Source: an uncultured Phycisphaerales bacterium (lineage in GTDB: Bacteria > Planctomycetota > Phycisphaerae > Tepidisphaerales > Tepidisphaeraceae). From it: a stretch of 64,000 nt of DNA. Position numbers and translations under genes: made by a program. The notes beneath the pieces are model-generated. The model saw only the letters and a list, made by a program, of their open reading frames with translations. It was not told the origin of the DNA and ran no database searches. Below, piece after piece: positions 1-64,000 of the stretch (positions are counted from its first letter, which is position 1; every line of letters begins with the position of its first letter). The stretch spans positions 29,187 to 93,186 of the forward strand of contig CAVWLP010000001.1 of the NCBI GenBank assembly GCA_963755915.1, in the 5' to 3' direction.

Positions 1-750
1 CGATGGAATCGTCAGAACCAGCACGGTCGCCGCAATGGCCGCTGCTTTGAACGCGGCCAGGCTCATCGACATTTGAATCTGCTTCGCAACCGGCGCCAGA
101 TGACTCCCAGACGCCGATGCCGAAATTTGCAGCGACGCCGGCGCCGCGCTGACCGCATGTTTCGCCAGCAGCCCCTCGATCGCGCTCGCCGAAAACGCCG
201 CGTCCGAGCTTACGTTTCTCACCAGAATCCCCCGGAGCCGATCCAGCGCCCGGCTCAACCGCTTCTGCGAGGCTTCCAGCGAAATTCCCAGCAGCGCCGC
301 GATCTCGGCATGCGTCTTCTGCTCGTAAAACCGCAGCAGCACCGCCGCCCTCTCGCGCGGCCCGAGCCGATCCAGCGCCGACTCCAAATCCCCCTCAATC
401 GCCCACCACTGCGAATCGGCCGAAGAGTCTGCGTGAATGGGTTTCATCTTCGCCGCCTCCGATTCATGGCACTCGCGCCGGCGGCGCGCCCGCAGCATGT
501 TCAAGGCACAATACTTTGCCGCCTGATGAAGCCAGGGGCTGAGAGTGTTGAGCTTCATGAGCCGCGGCGCTCGCTGCGCCAGCGCCAGGAACACCGCCTG
601 TGTCGCGTCTTCCGCCAGCGCACGATCACCCAGCCGCCGCAGGCAAACGCTGTGAAGCCAGCGCGAATGCCTTTCGACGATCTGGCGAAACGCCGCATCA
701 GATCGTTCGGCGACAAACTGCCCGATAAGTTGACGGTCGTGGAGCATCAT
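1..750 (-). CDS. ECF sigma-70 factor with C-terminal extension (partial, runs off left edge)
   Basis: Not in the ORF track. My translation from ATG 750: MMLHDRQLIGQFVAERSDAAFRQIVERH...LAEDATQAVFLALA...WLHQAAKY (region 2), LDRLGPRERAAVLLRFYEQKTHAEIAALLGISLEASQKRLSRALDRLR (region 4), then an Ala-rich linker and a hydrophobic AAAIAATVLVLTIP segment. Confidence 0.9.
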   Translation of the reverse strand, partial: MMLHDRQLIGQFVAERSDAAFRQIVERHSRWLHSVCLRRLGDRALAEDATQAVFLALAQRAPRLMKLNTLSPWLHQAAKYCALNMLRARRRRECHESEAAKMKPIHADSSADSQWWAIEGDLESALDRLGPRERAAVLLRFYEQKTHAEIAALLGISLEASQKRLSRALDRLRGILVRNVSSDAAFSASAIEGLLAKHAVSAAPASLQISASASGSHLAPVAKQIQMSMSLAAFKAAAIAATVLVLTIPS

Positions 751-832
751 GCGAGTCTGCTGATATACACCCGCTCTCCCCTTCAATCTGACGCCGCCAA
801 GTCGAGATATTTCAGCGCGATCTATAAATCTA

Positions 833-1957
833 TTATTTGCCGGGCGTTGCAACCGGATACCCCTGCCACAAATACTCCAGCGCCTCCGCCAGCGTCTGCC
901 CCTTCACCGCCCGGTCCGTATGCCCCGCATTCCGCGCAAAGATGAATTGGTAATGATACCCCTTGGCGGCGAGAACCTTCGCCATGTTTTCGTTCGCCAC
1001 AACCCAGTCATGCATGCCGTCCCGCATCGCATTGGGGTTAAAATTGTCCCGATCCCCCACTTCCATCCAGATCCGAATCGGCTTCGCCGGACTCTCCGCA
1101 ATTAGATGCTCATGAAACTCCCAAGCCCCATGCGGCAAGTTCGGATCGCTCGGCCACTGCTGATTCACAAACGTCCCCGAATAGCTCAACACCCGGTGAT
1201 ACCACTCTGGATGAAACCAGGCCATGATCATCGCCGCCGCCCCGCCCGAGCTTCCCCCCATCGTCGCCCGCCCGTCCGGATCGTTCGTCAGCTTCACCCC
1301 GCAATTCGCTTCCACCACCGGCAACACTTCCGTCTCCACAAACTCCGCATATTTTCCCGACATCGTGTCATATTCCAACCCGCGCTCGCTCCCCTGCGCA
1401 TCCCCGCCCCCATTCCCGATCGAAATCGCCACCATCGCCGGAACCTTCCCCTCGGCAATCAGATTATCCAGCGCCGTAAACAACGCTCGATCCGGCCCAT
1501 CCGCCCCGACGATAAACGGCGCTGCCGTCCCCGCCACATATTGCGCCGGAACGTACACGGAAACCTTCCGCGTATAGGGCGCCGGATGGCTGGTCGTCAC
1601 AATCATCTTCGCCGGATCGGCTGGATCCGGCGCCCCAGACGTATGCGGCTCCCGTGCAATCCCCGGATAAATCCGGCTATCCGCAGAGTTCATCGTAAAA
1701 TTAAAAATCTTCCCCCGCCGCACCCCATCCTGCACCGTCATCTCCCCCGCCCGCGGATGCGCCGGCCCGATGATAAAATTCCCATCCGCATCCGCCGCCG
1801 GCAACTGCCCATCCGGCAACTCCGTGGCCGTCACATATCCCGGCGTATGCGGATCCCGCGTCGGCGGCGCAGGGCGCGTCGCCTGCGCGCTGCACACGGC
1901 GCCATCCACGCCAGCCGTCAAAACCACCAGCAATCCAATTCTACAAAACCCTCTCAT
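833..1957 (-). CDS. Secreted esterase, enterochelin-esterase-like alpha/beta hydrolase
   Basis: Signal peptide; VYVPAQY, ERGLEYD and G-G-S-S-G-G nucleophile elbow; C-terminal GH. Confidence 0.8.
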   Translation of the reverse strand: MRGFCRIGLLVVLTAGVDGAVCSAQATRPAPPTRDPHTPGYVTATELPDGQLPAADADGNFIIGPAHPRAGEMTVQDGVRRGKIFNFTMNSADSRIYPGIAREPHTSGAPDPADPAKMIVTTSHPAPYTRKVSVYVPAQYVAGTAAPFIVGADGPDRALFTALDNLIAEGKVPAMVAISIGNGGGDAQGSERGLEYDTMSGKYAEFVETEVLPVVEANCGVKLTNDPDGRATMGGSSGGAAAMIMAWFHPEWYHRVLSYSGTFVNQQWPSDPNLPHGAWEFHEHLIAESPAKPIRIWMEVGDRDNFNPNAMRDGMHDWVVANENMAKVLAAKGYHYQFIFARNAGHTDRAVKGQTLAEALEYLWQGYPVATPGK

Positions 1958-1993
1958 GCCAACGGCCGATTCTATTTCGCGATCGCCAGGCGT

Positions 1994-3563
1994 TCAATTC
2001 TGTGTCGTCGGCGGCGCATCGGCCGGTAGAATCATCATCCGCTGTGATTCCAACCCAAATTTTCTTCTGACTCTCGTTATCGCCGAATTCAACCCTTTTT
2101 CTGCCGCCGCCTCGGTTGGATATCGATGTTCCAAAATCGCCTTCGCCACCCAATCGCAAGCCTGTGCCGTCGCCAAAAAGATCGGCACCACCGCCGATGG
2201 ATCGGCCGTCGGCGTCCCGTGAAGCTGAACATTCACCACCACCCGCATCGAACGATCGATATCAAATTGCCACTTCCCCTCCCGCCGCTCCACGTGCAAC
2301 CGCGCCGACGCCCACGCCGCCAGGATATCCCGATAATTTTCCGGCGCCAGTGCGATCAGTTGCGGCGGAATTCGGATCGTAAATGTCGCGCCGTCACCCT
2401 CTATCTCGGCCGGCGGGACATTGGCAATCAGCTCCGCCACCGAGTCCAGTGTAACTCCGGTTCGAAACCCCGAACCATCGCCCCCAAACGTCGCAGCGCC
2501 CGCGTGGATCAGCCGATTCTGCGCCAGGTCCTGGGCAACAATCCCATCCATCATCGTCGGCGCGATTCGGATCAACATCGAGGCAAGCATACGCCGAATC
2601 GCGATCCCCCTGCCACATCGCGGAGAAAAACGACCTCAGAGCGCCGCGCGGTGTCGTTAGGTCGATCATCGCCGGTTGCGTCGCCGGCGGTGACGCGGGC
2701 AGCGTCAACGTAGAAACCTGCGGCATCGGCGTCGCCACCTGCAATGTTTTCGCTGGAGCTGGGAACGATTGACCCCCATATCCACGGAAGATCGCCCATC
2801 CCCCCGTCGTCAGCGCCGCGACGGCCGCCGCCGCGATCGCGGCCAACTTCACCTGGTTGATGAGCATCATCGCCTTGGTCCCTTTTGCAATCGCAACCCC
2901 CGGCCCGCTGCCTGGAATCGGCGCACGAACCACCCGAATCACGCCCTGTGCTACCGCCCGGCGAGCTTCCACACTGATCCCGCTGCCGCGCAACTGTTCG
3001 CTCAAAACCCCCGCCAGCAGCGACGAATCGGCTGTGATCCCGCGACGCCGGAAATAGCTTCGCAGCTTCTCCATCGCACGGACAACGCGCTTTTGCGCCG
3101 CCGGCTCCGAAACCGCCAGGTTCGCCGCCACCTCCGCGATCGGCTGCTCGCGCAGAAAACTCAGGATCAGCGCCTCGCGATCGCCGGCGCTCAGCCGTCC
3201 TAGCGCGTCGTCCAGAAAATCGAGCATATCGACGGAATTTTTCTGCTCGGATTTTTCATCCCGGTTCATGGCAACCACCTGCTCCCGGCGCTGCCGTCGC
3301 TGCCGGCTTTTGCGAATGTTGGCGCACACGAAACGCGACGTCGTCAACAGCCAGCTCCCCAAACGGTCCCCCGCCACCGAGCCCGCCTTTTCGCTGAGAA
3401 GCAAAAACACCGCCTGCGTCGCGTCCTCGGCCAGATGCCGGTCCCGAAGCTGCCGGCAGCAGGCCGAAAACACCAGCCCAAGATAAAACTCCACCACCCC
3501 CCTGAACGCCTCCTCCGATCCCGTGGCGGCATATTCCGCGAGCAATTCCGATGGTTCCGCCAT
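1994..3563 (-). CDS. ECF sigma factor with TM helix and long C-terminal extension (frameshift near 2565)
   Basis: MAEPSELLAEY...LAEDATQAVF...DREALILSFLREQPIAEVAANLAVSEPAAQKRVVRA; TM AAIAAAAVAALTTGGWAIF; continues into ORF 1994..2590. Confidence 0.8.
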
Positions 3564-3709
3564 AGCCACTTCGTCTCTCATTACCCAGGCAATGTGCGCC
3601 AAACCTTCCTTTTGGACAAATAATCCCCGCGGCGCCCTCTCAACGTCGCCACCCGCGAGGTTGCCGGACAATGGAAAGCCTGACCTGAACTGAGATATTC
3701 TCAATACGC

Positions 3710-4087
3710 ATGAAACCCAAACCAATCGCCTACTGGACCACCACGACACTCCTCGCCTTCTTCCTCCTCACCGGCGGCATCGGCGAGCTCCTTCGTCCCC
3801 CCGACGCCGTCAAAGGCATGGCCCTCATCGGATACCGGCCCTACGTCATGACCCTCCTCGGCGTCTGGAAAATCCTCGGCTTTGTAGCCATCCTGATCCC
3901 CCGTTTCCCGCGCCTGAAAGAATGGGCCTACGCCGGCATTTTCTTCGACCTCACCGGCGCCGCCATCTCCCACGCGGCCAGCGCGGATTACGGCCCCGGC
4001 GCGTTCCACATCATCGTCCCCCTCGCCCTCGCGGGACTCGCCATTGCATCGTGGGCGCTGCGACCTGCTTCCCGAAGACTCGCATAA
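3710..4087 (+). CDS. DoxX-family membrane protein
   Basis: 125 aa, four hydrophobic segments, LGVWKILG...RLKEWAYAG motif. Confidence 0.8.
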   Translation: MKPKPIAYWTTTTLLAFFLLTGGIGELLRPPDAVKGMALIGYRPYVMTLLGVWKILGFVAILIPRFPRLKEWAYAGIFFDLTGAAISHAASADYGPGAFHIIVPLALAGLAIASWALRPASRRLA

Positions 4088-4142
4088 AGTGTGAGCTCCC
4101 CTCTTAATCCGCGCCGGCTCGACTGAGCGCTCGCCGAAGTCC

Positions 4143-4297
4143 ATCCGCGCAATCCGCGGTTCCATCATTTCTCTGTCACCAGATTTCAGAAGAGATGGTT
4201 CGCGCAGAGGACTTCGACGAGCTCAGTCGAGTCGCGCAGGGCCCGCAGAGAAATTCAATTAAAAACTCAGCGCCTCTGCGCGAACTTATCTTCTTCC
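4143..4297. repeat. ~155-bp composite palindromic repeat, copy 1
   Basis: atccgcgc..atccgcggttc..ccagatttca..tcgcgcagaggacttcgacgagctcagtcgagtcgcgcag..gcagagaaattcaatt..cgcctctgcgcga; colinear with 6745-6908. Confidence 0.85.
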
Positions 4298-4299
4298 CG

Positions 4300-4867
4300 C
4301 TAACCCGCCTTATGCACACCGATGCCCCACACCGACATCCGATCCAGAAGCTTGTCCCGCAGGACGACCGTATGAAACAGCACCGCGCATAAAGTGAGCC
4401 AGAAAAGTCGCGAACAGCGCATAAGCGAGAATCGTGTGCGACTTGCGTAAGACCGCATAAAGCATCGGACTGGCCGGCAAAATGGGCGGGAGGTGCAGCG
4501 ATCCAACCATCACGATCGGATAGCTCCCCGCCGACAGCATTCCCCAGCCCACCAGTGGAAGCACGAACATCAGCGAATACAGGAGAATCTCCGACACGTG
4601 CGCCACGCGCCGCTCCTGCCGTGACATCGTCGGCGGAAAAGGAGGCAGTCTGCTGATCTTCCGATTCACAAAACGAATCACCACCACGATCAAAATCAGA
4701 ATTCCCAGCGGCCGGTGGATCGACACCAGCCGATGATAATCCGCCAGCGACGCCACCATCGCCACTCCGATGAACAGCATCGCCAGAACCATCGCCGCCA
4801 TCAGCCAATGCAGAATCCGCATCAGCACCGGAAACCGTGCCGGTTCAGTTGTGCCCTGCTCACTCAT
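4300..4867 (-). CDS. Cytochrome b561-type membrane protein (frameshift near 4390)
   Basis: LHWLMA, HRPLG, H..LAY and AH heme-ligand His residues; C-terminus LFHTVVLRDKLLDRM lies in the adjacent frame. Confidence 0.85.
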
Positions 4868-5976
4868 TTCCCCACCTCCGCACTCGTTACCGCACTGGGC
4901 TCCTTCGTCTCCCCTTCCCTCCTGGTAAACGACTGTGAGTAGACCGCCGACCGGGCACTCAGCAGCGGATCATCCGAAGGCTCGATTCCTGCCGGAAGCA
5001 CCAGCGGATCGAAATTGATATCCCGCGCCGCGCCGGTGTCGTCGCTCTCAACTCGGTCAAGCGTAACCGTTCCCACGTCCACCTGCTGCCGATCCGCCGG
5101 CCATGGAATCGTCGCGTCGTTGGTCGGATCGCCGCTTTGGCCAACGATGATGATGAGGTGCCACTGCAATGGCTGTTCATGGATCTTTTCGATCAGTGCG
5201 TCGAACAGATAATTCTTATCCGGCGAATTCGAATCCATGCTCGCCGCCTCGAACGGCTGCATTGGCGTCAGAATCCAGCGCACCGGGACGGAAGTCCCTG
5301 CCGCGCTGACAAACCAAAATGCATTAAGGCTATGGAAAGTGCTGTTGTCGAATCCCGAGGAAGGCGCCTGGCTTTTAATGATCTTCAGCGCCGCCTGCGT
5401 TTCCGGATAGCGTTCGAGGAATGCCTTCATCATTGCGGGATCGGGCTTACCCGTTGTGGGATCGGGTTTCGACGCCAGTAGCTGATCGTAAAAAGCCTGG
5501 GGCGTACTGAACGGGAACACCGGCAAGTTGACCATCGCCATTCGCCAATATTCACCGTCGGGCAGCGCAAACTGAAGCCCAAAACCGCGAACCGCGTCAG
5601 GCCGGTCGGCAGCATAGGGCTCTCCACCCCCCAGAGAGAACCGGCCTATTAACGGGATCCGCCCAGGGCGAAATACCGCCGCCTTGCAGAGGCCGACGCC
5701 ATTGCCGTTGCTCTCAAAGAACCCGTAAACGTCCACCCCCTTGGCATGGTTCCGACGGAACCCGGGATGGACGCCATTGACCTGTTCGAACCCGTTGGCA
5801 AACCGCACGGGCGTCAGTTCATCGGGAGTCAGCCAACCCCCGCAGTAAAGAAAGACGCACGCGATGCCCCCCACCACCATCGCTATAAAGGCAAGCCTGG
5901 GAGAGTCCTTCCTTGGGGTGATCGCCATCCTGCGGTCCTCCGAATCCTTAAAACTCTGAGCGCGCGCCATGGACAT
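4864..5976 (-). CDS. Catalase-related peroxidase (SrpA family)
   Basis: N-terminal TM; RRNHAKG, GRFSLGGG, NFDPLVLP.GIEPSDDPLLSARSAVY; overlaps the cytochrome b start. Confidence 0.88.
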   Translation of the reverse strand: MSMARAQSFKDSEDRRMAITPRKDSPRLAFIAMVVGGIACVFLYCGGWLTPDELTPVRFANGFEQVNGVHPGFRRNHAKGVDVYGFFESNGNGVGLCKAAVFRPGRIPLIGRFSLGGGEPYAADRPDAVRGFGLQFALPDGEYWRMAMVNLPVFPFSTPQAFYDQLLASKPDPTTGKPDPAMMKAFLERYPETQAALKIIKSQAPSSGFDNSTFHSLNAFWFVSAAGTSVPVRWILTPMQPFEAASMDSNSPDKNYLFDALIEKIHEQPLQWHLIIIVGQSGDPTNDATIPWPADRQQVDVGTVTLDRVESDDTGAARDINFDPLVLPAGIEPSDDPLLSARSAVYSQSFTRREGETKEPSAVTSAEVGK

Positions 5977-6240
5977 TTCCCGTACTGCCCTCCGGCAATC
6001 ATTGTCTGACCCCCCCGCTCAATTTCGTGAACCAACACGGAAGCGCAATGACACGAAAAACGGAAATGAATCTACTGGAATTGGCTCGCAAGGATGAGCT
6101 TGCCATCCCCGCCATCGCGGCTGCCTTGGCCGGTGTCCGCGGAGCACTTCGCGAGATCGCATGCGATCTTGAACTAAGGCGCACGCCCTCGCAAATCAGT
6201 CCCCTTGCCACTTCCCATCCTGACAGATCGGCGGCCTGCA

Positions 6241-6399
6241 ATGACTGAGTCAACAAACAATTTAAAGCGTGCGCCAGCAGCGGTCGATTCAATTGACCGC
6301 ACCGCTTCCGCGCGAAGGCTCGATCGCATCACCGGATACGCAATTCTCAGCGTTGCCCTCGTTGGATTTGCCTCGCTGATCCTCTACTGCGGCCGGTAA
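6241..6399 (+). CDS. Small single-TM hypothetical protein
   Basis: MTESTNN...YAILSVALVGFASLILYCGR, hydrophobic C-terminus. Confidence 0.35.
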   Translation: MTESTNNLKRAPAAVDSIDRTASARRLDRITGYAILSVALVGFASLILYCGR

Positions 6400-6559
6400 T
6401 TCAGTAAACTGCCCCAGCTCTCCCGGCGTGAGGGATTATCGGCGGGTCGTTATGCAACCCTTCATGTTCCGTCGGTTATCTAATTTTGCCCTGCTTTGTG
6501 GACGATGGGTCTAAGTATGGCCCGCACACCGCGAGGCTAAATACCAGGGAGAATCGGCG

Positions 6560-6637
6560 ATGAAACATAAAACCATGGGTTGGATCATTCTGGCCGGCAG
6601 CGTGCTTTCCGTGGCCCTTGCGATCTTCAGCAGCTGA
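6560..6637 (+). CDS. Putative 25-aa hydrophobic peptide
   Basis: AGGGAGA upstream; MKHKTMGWIILAGSVLSVALAIFSS*. Confidence 0.35.
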   Translation: MKHKTMGWIILAGSVLSVALAIFSS

Positions 6638-6744
6638 TTTGGCCGTCAGAACGAAGCTCACTTCCCGAAATGACGGCGCCGTCGCGCCTTTTATTTTTGG
6701 CGCGACGGATTAGCCGGATTCTCGGAATAACAAATCTTCTCCTC

Positions 6745-6908
6745 ATCCGCGCCCATCCGCGGTTCGATCATCTTTCAGTACCCAGATTTCAAAACCGCTA
6801 GATCGCGCAGAGGACTTCGATGAGCTCAGTCGAGTCGCGCAGAGCTCGCAGAGAAATTCAATTTAAAACCTCGGCGCTCCGCGCCTCTGCGCGAAAATCT
6901 CCTCTTCC
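6745..6908. repeat. ~160-bp composite palindromic repeat, copy 2
   Basis: Direct repeat of 4143-4297 with internal inverted arms tcgcgcagagg/cctctgcgcga. Confidence 0.85.
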
Positions 6909-6951
6909 TTAACAATGGAAAGATTCAGCGCTGCGATTTACGCTTACGCCG

Positions 6952-7698
6952 ATGCAAGCCCGCGCGATTCTTTGGGACGTCGGCGGAACCCTCGTCGACT
7001 TCGCCTGCACCTTGCCCACCGCGGTTCGAAGCAGATTGTCGACATGTGGCGTGAATCACTCCCGCCTTTCAGACAACCGAATCGAGCACACCTACACGGA
7101 ATTTATCGCCGCTGAACGAACCTGGCGGACGATCGAGCACGAGCGAGAGGCGGAAACGCGGTGGCTCCACGATTTGCTCGCCGATACGGGCCTGGACCCA
7201 ACAACAATCAACCGCGCCGCCCGCGAAATGCCCCGATATTTCAACCTCTACCGCCCCGTAGAAGGAATCCTCGAACTGCTCGCCGAATTGCAAACGCGCG
7301 GCACGAAGATGGCAATCGTCTCCAATTGGCCTCCCTCCCTGCCGGAATTCTTAAATCACCACGGCCTGCTCTCATTTTTCGACGCAGTCATCTTTTCCGC
7401 CCAGGACAGCATCCACAAGCCCGACCCCAAAATCTTCCTCCGCGCCCTCGCTGCCATCCGCGCCCGCCCAGAAGAGTCTATTTTCATCGGCAACGATTTA
7501 GTTCAGGACATCGCGGGCGCAGCGCTCGTGGGAATGACAACGATTCATTTCGATCCGCGAAAACAATGCGAGACGTGCGACGCCGATGAGATTACCGGCC
7601 TGCGCCGAATTCTTGGCGCGAAATTAAACCGCGAAAGGCGCCGCGGACCTGGTGAGGAAACCGAATCTGGCGAAATTGGTAACCGTGCATTTTATTGA
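6952..7698 (+). CDS. HAD-superfamily hydrolase
   Basis: WDVGGTL motif I, VSN, KPDPKIF, GNDLVQDI.GA. Confidence 0.88.
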   Translation: MQARAILWDVGGTLVDFACTLPTAVRSRLSTCGVNHSRLSDNRIEHTYTEFIAAERTWRTIEHEREAETRWLHDLLADTGLDPTTINRAAREMPRYFNLYRPVEGILELLAELQTRGTKMAIVSNWPPSLPEFLNHHGLLSFFDAVIFSAQDSIHKPDPKIFLRALAAIRARPEESIFIGNDLVQDIAGAALVGMTTIHFDPRKQCETCDADEITGLRRILGAKLNRERRRGPGEETESGEIGNRAFY

Positions 7699-7708
7699 CG
7701 AGTAGCCC

Positions 7709-7936
7709 ATGCAATTGCCCGGAAAACGAGTAAAGCGTACGCGTCTGGTTCGAACCGATCGGTACGTCGTGGCGGTCGAGGTGGAGGCCGTGATCCTCGA
7801 CGCCGCCCCCGAAGAACCGTGCTACGAGCCCCAGGTCGTAGAGCTGCTGCACCAGATTGAAGCACATGCAAGGAACGGAGACCTAGATTGGCTTAAGCAG
7901 CACGGAAAAGTCTATGCAGCGGTAGAGGCCGCCTGA
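7709..7936 (+). CDS. Hypothetical protein (75 aa)
   Basis: Compact ORF with protein-like composition filling the gap between the HAD and GH52 genes. Confidence 0.55.
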   Translation: MQLPGKRVKRTRLVRTDRYVVAVEVEAVILDAAPEEPCYEPQVVELLHQIEAHARNGDLDWLKQHGKVYAAVEAA

Positions 7937-7973
7937 TCAGAAATCCCCGCGAATCTCTGTCCAACTCCCCCTG

Positions 7974-10247
7974 CTACACCTTCCCCAAAATCGTCGAAGG
8001 CCGATTCTCCATCGGCATCGTCGTCACCCGCACACTGTGCGGCTCCTCCAGCCACAGCGCCGCGGTAATAATCCTCGGATAATACCGGCTCCCCTTCGCC
8101 TCCCCGCTGACGAACTGGTCCGAGCACGCCCAGTACCCGCTCCCATCCGTCTGCCAGCGAACGTGCGCCCCATCCGCCTTGCGCATGATCGCCGCCACGC
8201 GCGGGTCCGTCTGCTCCAGCCGCAGGATCGCACGGGCGACATACTGGAAGATGGCAATCTTGCTCATCCACGAGTTGCTCGAGGTGGACGACAGCTTGAT
8301 CCCCCCATCCGCAAACAAGTTCGCGGTCTCACGATCGGTCAGCAGCTTGACCGTATGCCGACGCAGCGCCGCGATCAGGTCTCCCTGAAGATGCCGCGCC
8401 AGCATTTCCGGCGCATCCCCTGCCGTAAGGATCGGCCACTGCCGAATCAAATCCAGCCAATACGCCGGATAAACCAGCGCCTCCGCCACGGGCAAAATCC
8501 TCGACGCATACCCCGGATTATTCTTCTCCAGCACCGCGGGAATGGCCCCATCCACAGCCGAATCCACCAGCGTCTGCGCCAGTTGATCCGCCAGACTCCC
8601 CAGCGGCTCCGCCGGCACGTCGCCCGCCACAATCCGCAGCCGCGACATCACCTCCAGCGCGATCCACGTCGCCCAGCACTTGGTACCCAGATAGGTATTC
8701 GCCCGCGCCTGCCCCAGCGATTCATCCAGCGAGTCATACGTGGTGATTTCCTTCCCATCCTCGCACCGCGAGCTGTCATGGGCCATCAGCCCGGTTCGCG
8801 GATTGGCCCGCGCCGCCATGCTCTGGGCGCACGCATCCAGCAGATGCTTGTTGGCCAGCATCCAGTCGATATCCCGCGTCGCCACGACATATGAAGCAGC
8901 CATCAGCACCCAATTACAAAGCTGCTCCTGCGTCATGTATGAGAAGCACCCCTTCAGATGCGCCAGCTCATAGCTGCTGTCGCCCGGCGGGGAAAAATTG
9001 TTGTTGATACCCATGTCATGACAAAACGAAATCCCCCCCGGCAGCAGCGCCGAGCGCGATTTCACCTGGTCGTGATAGCTATACCTTCGCGCCGCCAGCG
9101 AAAGAATATTCCGCACCGCCCACGGATTATATTTCAGCTCCCAGAACATCTGATCGACCGCCAAGTCGAGGGTGTTCATCATGCAGTATTCACCCTCGTT
9201 CACGATCCACACCGGCTCCCCGCCCACATCGAGCAGTTGCGTATTCCCGTAATATCCGCGCGTCCCCTGCGCGATCTGAAACTGCTGGTCTTCAGAAAGT
9301 CCCGAATCCATCAGCTTCGAATCCAGATCCGCCGCCGTCGCGCGAAGCTCGCCGGCGCGATCCAGCCCCGTCATCAGGACTTCGTCGAGATTTGTGTAAT
9401 AGCGGTTGTAGTAATACTGCCCTTCAAGCCCGGTAGTCGCGATGCCATCGAGATGTACGCCGATCGAAAGCACCAATGTTTTGCGGCACCCCGCCGGCAC
9501 TTCCATCGCCAGCCCCGCGCAAGTTCCCAGCGCATGCACCGAATTGATATCCGTCAGTCCCTCAGCTACCAGCCAGCGCTGAAGCGGAAAAAATTCCCCG
9601 CCGGCATTTGGAAAATCAGATTCGATGGTTCCCAGCACGCCCATGCTTCGCCGCCAGGCAAAGCCGATCTTCGTCTGACCCGGATCGTTGGACTCAAATT
9701 GCAAAATGCGCGCGCCGGGGTTGATGAAATCGATGGCAAAGACCCCGGTCTTGGTTTCCGTCCCCAGCCGGTTATCCACTTCAAGCGTTGCAACGACGCC
9801 CGGCAAGAGGCAGGCCTTCAGCGTTTCCGATTCGCCATTGGGCTCGGGAATTGGAAAAAAGGGTGAATAGATTGTGAACTTGAAATCAGGCGTCTGCCAG
9901 GTGTCGGTTGCCCACCCAAACGTGCGCCGAATTTCGCTGACTTTGTACGGCTGAAGCGAGTGATGCACCGGCGGCGCATGCTCTTCATTGACTTCGTAAG
10001 ATGAAGCCGGGTCGTGCAGCCCCGATCCCACCTTGAAAAACGGGAGGCAGCGGATGGGGTTAAACGACTTTTTTCCGCCGTGCTTCACACCGATGTAAAG
10101 GTTTTGATTGGCGGGCTTTCCGATTTCGACACCAATGCCGCCGGCGGTGTTGAAATGCCCGCAGGTAAAGCTCATGTACGCACCAATGGGCGCGTGCTGG
10201 GCGTTGAAGTTGATATTGCCCTGAAAGGGCAAGAGTTCACAAAACAC
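7974..10247 (-). CDS. GH52 beta-xylosidase
   Basis: FNAQHAPIGAYMSFTCG, WIVNEGEYCMMNTLDL, EITTYDSLDESLGQAR, LSSTSSNSWMSKI, GSRYYPR. Confidence 0.9.
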   Translation of the reverse strand: MFCELLPFQGNINFNAQHAPIGAYMSFTCGHFNTAGGIGVEIGKPANQNLYIGVKHGGKKSFNPIRCLPFFKVGSGLHDPASSYEVNEEHAPPVHHSLQPYKVSEIRRTFGWATDTWQTPDFKFTIYSPFFPIPEPNGESETLKACLLPGVVATLEVDNRLGTETKTGVFAIDFINPGARILQFESNDPGQTKIGFAWRRSMGVLGTIESDFPNAGGEFFPLQRWLVAEGLTDINSVHALGTCAGLAMEVPAGCRKTLVLSIGVHLDGIATTGLEGQYYYNRYYTNLDEVLMTGLDRAGELRATAADLDSKLMDSGLSEDQQFQIAQGTRGYYGNTQLLDVGGEPVWIVNEGEYCMMNTLDLAVDQMFWELKYNPWAVRNILSLAARRYSYHDQVKSRSALLPGGISFCHDMGINNNFSPPGDSSYELAHLKGCFSYMTQEQLCNWVLMAASYVVATRDIDWMLANKHLLDACAQSMAARANPRTGLMAHDSSRCEDGKEITTYDSLDESLGQARANTYLGTKCWATWIALEVMSRLRIVAGDVPAEPLGSLADQLAQTLVDSAVDGAIPAVLEKNNPGYASRILPVAEALVYPAYWLDLIRQWPILTAGDAPEMLARHLQGDLIAALRRHTVKLLTDRETANLFADGGIKLSSTSSNSWMSKIAIFQYVARAILRLEQTDPRVAAIMRKADGAHVRWQTDGSGYWACSDQFVSGEAKGSRYYPRIITAALWLEEPHSVRVTTMPMENRPSTILGKV

Positions 10248-10269
10248 GACTGATACCCGGGCTCCCTTC

Positions 10270-10281
10270 GTAAGCGTTTAC
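10270..10281. promoter_or_regulatory. LacI-type operator GTAAGCGTTTAC
   Basis: Palindrome GTAANCGNTTAC about 22 bp upstream of the GH52 start; four further copies in the locus. Confidence 0.75.
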
Positions 10282-10359
10282 TTGACCTGAATCATTCTAG
10301 CGATTTTTAGGTGCAAGGGAAGAGAAATCGTTTGCTAGGCGAAACCAGCTCAAAAACGA

Positions 10360-11281
10360 CTATTGCTTCACCGCACCGCTGGTAAGCCCGCTAATAAACT
10401 CCTTCTGGAGCGAAAAGAACAGGATTGCCGGGGGAATCATGGCAATCAGCGTTCCCGCCAGAAAGATGCCGTAGTGCTCGACATACGTGCCCATGTACTG
10501 GTTCAGCACCACCGGCAAAGTCAGCTTCGCCTGCGATGTCAAAAAGATGTTCGGGCCGAGGAAGGCGTTCCACGCCCCCATAAAACTGATCAGGCAGAAT
10601 GCCCCGCTCATGGGGCGAACCAAAGGCATGACCAGGGTCAGATATATCCGAAACTCACTGCATCCGTCGATCCGGGCCGCCTCCAGAAGTTCGTTGGGAA
10701 CATTGAACATCGCCTGGCGGAAAAGAAATATTCCGAAGGCGCTGACTGCGCCGGGGATGATCAGGGCTTTGTAGGTGTCCATCCAGCCTAAACGCCAGAT
10801 AACTTCGAAATTGGGCGCGAGAAGAACGACGCGCGGGAATGGTCATGGACGCCAGCATGTAAACCATCAAAACATTGCGCCCGCGAAAGCGATATTTGGC
10901 CAGCGCAAATCCACCCAGTGAGCTGAAGAAAAGGGAGATGAACGTGATCGCGGAGGCGAGGAAAAGGGAGTTCACAACATATCGCCAGAAGCCGATCGGC
11001 CCGTCGCGGGTGAGGGTGGGTTCGAACAGACCCCGAAAGTTCGAGAGGTTCACGGTTTGCGAGGAGATCTGCGAAGGAGGCGGAAGGAACGAATACTGAT
11101 TCATGATGTTCGTGTCCTTAAACGCCGAGCAGATGAGCCAGGCAAAGGGCGTCAGCATGATCGTCGCGACCAGAATCAGCACGGCCAGGCGCGCATATTT
11201 TAAGGCCGCGTGCCGCGAGATCGGCAACAGCACCACGAAGATGCCGGCAAGAACGAGGAGAAAAATCTGCATCCCGTTCAT
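10360..11281 (-). CDS. Carbohydrate ABC transporter permease (MalG-like; frameshift near 10830)
   Basis: ELLEAARIDGCS EAA loop, GFALAKYRFRG, C-terminal FISGLTSGAVK. Confidence 0.88.
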
Positions 11282-12226
11282 GTTTCGCTCCCGACGGAAC
11301 TGATGATGCGAATCTGGATCAGGCTGATAATTAGAATGATCCCCGTCAGGAGCCAGCCGACGACGGCCCCGGTGCCGAGGTCGCCGTTGGTGAAGGCGTT
11401 CTGATAGAGATAGCCAACGACGGTCAGCCCGCTGTTACTCGGTCCGTACCCTCCGCCATTGTTCTGAAGGAGGTTGAAAGGAAGTTCGAAGAGCTGGTAG
11501 GAGCCGATGGTGCTGGTGACGACAACGAAGGTTGCGACGGGCGCGATCGCCGGGACGGTGACATTCCAGAAAATCCCGCCGGCCCGGCGCCGTCGATGCG
11601 GGCGGCTTCGATCAGGCTTTGATCCACATTCTGCAGTGCCGCCAGGAAGTAGATCATGTTGAAGCCCACGTACATCCACATGGCCGCGATGATGATCGCC
11701 GGCATCACAAGCTGCGGATTTCCCAGCCATTGCTCTTCCAGCCCCCAGCCAACCAGCGCGTGCAGGGCGACGTTCAGCAGCCCGTAGTGCGGAGCAAACA
11801 GCACAGAGAAAATAATTCCAACAAAGACCTGGCCGACAAGATTTGGCGCAAAGATCGCCAGGCGAAAGATGCCCTTGAGCCGGTCATTCTTGGCGTTGAG
11901 CAACATCGCCAGGCCAAGACTGAGCGGAAGCTGAAGGCAAATCGAAAATACGGCGAAAATCGTCGTGTTCCAGAGCGCCCTGTGGAAGTCCGGGTCTTTG
12001 ATCACGAAGGAGAAATTCCCCCAACCCACAAACGCCCGGCTGCGCCGGGCCGTCGGTCTCATAGAACGCCAAAATGGTCGCGTAAATCAGCGGATAAAGG
12101 AAAAACACGAGATTGAGAATGACATACGGCGCAGAAAAAATAAGGAGCAGCCCGCCCGCGCGGCCGGCGAACCACGGCCGGTTTCCGCGTGATGACTGCG
12201 GGTTTGGGAAGTGTGGCGGCGGTCAT
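11278..12226 (-). CDS. Carbohydrate ABC transporter permease (MalF-like; frameshifts near 12135, 12060, 11585)
   Basis: FVGWGNF, ALWNT, SLIEAARIDGAG EAA loop, YLYQNAF. Confidence 0.85.
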
Positions 12227-13592
12227 TGGGAATTCAAAAAAACATTTCGGCTCATGGCTACCCGCACCCGGTCCGCACATCGCTTCAATTCGGCACGCCC
12301 ATACTCGCGCAGCCCGTCGGTGCCGTGCTGTTTGTAATAAAGCGAAATGTTGGTAAACGCTTCGGAAAGCTTCGCCTTCCCCAGGACGTTATAGGCGGTG
12401 TCATGCTCCTGCGGCACCAGGGCGCCAGCGCCGAGTAAACCTTCCCAAGCGAAAGGTTGCTGTAGAACGGATCCGGCTGCTGAAGCTCCGGCCGTCCCCA
12501 GGCCGCCTTCAGCGGCGGCAGAATGTGAGTCTCGGCAAATCGCGGGCCGAGCTGCGCCGGGTCATAGTAAAGATACATCGCCAGCTTCCAGGCAAGATCG
12601 AAATTCCTGCAATGCTTCGTGATCGCCAGCCCGCACCCGCCCCAGGTGCTGGTAGGCAGCCCGCCCGGTTCCCACACGGGCAGCGGCATCAAGGCAAGTT
12701 TTCCGGAGAGGCTGGGGATTTCCAGTTCGATTCGGTTGGAGCGCCAATCAGGACAAAAATAGAAGAGGCACAACCCGTCGATCATGGCCATCGCGAAGTT
12801 CTGCCCCTCGCCGCACGGGAACGCGATTTGGCCCGGGCCTTCGATCTGCTGCACATACCAGCAGATCACATCCAGGGCGGCTTCGTTGTCGAAACTGACG
12901 CGCCCCTGCGCGTCGAAAACGGTGACGCCGTGCTGAAGGAGAAGGAGAATCAGCGTGTCGTTGCCGTCGGTCTGGAGATCGAGCATGTAGTGCTTGGGAA
13001 CGCCGTCGGCTTGCGTGGTCTCCTTCACGACCTGCCGACCCACTCGCGCAAATTCATCCCACGTGGTGAGCTTATTGACGTCGATCCCAAGCTGCTCGCA
13101 AAGATCCCGCCGGTAAACCAGCATCACCGGATGAACATCGTGCGGCAACGCAAAAACATGCCCGCGCGACGACCATTTCGCCAGACGGTTGCTGACGAGC
13201 TGATCGCCAAGCCCGCTGGATTTAATCTTGTCGGTCAGATCGACGAAACCGACATCCTGAATCGGGCCCCTGGTGAAAAAGCCGATGGAGCCGTACATCA
13301 GCTCCACCATGTCCGGCACATCCGCGCCGACTTGAAGCGCCGCCTGAAGCCGGCTCTGAAGCGCGTTCTGATCGGTCAACTGGATCTGCACGTTGCAGTG
13401 GTTTTCCTCATCGAAACGCTCGACGGCCGCGCGATAGACGTCCGCCTGTTCCGGTACAAATGTCGCCAGGACCAGGTCCGGCTCCTGATAACCATGATGT
13501 CGGGAAACCGGCACCCAAAGTGCCAGGCAAATGCCCGTGGCTAGAGCGATGATCAGAATCGCCAGTGGAACGGGGCCGAAGGGGAATTTCAT
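12223..13592 (-). CDS. Sugar ABC transporter substrate-binding protein (frameshift near 12420)
   Basis: N-terminal anchor; VPDMV, ALPHDVHPVMLVYRRD, TWDEF, WGGCGLAI. Confidence 0.85.
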
Positions 13593-15235
13593 GGCGCCTC
13601 CGGTGGTGCGGTAAGGCACAGCGTGCTCACGCTGAACGGCGGCATCGCGTAATCCAACTCGTGCGAAGCGCCAATCGCCTGCCCGCCGGCATATTTCGGA
13701 TCGGCGCCGCCCGCGGTGAGCTGATAGATCTCAGCATGGGTGTAGTCATCCGCATTGTGAAGTGAAACGCGTCCTTCAAGCGGGTGCTGCGTTTTGTTGA
13801 TCAGAACCACGACCATCCGCCCGTCCACTTGCGAATCAATGCTGGCGTAGATGGAGCATTTGGCGGCATTGCCGCTGACGGCGTGGATGGAAATATCGCC
13901 AAACGTCGCGCTTTTACCGTCGTAATTCCGATACATCTCGAACGCGCCGCCGATAAAAGGCATTTTTCCCATGTCCGGCCAAAGCGCCGCGGCAAAAACT
14001 CCTTCACGCCCGAAGATTCCGAGCACATCCGCCTGGGCGATCGCGCCGGAAATATCCCCCCCACCGCCGTAATTGTATTCGCTGATCGAAAGCTTCGTGC
14101 CGGGATAGCACTTCTCGATTTTGGCCCGCAGGGCGGGAATGAGACAGATCGGCGCACCGGTCGAATCCTGGGTGATCCAACTGTTTTCGGTGTAAGTCGG
14201 GTCCCAAAGAGACCGCGGCGCCTGGACCCGTGCGGCCACGACCGCCGGAGAGCTGTTTGTCGCTGGCCCGGTAATTCGCACCCCCCCGCCGGTGGCTTCC
14301 GGATACCAGTGAACATCCAGCACATCCAGAAGCCGGCGGCCCTGCGATTTCTCGGCCGCAGCCATGCGCTGAAGGTAATATTCCTGGAAATCGCGATTCT
14401 GCGCGTCGGCCGCCCCCTGGAGCCGGATATATCCAAACCATCCGTAGTTCACCGGCCCAAAAATGAGCGTCGAATCCATAACGTTCTTGATCGCGCCCGC
14501 ATAGACGATCGATTGATCCACCAGCTCTTCGTAGGTGATCGGGTCGGAACGAATCTCCGGGTGCGTCTTGGTCCACCAGTCCGGCTCATTATCGAGGCTG
14601 AACCAAATCGGGCGATTGATGTCGCTCAGGCAGTAGGGATAATTTGTCTTCACCCAATTGACGAATTCATCCTGATAAACAGCCGGGGCGTTGGACGATG
14701 GCCAAAGATAAAACGGTCCATTTTTAGAAGGCCGGCTCGGTTTGAATCGCTTGCGAAGATAATCGGGGCCGCCGCTGCGCACATCGCCCGGCGGAGATTT
14801 GTCGGAGGAAACATAACCGGCCATCGGAATCGTCAGCAGAATTCCCGCGTTGTGCTGGGAAGCAGCATCGAGTGCCGGCATGAGCGCGCCGCCGGGCGTA
14901 TCCTCCTTCCCCTTAAACATATCGCCTGAAACCAGGTAGTCGTCGTTCTGGCAGAGGTAATCTGTGCCGGCATTCGAGGCGTTGTTGGTCCAGTTAAACG
15001 CGGTGAAGCGATTTCCGCCGAGGCGGGTGAATGTCAGGTTCGAATATTGGCCGCCCAGACCGTCGACGTAGCCGTGGAACTGATTGATTCCGTAGATGAA
15101 TCGGGAAATCGGTTTGACGTCCTGCTGGGTATCGACGTCGAGTTGAACGGTCGCAACTTCCTGTCCGGCAGCGATGCCAAACAAGAAAAAGAGAGTGAGG
15201 ATCGATGTAAAAAAGCGAATCATGGACGCCGCCAT
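13589..15235 (-). CDS. GH44 endoglucanase/xyloglucanase, secreted
   Basis: RLGGNRFTAFNWTNNASNAGTDY, LDNEP, LDVLDVHWYPEA, YPGTKLSISEYNYGG; signal peptide. Confidence 0.87.
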   Translation of the reverse strand: MAASMIRFFTSILTLFFLFGIAAGQEVATVQLDVDTQQDVKPISRFIYGINQFHGYVDGLGGQYSNLTFTRLGGNRFTAFNWTNNASNAGTDYLCQNDDYLVSGDMFKGKEDTPGGALMPALDAASQHNAGILLTIPMAGYVSSDKSPPGDVRSGGPDYLRKRFKPSRPSKNGPFYLWPSSNAPAVYQDEFVNWVKTNYPYCLSDINRPIWFSLDNEPDWWTKTHPEIRSDPITYEELVDQSIVYAGAIKNVMDSTLIFGPVNYGWFGYIRLQGAADAQNRDFQEYYLQRMAAAEKSQGRRLLDVLDVHWYPEATGGGVRITGPATNSSPAVVAARVQAPRSLWDPTYTENSWITQDSTGAPICLIPALRAKIEKCYPGTKLSISEYNYGGGGDISGAIAQADVLGIFGREGVFAAALWPDMGKMPFIGGAFEMYRNYDGKSATFGDISIHAVSGNAAKCSIYASIDSQVDGRMVVVLINKTQHPLEGRVSLHNADDYTHAEIYQLTAGGADPKYAGGQAIGASHELDYAMPPFSVSTLCLTAPPEAP

Positions 15236-15303
15236 GGGAGTACCATCATCGCTGGATGGGACGAGAAGCTCAATTTTCCTCCGCCGCTTGACGTAATCGC
15301 CAC

Positions 15304-15315
15304 GTAATCGTTTAC
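15304..15315. promoter_or_regulatory. LacI-type operator GTAATCGTTTAC
   Basis: Upstream of the GH44-ABC operon. Confidence 0.75.
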
Positions 15316-15326
15316 GCGATTGTACC

Positions 15327-15363
15327 AAAAAAAGTCCCCTACTCGTGGTAAGCAGGGGAACTT
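15327..15363 (-). terminator. Possible intrinsic terminator downstream of PEP-CTERM gene
   Basis: Imperfect stem aagtcccct/aggggaactt next to an A7 run (U-tract on the minus strand). Confidence 0.5.
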
Positions 15364-15427
15364 CAAAGAGGAGGGTATGTTACGTCAAATCATCCCGGAT
15401 CACAAAAACCGGGAGGAAATTTCGTCA

Positions 15428-16423
15428 TCAGACCTTTTTGGCCCGGCGGCGGGCCATTAAACCAACAGCGCCGAGGCCGAGCAAACTTAGGGTCGCCGGC
15501 TCTGGGACAAGGGCGACCTGGAATCCGTCGAGGTACGTTGAATCGGAATTCTGGCCAGAGCCGGTGCCGCCGAATCCGTATACGGTGACTGAGCCGTTGC
15601 CGTTCGCCGTCAGATTGAACACCGCCGGAGCCGGGGTGGTGCCGGCCGCCCAGGTAATGGACTGCATGTCAGAGGGCGCGGTGAAGGTATTGTTGTTGGC
15701 TGGAGTCGCCGCCCACCATCCGTCCAAACCGCCGGACGTTGTTGGTGCGGTTGCCGTCCAATTCGTGGTGTGGCTGCCGCTGGAATCATAGGAATAGAGA
15801 GCGATTTCGTAGGGCGCATCTGGAATCAGACCGCCAAACTGTACCTGGACGTAGTTCGTGCCCTGGACGTTGCTGCCGCTGGTACCAGCAAAGATAAAGT
15901 CCTGAAACATATCATTGTCGCCCGCGCCGTTCGGGCCGGTGGGGCTGCCGCGATCGCGCGAATTCATCGACGCCGTGCCGTTCACCTGCGCATAGTCGGC
16001 CGAATTGTTTGTGGTATCGATGCCGATCGTCACCGTCGTAGGCGTGATTGGATTTTGCGGACCATAGTTGTAAGGACTAATTAAGGGAGGACCATTGAAG
16101 GTGAAAGTTTTCGTTATGCTCGAGGCATTCACGTTGGGGCTCGACTGACTCGAGGGCAATTGGGTGTTATCGCCGCCCGAATAGGCATTACCTCCCCAGG
16201 GGGACCAAAGAACGCCGTAAGGATCGGCCGTGAAAGCGCCGCTACTTACATTTTCATTCCAGCCATTCGTAGGTGTTTGGGCGCCGCTGAGCGGGCCGCC
16301 GTTGAGATCCACCGACAAAAAGGCGTTGGTCAGAGGCCCAGTGAAAGTACCGGTGGAAGCGAATGCTCCCGAGGCGTACAGGCCCAAAGTTGATACCGCC
16401 AGGACTGCAAGATTCCGCCGCAT
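15428..16423 (-). CDS. PEP-CTERM surface protein
   Basis: GGAGG RBS, signal peptide MRRNLAVLAV..AFA; C-terminal VPEPATLSLLGLGAVGLMARRR. Confidence 0.9.
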   Translation of the reverse strand: MRRNLAVLAVSTLGLYASGAFASTGTFTGPLTNAFLSVDLNGGPLSGAQTPTNGWNENVSSGAFTADPYGVLWSPWGGNAYSGGDNTQLPSSQSSPNVNASSITKTFTFNGPPLISPYNYGPQNPITPTTVTIGIDTTNNSADYAQVNGTASMNSRDRGSPTGPNGAGDNDMFQDFIFAGTSGSNVQGTNYVQVQFGGLIPDAPYEIALYSYDSSGSHTTNWTATAPTTSGGLDGWWAATPANNNTFTAPSDMQSITWAAGTTPAPAVFNLTANGNGSVTVYGFGGTGSGQNSDSTYLDGFQVALVPEPATLSLLGLGAVGLMARRRAKKV

Positions 16424-16547
16424 AAGAGCCCTCCAAAGAGTTGAAAATAGGACCTGTTCGAGCGGCGCCTGAGATGAGAACTGAACTGCAACTATCTCCC
16501 GCTTCCAGGTCGTCCGCATTTTCTGGTTCGCGGCGTGAACACGCCAC

Positions 16548-16589
16548 GTAAACGATTACTGAATTTACACTGCCCAGGACGCGTGTCAA
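16548..16589 (-). promoter_or_regulatory. Sigma70-like promoter (TTGACA..TAAATT) followed by operator
   Basis: tgtcaa 16584-16589, aattta 16562-16567, gtaaacgattac 16548-16559. Confidence 0.6.
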
Positions 16590-16880
16590 GAAAATTTTTG
16601 CGGTTTTTGTCGTAATCAAGGCGCGGCGTTGCGGAAAACGGGCGAACCACCCTTGCCCGCGACGGGATACGCCGACATCCGCACAAGCGACCGATCCTGC
16701 CCGTGATTTTCTGCACAATCTACCCCCCGATTCTCCAATAGAATATGCGCGGGAAATCCTCAAATCGGCTGTATAATCGTACCCTTTGGGGAGGCGGACA
16801 ACGCGGACGCAAAATCGGTTTCAGGAGCTGACGGCGGTTCGGTTTGCGACCCCGGGGACTGCGGAATAGCAAAAATTATG

Positions 16881-16924
16881 TTGACAACGCGAAGAGGGAC
16901 AAGTTATAACTAGTAATCGGTTAC
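16881..16924 (+). promoter_or_regulatory. Sigma70-like promoter (TTGACA..TATAAC) followed by operator GTAATCGGTTAC
   Basis: -35 at 16881, -10 at 16905, operator 16913-16924, upstream of the prepilin gene. Confidence 0.7.
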
Positions 16925-17003
16925 TTGAAGGTTTGGACACGTGGCTGGCGGGTATTCGGTGCGGTTTAGGGGCTTGGCGGAGGTCCGGAAAGGCGAGAAC
17001 TTC

Positions 17004-18065
17004 ATGTCCACACAGACCCTTAGACAATCCAAAGAGTGCCCCAGCCGAGCAGGCGGTTTTACCTTGGTTGAGTTGCTCGTTGTCATCGGAATTATCGCAT
17101 TACTGGTTGCAATTCTCCTTCCCGCACTGAACCCGCGCGAGCAGGCCATGTTGGTGCAGTGCCAATCGAACGAGCGCCAGATCGGCCTGGCGATCTTCAT
17201 GTATGCGGGTGACAACCAGGGGTCTCTGCCGATGGGGTATTGGGACGGGTCGTGTGTGAATGGAACTTTTACTGGTATCGCAGCCGGCTCCGCACAGCAA
17301 GGCAATTATGCCACCTTCTGGTCAGTCGAAATTATGCCCTACATCGCCAAAGGCGGTGCTACGTGGAATAGCAACGCCCAAAACGGCGGAACGAACAGCT
17401 CGATTCGAAGGGTATTTTGCTGCCCGGAAGTCCCTGCCGACGAATATAGTCTGACAACGTCCGCCACAGTCACGCAATACGTAAGCCATCCGCGCCTGAT
17501 GCCGTGGATGCCTGGTGGACTGACCTCAACCGGCGGCACCCCATGGCCCAATCCTGATCCGATTACAGGGAAATATCCCCAGCCTTATCGGCTGGCCCAC
17601 ATCAAACAAAGCGCAGAGATCGGAATGATTTTCGACGCCGCATTGGTGGTTGACCCACCTCCCCCCACGGGCAGCGGTTCGGGAATGAATGCTTTTGATA
17701 CGGTTCCCGTGGGATGCCAGATCGATGGTGGGGTCATGAATCCGGATAACCAGCCGACCACTTACATGACGGATCAATATTCGTATTCCGGAAACACCAG
17801 CAGTTCGCTTAACGGCGGACAGTCGATTAGCGCAGCCGCCGCGCATTACGTCCCCTATTCAAACCCCCTGAACATAAACATGGATACCGCCATCAATGAT
17901 GGCATTGGCACAAACGGGGGACAGTTCGGAAACCTCCGATTCAGGCATGTCGGCAACACCCAGTGCAATGTGCTTTTTGCCGATGGGCACGTCCAGGCCT
18001 TTACCTACACCGCAAAGACTCGAGTAACCGATCTGCTTCGCAAAAACCTCTATGTGAATCCCTGA
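17004..18065 (+). CDS. Prepilin-type N-methylation protein with H-X9-DG C-terminal motif (DUF1559-like)
   Basis: [58 protein letters not shown]. Confidence 0.9.
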
Positions 18066-18096
18066 GTGGTCGGTGGAAACGGCTTGGGAATAGCAC

Positions 18097-18573
18097 ATGG
18101 GTTTCCGCGAACAGCTCAATCGGAAGCCAACCTTGAGCGCTGGGGTCGTATTCGGACTCCTGGCGCTGCTGGCTGTCTGGGCTCTGGTTGTGCGGTTGAC
18201 GAACCGCGCATCTTTGCAGGCAGGTGGCGAAATCTATTTCAGCACCAATGATGGAAAAACCTGGTTCGCGAACCCGGCCATGAATCAGCCGCCGTTTGAC
18301 TACGATGGCGCCACGGCCGTGCGCTGCTACGTCTTTCGCGTTGGTGATTCAGCCTCTTTTGTCGGCTATTTGGAAACCAATACTCCCCAGATGTACGATC
18401 TGCTCACCGGTGTTTCGCACGGTCCAGGCGCGCTGCCCGCCGGTGGAACGCTGGTCAAAAAGCCTGGCGCTGGAACTTGGGTGCCGGCGATGAGCCCCGC
18501 CGGAATGAAGATTACCAACGTAACTGATCCCGCCGGCTCCGGCGAAGAACCGCAACCAGTCTTACCGGAGTAA
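18097..18573 (+). CDS. Membrane-anchored hypothetical protein downstream of prepilin gene
   Basis: N-terminal TM then YFSTNDGKTWF..PPFDYDG..FVGYLE. Confidence 0.65.
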   Translation: MGFREQLNRKPTLSAGVVFGLLALLAVWALVVRLTNRASLQAGGEIYFSTNDGKTWFANPAMNQPPFDYDGATAVRCYVFRVGDSASFVGYLETNTPQMYDLLTGVSHGPGALPAGGTLVKKPGAGTWVPAMSPAGMKITNVTDPAGSGEEPQPVLPE

Positions 18574-18587
18574 AGGGAAACCACCCG

Positions 18588-20405
18588 ATGCCAAACCCGC
18601 GGCTGAACATTCTTTTCAATTCTTTTGCCGCGATTGCCGTTGCCGGTGCGATCATCGCCTGCACCGCGTGCAGCTCCACCACCGAAACATCCCCCAAGCC
18701 CGACCGCCAGATGCTTCCCCCAACCGGGCTCCGCGCTTTCACGCCTTTTGGCGATCAGATGGCACTCGAACGGCTCCAGATCGTCGCCGTCGATCATCCG
18801 AAGTTCAATTCCGCCATTCAGGTCCAGACCCAGGGCGGCGCAAGGGTCGATTGGAACACCGAAATCATCGCGCCGGTCACCGAGCCTGTTAAGCGCGGCG
18901 AGGTGCTTCTCGCACATTTCTGGCTGCGCTGCACAAATTCCATGACCGGCGAAGGATATACCTCCTTCGAATTCGAGCTGAACCACGGCGAATACGACAA
19001 GGCCGTCGATTTTCGAATCAGCGCCGAGCAGCAATGGAAAGAGGTTTTCGTACCCTTCGAGGCCGACCGCGATTTCCCCCTTGGCGAGGCCCGCATCTGC
19101 TTTCGAACCGGGTTCGATCAGCAGACCATCCAGCTCGGCGGCATCGAGCTTTTGAATTTTCACGACCGCGTGAAGTTGTCACAACTGCCGGCGACCAAGA
19201 TCACCTATGCGGGCCGTGACCCCAACGCCCAGTGGCGCAAAGACGCCCTGGCCCGCATCGAGAAAATCCGCAAAGGAAATCTGGACATTTACGTGACCGA
19301 TTCCGATGGCCGGCCCATCGAAGGCGCGACCGCCCACGCGGTGCTTCGCCGGCATGCCTTTGGATTCGGGACCTGCGTGGACGCCAGTTTCCTGACAGGA
19401 AATACGCCCGATGACGAGCGGTATCGCCAAACGGTTCTGGCGCTCTTTAACCGCGCGGTCTTTGAGAACGACATGAAGTGGCCGGAGATTTACGACGGTG
19501 TTCCCCCGATGGTCGACCAATCCGTGAAATGGCTTCTCGATCACCACTTCAAGATCCGTGGCCACAACCTGATCTGGCCAAGCTGGCAATGGATGCCCCC
19601 GCAACTGGAGGCGTATGCCTACGATCCGAAAAAGCTGCGCCAAATCATCGCCAAACACATCACGGACACCGTAACCCATTTTCGCGGCCAGATGATCGAC
19701 TGGGACGTGGTAAACGAGCCGTTCACCAATTACGACCTGTTCGACGACCTGGGAATGGGCGCCGGGCAGCTCGTGGTGCAGTGGTACAAGCTCGCCCACC
19801 AGGCCGATCCGAACTGCCGATTGTTTCTCAACGACTTCGGCATTCTCGACGGCCCCGCCTTTAGCGAGCATCGCGAAAACTTTTCCGAAAACATCTCCTA
19901 TCTCCAGCAGAGCGGCGCCCCCATCGGCGGCATCGGAATTCAATCTCACTTCGGAACCGAAATCCCACCGCCCGAAAACATCATCAAGATCCTCGACCGG
20001 TTTTCCAAATTCAATCTGCCCATCGAATTGACCGAAGTGAGCATCAATCTCCAGGACCGCCAGCTCCAGGCGGATTACCTGCGCGATTACCTGATCGCCT
20101 GCTTCTCCGAGCCGCGCGTCGAAGCAATCATGATGTGGGGATTCTGGGCCGGCCGCCACTGGCGGCCCGAAGCCGCGCTCTATGACCTCCAATGGAACAT
20201 CCGGCCGATCGGCCAGACATGGATCGACCTCACGCAAAAACAGTGGACCACCGACGCGACGGCCATGACGGACTCCAGCGGCGTCGCCAATGTGCGCGGT
20301 TTTTACGGAACCTACGAAATCACCATTACCGCCGGATCGAAGCAGCAGACCGTAACCACCGAATTGAAGCCCGGCGGTTCTCGCCTTGACGTTCACATGG
20401 AGTGA
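18588..20405 (+). CDS. GH10 endo-1,4-beta-xylanase with N-terminal CBM-like region
   Basis: FENDMKW, RGHNLIW, WDVVNEP (acid/base), GIGIQSH, IELTE (nucleophile), MMWGFW. Confidence 0.88.
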   Translation: MPNPRLNILFNSFAAIAVAGAIIACTACSSTTETSPKPDRQMLPPTGLRAFTPFGDQMALERLQIVAVDHPKFNSAIQVQTQGGARVDWNTEIIAPVTEPVKRGEVLLAHFWLRCTNSMTGEGYTSFEFELNHGEYDKAVDFRISAEQQWKEVFVPFEADRDFPLGEARICFRTGFDQQTIQLGGIELLNFHDRVKLSQLPATKITYAGRDPNAQWRKDALARIEKIRKGNLDIYVTDSDGRPIEGATAHAVLRRHAFGFGTCVDASFLTGNTPDDERYRQTVLALFNRAVFENDMKWPEIYDGVPPMVDQSVKWLLDHHFKIRGHNLIWPSWQWMPPQLEAYAYDPKKLRQIIAKHITDTVTHFRGQMIDWDVVNEPFTNYDLFDDLGMGAGQLVVQWYKLAHQADPNCRLFLNDFGILDGPAFSEHRENFSENISYLQQSGAPIGGIGIQSHFGTEIPPPENIIKILDRFSKFNLPIELTEVSINLQDRQLQADYLRDYLIACFSEPRVEAIMMWGFWAGRHWRPEAALYDLQWNIRPIGQTWIDLTQKQWTTDATAMTDSSGVANVRGFYGTYEITITAGSKQQTVTTELKPGGSRLDVHME

Positions 20406-20416
20406 AAATCCGCGCC

Positions 20417-22129
20417 ATGACGATGGCAACGATGAAAACATCTCTCGCCGCGGATCTCGTCGATGGAACCCTGATCCAGCTCAACGACAACGGCGCCTGG
20501 TGCTGGTTTCAGGACCCGCGGATGGTCATCGACCGCACAAACAACACCGTGCTGATCTCCTCGATCGCCAGCTCGCAGGGAACCGGCGGCGAAAATCGAG
20601 CCGGAGACGTGGACATAGTGACGTTTCATCCGGACACGGCACAGACCACGCGATCTGTCTTGCATCGCGGCCTCCAGCCCCAGGACGATCACAATGCAGC
20701 GGCACTCCTGATCCGTCCGGACGGGCGCTACCTGGCGATGTATTCACGCCACAATCGCGACAATCTCTCGTATTACCGAATATCGACGCGTCCCCACGAT
20801 GCCAGCGATTGGGAGGCTGAGCGCACGTTCGACTGGTCGGATGCGATCACCGCGGCCGGAGCCAATTGCCACGTCACCTATTCCAATCTCTTCCATCTCC
20901 CTGCCGAAAGAAGGGCATACAATTTCTCACGCGCACTCAACGATGACCCCTCAATCCTGATCTCCACCAATGATGGCGACGACTGGACCTTTGGCGCCAA
21001 ACTCCTCACGGAAGCAAAGCTCGGATACGTCAACGGCTACACAAAATACGCCTCGAACGGCATCGACCGAATCGATTTCCTCACCACCGAGCACCACCCG
21101 CGCGATTTCAACAACAGCATCTACCACGGCTTTATCAAGGGCGGCAAACTTTACCGTTCGGATGGATCCGTCGTGGAGCAAAACCTCTTCGCATCCCCCG
21201 GCCATTCGCAAACCGAACTCACAAAAGCCTTCGCGGCCGGCAGCATTTTCCACGGCGAAAAGATGACGCACGCGTGGACAATTGCAATCGGCGTTGACGC
21301 TCGCGGCAATCCCTACGGCCTGATCTCCGCGCGGGCCAACGATCAGCCGGAAAATACCAATTTCCAGGATCACCGCTTCTTCTACATCCGATACGACGGC
21401 AGGCAATGGCAGGCCCGTCAGCTCGCCAAAGCCGGCGCCAGCCTCTGGGACGCTGAGGAAGATTACACAGGCCTCGCCTCCCTGAATCCCGCCAATCCGA
21501 ATGAAGTCTTTATCTCGACCACAATCGATCCGCGCGATGATTCGCCCCTTTCACTGCACGAAATTTTCCACGGCACAACCGAAGATGAAGGACAAACTTG
21601 GACCTGGCGCCCCATCACACGGAACTCGACGGTCGAAAATCTCCGCCCTCTCGTGGTCGCGTGGGACCGCGACAGTTCGTTGCTCGCTTGGTTCCGGGGA
21701 ACGATGAGCCGCTCGCAGGTCTACGACTGTGCGATGGTCGGCGTTCTGCTTCGAAAAGATGAAACGCGGGAAAGGATCCAGTTTTTTCCGTCGGCCGCGC
21801 TGGGCAATCCGAATGGCGCCCTGGCCCTGCCAGCCGTCGATCAGAGCGGGGGCTACGACGTATACGCTTTCTTCTGGTGCAAATCGGGCCGCGACGGACA
21901 GTTCACGGCCGGCCTCGCGCCCGATCGAATTATGACTCATCGGACGCGCTCCGCACAACAGGCAGAACCCTCCCAGTTTGCCAGCGAGGTCGCCATCGCT
22001 AATGGCAACCGTTTACTATATCGTGTCTATCTTGGTCGAGCCCTCGTAAGATCGGGCCAGCCGATTCGAATCATCGCCGGCAGCCCGAATTTCGCCGGAG
22101 CAGGCTATTGCAAAGTTCAGCAGCCATGA
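20417..22129 (+). CDS. BNR-4 repeat-containing protein
   Basis: NGAWCWFQDPR, DDHNAAAL, YSNL, STNDGDDW Asp-box-like motifs. Confidence 0.7.
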   Translation: MTMATMKTSLAADLVDGTLIQLNDNGAWCWFQDPRMVIDRTNNTVLISSIASSQGTGGENRAGDVDIVTFHPDTAQTTRSVLHRGLQPQDDHNAAALLIRPDGRYLAMYSRHNRDNLSYYRISTRPHDASDWEAERTFDWSDAITAAGANCHVTYSNLFHLPAERRAYNFSRALNDDPSILISTNDGDDWTFGAKLLTEAKLGYVNGYTKYASNGIDRIDFLTTEHHPRDFNNSIYHGFIKGGKLYRSDGSVVEQNLFASPGHSQTELTKAFAAGSIFHGEKMTHAWTIAIGVDARGNPYGLISARANDQPENTNFQDHRFFYIRYDGRQWQARQLAKAGASLWDAEEDYTGLASLNPANPNEVFISTTIDPRDDSPLSLHEIFHGTTEDEGQTWTWRPITRNSTVENLRPLVVAWDRDSSLLAWFRGTMSRSQVYDCAMVGVLLRKDETRERIQFFPSAALGNPNGALALPAVDQSGGYDVYAFFWCKSGRDGQFTAGLAPDRIMTHRTRSAQQAEPSQFASEVAIANGNRLLYRVYLGRALVRSGQPIRIIAGSPNFAGAGYCKVQQP

Positions 22130-22155
22130 ATCGATTCGTGTATAATTCGGGTGAA

Positions 22156-23162
22156 ATGAGCAAACGGCCAACGATCACCGATGTTGCCCGCCTCTGCGGC
22201 GTCACTGCCGCAACGGTCAGCCGGGTTCTCAACGACAAGAAAAAGAACTTTTCAACCACCGAAGCCGTTCGCCAGAAAATCTGGGACACCGCGCGAACTG
22301 GGATACGTTCCCGATCTAAGCGCGAAGCCTTAGCCTGCGAAACACGCGCGTCATCGGCTTGTTCGCCTCGCCGCAGACCCACGTCGCCGAAGGCATCAAC
22401 GAATCTTTGCTGGAAGGAATCGCCGAAACGCTCCACTCAGGCGGCTACGACGTTTTCTTCGGCATGAGCCCCATCCGCAGCACCAAAAACCCGCTCCCCT
22501 TCTGGCGATTCGACGGCGCAATTCTCATGCAGGCCCCCAAACCCGAGACCGTAACCGAGCTGGGTTTGCGGCGCGTGCCCTACGTCTGCGTGAACGAACG
22601 CGTCGGAAATCCAGCCGCTTACGTGGTTGCCGACGACGCCATGGGAATGAAACGTGCCATCTCCCATCTCACCCAACTCGGCCACAAGCGTTTCGCTTAC
22701 GCCAACGCCCGGGCGGCTTATTTCAGCCACTACAGTGTCAACGAAAGATACGGAACATTGCTGGCAGCGGCGCGCGATGGGACCATCAAGCTGGTCCCCG
22801 GTCACGACACGCCCTTCCACTCACCCGCGGAATTCCTGAAAGTGATGGTTGGCGAAGGGGGCGCCACCGCAGTGATCACCTACGATCACCAGATCGCCGT
22901 GATGCTGCTCGGTGCCGCGTATGGAATGGGGATACGGATTCCACAGGACTTCAGCCTGATTTGCTTTAACGATGTTTTCCCGGTGGCGATGCTCTATCCG
23001 CCGCTGACGGCCGTGGCCGTCGCCGGCCGTGAGATGGGTCGCCTTGGCGCGGACTTGCTGCTGAATCATTTGCTTTCGCCGCAGCCGCATAGTGGACGGG
23101 AGATTCGAGTTTCCGAAGACCTGATCGTCCGCGGTTCGACGGCCCCCCCCCCGGCCGCGTAA
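22156..23162 (+). CDS. LacI-family transcriptional regulator (frameshifts near 22295-22350)
   Basis: PTITDVARLCGVTAATVSRVLN HTH; LGYVPD; LTQLGHKR, IPQDFSLICFND, PPLTAV, LIVRGST. Confidence 0.9.
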
Positions 23163-23216
23163 AGCGCAGATTCCTCAAATTGTTCCCCGTTTAACTTCTG
23201 AATTGCCCTTTTTTTC

Positions 23217-23259
23217 TTGACAGCTATTCGCGCCACAGTAATATATAGTAAGCGTTTAC
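23217..23259 (+). promoter_or_regulatory. Sigma70-like promoter followed by operator GTAAGCGTTTAC
   Basis: TTGACA 23217, TAATAT 23239, operator 23248-23259. Confidence 0.7.
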
Positions 23260-23303
23260 GTCAGCACATTCCAGTATTTTGCGGTTTTTGGCGGAGGGCC
23301 AAT

Positions 23304-25379
23304 ATGTCACGCGGAAAAAAGGCGTTGTGTATAGCGTCCAGCGCGGCGGCGTCGATCATTTTATCCCGCTCTGTCTATGCGGGTTTGACAATCACTCCTG
23401 GTCCCAATAGCGGGGCCGTCGGCGCCTATTGGCCTTCTTCGACCAGTGGCCCGGATCCCTCATCCGCTGTTGGTTACGACCCCTCGATCGATAGCGGCGA
23501 CGGCATCACCACCGGGTCGCCCAACAACGATGGACAAACCGAAGTCCAGGAGGGAATTGGCAGCGGCTATTTCTCGGTCCTTGCCCAAACCTTCCAGACC
23601 GGTTCCACAGGATTTACTCTCGGTGAAATTGCATTCGTTGCCGAGGCTTCGGGAGATGGCAATGATACTACCGATTTTAGTCTTCATCTTTTCCAGCTAA
23701 ACAGCACGGTGACACCCACATCCACTGGTTATACTCTAAGCACTGCCGAAGCTGCCGGAACGAACGATTTGCTGGGTGGCGGCCATGGACTTAACTTTAC
23801 GTTTGGAAGCGGGGGAATTCCCGAGAGCGTTCAGCAATTCGTGCTTAACGCCAGCGGCACAGACGATCAAGTTAACCTTCTGCCAAATACGGAGTATGCG
23901 ATTGAGCTCTGGGGCAATCAGCTTTCCACGCACAATGTCCTTCTCTTTCGCCCCAGCGGTAGCGACACCGCTCCCGGGGGCCCCTACCCCTACACGGGCG
24001 GACAGGCCTACCAGCTCTCCAGTTCCACCATCACGAATGCCGGCCAATCCGACCATAGCACTGTTTCGCGCGGCGAAGTCGCCGGCTCCACGCGCGATCT
24101 TCTCTTCGCGCTTTATCAGGCGCCCCCGCCAAATGTAACGGCAACCTGGACCGGCGCTTCGACCGCCAACAATAGCAACTGGACAGACTCCACCAACTGG
24201 ACCGGCGGCGTTCCGGGAACGACGCCGGGCGACACCGCCCTGTTTCCAGCGATGGCATCGTCGACCACCGCCGACCTGAACGGATCGCAAACGCTCGGCA
24301 TGGTCACCTTCAACGGCCCTGCTTACACCATCGCCCAGGGCACCGGCGGCGGTTCGCTGGTGCTGGAAAATGTCAACAATACAACCGCGACCATCAACGA
24401 TCTCTTCGGCAGTTCAACGATTACGGCCCCGATTAACCTCGAATCCAGCGTACAGATCGCCGTCGGACAAACGGACAATACACTGACCCTTTCCGGTGCA
24501 ATCAGCGGCGTCGGGGGGATCTCCCTCGCCGGCGACACCAATGCCCTCATGGCCGGCACCGTCGAACTCAGCGGCACCAACAGCTATTCCGGCACAACCT
24601 CCGTCGCCAGCGGCGAACTCCTCGTTGCACCCAGTGGTTCCGCCACTGTCAGCCCCTTGCCCATCGGCGGCGCTGTCACCATCACCGGCGGGTCAGTTGT
24701 CCTAGCATCTAACGTAACCCTCGGATCAGGAACCATTCCTCACCCCGCCAGCAATGTGACCCTCAGCTCGCTCACGATCTCCGGCAACGGCGTTTTCGAC
24801 ATCGGTAACAACCACATCATCCTCACCTACACCGGCGCCAGCCCCATGTCCACGATCCTGGGCTATATGCAATCCGGCTACAACAACGGCGCTTGGAACG
24901 GTCCCGGCATCATCTCCTCGGCCGCTGCCCTTGAAAACTCCACGGCCAACGCTCTCCAATATGGCATCGGCTGGGCAGACGGCGGCGACAAAGTTGGCGA
25001 TGTTGCCGGCCTCACCAGTGGTGAAATCGAACTCAAGTACACGCTGCTCGGTGACGCCAATCTTGACGGCAGTGTCAACGGGACCGACTTCTCGATCCTG
25101 GCCGCGAACTTCGGGCTAGGCCTTACGAACTGGGACCAAGGCAACTTCCTGTTTGGCAGCTCTGTGAACGGTTCGGACTTCAGCGCGTTAGCTTCGAACT
25201 TCGGCCAGGGTGACAGCGGAAACGCTGTAACTGTTGCCGACGTCGCGGCCCTCGACGCCTTTGCGGCCGCCAATGGCTTGGCGATACCTTCCTTCAGCGC
25301 GGTGCCAGAGCCCGCCTCCCTTGGATTGCTGGCAATCGGCACTCTCAGCCTGATGAATCGGCGCAAACGCCACCACTGA
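23304..25379 (+). CDS. PEP-CTERM protein with autotransporter-associated beta-strand repeat and dockerin-like repeats
   Basis: LSGTNSYSGTTSVASGEL; GDANLDGSVNGTDFSILAANF / VNGSDFSALASNF; VPEPASLGLLAIGTLSLMNRRKR. Confidence 0.88.
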   Translation: MSRGKKALCIASSAAASIILSRSVYAGLTITPGPNSGAVGAYWPSSTSGPDPSSAVGYDPSIDSGDGITTGSPNNDGQTEVQEGIGSGYFSVLAQTFQTGSTGFTLGEIAFVAEASGDGNDTTDFSLHLFQLNSTVTPTSTGYTLSTAEAAGTNDLLGGGHGLNFTFGSGGIPESVQQFVLNASGTDDQVNLLPNTEYAIELWGNQLSTHNVLLFRPSGSDTAPGGPYPYTGGQAYQLSSSTITNAGQSDHSTVSRGEVAGSTRDLLFALYQAPPPNVTATWTGASTANNSNWTDSTNWTGGVPGTTPGDTALFPAMASSTTADLNGSQTLGMVTFNGPAYTIAQGTGGGSLVLENVNNTTATINDLFGSSTITAPINLESSVQIAVGQTDNTLTLSGAISGVGGISLAGDTNALMAGTVELSGTNSYSGTTSVASGELLVAPSGSATVSPLPIGGAVTITGGSVVLASNVTLGSGTIPHPASNVTLSSLTISGNGVFDIGNNHIILTYTGASPMSTILGYMQSGYNNGAWNGPGIISSAAALENSTANALQYGIGWADGGDKVGDVAGLTSGEIELKYTLLGDANLDGSVNGTDFSILAANFGLGLTNWDQGNFLFGSSVNGSDFSALASNFGQGDSGNAVTVADVAALDAFAAANGLAIPSFSAVPEPASLGLLAIGTLSLMNRRKRHH

Positions 25380-25406
25380 GCGCAGCCAATAGCGCCTGTC
25401 GAAACC

Positions 25407-25437
25407 AATGGCCCCTTCGCCAAGGCGGGGCCATTTT
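25407..25437 (+). terminator. Intrinsic terminator
   Basis: aatggcccc/ggggccatt stem plus T-run. Confidence 0.65.
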
Positions 25438-25461
25438 CGTTTGCGGGAAACTCTCGATCGT

Positions 25462-26016
25462 TCAGGGAAGCGCCGAACCCTCATTGCGCCCGAACATCAG
25501 CCGCAGAACAACCACCGCCAGGAGGTATGTGACGAGCGCCAGCGCAGCGCCCAGAAGGATTCCACCCAGCATCCAGGAGACGAAGATCGAATTAAAAACC
25601 GCCAAAGACATTCGCGGCAACTGCGGATTACGCCAGTCCGCGATGTGCGGAACTTTGCCCGTAATCAGAAATCGCCCGGCGATGATAGAAACGATGCTCA
25701 ATACCGGCCCGATCGGAGGAGCCGACAATTGCGATCCCGCGATAACCGACAGCGGATGAAGCGAAAACCGCCGGGCGGTGTAAAGGCTCAGAATCGTCTG
25801 CAGCCCGTAAACGGGGATACACGCGATAAAGACGCCAACCGCCAGGCCCGCCGCGAAATTCTTGCGGGCCGTTTGCGCCAGCTTCAGTTCCCGCCAGGCA
25901 CGCACGGGGCTGAACCAGAAAATAAGCCGCCAGACCACGCGGGAGATCCAGCTTCCACGCCTTGGCGCTGGTGTTCCCTCGGCCCGATCCGACTCAAGGG
26001 TGGATGTTGACGGCAT
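25462..26016 (-). CDS. DUF2062-family membrane protein
   Basis: FAAGLAVGVFIACIPVYGLQT motif, C-terminal TM. Confidence 0.7.
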   Translation of the reverse strand: MPSTSTLESDRAEGTPAPRRGSWISRVVWRLIFWFSPVRAWRELKLAQTARKNFAAGLAVGVFIACIPVYGLQTILSLYTARRFSLHPLSVIAGSQLSAPPIGPVLSIVSIIAGRFLITGKVPHIADWRNPQLPRMSLAVFNSIFVSWMLGGILLGAALALVTYLLAVVVLRLMFGRNEGSALP

Positions 26017-26104
26017 AGGCTCGACTTGCATAATCCCGATGGGAATATCGGCGGCACCCGCATGATTACCGCACCCGCGACGGGCGTCAATGTTGGAAAT
26101 GGCA

Positions 26105-26701
26105 ATGAAATCGGCCACCGCCGCAATAATCGCCCTGCTGATCTTTTGCTCTCACGTTTACGCCGACGAACCGGGCTCAGAGCTCTTCCCCACCACCCTT
26201 GCCAGCAATGTCGATTCGCCCGACCCATATCCCCGCGGCCTGCGCCTGGTCACGGTTTATAGCGGCTACGCCCAGCAGCCAACCGGCGAGCGCGAGCAGA
26301 TCGGATTCTGCAATGTGGGGCTCAATTACTATTTCGCCGATAACTGGGCCTTCGGATTCGAGGCCACAGGTGTCGGCGTCTCCCAGGATGATAACAACAT
26401 TGCCGCCGGCGGCGCCGACATTATCCTGCGCACCCATCTCTGGAACTATGAACGATTTTCCTTCTACGGCGACTTCTCCGCCGGCGTGCTCGAAGCCGAC
26501 TACCGGCTGCCGCCCGGCGGCACCGATTTCAATTTCACCGTCCGCACCGGCATCGGCTCCGCGTTCCGTCTCACCGAGAATACCTCGCTGATGTTCGGAT
26601 TGAGGTACTGGCACCTTTCCAACGCCCGGCAGGAGGGTCCCGATCGAAACCCCTCCCTCAACGCCATCGAAGGATATGTGGGGCTGATGTTTCGCATGTA
26701 A
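26105..26701 (+). CDS. Outer-membrane beta-barrel, PagL/acyloxyacyl-hydrolase-like
   Basis: Signal peptide; GGTDFNF, RYWHLSNA (PagL H-x-S), alternating beta pattern. Confidence 0.7.
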   Translation: MKSATAAIIALLIFCSHVYADEPGSELFPTTLASNVDSPDPYPRGLRLVTVYSGYAQQPTGEREQIGFCNVGLNYYFADNWAFGFEATGVGVSQDDNNIAAGGADIILRTHLWNYERFSFYGDFSAGVLEADYRLPPGGTDFNFTVRTGIGSAFRLTENTSLMFGLRYWHLSNARQEGPDRNPSLNAIEGYVGLMFRM

Positions 26702-27378
26702 CCGGCCGCCGCTGGATTCCCGCCCGATACACTTCCCGAAGCAGCGCAAATACTGCCGTGGCCATCTGCCGCTCCTCGTCCGCAGCGCCCGCAAATAATC
26801 CGCCGATGGGTAGAAATCCCTATTTAATGCTGCGCGCACCGCGTCGATTAGATGGTCACATACGCTTGATTTGCACGGAAGAGATCAGCGGGAGAAGGAG
26901 AAAGTGGTTTTGACCCGCTGGGTGCCCTTAAGACAGGAGGGTCTGAAGGGCGCCCAGCAGCTTAAGAAAAAGAAACCAGGAGCCCTACGAGAGATATTTC
27001 CATGGATTGTGCGGCTTTTGCTTAACGAAATACGCAGCTTCCGGGGAATCGCGCATATTCCTTAATTTGCGCTTCACGGATGCTGCCCCAGGCCCCAGTT
27101 CCCCCATCCCCGTCCAGCCTGGTTGATGGTGACGTTCTGTTACAGTCGTCATCGACCGGCTGGACGTTTTTGTTTAGAAGCTCCCAACAAGACGGCCACG
27201 CCGCCCCCGGCAGAATCTGCGCCGGTTAAGCGAAAATACTGAATTCGCGTCCAAATAACTTTGGAAGAATTAATTTACAACCGATGCAGTATCGGGCAGA
27301 GTAAAGTAGCATTTACGGTGCCAATCGCCCCGAATAGAGCTATCTGCAATCAGGAAGGGAAATTGGGAAGGCGGGCCA

Positions 27379-29240
27379 TTGAATTCGGCCATAACGTTTA
27401 AATCGGATGCCGAGCTGGATCAGCCGGCGAAGGCGCGCCTGGCTGCCATCGTCGAATCCTCCGACGACGCCATCATCGGCAAGACGCTCGATGGAATCAT
27501 CACCGATTGGAACCGGGGCGCACAGCGCATATTCGGCTACACCCCGGAAGAGGCGATAGGGCAGCCAGTCTCCATGCTGATTCCGCCCGAGCGCCGCGCC
27601 GAGGAGCAGGAGATCCTGCGCGCATTGCGCAGGGCAAGCGGGTCGAGCATTTCGAAACCGTACGCCGCGCCAAAGACGGGCATCTCATCGAAGTCTCCCT
27701 GTCGGTTTCCCCGATTCGAGACGAAGAGGGGCAAATCATAGGCGCGTCGAAAATAGCCCGCGACATAACCGAGCTAAAACGGACCCGCGCCGAATCCGAT
27801 CGCCTGCTGCGCCTGATGGACCTTGCCAGCCTCATCGTGCGCGATGAAGAAGACTGCATCATCCACTGGAACAAGGGCGCCGAAAAACTCTACGGCTATA
27901 CCGCCGAGGAAGCCATCGGACGCCGGAGCCATGAGCTTCTCAGAAGCGAGTTTCCGCAGTCCCTGGACAAAATCTTGGGACAATTGTGGTCCACCGGATC
28001 CTGGGAGGGAGAACTTCTGCACACGACCAGCGACGGGAGGCAGATCGCCGTCGCCAGCCAATGGACGGTCTATCGCGGTCCTGGCGGAGAGGTCCCCGCC
28101 GTGCTTGAGTCCAACATTGACATTTCTGCACGCAAGGCGGCCGAGACCGAGAAACGGGAAGTCGACGAGCGCTATCGCAATCTTTTCACCTCCATGAGCG
28201 AAGGGTTCTGCCTCTGCCAGATGCTCTACGATGAAAACGGAAAGCCCAACGATTTCATCTTCCTCGCGGTAAATCCGGCGCAGAAAATCCTGGGGATGAA
28301 GGCCCAGGACGTCGTAGGCAAACGGGTAAAGGAAATTCTTCCCGGCCTGGAAGACCACTGGATTCAGGTCCTGGCAACCCCCGCCCTCACCGGAGAGGCC
28401 GTTCGTTACACCAACTACGTCGCCCAGCTCGACCGCTATTTCGACGTCTACGCCTACAGCCCCGGCATCGGTCAGTTCGCCGCACTGGCGATGGATGTAA
28501 CCGACAGGAAAAAGGCCGAGGAGGGCATGGCACGCCAGGCCGAAGCCCTGGCGCGCTCCAATACCGAGCTTGAGCGCTTCGCTTACATCGCCTCGCACGA
28601 TCTCCAGGAACCGCTCCGAACCGTCAGCAGCTTCGCAAAGCTGCTCGACCGAAAGCATTCCAAAGAGCTCAACGAGGAAGCAAGGGAGTACCTGAAATTC
28701 ATCACCGGCGGCGTAGAGCGGATGGAGACTCTGATCCGCGACCTACTGAATTACTCCCGCATCGATTCGCGGGGAGACTCCTTCAAAAAAGCAGATTGCA
28801 ATGCGATCGTGCAACTGGTTATCGAGAATCTCAAGGCGTCGATCGATTCGCGCAATGCGAAGTTAACCGTCGACACCCTCCCCACGCTCGTCGGCGATCC
28901 CACGCAGCTCGGCCAGGTCTTTCAGAACCTCCTCTCCAACGCCATCAAGTTCTGCAAGGAATCCGAGCCTCACGTCCACATCTGGGCCAAGGAAGATGAG
29001 GAAAACTGGACGTTCTCCGTTCACGACAACGGCATCGGCATCGCCCCCCAATACTTCCAGCGCATCTTCATCGTCTTCCAGCGCCTTCACACCATCGAGG
29101 AATACAGCGGAACCGGCATCGGTCTTGCCATCTGTAAAAAAATCGTCGAGCGCCACAAGGGCCGAATCTGGGTGGAATCCACCCTCGGAAAGAGCTCCAC
29201 CTTCCACTTCACCATCCCCAAGCGGAAGAGCGTTTCATGA
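27379..29240 (+). CDS. Multi-PAS sensor histidine kinase (frameshift near 27620)
   Basis: LAAIVESSDDAIIGKTLDG PAS plus two further PAS; SHDLQEPLR H-box; NAIKF, DNGIG, GTGIGLAI. Confidence 0.9.
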
Positions 29241-29671
29241 CACCGGAAAATCTCGAGATCCTGATGGTTGAAGACAACCCCGCCGACGTGCTTCTCACCA
29301 AAGAAGCCTTCCGCGAAGGCAACATCGCCAGCAGGTTGAACGTCGTCAAGGACGGGGTTGAGGCCCTGGCATATCTCCGCCGCGAAGGCCCCTACGGAAC
29401 CGCCTGCCGCCCCGACCTCATCTTCCTCGATCTCAATCTTCCTCGCAAAAATGGCCAGGAGGTCCTTCAGGAGATCAAGACCGACGAGAACTTCAGAAAA
29501 ATCCCGGTCATCGTCCTCACTACTTCCAGCTCCGAATCCGACATCGCCAGGAGCTACCAGCATTACGCCAACGCCTATGTCGTGAAGCCCGTCGACATGG
29601 ACCGGTTCAACGACGCGCTGAAGTGCATTGACCGCTTCTGGCGTCGGACGGCAACCCTGCCACCAAAATGA
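29237..29671 (+). CDS. Single-domain response regulator (Rcp1-like)
   Basis: ILMVEDNPAD, PDLIFLDLNLPRKNG, LTTS, ANAYVVKP. Confidence 0.9.
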   Translation: MTPENLEILMVEDNPADVLLTKEAFREGNIASRLNVVKDGVEALAYLRREGPYGTACRPDLIFLDLNLPRKNGQEVLQEIKTDENFRKIPVIVLTTSSSESDIARSYQHYANAYVVKPVDMDRFNDALKCIDRFWRRTATLPPK

Positions 29672-31199
29672 GCGACCGATATCTGCAAATTCTGCTGGTC
29701 GAGGACAGTCTCGGCGACGCCGCCCTGCTGGAAATGTCGCTCACTGAATCCGTTTACGGAAATTTCCAGGTAACCATGGTCAGGCGTCTGGATGAGGCCA
29801 TTTCGCGCCTCTCCCGCGAATCGTTTGACGCCATCCTCCTCGATCTGGGTCTCCCCGAATCCCAGGGCCTCCAGACGCTGCAGCGCATGAAGCCCAAAGC
29901 GGGCAACGCGCCCATCATCGTCCTCACCGGTCTCTCGGATGAGAACCTCGCCATCCAGGCCATGAAGGAGGGAGCGCAGGATTACCTGGTCAAAAGCGAA
30001 GTCGAGCGCGGCTTGGTTGGCCGGGCCGTGCGATATGTTATCGAGCGCACCCGCGCCAGCGCGCCTCCGTCGACGCCGAACGCCGCCTCCAGCTTGCCGT
30101 CGAGGCCGCCGAAATCGGAATCTGGGATTGGGATCTGAAGCGCGACAGCATTGTCTGGTCCCCGATCCAGGCCCATCTCTTGGGAATTGAAGGCCGCGAG
30201 TGCTCATTCGAAGCCTTCGACCGCTGCATCCATCCCAACGATCGCCTGGAAGTCCACAAAACCTCCCGCGACGCAATCACCTCGCACGAGCCTTTTCGAA
30301 TCGAGTATCGAGTCGTCTGGCCCGACGGCAGTCTGCACTGGCTCGAGGGACGGGGCCGCGCGTTTTTCGACGACGACGGCAAAGCCAGCCGGATGATGGG
30401 CACGATCGTCGAAATCACCCAGCGCAAGGCCGCCGAAGAAGCCGCCAAGACTCGCGAGGCCGATCTGGCGCACCTCTCGCGCGTCAGCACAATGGGCCAG
30501 ATGGCGTCGGGCCTGGCCCACGAGCTCAATCAGCCCCTCGGCGCGATTCTGAGCTATGGCGGCGCCTGCCTCGCCCAGATGGATGGCACAAACCAGTCGC
30601 TCACAACCCTAAAAACCGGCCTCGAAGAGATGATGAACGAAACGCGCCGCGCCGGCCAGATCGTCACCCGAATGCGCGAATTCGTCCAAAAGCGCCAACC
30701 CAGGACCAAACCCGTCGATCTCAATCAAGTTGTCCAAAGATCGCTTCAGTTGCTCCAGTTCGATTTGGACCGCCACACCATCGCCGCCGACGTCGATCTC
30801 GCTCCCGACCTCCCGCCGGTCCTCGCCGACGAGATCCAGATCGAACAGGTCCTCGTCAACCTGATCTGCAACGCAATCGAAGCAATCGCCGAAAACCCCG
30901 GCGGTCCGCGGAAAATCTCCGTCCAAACCCAGCGGCAGCCCGATTCAAACCAGGTCTGGGCCACGGTGATCGATACCGGAGCCGGAATGTCCGACCAAAA
31001 CATTCGCCAGCTCTTCGACCCGTTCTTCACGACTAAACCCAATGGCCTCGGCATGGGCCTGAATATCAGCCGTTCGATCATCGAAAGTCATGGCGGCCGG
31101 CTCACGCCCTCAGCAAATCCCGACGGAGGCATGCGCTTTCGTTTTACGCTTCCAATCGAAACAGGGGTGGCGGCATGTCCGACCAATCAAAGCCGGTAG
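29668..31199 (+). CDS. REC-PAS-histidine kinase, FixL-like output (frameshifts near 30060, 30175)
   Basis: ILLDLGLP REC; IEYRVVWPDGSLHWL PAC; GLAHELNQPL; PFFTTKPNGLGMGL. Confidence 0.82.
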
Positions 31200-31825
31200 T
31201 CCACATCATCGATGACGATCCCGGAATGCGCAAGAGCCTCACCATGCTCGCCCAATCGGCGTCGCTGCCCATGCATGCATATCAATCCGCCGAGGAATTT
31301 CTTGCCGAAGCCGATGTCGCCCAGCCCGGCTGCATCGTGCTCGACCTCCGCATGCCCGGAATGAGCGGCATCGAACTCCTTCAGCAACTCCGCGCCGAGA
31401 TGGTCGACATTCCCGTAATCCTCATCAGCGGCCACGCCGACGTCCCCACCGCCGTCCGCGGAATGAAGCTCGGCGCCGTCGACCTCCTGCAAAAACCCGT
31501 CGAGCCGGAGGTTCTCATCGAGGCAATTCGCCGCAGCCTCGATCTGTCCGCATCAATGCACCGCCTCCGCAGCGATCAGGAATCGGTTCGCCAGCGCTTC
31601 GACTCGCTGACCCCGCGCGAATTGGAACTCTTGAAATGGATTGTCGAGGGGCATTCAAACAAACGGATCGCCTTCGACATGGGCATATCCATCAAAACCG
31701 TCGCCAACCATCGCGCCAGCCTGATGACCAAGACCGGCGCAAGCAATGCCGCCGACCTGGCCCGGCTTTACATGATGGCCGACTCCACGCCGGCATCCGC
31801 CCATCGCGGCAAAGTCTCCAGCTAA
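31175..31825 (+). CDS. FixJ/LuxR-family response regulator
   Basis: GCIVLDLRMPGMSG; LTPRE..SNKRIAFDMGISIKTVANHR HTH. Confidence 0.92.
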   Translation: MSDQSKPVVHIIDDDPGMRKSLTMLAQSASLPMHAYQSAEEFLAEADVAQPGCIVLDLRMPGMSGIELLQQLRAEMVDIPVILISGHADVPTAVRGMKLGAVDLLQKPVEPEVLIEAIRRSLDLSASMHRLRSDQESVRQRFDSLTPRELELLKWIVEGHSNKRIAFDMGISIKTVANHRASLMTKTGASNAADLARLYMMADSTPASAHRGKVSS

Positions 31826-31938
31826 CAAAGAATCTGTCATTTCTGGGTAAAAGTACCCATTCCCCATCTCGTTTCGATTTCCGATATTTCCGCCATAGGC
31901 TATCACCATCGCTGCGACGCGCCTTTGCAGAAAATCTT

Positions 31939-32361
31939 ATGGGTCTGAAACGAAATAGCTGGCGCGGACTGGTCGTGGACGACGTCGCTTGCAACTGCCA
32001 GGCGACTGGAATAGCACTCACTTCCATGGGCGGCCAAATCACCACTGCCAATAATGGCGCCCAAGCCGTCGAGATTGTCCGCCTCGCAGACGAGCATGGC
32101 TTGGCCTTCGACATCGTCTTTACGGACGTTCAAATGCCCGTCATGGGCGGCATCGAAGCCACTCGCCTCATGCGCACACTCGGGTTCAAAGGCCCAATCG
32201 TCGCGATCAGCGGCAGCGACGAGCAGAACCTCGCCGATCGCTGCCGCGCCGCCGGATGCGACGAGTTCATTCGCAAACCCACATCGCTCGATGGGCTTTC
32301 CAGCGTATTGGCTCGTTTTTTCCCTCCCAAAAGCCAGTGGCCGCCTCTGGTTCACGTCTGA
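31939..32361 (+). CDS. Single-domain response regulator
   Basis: LVVDD, FTDVQMPVMGG, FIRKP. Confidence 0.8.
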   Translation: MGLKRNSWRGLVVDDVACNCQATGIALTSMGGQITTANNGAQAVEIVRLADEHGLAFDIVFTDVQMPVMGGIEATRLMRTLGFKGPIVAISGSDEQNLADRCRAAGCDEFIRKPTSLDGLSSVLARFFPPKSQWPPLVHV

Positions 32362-32505
32362 GAATATCGCCGCTCCTTTCATCGCGGTTGGGTATAAATC
32401 CCTATTTTGCGGGGTTTGCTTTCGTTCGATGTTTTTTGAGTAAGCGCGGGGCCGGGAAGTCATTTTCCATAGCCGCCGCATCGCGCAATTCGCCGAACGG
32501 AACGG

Positions 32506-35500
32506 ATGGGACAAATGACATTGCCAACGCTGACAACTACCCAGGACACCGAGCCTGTTTCCCGACTGAGCGAACTCCGGTACGTCGCGCTGGTCATCGT
32601 CCTTGGCCTGATCGGGTCCCTGGTCTCGTGGAGATTCCTCAATCGCACCGCAGTGATTCGGGCAACCCAGCTTGCCAGTGCAGACTACGAGGACGACTTC
32701 AGTCACGGCAAAAAAATAATTGAAGACCAGTTCGACCGGATTTACGACGCCATACGCCTGATCGCGATTGTGCCCGGCGTCAAGAAAATTGACTGCAACA
32801 CCGCCGATTTTGACCAGAACGCGCAAATCGCGGCGGCCGCGATCTACGAAAACCTCGTTAGCGATGTTGGTGTATCCAACATCTTTATCGTTTCCAAGGA
32901 TTTCACGCCCGGGCAACTCAACTCGGCGACCGGCCGGCCACAGACGCCCATCATCGCCTTCAGCGGTGGACCCGGTGCCGTCAGCGCCCTCAGCGATTTA
33001 CGCTCCTCCGGTGACTCTTATCGCGCCATGTTGCCGCTGTACGAAACCATGGCCGCCCAGATCCAAAGTTTTCGACGCAATTGTCCGGACGCCGGCTCGG
33101 TTCGACAAGGGCTTGCTCCGGCTTTGGCCAGCGACGAAATTGAGTTCGCCCGCACCAACACCGGCGCCGGCGTCCGCGGCATCGTCTACGCCGTACCAAT
33201 CTACGGCGCCGACGGGAAATTTGCCGGAATCGTCGCCTGCACCCTCCGGACGTCCGTCATGGCGGGCTGGCTCGACATCCATTTCCTGACCCTCCTGCGG
33301 CAGTCCGGATTCCGCACCATGTTCGCCGACGATTCCGCCCCGCCGCCCAATGAACAATTCGGTTATACCCAGTCAGACAGCGTCTTTATCGTCGACATGG
33401 CGCCCTGGAGACTCGACATTTCCGTCCCCGCCGACGTCTTCTATAAGGGCGACGATTTCGGCTGGGTCGCCGCACAATCCCGATTCATATTGGGATTTGG
33501 AAGCATCCTGACTATCGCCTTCGCCGCCGTGGCGTGGACGCTTTCCAAAAGCCGCCACAGGGCGCTGGCCCTCGCCAAGTCGATGACCGCCTCGCTCAAC
33601 CTCGCCAAGGAGGCCGCGGAATCCGCCAGTCACGCAAAAAGCGAGTTTCTCGCGCGCATGAGCCACGAAATTCGCACTCCCCTCAACGGCGTCGTCGGAA
33701 TGATCGACCTGCTGGGAGAAACAGAACTCGCATCCAACCAACGGCGTTACACCGATTCCGCGCGCACCGCCGCCGCGAATCTCCTCTCCGTCATCAATGA
33801 CATCCTCGATTTCTCGAAAATCGAAGCCGGCAAAGTAGAAATTGAGGCTATCGAATTCGACCTCCACCGCGTCGTCGAGGACCTGATCGAACTCCTCGCA
33901 CCTATCGCAGCAAAGAAACATCTCGCCCTCGGTTGCCTTCTTCCCGACAACATTCCACACCGCATGGTCGGAGATCCGATCCGCATCGGCCAGGTCCTCA
34001 CCAATCTCGTCGGCAACGCGATCAAATTCACCGCACGGGGTTCGGTCAGCGTTCGCGTCGAGCTCGCCGCTCAGATCGGGCCTCGCCGCACCATCCGCGT
34101 CAATGTTGAGGACACCGGCATTGGCATTCCCCAGAGCCGAATGGACAGGCTCTTCAAGGGTTTCTCACAAGTCGATACGTCAACCACCCGCAAATTCGGC
34201 GGAACCGGCCTCGGACTGGCGATCTGCAAACGATTGGTTGAGCTGATGGGAGGAGAAATCGGCGTTCACAGCCAGGAGGGCCGCGGGGCCACCTTCTGGT
34301 TCAGCATGGACCTGCCCGCTGTCGACGTCGCCGCCGACTCCGGTTGCCGGCCCGGGAGCCAGATTCGCGTCCTCGCCCTGGAACCCGATCCGGCGTACCG
34401 CGCAATCCTTCAAAAGCAGTTGGAACAACGTTTTTCCTCGGTAACAATCGTAGCCGATACCCAAAGCGCGCTCTGCGGCGCTCAAGCGCGGCGCCGCCGC
34501 GGGCTCTACGTTTGAAGTCGCCCTTCTCCCCCATCAGAGTGATGAATTTCGCCCGCTGGTCCAGGCGATCAAGTCTGACCCCCGGCTCCAGACGACCAAG
34601 CTGCTCGCCATCCTCGACATCGACGACCGCACCGAACTTGAAATGTTACGCGGACTGGGGTTTTCGGCCCGTTTGCACCGGCCTCTCACCCAATCTCGTC
34701 TCCTCGACGCCATCTGCTCACTGGTCGAGCCCCGCGAAGGCTGCCCGGATCCCTCCGCCGTCCCCGCCCAGCACCCGCGAAAACTGCATTTCCTGGTTGC
34801 CGAAGACAACGAGATGAACCAGTTCGTCACCGAAGAATTCCTCCGCCGCGCCGGGTGTACCTGCAAAATCGTCGCCGACGGCCGGCTCGCCGTCGAGGAA
34901 TCCGCCAAAGGAAGTTTCAATGCAATCCTGATGGACTGCCAGATGCCCGACATGGATGGCCTGGAAGCCAGCCGGCTCATTCGCCAGCGCGAAGCCGCCA
35001 CGCCAGGGTCGCAGCGAATAGCGATCATCGCGCTCACGGCTGAAGCAATTGCCGGCGACCGCGAAAAATGCATCGCCGCCGGAATGGACGGCTACGTCAC
35101 CAAACCGATCAATCCCCGCGAGCTTTTTCGCGAGGTCGATACCGTGCTCAAGGCCCAGGCAACGGCGTCGCCTGCCGCAAAGGCGGCAACGCCCGCTCCC
35201 GGCGCCCCCACGCCCATTGAAACTTCCGTCCTGCTCGATCGCTGTATGGGCGACCGCGAGTATGCGATTCAAACTCTGGAAAAGTTCCGCCGCCGCGCCA
35301 TCAAAGACGCCGACGACCTCGCCGAAACGGGCGCCCAATCCCCTAAAAAGACCGGAGAGATCGCTCACAATCTGAAGGCCGTCGCCTCTCACATGGGCGC
35401 CGCCGAGCTGCGCCGCCTCGCCTTTGCTATGGAGCAGGCCGCAGACCACGCCGATCTCGAATTCCTCGAGCATCGCCTGCCGGAGCTGTGCGCCGAAGCC

Positions 35501-35590
35501 CGGCGCTGTGCCGACTATGTTCCCCAACTCATCGGAATGATCGAACAAGGGTCGGCCAGTACCCCCGTCAAAGAGGAATCGGCAAGGTGA
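32506..35590 (+). CDS. Membrane hybrid histidine kinase with degenerate REC, REC and Hpt (frameshift near 34480)
   Basis: Two TMs flanking a sensor domain; [40 protein letters not shown] Hpt. Confidence 0.87.
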
Positions 35591-35593
35591 CGC

Positions 35594-38039
35594 ATGCAAA
35601 TTCTGGCGATAGATGACGACGCCTTCCACCTCCACCTTCTTGAACGCGCGCTGGTCAAGCTGGGTCACACCGTGGTTCGCGCAGGTAGTGCTAGCGAAGG
35701 GCTCGACCTTCTCCGCCACGGCGAAATACGCCTCGTCGTCACTGACTGGGAAATGCCCGAAATGGACGGCCTGGAGTTTTGCCGCTCCGTCCGCACCAAC
35801 GATTTCAACGGTTATGTCTATCTCATCATGCTCACCGGGCGCGAGGGTTCCAGGAGCCGCTGCGAAGGCCTCACCGCCGGCGCCGATGCCTTTCTCACCA
35901 AGCCCCTCGACATGAAGGAGATGGAGGTCGTCCTTAGGAACGCCGAGCGAATCCTTTCCCTGGAAACGCGGGACGTGGCCCTCTTCGCACTCGCAAAGCT
36001 GGCGGAAAGCCGCGACATGGAAGTCGGTGGACACATCGAGCGCGTGCAGAGCTACACCCGCCTGCTCGCCCAATCCCTGGCGCCCCGCGTCAAGGAGATA
36101 CACGGTGTCGACGCGGAATATATCCGCCTGCTCTATCAGACCTCGCCCCTCCACGACCTCGGAAAAGTCGGAATCCCCGACCGCGTCCTCCTGAAACCGG
36201 GCAAACTTGACCCCGAAGAATTTGAGATCATGAAGACCCACACCATGCTTGGCGCAAACCCTCGATGCCGCCCTTCAGCGCTTTCCAAACGTGCACTTCC
36301 TCCAGATGGCGCGGGACATCGCCGCCTCGCATCACGAAAAATTCGACGGCACCGGCTATCCCCAATGCCTTGCCGGGCAGCAGATCCCTTTCTGCGGCCG
36401 CGTCGTCGCCCTCGCCGACGTCTACGACGCCCTTACCAGCCGCCGCGTCTACAAGGAGGCTTTGCCCCACGAAAAGGCGCACGAAGCGATTCTCCGCGAA
36501 CGCGGAAAGCATTTCGATCCCGATATCATGGACGCGTTTCTCGCCGCCGAAAAAGAGATTATTTCCGTCCGCGAGCGATTGCGCGACCCCTCCACCGTTC
36601 CCGAATTCGCAGAGGCGCGGATGGAACAAGAGTCGGCGCCGGCGTCCCAACAACCCTGCCCCATCCTCCTCGTCGATGACAGCCCCACCGAATTAAACCT
36701 TCAGGCCGCCGCGCTCGCCCGCATCGGTGAACCCGTTTTCACCGCCAGGAATTCCGTCGAGGCAATGCAGGTCTTCCGCGCCCAGCATCCGGGCCTCATC
36801 GTTTCCGACCTGGAAATGCCCGGCGCCAGCGGTTTGGATCTCTGCCGCCAGATTCGCTCCCTCGCCAACGCCGGACCCGTCCACTTCATCATGCTCACCG
36901 GTCGCACCGACGAGAACTCCATGCTCGAAGCCTACAAGGCCGGCGTCGACGACTTCGTCGGCAAATCCTTCAGTTCCGACGAGCTTCTCGCCCGCGTAAA
37001 AGCCGGCCTGCGAACTTTCCGGCTTCACCAGGAATTGACCCGAAAGACTTCCCGTCTCCAGGAGATAAACGTCCGCCTCCGCCAGATGAACGGGCGACTC
37101 GACCGCTTGTCGATTACCGACGACCTGACCGGTCTGTTCAACCGCCGTCATGCCATGGTGCGCCTCGAAGAGCAATGGGCCATTTCCGAACGCTACAGCC
37201 GTCCGCTCACCGTCGCCATGATCGACATCGATCGGTTTAAGAACGTCAACGACATTCACGGCCACGACGCCGGCGACATCGTCCTGCGCCGCATCGCCGG
37301 GATTTTCCGCGACCAGACCCGTGGCACAGATGCCGTCTGCCGAATCGGCGGCGAGGAATTTCTCATCATTTTCCCGTCCGAAACAGACCAGGAGGCAATC
37401 GCCTGCTGCCAGCGCTGTCGTGCCGCCGTCGAGGCCGGCCCGTTTCGCGTCGGAGATGCACAGTTGCCCGTCACCATCAGTGTCGGGATCGCCCACCGCA
37501 GCGGCGACACCCGCCAATTTCCCGATTTGCTCCGCGCCGCCGACCGCGCCCTCTACACCGCAAAACGCTCCGGACGCAACCGCGTCTGCAACGCGGCTCA
37601 TCAAGATCATTCAGAGGAGACAACCATGTCAGAACCAATTCCTCCCCAAACCCCTAAAACCGGAGCCCTCCCCCTGGGCAACGAAGCACCGATCAAATGG
37701 GACCAGCTCATCGCCCGCTGCGGCGGCGACGCCGCCTTTGCCGCCGCCATCGCCGAGCGCTTCGCCAAACAGGCACCCTCCGACCTCACCCGTCTCGAGG
37801 AATCGGTCACCAACGGCGATGCAATCACCGCCACACGCCTGGCCCACAGTCTCAAAAGCATGGCCGCCTATATGTCCCTGGAGACCACGTCCGCCCTTTG
37901 CAAAACCATCGAGGAGACCGTGCGTGAACACCGCCTCGCCGAGGCTCCTCCCCTCGTATCGCAGCTTCGCCGCCAGATCGAAGCCGCGTTGGCCTGGCTG
38001 GACAAAAATTCCACGCCGCACGCCGCACTTGTTGCTTAA
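35594..38039 (+). CDS. REC-HD-GYP-REC-GGDEF-Hpt fusion protein (frameshift near 36250)
   Basis: TDWEMP; LHDLGKVGIPD, HHEKFDGTGYP; SDLEMP; RGTD..RIGGEEF; AHSLKSMA. Confidence 0.85.
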
Positions 38040-38071
38040 CTTCGGGCGGCCAGGAAAGGCTCAGGCAAGCC

Positions 38072-39787
38072 ATGGGCAAAATACTCGTCGTTGACGACAC
38101 ACAGTTCTGGCGCGATACCGTCGCCGATATTCTCCGCTCCAAAGGCCACAACGTCTTCACTGCCGCCGATGGAGTCCAAGGTCTCGCCGCCCTTCGTCGG
38201 GACGGGGCCGACCTCATTCTCCTCGACGTCGAAATGCCGCGCATGTCCGGCCTTCTCTTCCTCAGCCAGGTCCGCCAAATCAAGGATTGGAAGGACCTGC
38301 CCGTGATCATGCTCACGGGCGATACGCTCAAGGACGACATACTGCGCAAAAAGCTGGGCGCCGTCGACTATATCCTTAAATCGCGATTCAGCATTTCCGA
38401 TTTGCTCGAGCGCGTAAACAAACGAATCCCTCCCGCGGGCACCCTTCCCACCGCGCCGGCAGTTTCCACCTCGCTTCCCGCCGCCCCGCGCAGGCTCCCC
38501 AGCCCGCCCCAGCCGGGGGCGAATTCAAGTCCCTTTTGACCCGCGAACAGAGCATCGAGCGCGTCGAAACCGCAATCGAGGGCGCACCCCTCCCCGGCGT
38601 CGTCACCGAAGTCATCGCCCTCACCGATTCATCGCGCGGAGATTTCCGACCTCGCCGGGCTCATTGGCCGGGACTCCGTCCTGACCGCTCGCATCATTCA
38701 GACCGCCAACAGCGCCGCTTATTCCTCACACCGCAAAATGATTTCCACGCTCGCCGAGGCCGTTCGCATCGTCGGCAGCGCCGTCATCCGCGACATCGCC
38801 GCCTCCGTCGGTCTGTTTGAATCCATGCCCCCTCCCGGCGCCGATGGCTTCAACCCCGTTCAATGCTGGCAACATTCTCTGGCGGCGGCAACGCTCTGCA
38901 GCCTCCTGGCCCCCCAACAAAACCGCGGCATGGCCTACGTCGTTGGACTCTGCCACAACCTCGGCGAACTTCTTTTCCGCGGTCAGTTCGGAGCAGAATA
39001 CCGCCAGGTCCTTGAGGCCAGGAAGTCCTCCGGAAAACCCACCTGGGAAGTCGAGCGTGCCATGCTCGGCATTAGCCGCGGCGAACTCGTCGAGCGCATT
39101 CTCCGCCGGCTCGCATTACCGCCCGCCGTCTGTAACCCGATCATCGCCTATCACCGCGGGGACCGCCGCAACGCCACCGCAAATGAACCCCTTGCCCGCG
39201 TCCTTACCGTCGCCAGTTCCTATGCCAGCGGAATGCTGCTCGAGTTCTGTGACGAGAATCTGATCCGCCCATGGACCCGATCGGAAATTCGCGAAGTGAC
39301 TGGCAATGACGAGCAATCGCCCCCCGACGCCGCGAAGCTCCGAAGCGAGCTCTTCGCATTGACCGCAATCTGTGCCCACCTCTCGCAGTCCCAGCAGAAA
39401 GAGCTAAGCGAATCCTGCGCCCGCCGCCGCCCGGTTCGCCTCTGGCTCGCACGCGAAGAGGCATTGTCCCCTATCGATCCCGTCGCCGCCGCCCTGGATG
39501 GGCTGGCCGAAGCCACCATTCGCAATGCCGTGCCGACCCTCGCCGAAGCCGGTGAATATCACGGACTGGTCGTCTTGGCACGTGAACCCTCGGCCATCGG
39601 ATTTACGCTGAGCGACATTATCGGTGCTTCGAGCGCCGCCGACGGCACCCATCTCCCGACCCTCTGGCTCACATCACGCCTTAGCGGTTCGCAAACGCCG
39701 ATTCCACCGCATATCAACTCAGCGATATTGCCCACGTCCATGAACTATCTCGAAGCCTTCGTTTCCACTGTGGCCAAAGGCATTTAG
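38072..39787 (+). CDS. REC-HDOD domain protein (frameshifts near 38500, 38645)
   Basis: ILLDVEMP; LPGVVTEVIAL, DSVLTARIIQTANSAAY, WQHSLAAA, GLCHNLG. Confidence 0.78.
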
Positions 39788-39796
39788 ACGCCGCAA

Positions 39797-41673
39797 TCAT
39801 TGCACCGGCTCCGGCCCGCACCACGGCCCGCTCTCTCTCATCATCGCCTGCATTACCGAAACCGCCGGCACCGGATACCGCTTCAAATCCGCCGAAAACG
39901 TCACATGAAACAGCGCCAGCGCAGGCGTATCCTTCTTCTCCGGCGCGATGATCGCGACATCATCGTCGCATCCCCCAACGTCTTCAGAAACTGCAAATCG
40001 CCCACCTGCCCCACCACGTACGCCTCGGATGAATGAATCCGATCGCTGCGCAGATACGTCAAATTATGAACCAGCAGCGCATCCCCCCGCAAATAAAACT
40101 GCACCCGGAAAAAGTTGAGCGGCCCGATCGCCGCGTTGATCACCAGCAATTTATCCCCCGGCACCACCGCCGCCACGTCCTGCCGCAAAAAAACCGTGTC
40201 GGGAACGTAATCATCGCGCAACTGCGTCTGCTCCCAACTGAACACCCCGCTCATTCCAATCACGATCGCCGCCAGCATCCACCTCCCATTTTTCGTCCAC
40301 AGCCCATGATAAAACAGCCAGATGCACCCCCCCGCCAGGCCCGCCAAAAACACCCCCGATTCAATCTGCGATTCAATCGCATTCGACGGCGACAGCAACC
40401 GCTTCCACCCCAAAATCACAATCGCAATCCCCAGCGGCACCCCAACTACCATCAATCCAAACCGCGCCCGTCGCGTCGACGCCGGACCCTTGAACATCAA
40501 TTCCGCGATCGGCTTAAGCCCCAATGCCGAAAGAATCGCCCAGGGCGGCAAACTTGGCACCAGATAATGATGATGCTTCCGATGCGGGATCGAAAGCACG
40601 ATGATCGGCACAATCGCCCAGCACCACAAAAATCGCAGCGACCGATCCTGCTCCTTCCACGCCTGCCGCGCCGTCACCACCAGCGCCACGATTGCCGCCG
40701 GAATCCACGGCATCGCCCGCCCCAGCAGCATCACCGGGTAATACCACCACGGCTCATCAAACTCATGCGTCTCGGAAAAATCATACCGAAGATTCGCCAG
40801 ATATCCCCCCACCCCCGGATAAAGACGTGCCACATACACATGCCAGCTCAGCGCAATCACTGCCGCGCCAAGAATCCCCCACAGCCACCAGTACCTGAAA
40901 ATTCGCCTCCGCTGCTCCGGCGGAAAGTGAAATACGAATGAAAGATCCCCACCCCCCTCCCACAGAATCGACGGCATGACAAAATACGCCGCGATAGCCC
41001 CAATCACTACTGCCGCCCCCACCACGGGCCCCTTCGCCAGATTCGTCAGCCCCAGAAAAACAAAAAATGCCGCCACCCTCCACGGCCGCCACCCCAAAAA
41101 TCGAATGCGCCCCTCCCCCACCACCGGGTCCACATGAAATTCCTGGCCCACAAACAGCGCCATCGCCCCCATCACCAGCACCCCCAGAAAAATGTCATCC
41201 TCCGCCAGCGTCGAGTAGATGTAAAACTCGTACATCGTCGCCAGCACCAGCCCCGAAACGATCCCCATCCCCCGCCCAAACCACCCCGCGGCAATCCGCG
41301 CCGTCATCAAAACAATCAGCAACCCCGCCAGCGCCGGCGGTATTCCCACCGACCACCGCGTGTCGCACCGCTGCCCGATCACCTTCGCCACCGCGATCAT
41401 GCACCAGTGCGGCAGCGGCGGACGCTCCAGCCAGGGCCGGTCGCCGTCCATCGGCACCAGCCAGTTGTGCGTCGCCATCATTTCCCGCGAAAGCTCCGGC
41501 AGCCGGGCCTCGTGCAAAGTCAGCGGCCGCCCGCTCACCGCCACATAACCGAACAGAACCGCGCAAAACGCCCCCAGCAGAAAATAATCGCCCCACCGAA
41601 GCGGATTCACGCCTCCAGATACGATATCATGGCCGGTTTCCAGTGAGTTCTGGGGCGTGGTGGTCAATTCCAT
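39797..41673 (-). CDS. ArnT/PMT-like (GT83) membrane glycosyltransferase (frameshift near 39940)
   Basis: LHEAR..SREM..NWLVP..WLERPPL, LAKGPV, EPWWYY, KHHHYLVP; C-terminus continues in another frame to TGA at 39797. Confidence 0.82.
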
Positions 41674-41786
41674 CCATCCTTGAATTCACGCCAGCCACCA
41701 ACCGTCATTTCCGGAGGCAGCCCGCGTGACCGCAATATATTCAACATTCGTTTCGTTTCCAATCCGATAACTGATAGCAGACATCC

Positions 41787-42392
41787 ATGGCCCGAGCCTA
41801 TTCAACCGTCATCTTCCTCTCCCGCGCCACCCGCGCCGTCGCCGGGTTCTGCCTCTTTGTCTGGATCGTCGCCGTCGGAATCGCCGTCTTTTCGGACCCT
41901 CAGTTCAACTCCAATCCCGGCCCCGAATTCATGGCCGCCTTCTGGCCCGCGACCATCCTCTATTTCATCCCCGGACTTGTCCTCTTCATCAGCGGCGCCC
42001 TGGTCAGAACCGGCCGCCTCTGGGCCGCCGTGATCGTCTTCCTCATCAGCATCCTCTCCCTCTTCAAGCTCGCTTTCCTGCTGGTCCCCATGACCGGCCC
42101 CTATTTCGATCCCCCGCTGGGATGCGAAATCCCGGTCCGACTGTTATGCGCCCTGCTCAGCGTCGGCGGCGCCTACGCCTGGGAGGACCTGACGGAAATG
42201 AACCGCACCCGCTCCCGCCGCCCGCGCGGAACCCCGCGGATCATCCAAACCCCCGCGCCCCCTAAAGTGCCGCCCGCGAAAATTCCCCAGCCCGCGCCAC
42301 CGAAATTTAAAACGCCCCCGCCCTCCACCAAAATTCCCCGCCCCAAGCTCCAGCGCGAAAAGAGGCCGGATTCCCGATCAACTTGGTCCTGA
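41787..42392 (+). CDS. Membrane protein with Pro/Lys-rich tail
   Basis: About four hydrophobic segments followed by PAPPKVPPAK low-complexity tail. Confidence 0.6.
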   Translation: MARAYSTVIFLSRATRAVAGFCLFVWIVAVGIAVFSDPQFNSNPGPEFMAAFWPATILYFIPGLVLFISGALVRTGRLWAAVIVFLISILSLFKLAFLLVPMTGPYFDPPLGCEIPVRLLCALLSVGGAYAWEDLTEMNRTRSRRPRGTPRIIQTPAPPKVPPAKIPQPAPPKFKTPPPSTKIPRPKLQREKRPDSRSTWS

Positions 42393-42393
42393 C

Positions 42394-43200
42394 ATGCCCT
42401 CCGATCCGGTAAATTCTCTCGACGATCCCCTCCTGGCCCCCTATCGAAACCTGAAAGACAAGGAACTCGCCAAAAGCGGCGGCCGATTCATCGCCGAGGG
42501 AGAGCACGTCGTACGCCGCCTCCTCGCCAGCCCAACACCCGTAGAATCCGTCCTCCTCGCCCGGCGAAAAGAAGCCGCGATCGCGCCTCTGGTTCCCCCC
42601 AGTGTCAAATTATTCGTCGCCACCGACGAGCTGATCGAGCGCGTCATCGGCTTCGAATTCCACAGCGGCGTCCTCGCCTGCGGCATTCGTCCGCCTTCAC
42701 CTTCGCTCCCTTCGGTCATCCCCCCACCGCCGCAACCCGCCCTGATCGTCGCTTGTCAGGAAATCACCAACGCCGAAAATCTCGGCTCCCTCATTCGCAT
42801 CTCCGCCGCCTTCGGCGCCAATGCGATCCTGATCGGCGAGCGCTGCTGCGACCCCTGGTTTCGCCAAAGCGTTCGCGTCTCGATGGGCACGATCTTCGCC
42901 CTCCCCATCGTGCGCAGTGAGAATCTACTGGCCGATCTGGATCAATTGAGCGAAATGCAGATCGATCGTTTCGTGACGGTTCTCGATAAGAATGCGGAGC
43001 CCCTCGATGGCCTGATTTCGCCCGCGCGCCTCGCAATCGTCTTCGGCAGCGAAGCTCAAGGCCTAGACGCGGAAACGATCTCCCACTCCGACCGTCGGAT
43101 CACCATTCCCATGAAGCTCGGCACCGATTCCCTGAACGTCGCCGTGGCGGCGGGAATTTTTCTCTTCCATCTAACGCGGAGGCGATCTGACAGAATCTGA
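42394..43200 (+). CDS. TrmH/SpoU-family RNA methyltransferase
   Basis: NAENLGSLIR, VFGSEAQGL, IPMKLGTDSLNVAVAAGI. Confidence 0.92.
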   Translation: MPSDPVNSLDDPLLAPYRNLKDKELAKSGGRFIAEGEHVVRRLLASPTPVESVLLARRKEAAIAPLVPPSVKLFVATDELIERVIGFEFHSGVLACGIRPPSPSLPSVIPPPPQPALIVACQEITNAENLGSLIRISAAFGANAILIGERCCDPWFRQSVRVSMGTIFALPIVRSENLLADLDQLSEMQIDRFVTVLDKNAEPLDGLISPARLAIVFGSEAQGLDAETISHSDRRITIPMKLGTDSLNVAVAAGIFLFHLTRRRSDRI

Positions 43201-43293
43201 CAAAATCTGACACTTTTGGGATTTTAATTAGTATCCGCTAACTCATGTTTAATGTTCATTTAACCGCGAAGAGGCGAAGGCGCGAACGGAAGG

Positions 43294-43791
<498 letters not shown>

Positions 43792-43966
43792 GAATTTATG
43801 TTAGCGGGGGAAGATGATTTTTGTTTCGGGGATATGCATTACAAAACTTTACAGTCCGCAACAAAATGGATAAGATAGGTGGTTTGGGGTATTTATATTC
43901 GTGGGTTTTGACATTTATGGTCTACATATGCAGATACTGGATGGGTGCGCCATCGGTGTTCACTGG

Positions 43967-44006
43967 TCCGCGGGTGCGAGCACCGCGCGGCTTTGGTACG
44001 GGTGGT
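43967..44006. repeat. 40-bp direct repeat, left copy
   Basis: tccgcgggtgcgagcaccgcgcggctttggtacgggtggt; 37/40 identical to 45962-46001. Confidence 0.85.
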
Positions 44007-44028
44007 GAGCGTTGCGCCGGCGGCACCG

Positions 44029-45761
44029 CTACGGTGAATGCGGCGTCGTGAGGGCCTCGTCGATCGTGCCAATGTACGAAAGTTTTTCCTCGGGGATGGA
44101 GTCGAACTGACCCTCCAGGATCATTCGGCAACCACGAATTGTTTCGCTCGTGGTAACAAACTTTCCCGGTCGGTGTGAATGCGGCTCAGCGACGAAGAAA
44201 GGCGTGGTCATGAACCGCTGCAGTTTGCGGGCGCGGGATACGAGTAATCGGTCGCCGGCATTCAATTGACTCATCCGGGTCTGCGCGAAGTCGCGGGAAC
44301 GACGCGCGGCGCGGTCTCTTTCCCTGCAGGCGATCAGTTCCAGCAGGACGGGGTCAATCATCAATTCCTTGGCCTGACGGAGTATTTCCCGTATTTGGCG
44401 GACAACGGACAGGTGCTCGGCGCCAAGATCGCCGTCGGACAAAATGGAACGTGAATGGTGGGGATCCACGGCGGGGTACAAGCCATCAACGGCCAGAAGA
44501 ATATTGGAATAAATCGCGGTATCGAATGCGGAAGACCTGGCAGCGTAATCAGCGTCAGTCGCGTGGTCGCTGAGTATCCAAAATGTTTGCAGGCCGCCAA
44601 CGACGTCTCCCGGGTAATCCTTTTCCTTGGTGAGCATGCCGCGCACGGAGTCGGGTTCCTGACGGTCCACCAAATACAAAATATTCAGGTGGGATGAGTT
44701 TGCTGGACCGCCCAGACGGCGCAGCAATTCCTCGACCAAAACAATGCGCCCGACACCCTGAATGCCGAAAAGCGCGACGTTGCCATCGGCCAGGAGCGGG
44801 CAAAACAGGTCGATGGGCTTGATACCGGTTTCAATGATCTGCCGGGTGGCGCCGTGCGCAGTCGAGCGGCGACGCGTTCCAAATCAGCATCGGAGACGGG
44901 CGAGACGCCGACGAATGGGGTCAGGGCGACGCCAACGGCGCCGGTGTTCATTACTTTCATACCTGGGGCAACATCCTGGATTTGACCCGTCGCGATACAG
45001 CGGACAAGCCCCTCATCGCGTCTCTGCATGACCTTCATCCGTTCGACGGCCTTTCCGGCGGTGTCTGCGATGACGAGCGCGTCAAAGAGGTCAGGAACCT
45101 GGTGGTGCTCGAAGCGCACGTCGACGAGGGGTCCGTCGACTGACATGACGGTGCCGACGACGAGGTCGGGACGCGGTGAGATGGGTTGTTGGCTGAGAGT
45201 GTTGGCAACCATTTTGGATAACTCCTCTTTCAATTTAAGACGAGCGGAGTGCAGGCGGTTGTCGATGGTGGTGATCGGCAGATTGAGAAACGCCGCCACA
45301 TCGCGACGCGAGCATTCATGCAGATAGAACAGCGAGATCGCTTCACGCTCCGGGGACGGCAGGCGATCGACCAGCGACAAAAGGAGCCGGCCATTTTCGC
45401 GGTTGGCGGCGTGATCTTCAGGTCCGATGTTGTCGGACCATGAATCAGCGGCCTGGGCCAGTGGTGCGAAGTCCTGATCGAGCTTGCGGAGGACCCGGTG
45501 GCATTGGTGGCGGACGATCGAGCGAAGCCATCCACCGAACGCCTCCGGGTCCTGCAATCCTGAAAGCGACAGGTATGCGGCGACGAAGGACTCCTGTACG
45601 GCATCTTGTGCCAAATGCAGATCGGGCAGGAAAGCCAGTGCCTGGGCCATGGCCGCGTCGCAGTATCGCTGCACCAGAATCGAGAATGCACTGGCATCGC
45701 CACTGGCGGCTGTCCGGACACACGCGGCAAGATCGAATGTTGCTTCAAAAGCCTGCGTCAT
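44029..45761 (-). CDS. ECF sigma factor fused to degenerate F1-ATP synthase beta-like domain (frameshift near 44850)
   Basis: Sigma2 AQDAVQESF..FGGWL and sigma4 REAISLFYL..TIDNRLHSAR, in frame with GTVMSVDGPLVDVRF; then in the shifted frame ETGIKPIDLFCP, GIQGVGRI, GLYPAVDP, RARKLQRFMTTPFFVAE, YIGTIDEA. Confidence 0.85.
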
Positions 45762-45961
45762 GCGTAAAGTTCTCAGTTATATAGTGCCGGATGGAGGGCG
45801 GGCGCTTTGCCCGAATACAATTTTTTGTTTGGGGCCCCGCGATGGCGGTTCGACGGAGCGCACCGAAGTCCATCGCGGGGCTTTTGGGGGAGGGAGAGGA
45901 TTTCAGATTTGAGATTTTAGAAGGGGAAGGGCGCGCCGTGGCGGTTTCGGGGGAGGATATT

Positions 45962-46001
45962 TCCGCGGGTGCGAGTACCCTGCGGCTTTGGTACGGGTGG
46001 T
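45962..46001. repeat. 40-bp direct repeat, right copy
   Basis: tccgcgggtgcgagtaccctgcggctttggtacgggtggt. Confidence 0.85.
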
Positions 46002-46125
46002 TGGTGGTGGTTTGGTGGGTTGTGTGGGAGCGGGGCGGCTTGGGTGGCGTTAAAATCGGGGCGGGGACGCCCCGGGTCAGGCTTGGGGCGGGGCGGCGGG
46101 GTGTTCCGGGGTTCCTTTGGGAGAA

Positions 46126-47541
<1,416 letters not shown>

Positions 47542-47732
47542 CGCAGGTGTCCAATGGTGTTTCGTGAGAACAACGGTTGCTATTTTTAACCATCGGCACA
47601 AAACGATGTTTACGCTAAGCGACGTTTGAAATTTTGGATGATTTTATAGCACAGGCGGGATTTTTTACCGGACGCTCGTGTAACATCGGGGAAAGGTTGG
47701 TTCAACCGTCAACAAGGGAAGGTTGCAGAGTC

Positions 47733-48848
47733 ATGCGAATCGGAGTTCCAAAAGAAATTAAGCCGGATGAATACCGGGTCTCCATGATGCCTGTCGGCGT
47801 CGAGACGCTGACCAAGAGCGGGCATCAGGTTTTCGTGGAGGCTTCCGCCGGCGTTTCCAGCGGGTTCAGCGATGAAGATTACGTTAAGGCGGGAGCGACG
47901 ATTGTTCCCGGGCATCAGGAAGCTTTTGCCGGGATGGAGATGATCATCAAGGTGAAGGAGCCGATGGGCTCGGAGATCGGGCTCTTCCGTCCGGGGCAGA
48001 TCGTTTTCACCTATTTCCATTTCGCGGCTTCGCCGGAGCTGACCCAGGCGTGCATGGAAGCGGAAATCGTGGCGATCGCGTATGAGACGATCAAGGACCG
48101 CGCGGGCCGGCTTCCCTGCCTGACGCCGATGAGCGAAATTGCCGGGAAGATGAGCATCCAGGAGGGGGCGAAATATCTGGAAAAACCAATGATGGGGCGG
48201 GGGATTTTGCTTGGGGGAGTGCCGGGCGTGGCGCCGGCGGATGTGGTGGTGCTGGGCGCGGGCGTGGTGGGGACGCACGCGGCCCGCGTGGCGGCGGGGC
48301 TGGGGGCGAACGTGGCGCTCATGGACATCAATCTCGATCGGTTGCGATATCTCTCGGATGTCATGCCGGCCAACGTGCAGACGATCTTCAGCGACGCCCA
48401 CACGGTGCGCGAGCATCTGCGGCATGCCGACCTGGTCATCGGCGCTGTGCTGATCCCCGGCGCAAAGGCGCCCCGACTGGTATCGCGGCTGGACTTGGTG
48501 GAGATGCGCAACGGCAGCGTGATCGTCGATGTCGCGATCGATCAGGGGGGCTGCGTGGAAACGAGCCGGCCGACGACGCATCAGCAGCCAACGTTTGTCG
48601 TCGAGGGTGTCGTTCATTACTGCGTGACCAATATGCCCGGCGCGGTGGGGCGCACGAGCACGATTGCACTGTGCAATGCGACGCTGCCTTATGCGCTGAG
48701 GATCGCCAACCGCGGGTTCGAGAAGGCGGCCGGGGAAGATCCGGGGCTGGCGGAAGGAATCAACCTGGCGGGCGGAAGGATCACCAATTCGGTGGTGGCG
48801 GAGTCGCTGCACATGCAGCACAAGCCGCTGCGGGCCAAAGCGGGGTAG
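47733..48848 (+). CDS. ald: Alanine dehydrogenase
   Basis: MRIGVPKEIK, KVKEP, PMSEIAG, GAGVVG, DVAIDQGG, NMPGAV. Confidence 0.96.
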   Translation: MRIGVPKEIKPDEYRVSMMPVGVETLTKSGHQVFVEASAGVSSGFSDEDYVKAGATIVPGHQEAFAGMEMIIKVKEPMGSEIGLFRPGQIVFTYFHFAASPELTQACMEAEIVAIAYETIKDRAGRLPCLTPMSEIAGKMSIQEGAKYLEKPMMGRGILLGGVPGVAPADVVVLGAGVVGTHAARVAAGLGANVALMDINLDRLRYLSDVMPANVQTIFSDAHTVREHLRHADLVIGAVLIPGAKAPRLVSRLDLVEMRNGSVIVDVAIDQGGCVETSRPTTHQQPTFVVEGVVHYCVTNMPGAVGRTSTIALCNATLPYALRIANRGFEKAAGEDPGLAEGINLAGGRITNSVVAESLHMQHKPLRAKAG

Positions 48849-48853
48849 TTAAA

Positions 48854-49174
48854 ATGGGTGCCGAGACGTCGCGACTGGAGAAATTGCAGGGGATGCTGGA
48901 AAAGTCTCCCGGGGATACTTTTCTGCTTTATGCGATGGCGCTGGAGCACCGAAAATTGGGGGATGCCAAAGCCGCGCTGAAATATCTCGACAGCGTGATC
49001 CAGCACGATTGGGGTTACTGTTACGCGTATCACCAGAAGGGGCAGATTCTGGAATCATCGGGAGATTTGGACGGCGCCCGGCAGGCGTATCGGGAGGGGA
49101 TCGACGCAGCCCAGCGCAAAGGGGATCAGCACGCGGCGCAGGAAATAGCCGCGGCGCTGAGCATGATCGAATAG
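48854..49174 (+). CDS. Small TPR protein
   Basis: YAMALE, AYHQKGQILE..ARQAYREGI TPR pattern. Confidence 0.8.
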   Translation: MGAETSRLEKLQGMLEKSPGDTFLLYAMALEHRKLGDAKAALKYLDSVIQHDWGYCYAYHQKGQILESSGDLDGARQAYREGIDAAQRKGDQHAAQEIAAALSMIE

Positions 49175-49178
49175 CCCG

Positions 49179-50085
49179 ATGCCGAATCAATTCCTCGATT
49201 TTCTGCACAAACCGCACTGGGCCCGCCAGCAGAAGTGGCGGTATGCGATCTGGTCGAACATGGCCCGGCTTGGGCTGACCGGGATGCACGCGCTGCCGGT
49301 GAATCGGCGCTGGGTAGAGATTCATCGCCGGCTGATGGTGCTGAGCAATCTCGATCCAGCCATGGAGGGGTGGAAGGTGGTGCAGATTTCCGATCTGCAT
49401 TACAGCCCGGTGGTGTGGCGGAAATATCTGATCCAGTTTATGCACTGGGTGAACGATCTGGAGCCGCAAGTTGTTGTCGTTACCGGTGATTTGATCACGG
49501 GCGGATATCGTTATGCGGATCGTATTGCCACGTTGCTGTCGCACGTGAAAGCGCCACACGGGGTGATCTGCACGTTCGGCAATCACGACTACAGCATTTA
49601 CGGAAAGCGGGTCAACGGAGAGGGGAAGCGGCGGGCGGATTTTCTGGAATCGGCGCCTGCGCAAGCGCGGCCTCATCGTGCTGCGGAATGAGTCGCTGAC
49701 GCTCAACGCGCCGGGTGCGACAAAGCCGCTGGTGATCGTGGGACTTGATGACGAGTGGTCGGGGAACATCGATCCGCGGCGGGCGTTTGGGGATGTGGAT
49801 TCATCGCTGCCGATCATCTGCCTCAATCACAATCCCGTGAACGTGCGCGAGCTATTGGAATATCCCTGGCAGTGGATGCTGAGCGGACATACGCACGGCC
49901 GGCAAGTGGCGACGAGCAAAGTCGGGCGGGCGCTTTATCCGCATCGCTATCGCCATTACACGCACGGATATTATTCGGTCGCCGGACGGCATCTGTACGT
50001 CAACCGCGGGCTGAGCTACGGCCAACGCGTGCAGGATTGGTGCAAGCCGGAGATTTCGGTGTTCACGCTCAAGGCTGGGGAGTGA
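49179..50085 (+). CDS. Metallophosphoesterase (YkuE-like; frameshift near 49660)
   Basis: SDLH, TGD, GNHD, HNP, SGHTHG, NRGL. Confidence 0.88.
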
Positions 50086-50094
50086 CGGCGGGGA

Positions 50095-50285
50095 CTAGAG
50101 CAGTTTCATTTCATTCGTAGCGTCCGCGTCGCCTTCGGCGACCCCTTCGGGGTTGCTTTGGGCGAGGTTGTCCGCGGCGTCATCCCTCCTCAACGGGTCT
50201 ATTCAAACCCGCTTCGTCGCTCTTCCTTGCGGCCGACCTCGCCCAAAGCAACGCAGACGCTACGACTGAAATGAAAATGCTCTAG
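50095..50285. mobile_element. MITE-like non-autonomous element bounded by CTAG
   Basis: Left ctagagcagtttcatttcattcgtagcgtccgcgt vs right-end reverse complement ctagagcattttcatttcagtcgtagcgtctgcgt (32/35); inner arms tgctttgggcgaggt/acctcgcccaaagca; no ORF. Confidence 0.7.
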
Positions 50286-50572
50286 GCAGTGAGATCGAGG
50301 CTGTCGCCGTCGGCGGGGGTTTCGGATTCCTCTTCATTTTTCTTGCGGGAATAGGTCCCTTTTCCCTGCTGGCGGGGATGGCTGTCGCCGGCGGTGGGAG
50401 GGAGCTCATCGGGGCTGGCGACGGATTCTTCGACTTCCTCTTCCGACGACGCGGCCGTGTTCTTAAGCTGGTCCTGGCGATGGCGAATCTGCTCCGCCTT
50501 GCCAAGCTCCTGCTGGCGCTGGGCCATGGGCGTTTGAACGATCGACCCGAGGATGGGATTGATCTGACTCAT
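50282..50572 (-). CDS. Small acidic hypothetical protein ending LDLTA
   Basis: MSQINPILGSIVQ..SLDLTA; its stop codon is the CTAG at the MITE end. Confidence 0.6.
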   Translation of the reverse strand: MSQINPILGSIVQTPMAQRQQELGKAEQIRHRQDQLKNTAASSEEEVEESVASPDELPPTAGDSHPRQQGKGTYSRKKNEEESETPADGDSLDLTA

Positions 50573-50988
50573 ATTGCTGCCGGTTGAATTTTCTCCCCCA
50601 GGGTTCCGTCTCTTCAAACCGGCGTGTCCTACGGAAGTAATTATCGGCAAAAGTTCCCTCTCTTCTCATCCCATTTTTCGCGCCATTTGCTTAGTCCCAA
50701 AAAGGGGGGGATCGAAAAATACGCTGAAAACGCGGACGTAATTTACGTCAAACGCGGCAGGGACGTTTTGAATTCCCGCAGTTAACGCGCCAGCCTTCAT
50801 GCGAGGCTCATTTTCTCTTCATTTTTCTGGCACGTTTCTGAAGGCGGGGTAAGTTCCAGTCGTCAGCCATTTCCGGCCATCAGCTAAGGCAACCCGGACT
50901 GGTTTGGAGAAACACTGCGGAAAGCAGAGGCGCGCGACGTTCGCGCACCGCTGGGCCGCTGGAGACCTAATTCCTGAAAGGGACTGCA

Positions 50989-51510
50989 ATGTTTAAGCGC
51001 ATGGGACTTGGATTCACCTGCCTGGCACTTGCCTTTTCCGCCTACTGCGGATCGAGCTACTGCCGGGCCAGCGTCATCCCCACTTGGGGTGGAGATGGCA
51101 AGTACGACCAGAAGGACGACAAGCACGACGGCAAAATCGACTTCAAGTCGGACAAGGACTGCAAGGACATCCTTAAAGACCTCAAAGGCGATAAGGAATG
51201 CGAAATCGGCAAAGGCGATAAATTCGACAAGAAGGGATTCGAACTCGTCTGCCTGATGGATTACCTCAAGGATCATTCCCATTGCAACGTCCCCCCCAAG
51301 GGCGATTGCGATCCTGATCCCTGCAAGGGCGACGGCAACGACGGCGGCTGCCAGCCGGTCTGCCCGACCGATCCTGGGTGTGGCGACGGTGGCTGCTCCT
51401 GCGCCTCGGTGCCCGCTCCGGCGGCCTCGGCGATGAGCGGATTCGGCCTCCTGGGCGTGATCGCTGCCGGCTGGATTAAGTCCCGCCGCAACGCCAAGTC
51501 CTACTGCTAA
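50989..51510 (+). CDS. Cys/Asp/Lys-rich exported protein with PEP-CTERM-like VPAP sorting tail
   Basis: Signal peptide; ASVPAPAASAMSGFGLLGVIAAGWIKSRR. Confidence 0.78.
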   Translation: MFKRMGLGFTCLALAFSAYCGSSYCRASVIPTWGGDGKYDQKDDKHDGKIDFKSDKDCKDILKDLKGDKECEIGKGDKFDKKGFELVCLMDYLKDHSHCNVPPKGDCDPDPCKGDGNDGGCQPVCPTDPGCGDGGCSCASVPAPAASAMSGFGLLGVIAAGWIKSRRNAKSYC

Positions 51511-51535
51511 TTGAACGGTTCTGCATCCCCTACTC

Positions 51536-51568
51536 GGCCGGGAGGCTCGTTGCCTCCCGGCCTCTTTT
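51536..51568 (+). terminator. Intrinsic terminator
   Basis: ggccgggaggc/gcctcccggcc plus tctttt. Confidence 0.75.
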
Positions 51569-51956
51569 CGTTGGGGTTTTGCTGATTTCCCAGTGCAATT
51601 TTTGCCATGTGCGATTCGCGCCATGCCCCGGCGGCCCGCGGGCATTGCGCCATTTTCACCAGATTAACTTGAAGCCCTTTTGCGAAGCCCGGCAGCGGGG
51701 GTTGTGCAGCAGTTGCACGCAGTGCGCACGGAAAAGATTCCCCCACTTCAACGCGCCGGAGGAGTCCGAAGCCCGAAAAACGCTTCAAGGTCCGACTTGC
51801 GGGGCAAAAGGGGGATAGATTCATGTCAAGTTCATTTCACTGCTATGTGGATCACGCCGGCGCAAGTGAGCGCCGGGAATCGAAACGGTTGATTGGGTTT
51901 CAAATCGACGATCTGCACGTTGCGGGAAAGAACGACGTACCAAAGAGGATAGAAAC

Positions 51957-52463
51957 ATGAAAAAGTTTTTGTGGGCGAGTGCAGCGGGGATTCTGATCGG
52001 GCTTCCGAGCCTGTCCAGGGCTTCGGTGCTGACGTTTGAGATCAGCGGGACGCAATACGAGCTTCTGTTCAACCCCCAGGGCAGCGGAGGGTGCGATCTG
52101 CCCAGTTCCTGCTACTACCGCTCCTACAATTGCGTGATCGGCCAGAAGCCGGTCTATCCGACGATTGTCTTCACGCCCCCGCCGCCTCCGAAGGGCAACA
52201 ACACGCCTCCGGGCGGCAACAAGCCGGGGAATCCTGGGCCCCCCAACAATCCGCCCAGCAATCCGACGAATGGGGATGTGAACCCCCCTGGTCCGCCCGA
52301 TAACGGTCCGACCACGCCGACCAACCCCGGTGGAGACATGGGTGGCGGTGGATGCGATCCGGCTTCGGTTCCGGCGCCCAACTCGGCCGCCATGGCAGGC
52401 GCCGGCCTCGCCGCAATGGGCCTGTTCCGCTGGCTTCGTTCGCGCCGGCAAGTCCAAGCGTAA
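51957..52463 (+). CDS. Pro/Asn/Gly-rich exported protein with PEP-CTERM-like VPAP sorting tail
   Basis: AGAGGA RBS; signal peptide; ASVPAPNSAAMAGAGLAAMGLFRWLRSRR. Confidence 0.78.
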   Translation: MKKFLWASAAGILIGLPSLSRASVLTFEISGTQYELLFNPQGSGGCDLPSSCYYRSYNCVIGQKPVYPTIVFTPPPPPKGNNTPPGGNKPGNPGPPNNPPSNPTNGDVNPPGPPDNGPTTPTNPGGDMGGGGCDPASVPAPNSAAMAGAGLAAMGLFRWLRSRRQVQA

Positions 52464-52501
52464 AGCCGGCTTCTTGATAACATAGTCGTTACAAACCCAC
52501 C

Positions 52502-52533
52502 AGCCCTTCCCGGCGATCCGGGAAGGGCTTTTT
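52502..52533 (+). terminator. Intrinsic terminator
   Basis: agcccttcccgg/ccgggaagggct plus T-run. Confidence 0.8.
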
Positions 52534-52644
52534 GATGCGGTGGATTGTTAAGACAGCGGCGATTTCGGCCGATGCCGTGGGTTAGCGCCCCTGAATTGGG
52601 AAGCCGTCGCGATTGATATGACCCCATCTGATGGAGGCATTTTC

Positions 52645-52813
52645 ATGTCCCGCATTCTCAAATCGCTGACGCATATCGCCCACGACGAGTCCGGCGGCGA
52701 AGTCATCGAGTACGCTATCGTCGCTGGTCTTATTTCCATTGCCGCCATCGCGGTCATCGGCACCTTTGGCAGCAAGGTGCTGGCGCTGGAACTCGGTCAA
52801 CAGCAGCCTCTAA
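52645..52813 (+). CDS. Flp/Fap type IVb pilin (frameshift near 52785)
   Basis: GGAGG RBS; DESGGEVIEYAIVAGLISIAAIAVI; the corrected frame ends WNSVNSSL*. Confidence 0.8.
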
Positions 52814-52826
52814 ACCCAACCCGCAC

Positions 52827-53765
52827 TCAGAGACCGCGATACTCGCGGTTTCCAGCCCCGACCAGGGCGAGCAACGCGTTTTGCTCGCTAACGCCGCGAG
52901 CAGCGGCAATTTCCGCTTCCGTCAATCCATCCCCCAGTAAGACGACTTCGCCGCCGGTTTTGTCACCGGGCCCGATTTCAACCAGTGCCGTTTGCATCCC
53001 CACTTCGCGAATCAGCCGGCGTGCTCCGTTGACCAGGCACGGGCCTACCGCCAGACCCTGCGAATAACCGCCAAAGATCACGCCGAACCGGTCGGCGACA
53101 AACCCGCTGTATCCCGCCGGCGACCTTCCCTCATGCGTCTCAACGAGCGGCGTGGCAACGCGAACCGCCCCCCGATAAATCGCCATGCCTGGACGCACCG
53201 CATCGAGGTACGCCTCCGGGTGATCGAGCAGCGCCGAGGCCGCCGCGTGAAGCCGCAGCCCGCGCCCGCCTGCCAGAGCCTTTAGTTTTCGCACGTGCTC
53301 AATTTGGAAGGCATGCGTGAAAGCTTCGTCGATCGCGCCGGCAGAGATCACCGAATCGATCTGATCCTTCTCGCAGGCAAATCGCCGCATTCCGGTGTCG
53401 ACGCAGAGGATGGGTCGCGCTTCGCGGAGTCTTCTCGCTTCTTCGCCCGTCCATACGGACGGGCGAACATGGGCGGCGATAAATCTTTCCGGCTTGATTC
53501 CCTGAGATGGACCCAGGGTCATCGCAGGCTTATGCGTGATGTCCCATAGTGAAATCGCTTCGGCCTCGTCGAGACTGAAGAGGCAGAACCCGGAAACAAG
53601 ATCTGCAATCGCCCTGGCGATTGGCGCCGCGCCCAGACCGTAGGCATCGGCCTTGATCACGGCGATGACATCGACGCCCGTCCGCCGGCGGATTTCGGTC
53701 ACATTATCGCGGATGCGATCCAGGTCCACCGTTACGCGAACCTGTTTGCTTGGAAATGCAGCCAT
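52827..53765 (-). CDS. alr: Alanine racemase (compact)
   Basis: AVIKADAYGLGA PLP-lysine, VDTGMRR, VRPG, GYS, VGMQ. Confidence 0.85.
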   Translation of the reverse strand: MAAFPSKQVRVTVDLDRIRDNVTEIRRRTGVDVIAVIKADAYGLGAAPIARAIADLVSGFCLFSLDEAEAISLWDITHKPAMTLGPSQGIKPERFIAAHVRPSVWTGEEARRLREARPILCVDTGMRRFACEKDQIDSVISAGAIDEAFTHAFQIEHVRKLKALAGGRGLRLHAAASALLDHPEAYLDAVRPGMAIYRGAVRVATPLVETHEGRSPAGYSGFVADRFGVIFGGYSQGLAVGPCLVNGARRLIREVGMQTALVEIGPGDKTGGEVVLLGDGLTEAEIAAARGVSEQNALLALVGAGNREYRGL

Positions 53766-53830
53766 CTCGAATTTGCATCATAACGGCCTTTCCGCAAGAA
53801 TGCCGTCCCCCTTTATAGGAAACGTGTACT

Positions 53831-55000
53831 ATGGCCGTTAATTACAAACCGGACCCCAAGCTCAAATTCACCTTCGGCCTATGGACGGTCGGCAATACCG
53901 GCCGCGATCCGTTCGGCGGGCCGGTGCGCGAGCAGCTTTCCCCGATGGAGATTTGCGACCTGCTTGGGGACGTGGGCGCTTATGGGGTCAACTTCCACGA
54001 CAACGATCTGGTACCCATCGACGCCTCTCCATCCCAGCGCGATCACATCGTGCGCGAGTTCAAGAAAGCACTGAAGGAAAACGGGCTGGTGGTGCCGATG
54101 GCGACGACGAATCTATTCGGCGATCCCGTGTTCAAGGACGGGGCGTTCACGAGCAACAACGCCAAAATCAGGGCTTACGCGATTCAAAAAACCATGCGGG
54201 CGATGGAGCTGGGCGCGGAATGCGGCGCGAAGATATACGTCTTCTGGGGCGGCCGGGAGGGCGTCGAATCGGATGCCACCAAGAGCCCCGTCGAAGCCAT
54301 CAAGCGCTTCCGCGAGGCGATCAATTTTCTGTGCGAATATAGCATCGACCGGAAGTTCGGATACAGGTTTGCCTTTGAGGCCAAGCCCAATGAGCCGCGC
54401 GGGCATATCTATTTCGCGGTGACCGGAAGCTATCTCGCGTTCATCCCCACGCTCGATCATCCGGAAATGTGCGGCGTGAATCCGGAGGTCGCCCACGAGC
54501 ACATGGCGGGGCTGAACTTCGTGCACCAGGTCGCCGCGGCGCTGGAAGCCAAAAAGCTCTTTCACATCGATCTGAACGACCAGGAATTCGGGCGCTACGA
54601 CCAGGATTTCCGCTTCGGCAGCGTGAACCTCAAGCACGCGTTTTTCCTCGTAAAGCTTCTGGAAGATCATGGCTACAACGGCCCGCGCCATTTCGACGCC
54701 CATGCCTTTCGCCAGAGCAATTACGCGGATGTGAAGGAATTCGCCCGCGGGTGCATGCGGACGTACATGATCCTGAAGGAGAAAGCCGCCCGTTGGAACG
54801 GGGACAAGGAGATTCAGCAGATCGTGAAGACGATCAACGTGCAGGATGCAGGCCTCTCGCAGCTCACGCGCAAATATTCCAAGGCCAATGGCGCCAGGCT
54901 GCTCGATGCCGATTTGGACCGCATCGAGCTGGCATCGGCGCCGCTGCCGTATGAACGGCTCGATCAGTTGACGATGGAACTTCTTATGGGCGTGCGATAA
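53831..55000 (+). CDS. xylA: Xylose isomerase
   Basis: [52 protein letters not shown]. Confidence 0.95.
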
Positions 55001-55059
55001 GGCGCAGTATCGGGTCCCGATATGCAACCTTCGCGCCGGAGATAGCCGATAAGACAAAG

Positions 55060-55518
55060 GTGCGAATCCACAAAATCAAATCAATTGCGGGTTTCAGTCT
55101 GGTCGCCATCCTGGCGGGTATTTTGAGCGGCTGCGAGTCGCAGCCATTTCAAGCCTATAAGGGACCAGAGCTTCCGCGGCAGAGAGTCGCAGTCCTCACG
55201 CCTAACGAAGGTGTAGGCGCTTATGTCACCAACACCGATGTTGCGATCATCGAGATCGATGGAGTTTATCTCAATACCGGCACACAGCCGGTTGCGCTTC
55301 TTCCAGGCACGCACCGAATTAGTTTTGTTCAGTTCAAATATCACCAGTACGGACATGCCATCGTCGAATACGTGAATGTGCAGGCGGGACAAGCTTATCG
55401 GGCCAGCAAGGTCGATTGCGACGTTCACGACGCTCCCAAACCCGATCAGTTTTCGAGCACGAGCACCCCTGGGGGAACCTGGTCGGTCGATATCCGAATG
55501 GAAGACGCCACGGATTAG
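55060..55518 (+). CDS. Putative lipoprotein
   Basis: Lipobox LSGC after a hydrophobic stretch. Confidence 0.6.
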   Translation: MRIHKIKSIAGFSLVAILAGILSGCESQPFQAYKGPELPRQRVAVLTPNEGVGAYVTNTDVAIIEIDGVYLNTGTQPVALLPGTHRISFVQFKYHQYGHAIVEYVNVQAGQAYRASKVDCDVHDAPKPDQFSSTSTPGGTWSVDIRMEDATD

Positions 55519-55566
55519 CGCCCGCTTTCAAACCTGCGGCCGATCGATAAACTGTATTGCTTATTC

Positions 55567-55639
55567 GGGGCCGTAGCTCAATTGGGAGAGCGCCGGGTTT
55601 GCAACTCGGAGGTTGCCGGTTCAATCCCGGTCGGCTCCA
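55567..55639 (+). tRNA. tRNA-Ala(TGC), CCA not encoded
   Basis: GGGGCCG/CGGCTCC acceptor stem with G3:U70, D-arm TAGCTCAATTGGGAGAGC, anticodon TGC, GGTTCAATCC T-loop. Confidence 0.95.
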
Positions 55640-55760
55640 TTCGACTCGCTGCGCTCGCTCATGGCAGGCCTGTCCTGAGCGAGCGCAGCGAGTCGAAAGG
55701 ACATTCTCCGGCGCTTGCAGCGGGTCGAATGCCCTGAGTAAGCGAAGCGCATCGAAGGGC
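55640..55760. repeat. REP-like palindromic repeats (CTGAG..TCGAAG type)
   Basis: Perfect 22-bp inverted repeat 55640-55661/55676-55697, plus a third variant gccctgagtaagcgaagcgcatcgaagggc at 55731-55760. Confidence 0.8.
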
Positions 55761-55766
55761 TAATCC

Positions 55767-56072
55767 ATGTCCGCATCTGCGCCAGCAGATTCATTTTTTG
55801 TGTATATCCTGCGCTGTTCTGACGGAAGCCTCTACGTTGGTCACACCTCTAATGTTGAGGAACGAGTAAAACTACAGAACGATGGAGGTGGCGCGCTATG
55901 GACGGCCGTTCGGCGACCCGTGACGTTAATGTACAAGGAACCTTGGCCTTCGCTGGAACAAGCGATCGCGAGAGAACGCCAGATCAAGCGCTGGACATCC
56001 CAGAAGAAACTGGCGCTGATTGCTGGTGACAAGGGCCGGCTGAAACTTTTGGCCAGGCGACGAATCCAATGA
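55767..56072 (+). CDS. GIY-YIG nuclease family protein
   Basis: FVYILRCSDGSLYVGHT..ERV, ARERQIKRW..KKLALI. Confidence 0.9.
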   Translation: MSASAPADSFFVYILRCSDGSLYVGHTSNVEERVKLQNDGGGALWTAVRRPVTLMYKEPWPSLEQAIARERQIKRWTSQKKLALIAGDKGRLKLLARRRIQ

Positions 56073-57495
56073 TTTCTCGCGGCGAATTGACTGAGAAATC
56101 CACGAAAGTTCACTCCAAAACGCTTGCGCGAGTTTTTCTTATTCTTTCCTTCGTTTTCGGCAATCTCCTCGTTTTTCTGATTCCGCCATTTCAATCCGCA
56201 GACGAGCCATGGCACTTTTACCGTGCCTATGAGATTTCCGAGGGAGGGCTGTCCGTCCGGCAAACCGATGCCCGCGGGATCCCGTGCGACGCGTTTCCTG
56301 TCAGCCTGTACAAGATCTGGCTTGCGTTTTCCCACATTGGATTTCATCCCGAAGCCAGGACCTCGCTTCACCAGATTCGAGAGGCGTATTCGATTCCGCT
56401 GGAACCGAATCAATGGATGCTGATCGCGCTGCCCAATACGTCTCACTACAGTCCGATCTGCTATTTACCGCAGTCGATCGGGATTGCGCTGGGGCGTTTG
56501 ATGGCGCCGGCCCGCTAACCCTTTTCTATCTGGGCCGCGAGGGCAACATGCTCGGCTGGATTCTGGCCGGCTATGTGGCCCTGCGATGTGCCCCGATCAT
56601 CGCGCCGCCGGTATTTCTTCTTTTGCTGATGCCGATGGCTCTTTATCTGGCCGCGACGAATTCAGCCGATGCACCAACCAGCGGCATGGCCATTGTGTTC
56701 ACGGCGATGGTTTTTCGTTATTCGACCGGCGCCGCCAATTCCGTTAGCGTCCGCCGCTGGCTTGGGCTCCTGCTTTTGTCGGTCGGCGTTTGCCTCTGCA
56801 AATTCGTCTACGCCCCGCTGCTGCTTCTTCTGCTGCTGATACCCGTCAAAAACATCGGCTCGGGAAGGAAGTACGCGTTCATGCTGGCGATTCTGATTAT
56901 CCTGGCCGCCTCCGCCTGGGCAGTCTGGACAATCAGCAGTTCCGCGGGTTTGAATTCGCGGATCAACGGCTCCCCCGACATTTCACCCTCCGATCAACTG
57001 CATCAGCTTGAGCAAAATCCCCTTCATTTTACTGCGGTGCTATGGACGACGATTGCCGCGCAGGGTTGGACATTTCTCCGGCTCTACGTAGGACTGATCG
57101 GGTGGTATGACGTGCTCGCCCCCGCCTGGCTGGCGGCCGGATATATCGCGATTCTTTTCTTCGCGTGCCTGCCCCCCAGGGATCAACCTGCATTTCCGAC
57201 TCTCACCAGAGCGACAATTCTCGTGCTCCCGGCGGTTCTGAGTTCATTGCTGATGATCGCACTGCTCAGTTATCTCTACTGGACGCCGGTAGGCGCGTCG
57301 CAAATTGACGGCATCCACGGAAGGTATCTCATCCCACTCTCGCCGGCGGTTTTCATTCTTCTTTGTGCAGCTTTCAATCGCATGGGCGTGAAATTGCCAC
57401 TTCAGCCACGTGCCGTAAAATTGATCTTGCCCCTGATTTCCCTGCTCACGTGCATCTATTGGACAATCGCGATCTGGAATCGATATTACAACTGA
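56069..57495 (+). CDS. DUF2142-family polytopic membrane protein (frameshift near 56495)
   Basis: PPFQSADEPWHFYRAY, YSPICYLPQ, K..Y, GIHGRYLIP. Confidence 0.75.
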
Positions 57496-57496
57496 C

Positions 57497-58774
57497 TCAT
57501 TCGCCGGCGGCCCATTTGACTTCCCCCGCGACGACGGTCGCCCTCGCCAAGCCCTTCACATTCCAGCCGTGGAACGGGCAATTGCGGCTCTTGCTCTGAA
57601 ATTTCTGAACGTCGATCGTCCAGGATCCCTGCGGATCGATCACCGTTACATCCGCAACCGCGCCAAGTCGCAACGTGCCGCGATCGAGCTTCACGATTTT
57701 CGCCGGCGAGGTGGACATCAGCTCGATCAGCTTCATCCAATCGACATGGCCCGGGTCAACGAGCGCCTTGATGTAAAGTGCCAGGGCGCATTCCAGCCCC
57801 AGAATCCCCATCGGCGCGAAGGGAAATTCCAGCTCCTTCTCCTCTGCCCGATGCGGGGCATGATCGGTCGCCAGGCAATCGATGGTGCCGTCTTTAACGC
57901 CCTCTATGCACGCCGCCACGTCCGCCGCAGTGCGCAGCGGCGGATTCATCTTGAAATTCGTGTCATATCCCCGGCACGATTCATCGGTCAGCAGCAGGTG
58001 ATGGGGCGACACCTCCGCGGTAACCACCTGCTTGTCGCGCTTGGCGCAGCGGATCAGCTCGACGCTCCAGGCCGTGCTGATGTGCTGCACGTGATAGCGG
58101 CAGCCGATGGTGCGGTTCAGGAGCAGATCGCGGGCGATCATGAGCTGCTCCGCCTCGGCGGGAATTCCGGTTAACCCGAGCGTGGTGGAGACGACCCCGG
58201 CGTGCATCGAGCCGCCGGCGAGGGTCGGCTCTTCGCAGTGCTGCATGATGCAGGCATCAAACATTTTTGAATATTGAAGCGCCTTGCGCATCACGGATGC
58301 ATCGGCAACGCCCACCCCATCGTCGCTCAAGGCAATCGCCCCGCGCTGAAGCATCGATCCGATTTCCGCAAGCTCCTTGCCCTCCCGGCCCTTGGTGATC
58401 GCCCCGATCGGCAGAACATTGGCCAGTCCCACCCGCTGCGCCTCTCGCAGGACAAATTCAATCTGCCCCTCGTTATCCAGCGGAGGCTTGGTGTTTGGCA
58501 TGCAGCAGACGGTCGTAAATCCGCCCGCCACGGCCGCGGCCGAGCCGGTGGCAATCGTCTCCTCTTCCTCGTCGCCCGGCTCGCGGAAGTGGACGTGAAT
58601 GTCGATCAGCCCCGGGTTGACGAAACATCCGCTCGCGTCAATCGTGCGGTCGGCTTTGCCGAGATTCTGGCCGACGGCCGCGATCTTGCCGTCCCGGATC
58701 AGGAGATCGTCTTTGCGCTGCAACCGCTGCGAGGGGTCGAGGATCGTGCCGTGTTGGATCAGCAGACTTGCCAT
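57497..58774 (-). CDS. pyrC: Dihydroorotase
   Basis: PGLIDIHVHFREPG, MPNT, KMNPPLR, ATDHAPH. Confidence 0.95.
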   Translation of the reverse strand: MASLLIQHGTILDPSQRLQRKDDLLIRDGKIAAVGQNLGKADRTIDASGCFVNPGLIDIHVHFREPGDEEEETIATGSAAAVAGGFTTVCCMPNTKPPLDNEGQIEFVLREAQRVGLANVLPIGAITKGREGKELAEIGSMLQRGAIALSDDGVGVADASVMRKALQYSKMFDACIMQHCEEPTLAGGSMHAGVVSTTLGLTGIPAEAEQLMIARDLLLNRTIGCRYHVQHISTAWSVELIRCAKRDKQVVTAEVSPHHLLLTDESCRGYDTNFKMNPPLRTAADVAACIEGVKDGTIDCLATDHAPHRAEEKELEFPFAPMGILGLECALALYIKALVDPGHVDWMKLIELMSTSPAKIVKLDRGTLRLGAVADVTVIDPQGSWTIDVQKFQSKSRNCPFHGWNVKGLARATVVAGEVKWAAGE

Positions 58775-58778
58775 AGTT

Positions 58779-59729
58779 TCAATTGCCCGCCTGTGTAACA
58801 AGAAAGAGCACGGCCATGCGAATCGCCAGGCCGTTGGTCACCTGAGTGAGGATTCCGCTGTTGGGACCATCGGCGATCTTCGAGCCGATTTCGATGCCGC
58901 GGTTCATCGGACCCGGATGCATCACAAACACATCGCGCTTGCAGCGGGCGAAGCGATCGGTGTTCAGGCCAAAGAGCCGCGTGAATTCGCGGACGGATGG
59001 GAACTGGCTGCTCTTGATCCGCTCGAACTGCACACGGAGCATGTTAATGACATCCACTTCCTCGACGATGGAATCGAAATCGTTCACGCAGCGCGCTCCC
59101 AGCGATTCAAAGGCCCTGGGAAGAAGCGTCGGCGGGCCGACGAGGATTACCTCGGCGCCCAGTTTTTTCAGACCCCACAAATTTGACCTCGCAACCCGGC
59201 TGTTGGCGATATCACCGACGATCGCGACCTTCAGCCCGGCGATTTTCCCGAAGCGCTCGCGGATGGTGTAAAGATCGAGCAGCCCCTGCGTCGGATGCTC
59301 GTGGGCCCCGTCCCCGGCATTCACCACGCTGCAATTTACGGAGCGCGACAAAATCTCCGCCGCCCCCGCGGCCTGGTGGCGAAGGACGATCACATCGACC
59401 CCCATCGCCTCGATATTGCGGGCGGTGTCGATGAGCGTTTCGCCCTTGCTGACGCTCGACCCTTTTTCTGAGAAGTCGATCACATCAGCCCCCAGCCGCG
59501 ACGCGGCCAGGGAGAAGCTTGTCCGCGTTCGCGTGCTGTCTTCGAAAAAAGCGTTCACCACCACACGCCCGCGCAGGGCGGGATATTTCTTGATGCTGCG
59601 CCTGGAGACATCGCGCATCGAGTAAGCGGTATCGAGCACAAATTCCAGCTCCGCCGGCGAAAGCGCCTCCAGCGCAAGCAGGTGCTTGCGCTTCCATACA
59701 TCGCTGCGAGATTTCTCGAGTTCGGCCAT
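58779..59729 (-). CDS. pyrB: Aspartate carbamoyltransferase catalytic subunit
   Basis: FFEDSTRTRTSF, NAGDGAHEHPTQ, MHPGPMNRG. Confidence 0.96.
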   Translation of the reverse strand: MAELEKSRSDVWKRKHLLALEALSPAELEFVLDTAYSMRDVSRRSIKKYPALRGRVVVNAFFEDSTRTRTSFSLAASRLGADVIDFSEKGSSVSKGETLIDTARNIEAMGVDVIVLRHQAAGAAEILSRSVNCSVVNAGDGAHEHPTQGLLDLYTIRERFGKIAGLKVAIVGDIANSRVARSNLWGLKKLGAEVILVGPPTLLPRAFESLGARCVNDFDSIVEEVDVINMLRVQFERIKSSQFPSVREFTRLFGLNTDRFARCKRDVFVMHPGPMNRGIEIGSKIADGPNSGILTQVTNGLAIRMAVLFLVTQAGN

Positions 59730-60262
59730 CAGGTTCTGGGTTCCACAAGAATTTCATCCCGGCCGTCGACTTCGGCGAGGCGGACATTGACGCGATAATC
59801 GCGGGGAACGTCTTCCAGCGCCCTCCCCACGAAATCCGCCTGGATGGGCAGCTCCCGGCCACCGCGATCGATGAGCACCAGAAGCCGCACCACGCCCGGC
59901 CGTCCGAAATCGCTGAGGGCATTCAGCGCCGCCCGCACAGAACGGCCCGTAAACAGCACATCGTCCACGAGAAGCAGCGGCGAGGCGTCGATCGGAATAT
60001 TGATCTCCGTCGGCCGCACGATCGGGCTGGGCCCGATCTCCGACAGGTCGTCGCGATAAAGCGTGATATCCAACACCCCGCGCCCGATCCGGCCGAAGCC
60101 GCGATCGGCCAATGCACGAGCCAACCGCTGGGCCAGGATTTCCCCGCGGGTGCGGATTCCGATGATATTTAGTTGTGAATCAGCCGAAAACGCCCCCGCG
60201 AGGCGATCGACCAGGGTATCGATCATTCGCCCGACGTCCGACGCGTCGTAAACAGTGCGCAT
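59729..60262 (-). CDS. pyrR: PyrR regulator / uracil phosphoribosyltransferase
   Basis: GIRTRG, LDITLYRDDL, LVDDVLFTGRSVRAAL, DRGGRELPIQADFVG. Confidence 0.93.
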   Translation of the reverse strand: MRTVYDASDVGRMIDTLVDRLAGAFSADSQLNIIGIRTRGEILAQRLARALADRGFGRIGRGVLDITLYRDDLSEIGPSPIVRPTEINIPIDASPLLLVDDVLFTGRSVRAALNALSDFGRPGVVRLLVLIDRGGRELPIQADFVGRALEDVPRDYRVNVRLAEVDGRDEILVEPRT

Positions 60263-60299
60263 TAAAAGATGGAAGATAAGGGAAGATGGCTCCGTGAGC

Positions 60300-60387
60300 A
60301 AATTCGAAACTCGAAATTCGAAATTCGAATCAAATTCGAATGATCGAATGTTCAAAACCTTTGTTTCGAATTTCGAGTTTCGAATTT
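60300..60387. repeat. TTCGAA-rich element with perfect 24-bp inverted repeat
   Basis: aaattcgaaactcgaaattcgaaa (60300-60323) and its exact reverse complement (60364-60387). Confidence 0.85.
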
Positions 60388-60435
60388 CCTCCCCCCCTCT
60401 TTGTCTATCCGCCCCTCATCGCATATCCTCCTGAT

Positions 60436-61116
60436 ATGGACGCAAAGCAACGAGCCGGCGAGGCGGCGCTTCAGCACGTGAAGGACGGGATGATCATCGG
60501 CCTGGGAACCGGATCGACCGCCAAATTCTTCATTGAGGCCGTTGCGGGGGCGGTTCGATCGGGAAAGCTTCGCGATATCCGTGTCGTCCCCACCAGCGTC
60601 AATTCTGAAAAGCTGGCCGAAGCCGACGGCCTGAAGGTCGTTACCTTCGCACAGACGGCCACCATCGATCTAACCGTAGACGGCGCCGATGAAGTTGCCC
60701 CCGACCTGACGCTTATAAAGGGCCTCGGCGGCGCGCTTCTTCGCGAAAAACTGGTCGCCCAGAACTCCACCAGGCTCGTCATCATCGCCGACGCCAGCAA
60801 GCTGGTGACCAAGCTCGGCACCAAATCGCCCCTGCCCGTTGAAGTCACCCCCTTTGGGATGGAGGCCAGCGAGCGATTCCTCCGCGCCCAGGGGTGTACG
60901 CCAACCCTGCGGCGAAACGCCAACGGCGACGTCTTTGTCACCGACAACGGCAACTACATATTTCACTGCAAATTCGCTGAAATCCCCGACGCACGCGCAC
61001 TTAATGTCACGCTGGCAACCCGAGCTGGAATCGTCGAATCCGGGCTCTTCATCGACCTGGCCCACACCGCGATCATCGCGGACGATCAAACCGTCTGGAC
61101 CATCGCCAAGCCCTGA
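60436..61116 (+). CDS. rpiA: Ribose-5-phosphate isomerase A
   Basis: GLGTGST, DGADEV, IKGLGGALLREK, TDNGN. Confidence 0.96.
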   Translation: MDAKQRAGEAALQHVKDGMIIGLGTGSTAKFFIEAVAGAVRSGKLRDIRVVPTSVNSEKLAEADGLKVVTFAQTATIDLTVDGADEVAPDLTLIKGLGGALLREKLVAQNSTRLVIIADASKLVTKLGTKSPLPVEVTPFGMEASERFLRAQGCTPTLRRNANGDVFVTDNGNYIFHCKFAEIPDARALNVTLATRAGIVESGLFIDLAHTAIIADDQTVWTIAKP

Positions 61117-61752
61117 TTATTTTGAGGGGGGCTCGATATTGATCCCCTTATCGACCGTAAAGATGCGATGCGTCAGTTGATCCGTGAACTGGACGTGCAG
61201 CATCAGGGATGCGTGCGCGGGGACGGTCTGCCACGGGCAATCCAGCACATAGTTCTCCATGAGCAGCGAGTTAAACCAGCTCGCGCGGCTCTGCTTGAGG
61301 TCAAAATCCCACGTGCCGATGCGGTTGTTTGAGGTCAGGGCGAGGTCGAACAGATCGACGTGAAACATCCCCGTTGCCGTGATCTTGTTTCCATCCTGAT
61401 CGATTGGGCAGACGTAGACTTTCACCATCGTATCGCCGTACTGGTTTGGATCGGGGTGATATCCGCCGGTCAGCGATCCGAATTTCAACCCCGCGGTGGT
61501 GAAAAGCTGGTCGAGCTCATCCTGCGGCAGCACCGGCACGGTGGTGGCATTTGCCTGAAGGCCGCGGATGGTGGCCTGATCGGCGGAGTGCCGGCGGTCC
61601 AAAACCGATAGCTGGTCCTGGAGCTGCTGGTTTTGCTTTCGCAACTCGATGTTGGCCTGGCTTGGGGTGTTGTTGAAACACCCTCCTGCTGACAAACTCA
61701 CGAGCATTGCGCCCAGGAATATCAGGCTCAGCGGGCTATTCCTTGGCCTCAT
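61117..61752 (-). CDS. Putative lipoprotein with coiled-coil
   Basis: LSAGGC lipobox-like, [13 protein letters not shown]. Confidence 0.6.
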
Positions 61753-62383
61753 CCGAATCCTCGTTGCGGTTGGCGACGACCATGTCCGGAACCCGCTCCA
61801 GCACATGATCGGCGCAGCCGTATTCAATCGCTTCTTCGGCAAACAGCCATTTGTTGCGGTCGAAATCGCGATGGATCTGCTCGGCAGGTTTGCCCGTGAA
61901 ATCGGCCATCATCTTGTACATGCGGTCGCGCATGCGAAGCATGTGGGCGGCCTCGATTCCAAGATCCGTCGCCGGGCCCTGCAAAACACCGCCGATCAGC
62001 GGCTGGTGCAGCATCACCTGGCTGTTCGCCAGAACCGCGCGCTTTCCTTTCTTTCCGCCCGCCAGCAGAAACGCTCCCATGCTGGCGGCCATTCCGATGC
62101 AGGTGGTCGCCACGTCGCAGCGAAGGAACCGCATGGTGTCGATGATCCCCAGCCCGGCCGACACGCTGCCGCCGGGGGAATTGATGTAGAACTGGATATC
62201 CGTCTTGGGATCGTCGTTGGAGAGAAACAAAAGCTGCGCGATGATCGTGTTGGCCGAGTCATCGGTCACGGGTCCGCCGAGGATGACGATGCGGTCTTTC
62301 AGCAGCCGGGAATAGATGTCGTAGGCGCGCTCGCCGCGGCCGGATTTTTCGATCACGATCGGAATGAGATTGTTCTGAGACAT
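61736..62383 (-). CDS. clpP: Clp protease proteolytic subunit
   Basis: [33 protein letters not shown]. Confidence 0.95.
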
Positions 62384-62388
62384 AATTC

Positions 62389-62784
62389 TTACTTGCCTTT
62401 CCGCTCCACAATTTGCAATTCGTTTCCTTCAGGGTCCCGGAACGAGACCACCATATCTCCTCCAACGCCCGGCATCGGCTCGAACAAAAACGGCACCTTC
62501 AGCTCCTTGAGCCGCCGGTAAGCTTCCTTGAAATCGCTCACCCGCAGCGCCAGATGCCGAAGGCCCGGCTGAAACCGCGGCACTTCCACCGGCGGTGGTC
62601 CGGGATTTTTCACCGGCATCAGCTCGATCATCCCGCCGCCGTCTCCGAAGCCAATCAATATGCTCGGCGGGGTATTGCCGTCGTTGAAGATGATCTTCAT
62701 CCCGAAATTCCGGCAATACCAATCCACCTGCCCATGAACGTCCTGGCAGGAAATCGCGGGATGATCGATGCAGGTGTAGAGCAT
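62389..62784 (-). CDS. VOC/glyoxalase-family protein
   Basis: [25 protein letters not shown]. Confidence 0.88.
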
Positions 62785-62787
62785 CCG

Positions 62788-63507
62788 TTATTTCGGCTTG
62801 GTGCCATCACTGGCGGCCACCGCGGCGGGAGAGTCCTCGCCCAGCAGCTCGTCGCAGATGCCATACTCCACGCACTGCTTGGCGTCGAAGAACCGGTCGC
62901 GCTCGCTGTCTTCGCGGATGCGGTCCATCGATTGTCCGGTGCACTTCGACATGATTCCGATCAGCGTATCCTTGGTCTTGAGGATTTCGTCCGCCTGGAT
63001 CTGGATATCGGCCGCCTGCCCGTAAACGCCGCCGAAGGGCTGGTGGATCATCACCTTCGCATTAGGAAGGATAAATCGTTTCCCCTTCTTTCCTGCCATG
63101 AGGACAATCGCCCCGCCGCTCTCGGCCCGGCCGATACAGTACGTGGCGACATCGCAGGTAAGGAATTTCATGATGTCGTAAATCGCCAGCGTGTCGTCCA
63201 CCACACCGCCGGGGCTGTTGATATAGAGGTTGATGTCCTGGTCGCGCTTGACGCTCTGGAGATAGAGCATCTGCATCATGATCCGGCTGGCCGAGACGTG
63301 ATTGATCTCGCCGACGAGGAAGAGCACCCGGTTTTCCAGAAGCATTTCCTCGAGGGTCATCTCGCGATAGCGGTTGTATCCCCCGCCGGGAGGGCCGGGC
63401 ATGGCCACCGGCATGTTCACCGGCATGGTTCGCGGATCGGCGCCGAGGTATCGGGCCGCCCGGTCCAGAAGTCTTGGGTCAAGATTGTTCGAATCCAAAT
63501 TCACCAC
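62788..63507 (-). CDS. clpP: Clp protease proteolytic subunit (second paralogue)
   Basis: YINSPGG, GRAESGG, MIHQP, DSERDRFF. Confidence 0.92.
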   Translation of the reverse strand: MVNLDSNNLDPRLLDRAARYLGADPRTMPVNMPVAMPGPPGGGYNRYREMTLEEMLLENRVLFLVGEINHVSASRIMMQMLYLQSVKRDQDINLYINSPGGVVDDTLAIYDIMKFLTCDVATYCIGRAESGGAIVLMAGKKGKRFILPNAKVMIHQPFGGVYGQAADIQIQADEILKTKDTLIGIMSKCTGQSMDRIREDSERDRFFDAKQCVEYGICDELLGEDSPAAVAASDGTKPK

Positions 63508-63574
63508 ATCGTCTCCTTCACGCAGTCGCTTAGGTTTCTGCGCTGGGCGATGTTATGCCCTTGTCCATGCATTT

Positions 63575-64000
63575 TCAATTAAACGGAAGCCGCGCAGGCG
63601 AATCAAACGTCTGCGCTCCTGGGGACCGATAAAACCAGCACCGCGCCACTGCCAGCGAAGCTGCCACCACCAGCAGTCCCGCGGTGTACATTCCGGTGCG
63701 CTGCTTAGCCCATCCGATAGCGAACGGGGCAACAAAACCGGAGAGCGCACCGGTTGAATTGATGACCGCGATTCCCGCTGCCGCCGCGCACCGCGCAGAT
63801 ATCGTGTCGGCAGCGTCCAGAACGGCCCCAGCGTGCCGAATATCCCCACCGCCGCCAGACACATCGCCAGCACTCCCGCCGCTGGCGTCCTCATGTACCC
63901 CAGCACGGCGATCCCAGACGCGGCCACAATCGCACAAGCCGCCACGCAGAGCCGCCGCCGCCCCGCGCAATCGGTGGCGACGCCGATCAATACCATTGAT
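63575..64000 (-). CDS. MFS transporter, C-terminal part (partial; frameshift near 63790)
   Basis: FWTLPTRYL..AAAAGIAVINSTGALSGFVAPFAIG, typical of ACS-family MFS C-termini. Confidence 0.75.
   Translation of the reverse strand: MNGIDRRRHRLRGAAAALRGGLCDCGRVWDRRAGVHEDASGGSAGDVSGGGGDIRHAGAVLDAADTISARCAAAAGIAVINSTGALSGFVAPFAIGWAKQRTGMYTAGLLVVAASLAVARCWFYRSPGAQTFDSPARLPFN

Follow-up and report, generated by a model that had tools for sequence, protein, structure and literature searches.

A gene on the minus strand of a 64,000-nt stretch of DNA (the window) from a soil planctomycete of the Tepidisphaeraceae encodes an ECF sigma factor fused to a degenerate copy of the F1 ATP synthase beta subunit (44029-45761; the preliminary description of this DNA left the strand unstated). 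Judged from its homologues, the fusion is real and conserved and belongs to a family spanning several phyla. The gene product is probably an accessory one-component sigma factor of the ECF type (group 4) carrying a pseudo-enzyme, F1-beta-derived regulatory extension. The reading frame is interrupted at one point, most likely through an error of assembly and not through decay.

Domain architecture of the fusion gene

In the assembly the gene is read in two frames (Table 1). The first (ORF 44685-45761, minus strand, 358 aa) contains Pfam matches to Sigma70_r2, Sigma70_r4_2 and ATP-synt_ab_N without interruption. The second (44032-44883, minus strand, 284 aa) matches the NCBIfam atpD model TIGR01039 with an E value of 4.4e-40, and the likeness to AtpD predicted for the C-terminal part is thereby found. 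These matches bear out the sigma-beta fusion that had been proposed from the letters alone, and the peptide blocks said to follow the order of AtpD were all recovered in that order. The sigma/barrel junction (approximately 45150-45230) lies upstream of the frame break and within a single frame, so the fusion is independent of the frameshift, as had been argued. A product of about 577 aa had been expected, which agrees with lengths of 575-577 aa in the four closest homologues.

The sigma core also matches TIGR02937 (sigma70-ECF, NCBIfam) with 69.4 bits against a cut-off of 42.9, and no Sigma70_r3 or r1 family was found by Pfam at E <= 0.01. The predicted protein thus has the profile of a group 4 ECF, with regions 2 and 4 above the curated cut-offs and regions 1.1 and 3 absent. 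Regions 2 and 4 are separated by a linker of about 30 aa with low pLDDT in the AF2 model. Behind sigma-4, a short linker joins the core to an extension of about 380 aa, in which the only Pfam matches are ATP-synt_ab_N and ATP-synt_ab; there is no SnoaL-like or TPR extension. The crown barrel is in the same frame as the sigma regions, and strands are predicted there in the AF2 model of the intact homologue P0001.

Table 1 Features of the sigma/F1-beta fusion gene and its flanks (positions in the window)
Feature	Position	Strand	Evidence or remark
Whole ECF sigma/pseudo-F1-beta fusion gene	44029..45761	-	Two frames in the assembly; intact form about 577 aa
Sigma region 2, aa 29-94	45480..45677	-	Pfam PF04542, E 7.8e-10, 38.8 bits vs cut-off 24
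Sigma region 4.2, aa 126-177	45231..45386	-	Pfam PF08281, E 1.4e-10, 41.1 bits vs cut-off 25.7
F1 alpha/beta N-terminal beta-barrel ('crown'), aa 205-274	44940..45149	-	PF02874, E 1.7e-6, 28.9 bits vs cut-off 20.9
One-base gap breaking the frame; T/C polymorphism at 44855	44853..44855	-	Metagenome contigs
Pseudo-F1-beta module, 274 aa	44032..44853	-	Reduced four-strand P-loop domain and C-terminal helical bundle
Degenerate Walker A, GIQGVGRI vs GGAGLGKT in AtpD	44743..44766	-	Alignment to AtpD
GLYPAVDP motif, kept from F1 beta	44461..44484	-	Alignment to AtpD
Lengthened helical hairpin in place of the acidic DELSEED loop	44239..44355	-	Helices in AF2 model
RARKLQRFMTTPFFVAE motif, kept from F1 beta	44185..44235	-	Alignment to AtpD
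40-nt direct repeat D1, copy 1	43967..44006	+	23 nt past the stop codon
40-nt direct repeat D1, copy 2, 93% identical	45962..46001	+	200 nt upstream of the start codon

The beta-derived module has lost its catalytic residues

The extension keeps the domain order of AtpD (barrel, P-loop domain, C-terminal bundle) and shares with it the motifs ETGIKxIDL, GxYPAxDP, GxEH and RARKxxRFxxQPFxVAE. The AF2 model of the pseudo-F1-beta module is very confident (pLDDT 96.4, pTM 0.93), and Foldseek searches with it returned E values of about 1e-17 at TMq 0.65-0.69. Over the AF2 models of both the module and P0001, Foldseek E values towards beta ran from about 1e-17 to 1e-20. F1 beta chains filled the ranks listed, except that with the module model ranks 29 and 34 went to Mycoplasma G1-ATPase beta chains. 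Equally, a phmmer search of the PDB with P0001 matched F1 beta at 1.5e-41 and SigW at 3.4e-13. The predicted structures point to a three-domain beta fold of crown barrel, reduced P-loop sheet and C-terminal helical bundle.

Unlike AtpD, the window protein is fused to a sigma factor, is encoded outside any atp operon and scores only 137.8 bits against TIGR01039, far under the equivalog cut-off of 462.85. Its P-loop domain lacks about 95 residues that are present in the AtpD of the same genome, including the segment with the catalytic Glu (GERTREG) and the Walker B strand. The Walker A Lys and Thr are replaced and the canonical GxxxxGK[ST] is absent, and a longer hairpin stands in the place of DELSEED. 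The combined loss of Walker A Lys/Thr, catalytic Glu segment, Walker B strand and DELSEED loop marks the module, by its sequence, as a pseudo-enzyme and not an ATPase.

The same degeneration was seen across the family. In 152 aligned P-loops the Lys position is occupied by Lys in 61, Arg in 53 and other residues in 38 (Lys lost in 91/152). The Thr/Ser at the Mg position is present in only 10 and lost in 142, and a canonical GxxGxGK[ST] survives in 1/152. What is retained is the Gly-rich backbone GxxGxG[KR], together with the aromatic residue of GLYPAVDP and the phenylalanines of PFFVAE, which are nearly invariant. The hairpin that replaces DELSEED varies across the family, being lengthened in the window gene and deleted in others. 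A consistently basic hairpin was considered and rejected: in 69 aligned family members the net charge averages +0.33 and spans -5 to +5, compared with a mean of -4.96 over 112 canonical AtpDs.

A family of sigma/F1-beta fusions in several phyla

The preliminary description had called for a search for the same architecture in other genomes. Of the 50 matches listed, 13 are sigma/beta fusions in an intact frame; they measure 501-586 aa and show 38-79% identity. Their alignment contains 56 invariant columns, 36 of them in the beta part. The best 150 representatives of clusters at 50% identity were all family members (E <= 2.6e-74). Sorted by ad hoc HMMs, 80 of these combine sigma, barrel, NBD and C-terminal parts and 31 combine sigma, ankyrin, NBD and C-terminal parts, the remainder being partial. 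The extension is conserved in the 13 intact homologues and in at least 111 complete representatives. Nine of the 150 have no sigma part and may be stand-alone forms or truncated gene calls.

Ankyrin repeats were verified by Pfam in all five long forms tested. The ankyrin form has the same type of ECF core and dead beta-derived C-terminal module as the window gene, which carries the F1 crown barrel where the other has ankyrin repeats. The two also differ in the P-loop domain, where the deletion is larger in the window gene and a Walker B-like strand is kept only in the ankyrin forms.

A search of genomes with sigma-region patterns found 79 ordinary ECF loci and one full-length fusion. The full-length copy is that of the isolate Rhodospirillales bacterium URHD0017, which would make bench testing possible if the isolate is available. 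A metagenome scan with a family-specific degenerate pattern recovered only three short loci, about 50% identical and ending at contig edges, and these reveal nothing of the gene's surroundings. The family is at present annotated as 'sigma-70 family' only, and an ESM Atlas cluster of 139 members that carry sigma Pfam domains bears the automatic name 'ATP synthase beta chain family'.

Genomic context

The gene sits between moaC and an ntrC-type gene, outside any atp operon, and is missing at this site in four of five congeners. It is an accessory insertion bracketed by 40-nt direct repeats (Table 1), a repeat with about five copies in the genome. A whole-genome search with the beta-like part found one canonical atpD, on another contig, where the preliminary description had suggested that such a gene should be sought. 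Its statement that the window holds no other atp genes stands for homologues of beta, of which this gene is the only one on the window's contig. Across five family loci we found neither homologous neighbours in common nor linkage to atp genes. A shared ECF-type promoter (GAAC-N15-19-CGT), searched for upstream of four family genes, was present in one only, the start codon of which is uncertain.

A probable one-component sigma factor with a putative regulatory extension

An ECF that has its regulatory domain fused to it forms a 'one-component system' of transcription initiation; few types of extension have been studied. The main text of Casas-Pastor et al. 2021 (PMC7826278) describes 19 ECF groups with C-terminal extensions, typically without anti-sigma factors. 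Like ECF41 (SnoaL-like), ECF42 (TPR) and ECF238/CorE (Cys-rich), the window gene combines sigma-2 and sigma-4 with a fused extension of more than 50 aa. Such ECFs stand without an adjoining anti-sigma gene; here, as had been noted for this gene, none of the eight flanking ORFs tested shows an anti-sigma domain by Pfam, a search in which short domains are easily missed and two ORFs had no match. The difference lies in the extension itself, a pseudo-F1-beta fold of about 380 aa instead of a SnoaL, TPR or Cys-rich domain.

By analogy with these systems, the extension would replace a separate anti-sigma factor and gate the sigma core in cis, through the binding of a ligand or a partner protein. 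It is this analogy that suggests regulation in cis. A complex prediction of the sigma core (residues 1-190) against the extension (196-577) scored 0.00, a value obtained without controls that gives no evidence either way.

The leading ligand candidate would be a non-hydrolysed adenine nucleotide, because the best-conserved motifs, conserved in real beta subunits as well, line the adenine pocket. This pocket we take, from the bovine F1 structure literature, to be formed by the aromatic residue of GLYPAVDP with the phenylalanines of PFFVAE. A specific form of the proposed cis-regulation would then be an energy-state sensor, in which the dead pocket binds ATP/ADP or another phosphorylated ligand without hydrolysis and its occupancy switches the sigma core. 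The near-invariance of these residues and the retained Gly-rich P-loop backbone are consistent with such a sensor. Against it stand the loss of the Mg-coordinating Thr/Ser and of the Lys in most of the aligned P-loops and the deletion of about 95 residues from the nucleotide-binding domain. The kept motifs are moreover core elements of the fold, and their conservation need not mean nucleotide binding. We consider it doubtful that the dead pocket still binds an adenine nucleotide, and an energy-state sensor equally unlikely. If true, this would be the first sigma factor to read the cellular energy charge directly via an ATP synthase-derived domain, and the barrel and ankyrin forms would represent two couplings of one sensor to the sigma core.

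A partner protein could in principle be ATP synthase itself, with the pseudo-beta binding F1 alpha/gamma or taking the position of beta, so that the sigma factor would be tethered and then released according to how far the enzyme is assembled or active. Two parts of the alpha3beta3 ring, the crown barrel and the C-terminal bundle, are indeed kept in the barrel-bearing subfamily. Docking of this kind is nevertheless improbable, because the deletion in the NBD removes the Walker B strand with its neighbouring helices and loops, the DELSEED loop that contacts gamma/epsilon is replaced or deleted, and 31 of the best 150 representatives carry ankyrin repeats in place of the crown barrel. None of the five loci compared is linked to atp genes, which also speaks against it.

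In a third, neutral reading, a duplicated sigma-2/sigma-4 module landed before an atpD paralogue, which left the sigma factor with a functionless extension. Pinto and da Fonseca 2020 (PMC7671368) propose in their text such a fortuitous capture as a route to the diverse C-terminal extensions of planctomycete ECFs. The window gene comes from the same phylum, and in both cases the sigma core recurs with different long extensions and the genomic context is not conserved. A sigma core very like that of the window gene recurs in nine further planctomycete genomes (E 1e-52 to 1e-66), in open frames of 361-968 aa, and in that search none of these genomes had a match to the beta part at E <= 1e-50. However, the captured extensions described in that text are poorly conserved and of multiple origins, whereas the extension here holds 36 of 56 invariant columns, recurs in other phyla as a conserved family and is modelled by AF2 with very high confidence. 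Capture may account for the origin of the fusion, not its persistence, and a functionless extension is highly improbable.

No characterised sigma/F1-beta fusion and no description of the family was found in the literature searched, in agreement with the preliminary description, which knew of no characterised example. 'ATP synthase' and 'ATPase' do not occur in the main texts of PMC7826278 and PMC7671368. The main text of a 2022 review (PMC8999054) never names 'ATP synthase' and refers to AAA ATPases once, in an unrelated matter. The fusion would add to the one-component ECFs a large family, in two architectures or more, whose putative sensor is a pseudo-enzyme that arose from the catalytic subunit of ATP synthase. 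Such use of an F1 subunit in gene regulation would be unusual.

Use of a beta-derived protein outside ATP synthesis has a parallel in the G1-ATPase beta of Mycoplasma mobile (MMOB1670 family). The window gene matches the corresponding NCBIfam model NF045858 at 3.6e-34, and PDB 9io5 is among its structure matches. The Mycoplasma mobile proteins are described as ATPases of a motor; unlike them, the window protein has lost its catalytic residues and is joined to a transcription factor.

The frame break and the quality of the assembly

The frame break is a -1 shift in which a single base is missing. When the gene is aligned to intact homologues, the break falls within 14 nt between ...ARLR and ...RQIIETG. 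An indel near 44850 had been suspected, and metagenome contigs put it at 44853-44855. There, one extra base is present in contigs of all three metagenome runs that cover the site (X1, X3, X4), at a depth of 2-5 and from a single study that may include the source sample of the genome. The extra base occurs as two alleles (plus strand ...CCGG(T/C)G...), both of which give back ...ARLR(A/T)GATRQIIETG..., and elsewhere these contigs are near-identical to the window. The gene is thus intact in natural populations.

A gap of this kind is typical of this error-rich assembly. Two other genes in it, rpoC and a copy of secA, are each matched in six pieces that lie in four different frames. With the extra base present in 3/3 covering runs and both of these genes also split, an assembly error is the most likely cause of the break.

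A genuine pseudogene, in which the frameshift is real in the organism, would agree with the gap as it stands in the assembled sequence and with an accessory gene that is missing from congeners. It is very unlikely in view of the near-identical contigs that hold the extra base, the repeated breaks in essential genes and the two frames of the gene, which remain open apart from the gap and share 77-89% identity with intact P0001. A frameshift in a metagenome assembly that is long-read-like and has few contigs should be called gene decay only after the reads have been checked.

A chimeric assembly or a programmed -1 ribosomal frameshift, for which the frame break is the sole argument, is ruled out: no slippery heptamer is seen in the sequence at the break, intact single-frame homologues exist, the sigma/barrel junction, where a check of reads over 45150-45300 had been advised, is spanned by contigs from three runs, and contigs of the same strain are simply one base longer.

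A sigma factor reading frame that runs into a beta-like domain

The gene at 44029-45761, which lies on the minus strand, had been described as an ECF sigma factor fused to an ATP synthase F1 beta-like domain and interrupted by one indel. Pfam placed the expected Sigma70_r2, Sigma70_r4_2 and ATP-synt_ab_N domains together in one ORF, in which the sigma part continues into the F1 N-terminal barrel in a single, stop-free frame; the sigma part also matched the NCBIfam sigma70-ECF family TIGR02937 (69.4 bits, cut-off 42.9). The AtpD-like peptide blocks quoted in the preliminary description were all found, in the order of AtpD. The resemblance of the C-terminal part to AtpD was borne out by a match of the second-frame product to NCBIfam atpD (TIGR01039, E = 4.4e-40), although its score of 137.8 bits stays below the cut-off of 462.85.

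Features of the fusion gene and its spacers
Feature	Position	Strand	Source or remark
ECF sigma + barrel ORF	44685-45761	minus	Pfam, NCBIfam
Sigma70_r2	aa 29-94 of ORF 44685-45761	minus	Pfam, above cut-off
Sigma70_r4_2	aa 126-177 of ORF 44685-45761	minus	Pfam, above cut-off
F1 alpha/beta N-terminal barrel (PF02874)	aa 205-274	minus	E 1.7e-6
Second frame, 284 aa, AtpD-like	44883 down to stop 44029-44031	minus	TIGR01039
40-nt direct repeat	43967-44006 and 45962-46001		93% identical; brackets fusion gene + 200 bp upstream
Second element, ~30 nt	about 43835-43870		downstream spacer; ~19 genome copies

Alignment to intact homologues located the frame break to 14 nt, from ...ARLR to ...RQIIETG, with exactly one base absent. 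We then compared the gene with Logan contigs from four soil/sediment metagenome runs of a single study. All three runs covering the break (depth 2-5; the source sample is possibly among them) carried one additional base at 44853-44855, matching the indel previously placed near 44850. Contigs of runs X1 and X3 had 44855 T>G and an inserted C, and that of X4 had a G inserted behind 44853; both versions give back ...ARLR(A/T)GATRQIIETG... at the length of the closest homologues, and over the rest of the 1733-base gene the contigs were identical to the window. Contigs from three runs also spanned the sigma/barrel junction, and the fusion is therefore not chimeric. A T/C polymorphism among the runs at 44855 (Thr/Ala codon, minus strand) adjoins the assembly gap.

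In the same genome, rpoC (C2:4870723-4874979) fell into six matched pieces in four open frames, with at least five frame changes in ~4.3 kb, and a secA copy (C2:2913847-2917280) into six matched pieces across four frames. Since these genes are essential, indel errors must be frequent in this assembly and frame breaks in the window are to be distrusted. The assembly has three contigs and a marker completeness of only 81%; other few-contig assemblies of the genus reach 59-66%, versus 86-93% for fragmented ones. Given the extra base in the contigs and an error-rich assembly, the frame break in the fusion gene is very probably an assembly artefact.

Lost and retained elements of the beta module

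A separate canonical atpD, as anticipated, is present on contig C2; its product carries GGAGLGKT, GERTREG, LLFIDNIFRF and DELSEED and served as the reference for aligning the beta module. The fusion retains the barrel, ETGIKPIDL, GLYPAVDP, GxEH, RARKLQRFMTTPFFVAE and the C-terminal helices. Its Walker A reads GIQGVGRI (Lys to Arg, Thr to Ile), the GERTREG segment and ~95 residues including the Walker B strand are absent, and a hairpin ~17-21 residues longer stands in place of DELSEED. Of 152 aligned family P-loops, 61 have kept the Lys, 53 carry Arg in its place and 38 some other residue; the Mg-binding Thr/Ser is kept in 10 and the canonical motif in one. Family members with ankyrin repeats retain a Walker B-like strand and also lack the catalytic Glu segment. 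Judged by its motifs, the beta module is dead, that is, non-catalytic.

The AF2 model of the window's 274-aa module (pLDDT 96.4, pTM 0.93) shows a four-strand sheet and a helical bundle, and Foldseek matched it to F1 beta chains (E ~1e-17, TMq 0.65-0.69); the exceptions, at ranks 29 and 34, were beta chains of the Mycoplasma G1-ATPase. Full-length P0001, an intact homologue (pLDDT 79.6, pTM 0.65), gave the same top matches. The predicted structure agrees with a beta-derived fold.

Homologues, architectures and distribution

When the beta-like part was searched against longer proteins, the 50 matches listed included 13 intact sigma/beta fusions with sigma Pfam domains (501-586 aa, 38-79% identity), so the same architecture does occur elsewhere; the other 37 were ordinary beta subunits or different beta fusions. 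A profile of the 13 was run against 1.84 billion cluster representatives, and the best 150 (all E ≤ 2.6e-74) were sorted with ad hoc HMMs for four modules and one for ankyrin repeats, based on five regions verified with Pfam. Sigma, barrel, nucleotide-binding domain (NBD) and C-terminal module were combined in 80 of the best 150 (74, plus six with an ordering artefact), and sigma, ankyrin, NBD and C-terminal module in 31 (29 plus two). A further 13 had sigma, barrel and NBD, nine had barrel, NBD and C-terminal module without sigma, and 17 were remaining partial forms. Ankyrin repeats lay between sigma and ATP-synt_ab in all five long forms tested with Pfam. Three proteins of 382-385 aa (P0137, P0157, P0163) lack a sigma part and begin with a Met of their own; possibly they are stand-alone pseudo-beta proteins, or they could be split fusion versions or shortened gene calls.

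No published ECF fused to an ATP synthase beta-like domain was found in the literature, nor, as the preliminary description had supposed, a characterised sigma/ATP synthase beta fusion. ATP synthase goes unmentioned in the main text of the ECF classifications and review (PMC7826278, PMC8999054, PMC7671368), whose supplements might list such a Pfam match.

The genome's canonical AtpD shares 90-92% identity with 'Tepidisphaeraceae bacterium' proteins and 89% with the Fontivita pretiosa AtpD, and FtsZ (TIGR00065) had no match in the 81% complete genome, consistent with a planctomycete. The host is therefore a planctomycete of the class Phycisphaerae. No fusion was found in the 60 other relatives searched; a match in one other genome (G057, 1.3e-22, query residues 94-279) is tentatively taken to be its ordinary atpD. 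In a sample of 400 further genomes of the phylum, three gave a match that takes in the beta part. The copies in G164 and G146 are intact; that in G182 (L112; C141, ~8000-8060) has a masked run of N at the junction, with sigma and beta parts in different frames on either side, and may be either fused or split. Beyond the phylum, the isolate Rhodospirillales bacterium URHD0017 carries a full-length fusion. In a 139-member ESM Atlas cluster, Thermomicrobiota is the commonest phylum.

Genomic setting

Four of five same-genus genomes lack the fusion gene and have 80-168 bp separating moaC from the ntrC-type regulator gene. The fifth, the closest congener (G001), holds a different ~5.3 kb insert in this spacer (C3:1238104-1243438); the spacer seems to be a favoured site for accessory DNA. 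The window's genome contains ~5 copies of the 40-nt direct repeat, and G001 has similar short repeats at scattered places. PMT_2, an ORF without Pfam match, SpoU methylase and MoaC flank the fusion gene on one side, an NtrC-type activator and alanine dehydrogenase on the other; Pfam identified no anti-sigma factor among them, as first described, and five family loci shared no common neighbour genes. With the site empty in four of five congeners, repeats bracketing the gene and no common neighbours, the fusion gene is an accessory insertion of patchy distribution, apparently without a partner gene.

Proposed working and origin

The gene joins an intact-looking sigma core to a beta-derived domain that is conserved, well-folded and non-catalytic, and Pfam showed no anti-sigma gene beside it. 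Conservation of the extension argues for a probable function. Because the most strongly conserved module motifs are those that line the adenine pocket in real beta, a non-hydrolysed nucleotide is the foremost candidate signal, if a rather doubtful one. Docking of the beta module onto F1 is less likely still, and indeed improbable, given the deletions in the module and the barrel missing from the ankyrin form. By analogy with ECF41, ECF42 and CorE-type factors, as treated in PMC7826278, the extension would gate the sigma core in cis. Origin of the fusion by capture of an atpD paralogue would fit the capture-type origin proposed for planctomycete ECFs in PMC7671368.

Nine genomes from the phylum have closely alike sigma cores (E 1e-52 to 1e-66, profile positions ~5-208) at loci L098-L106, L108 and L109; the open frames that hold them are 361-968 aa long and gave no match to the beta part at E ≤ 1e-50 in the search. 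These similar cores without such a match suggest that one ECF core type may have exchanged its C-terminal extensions.
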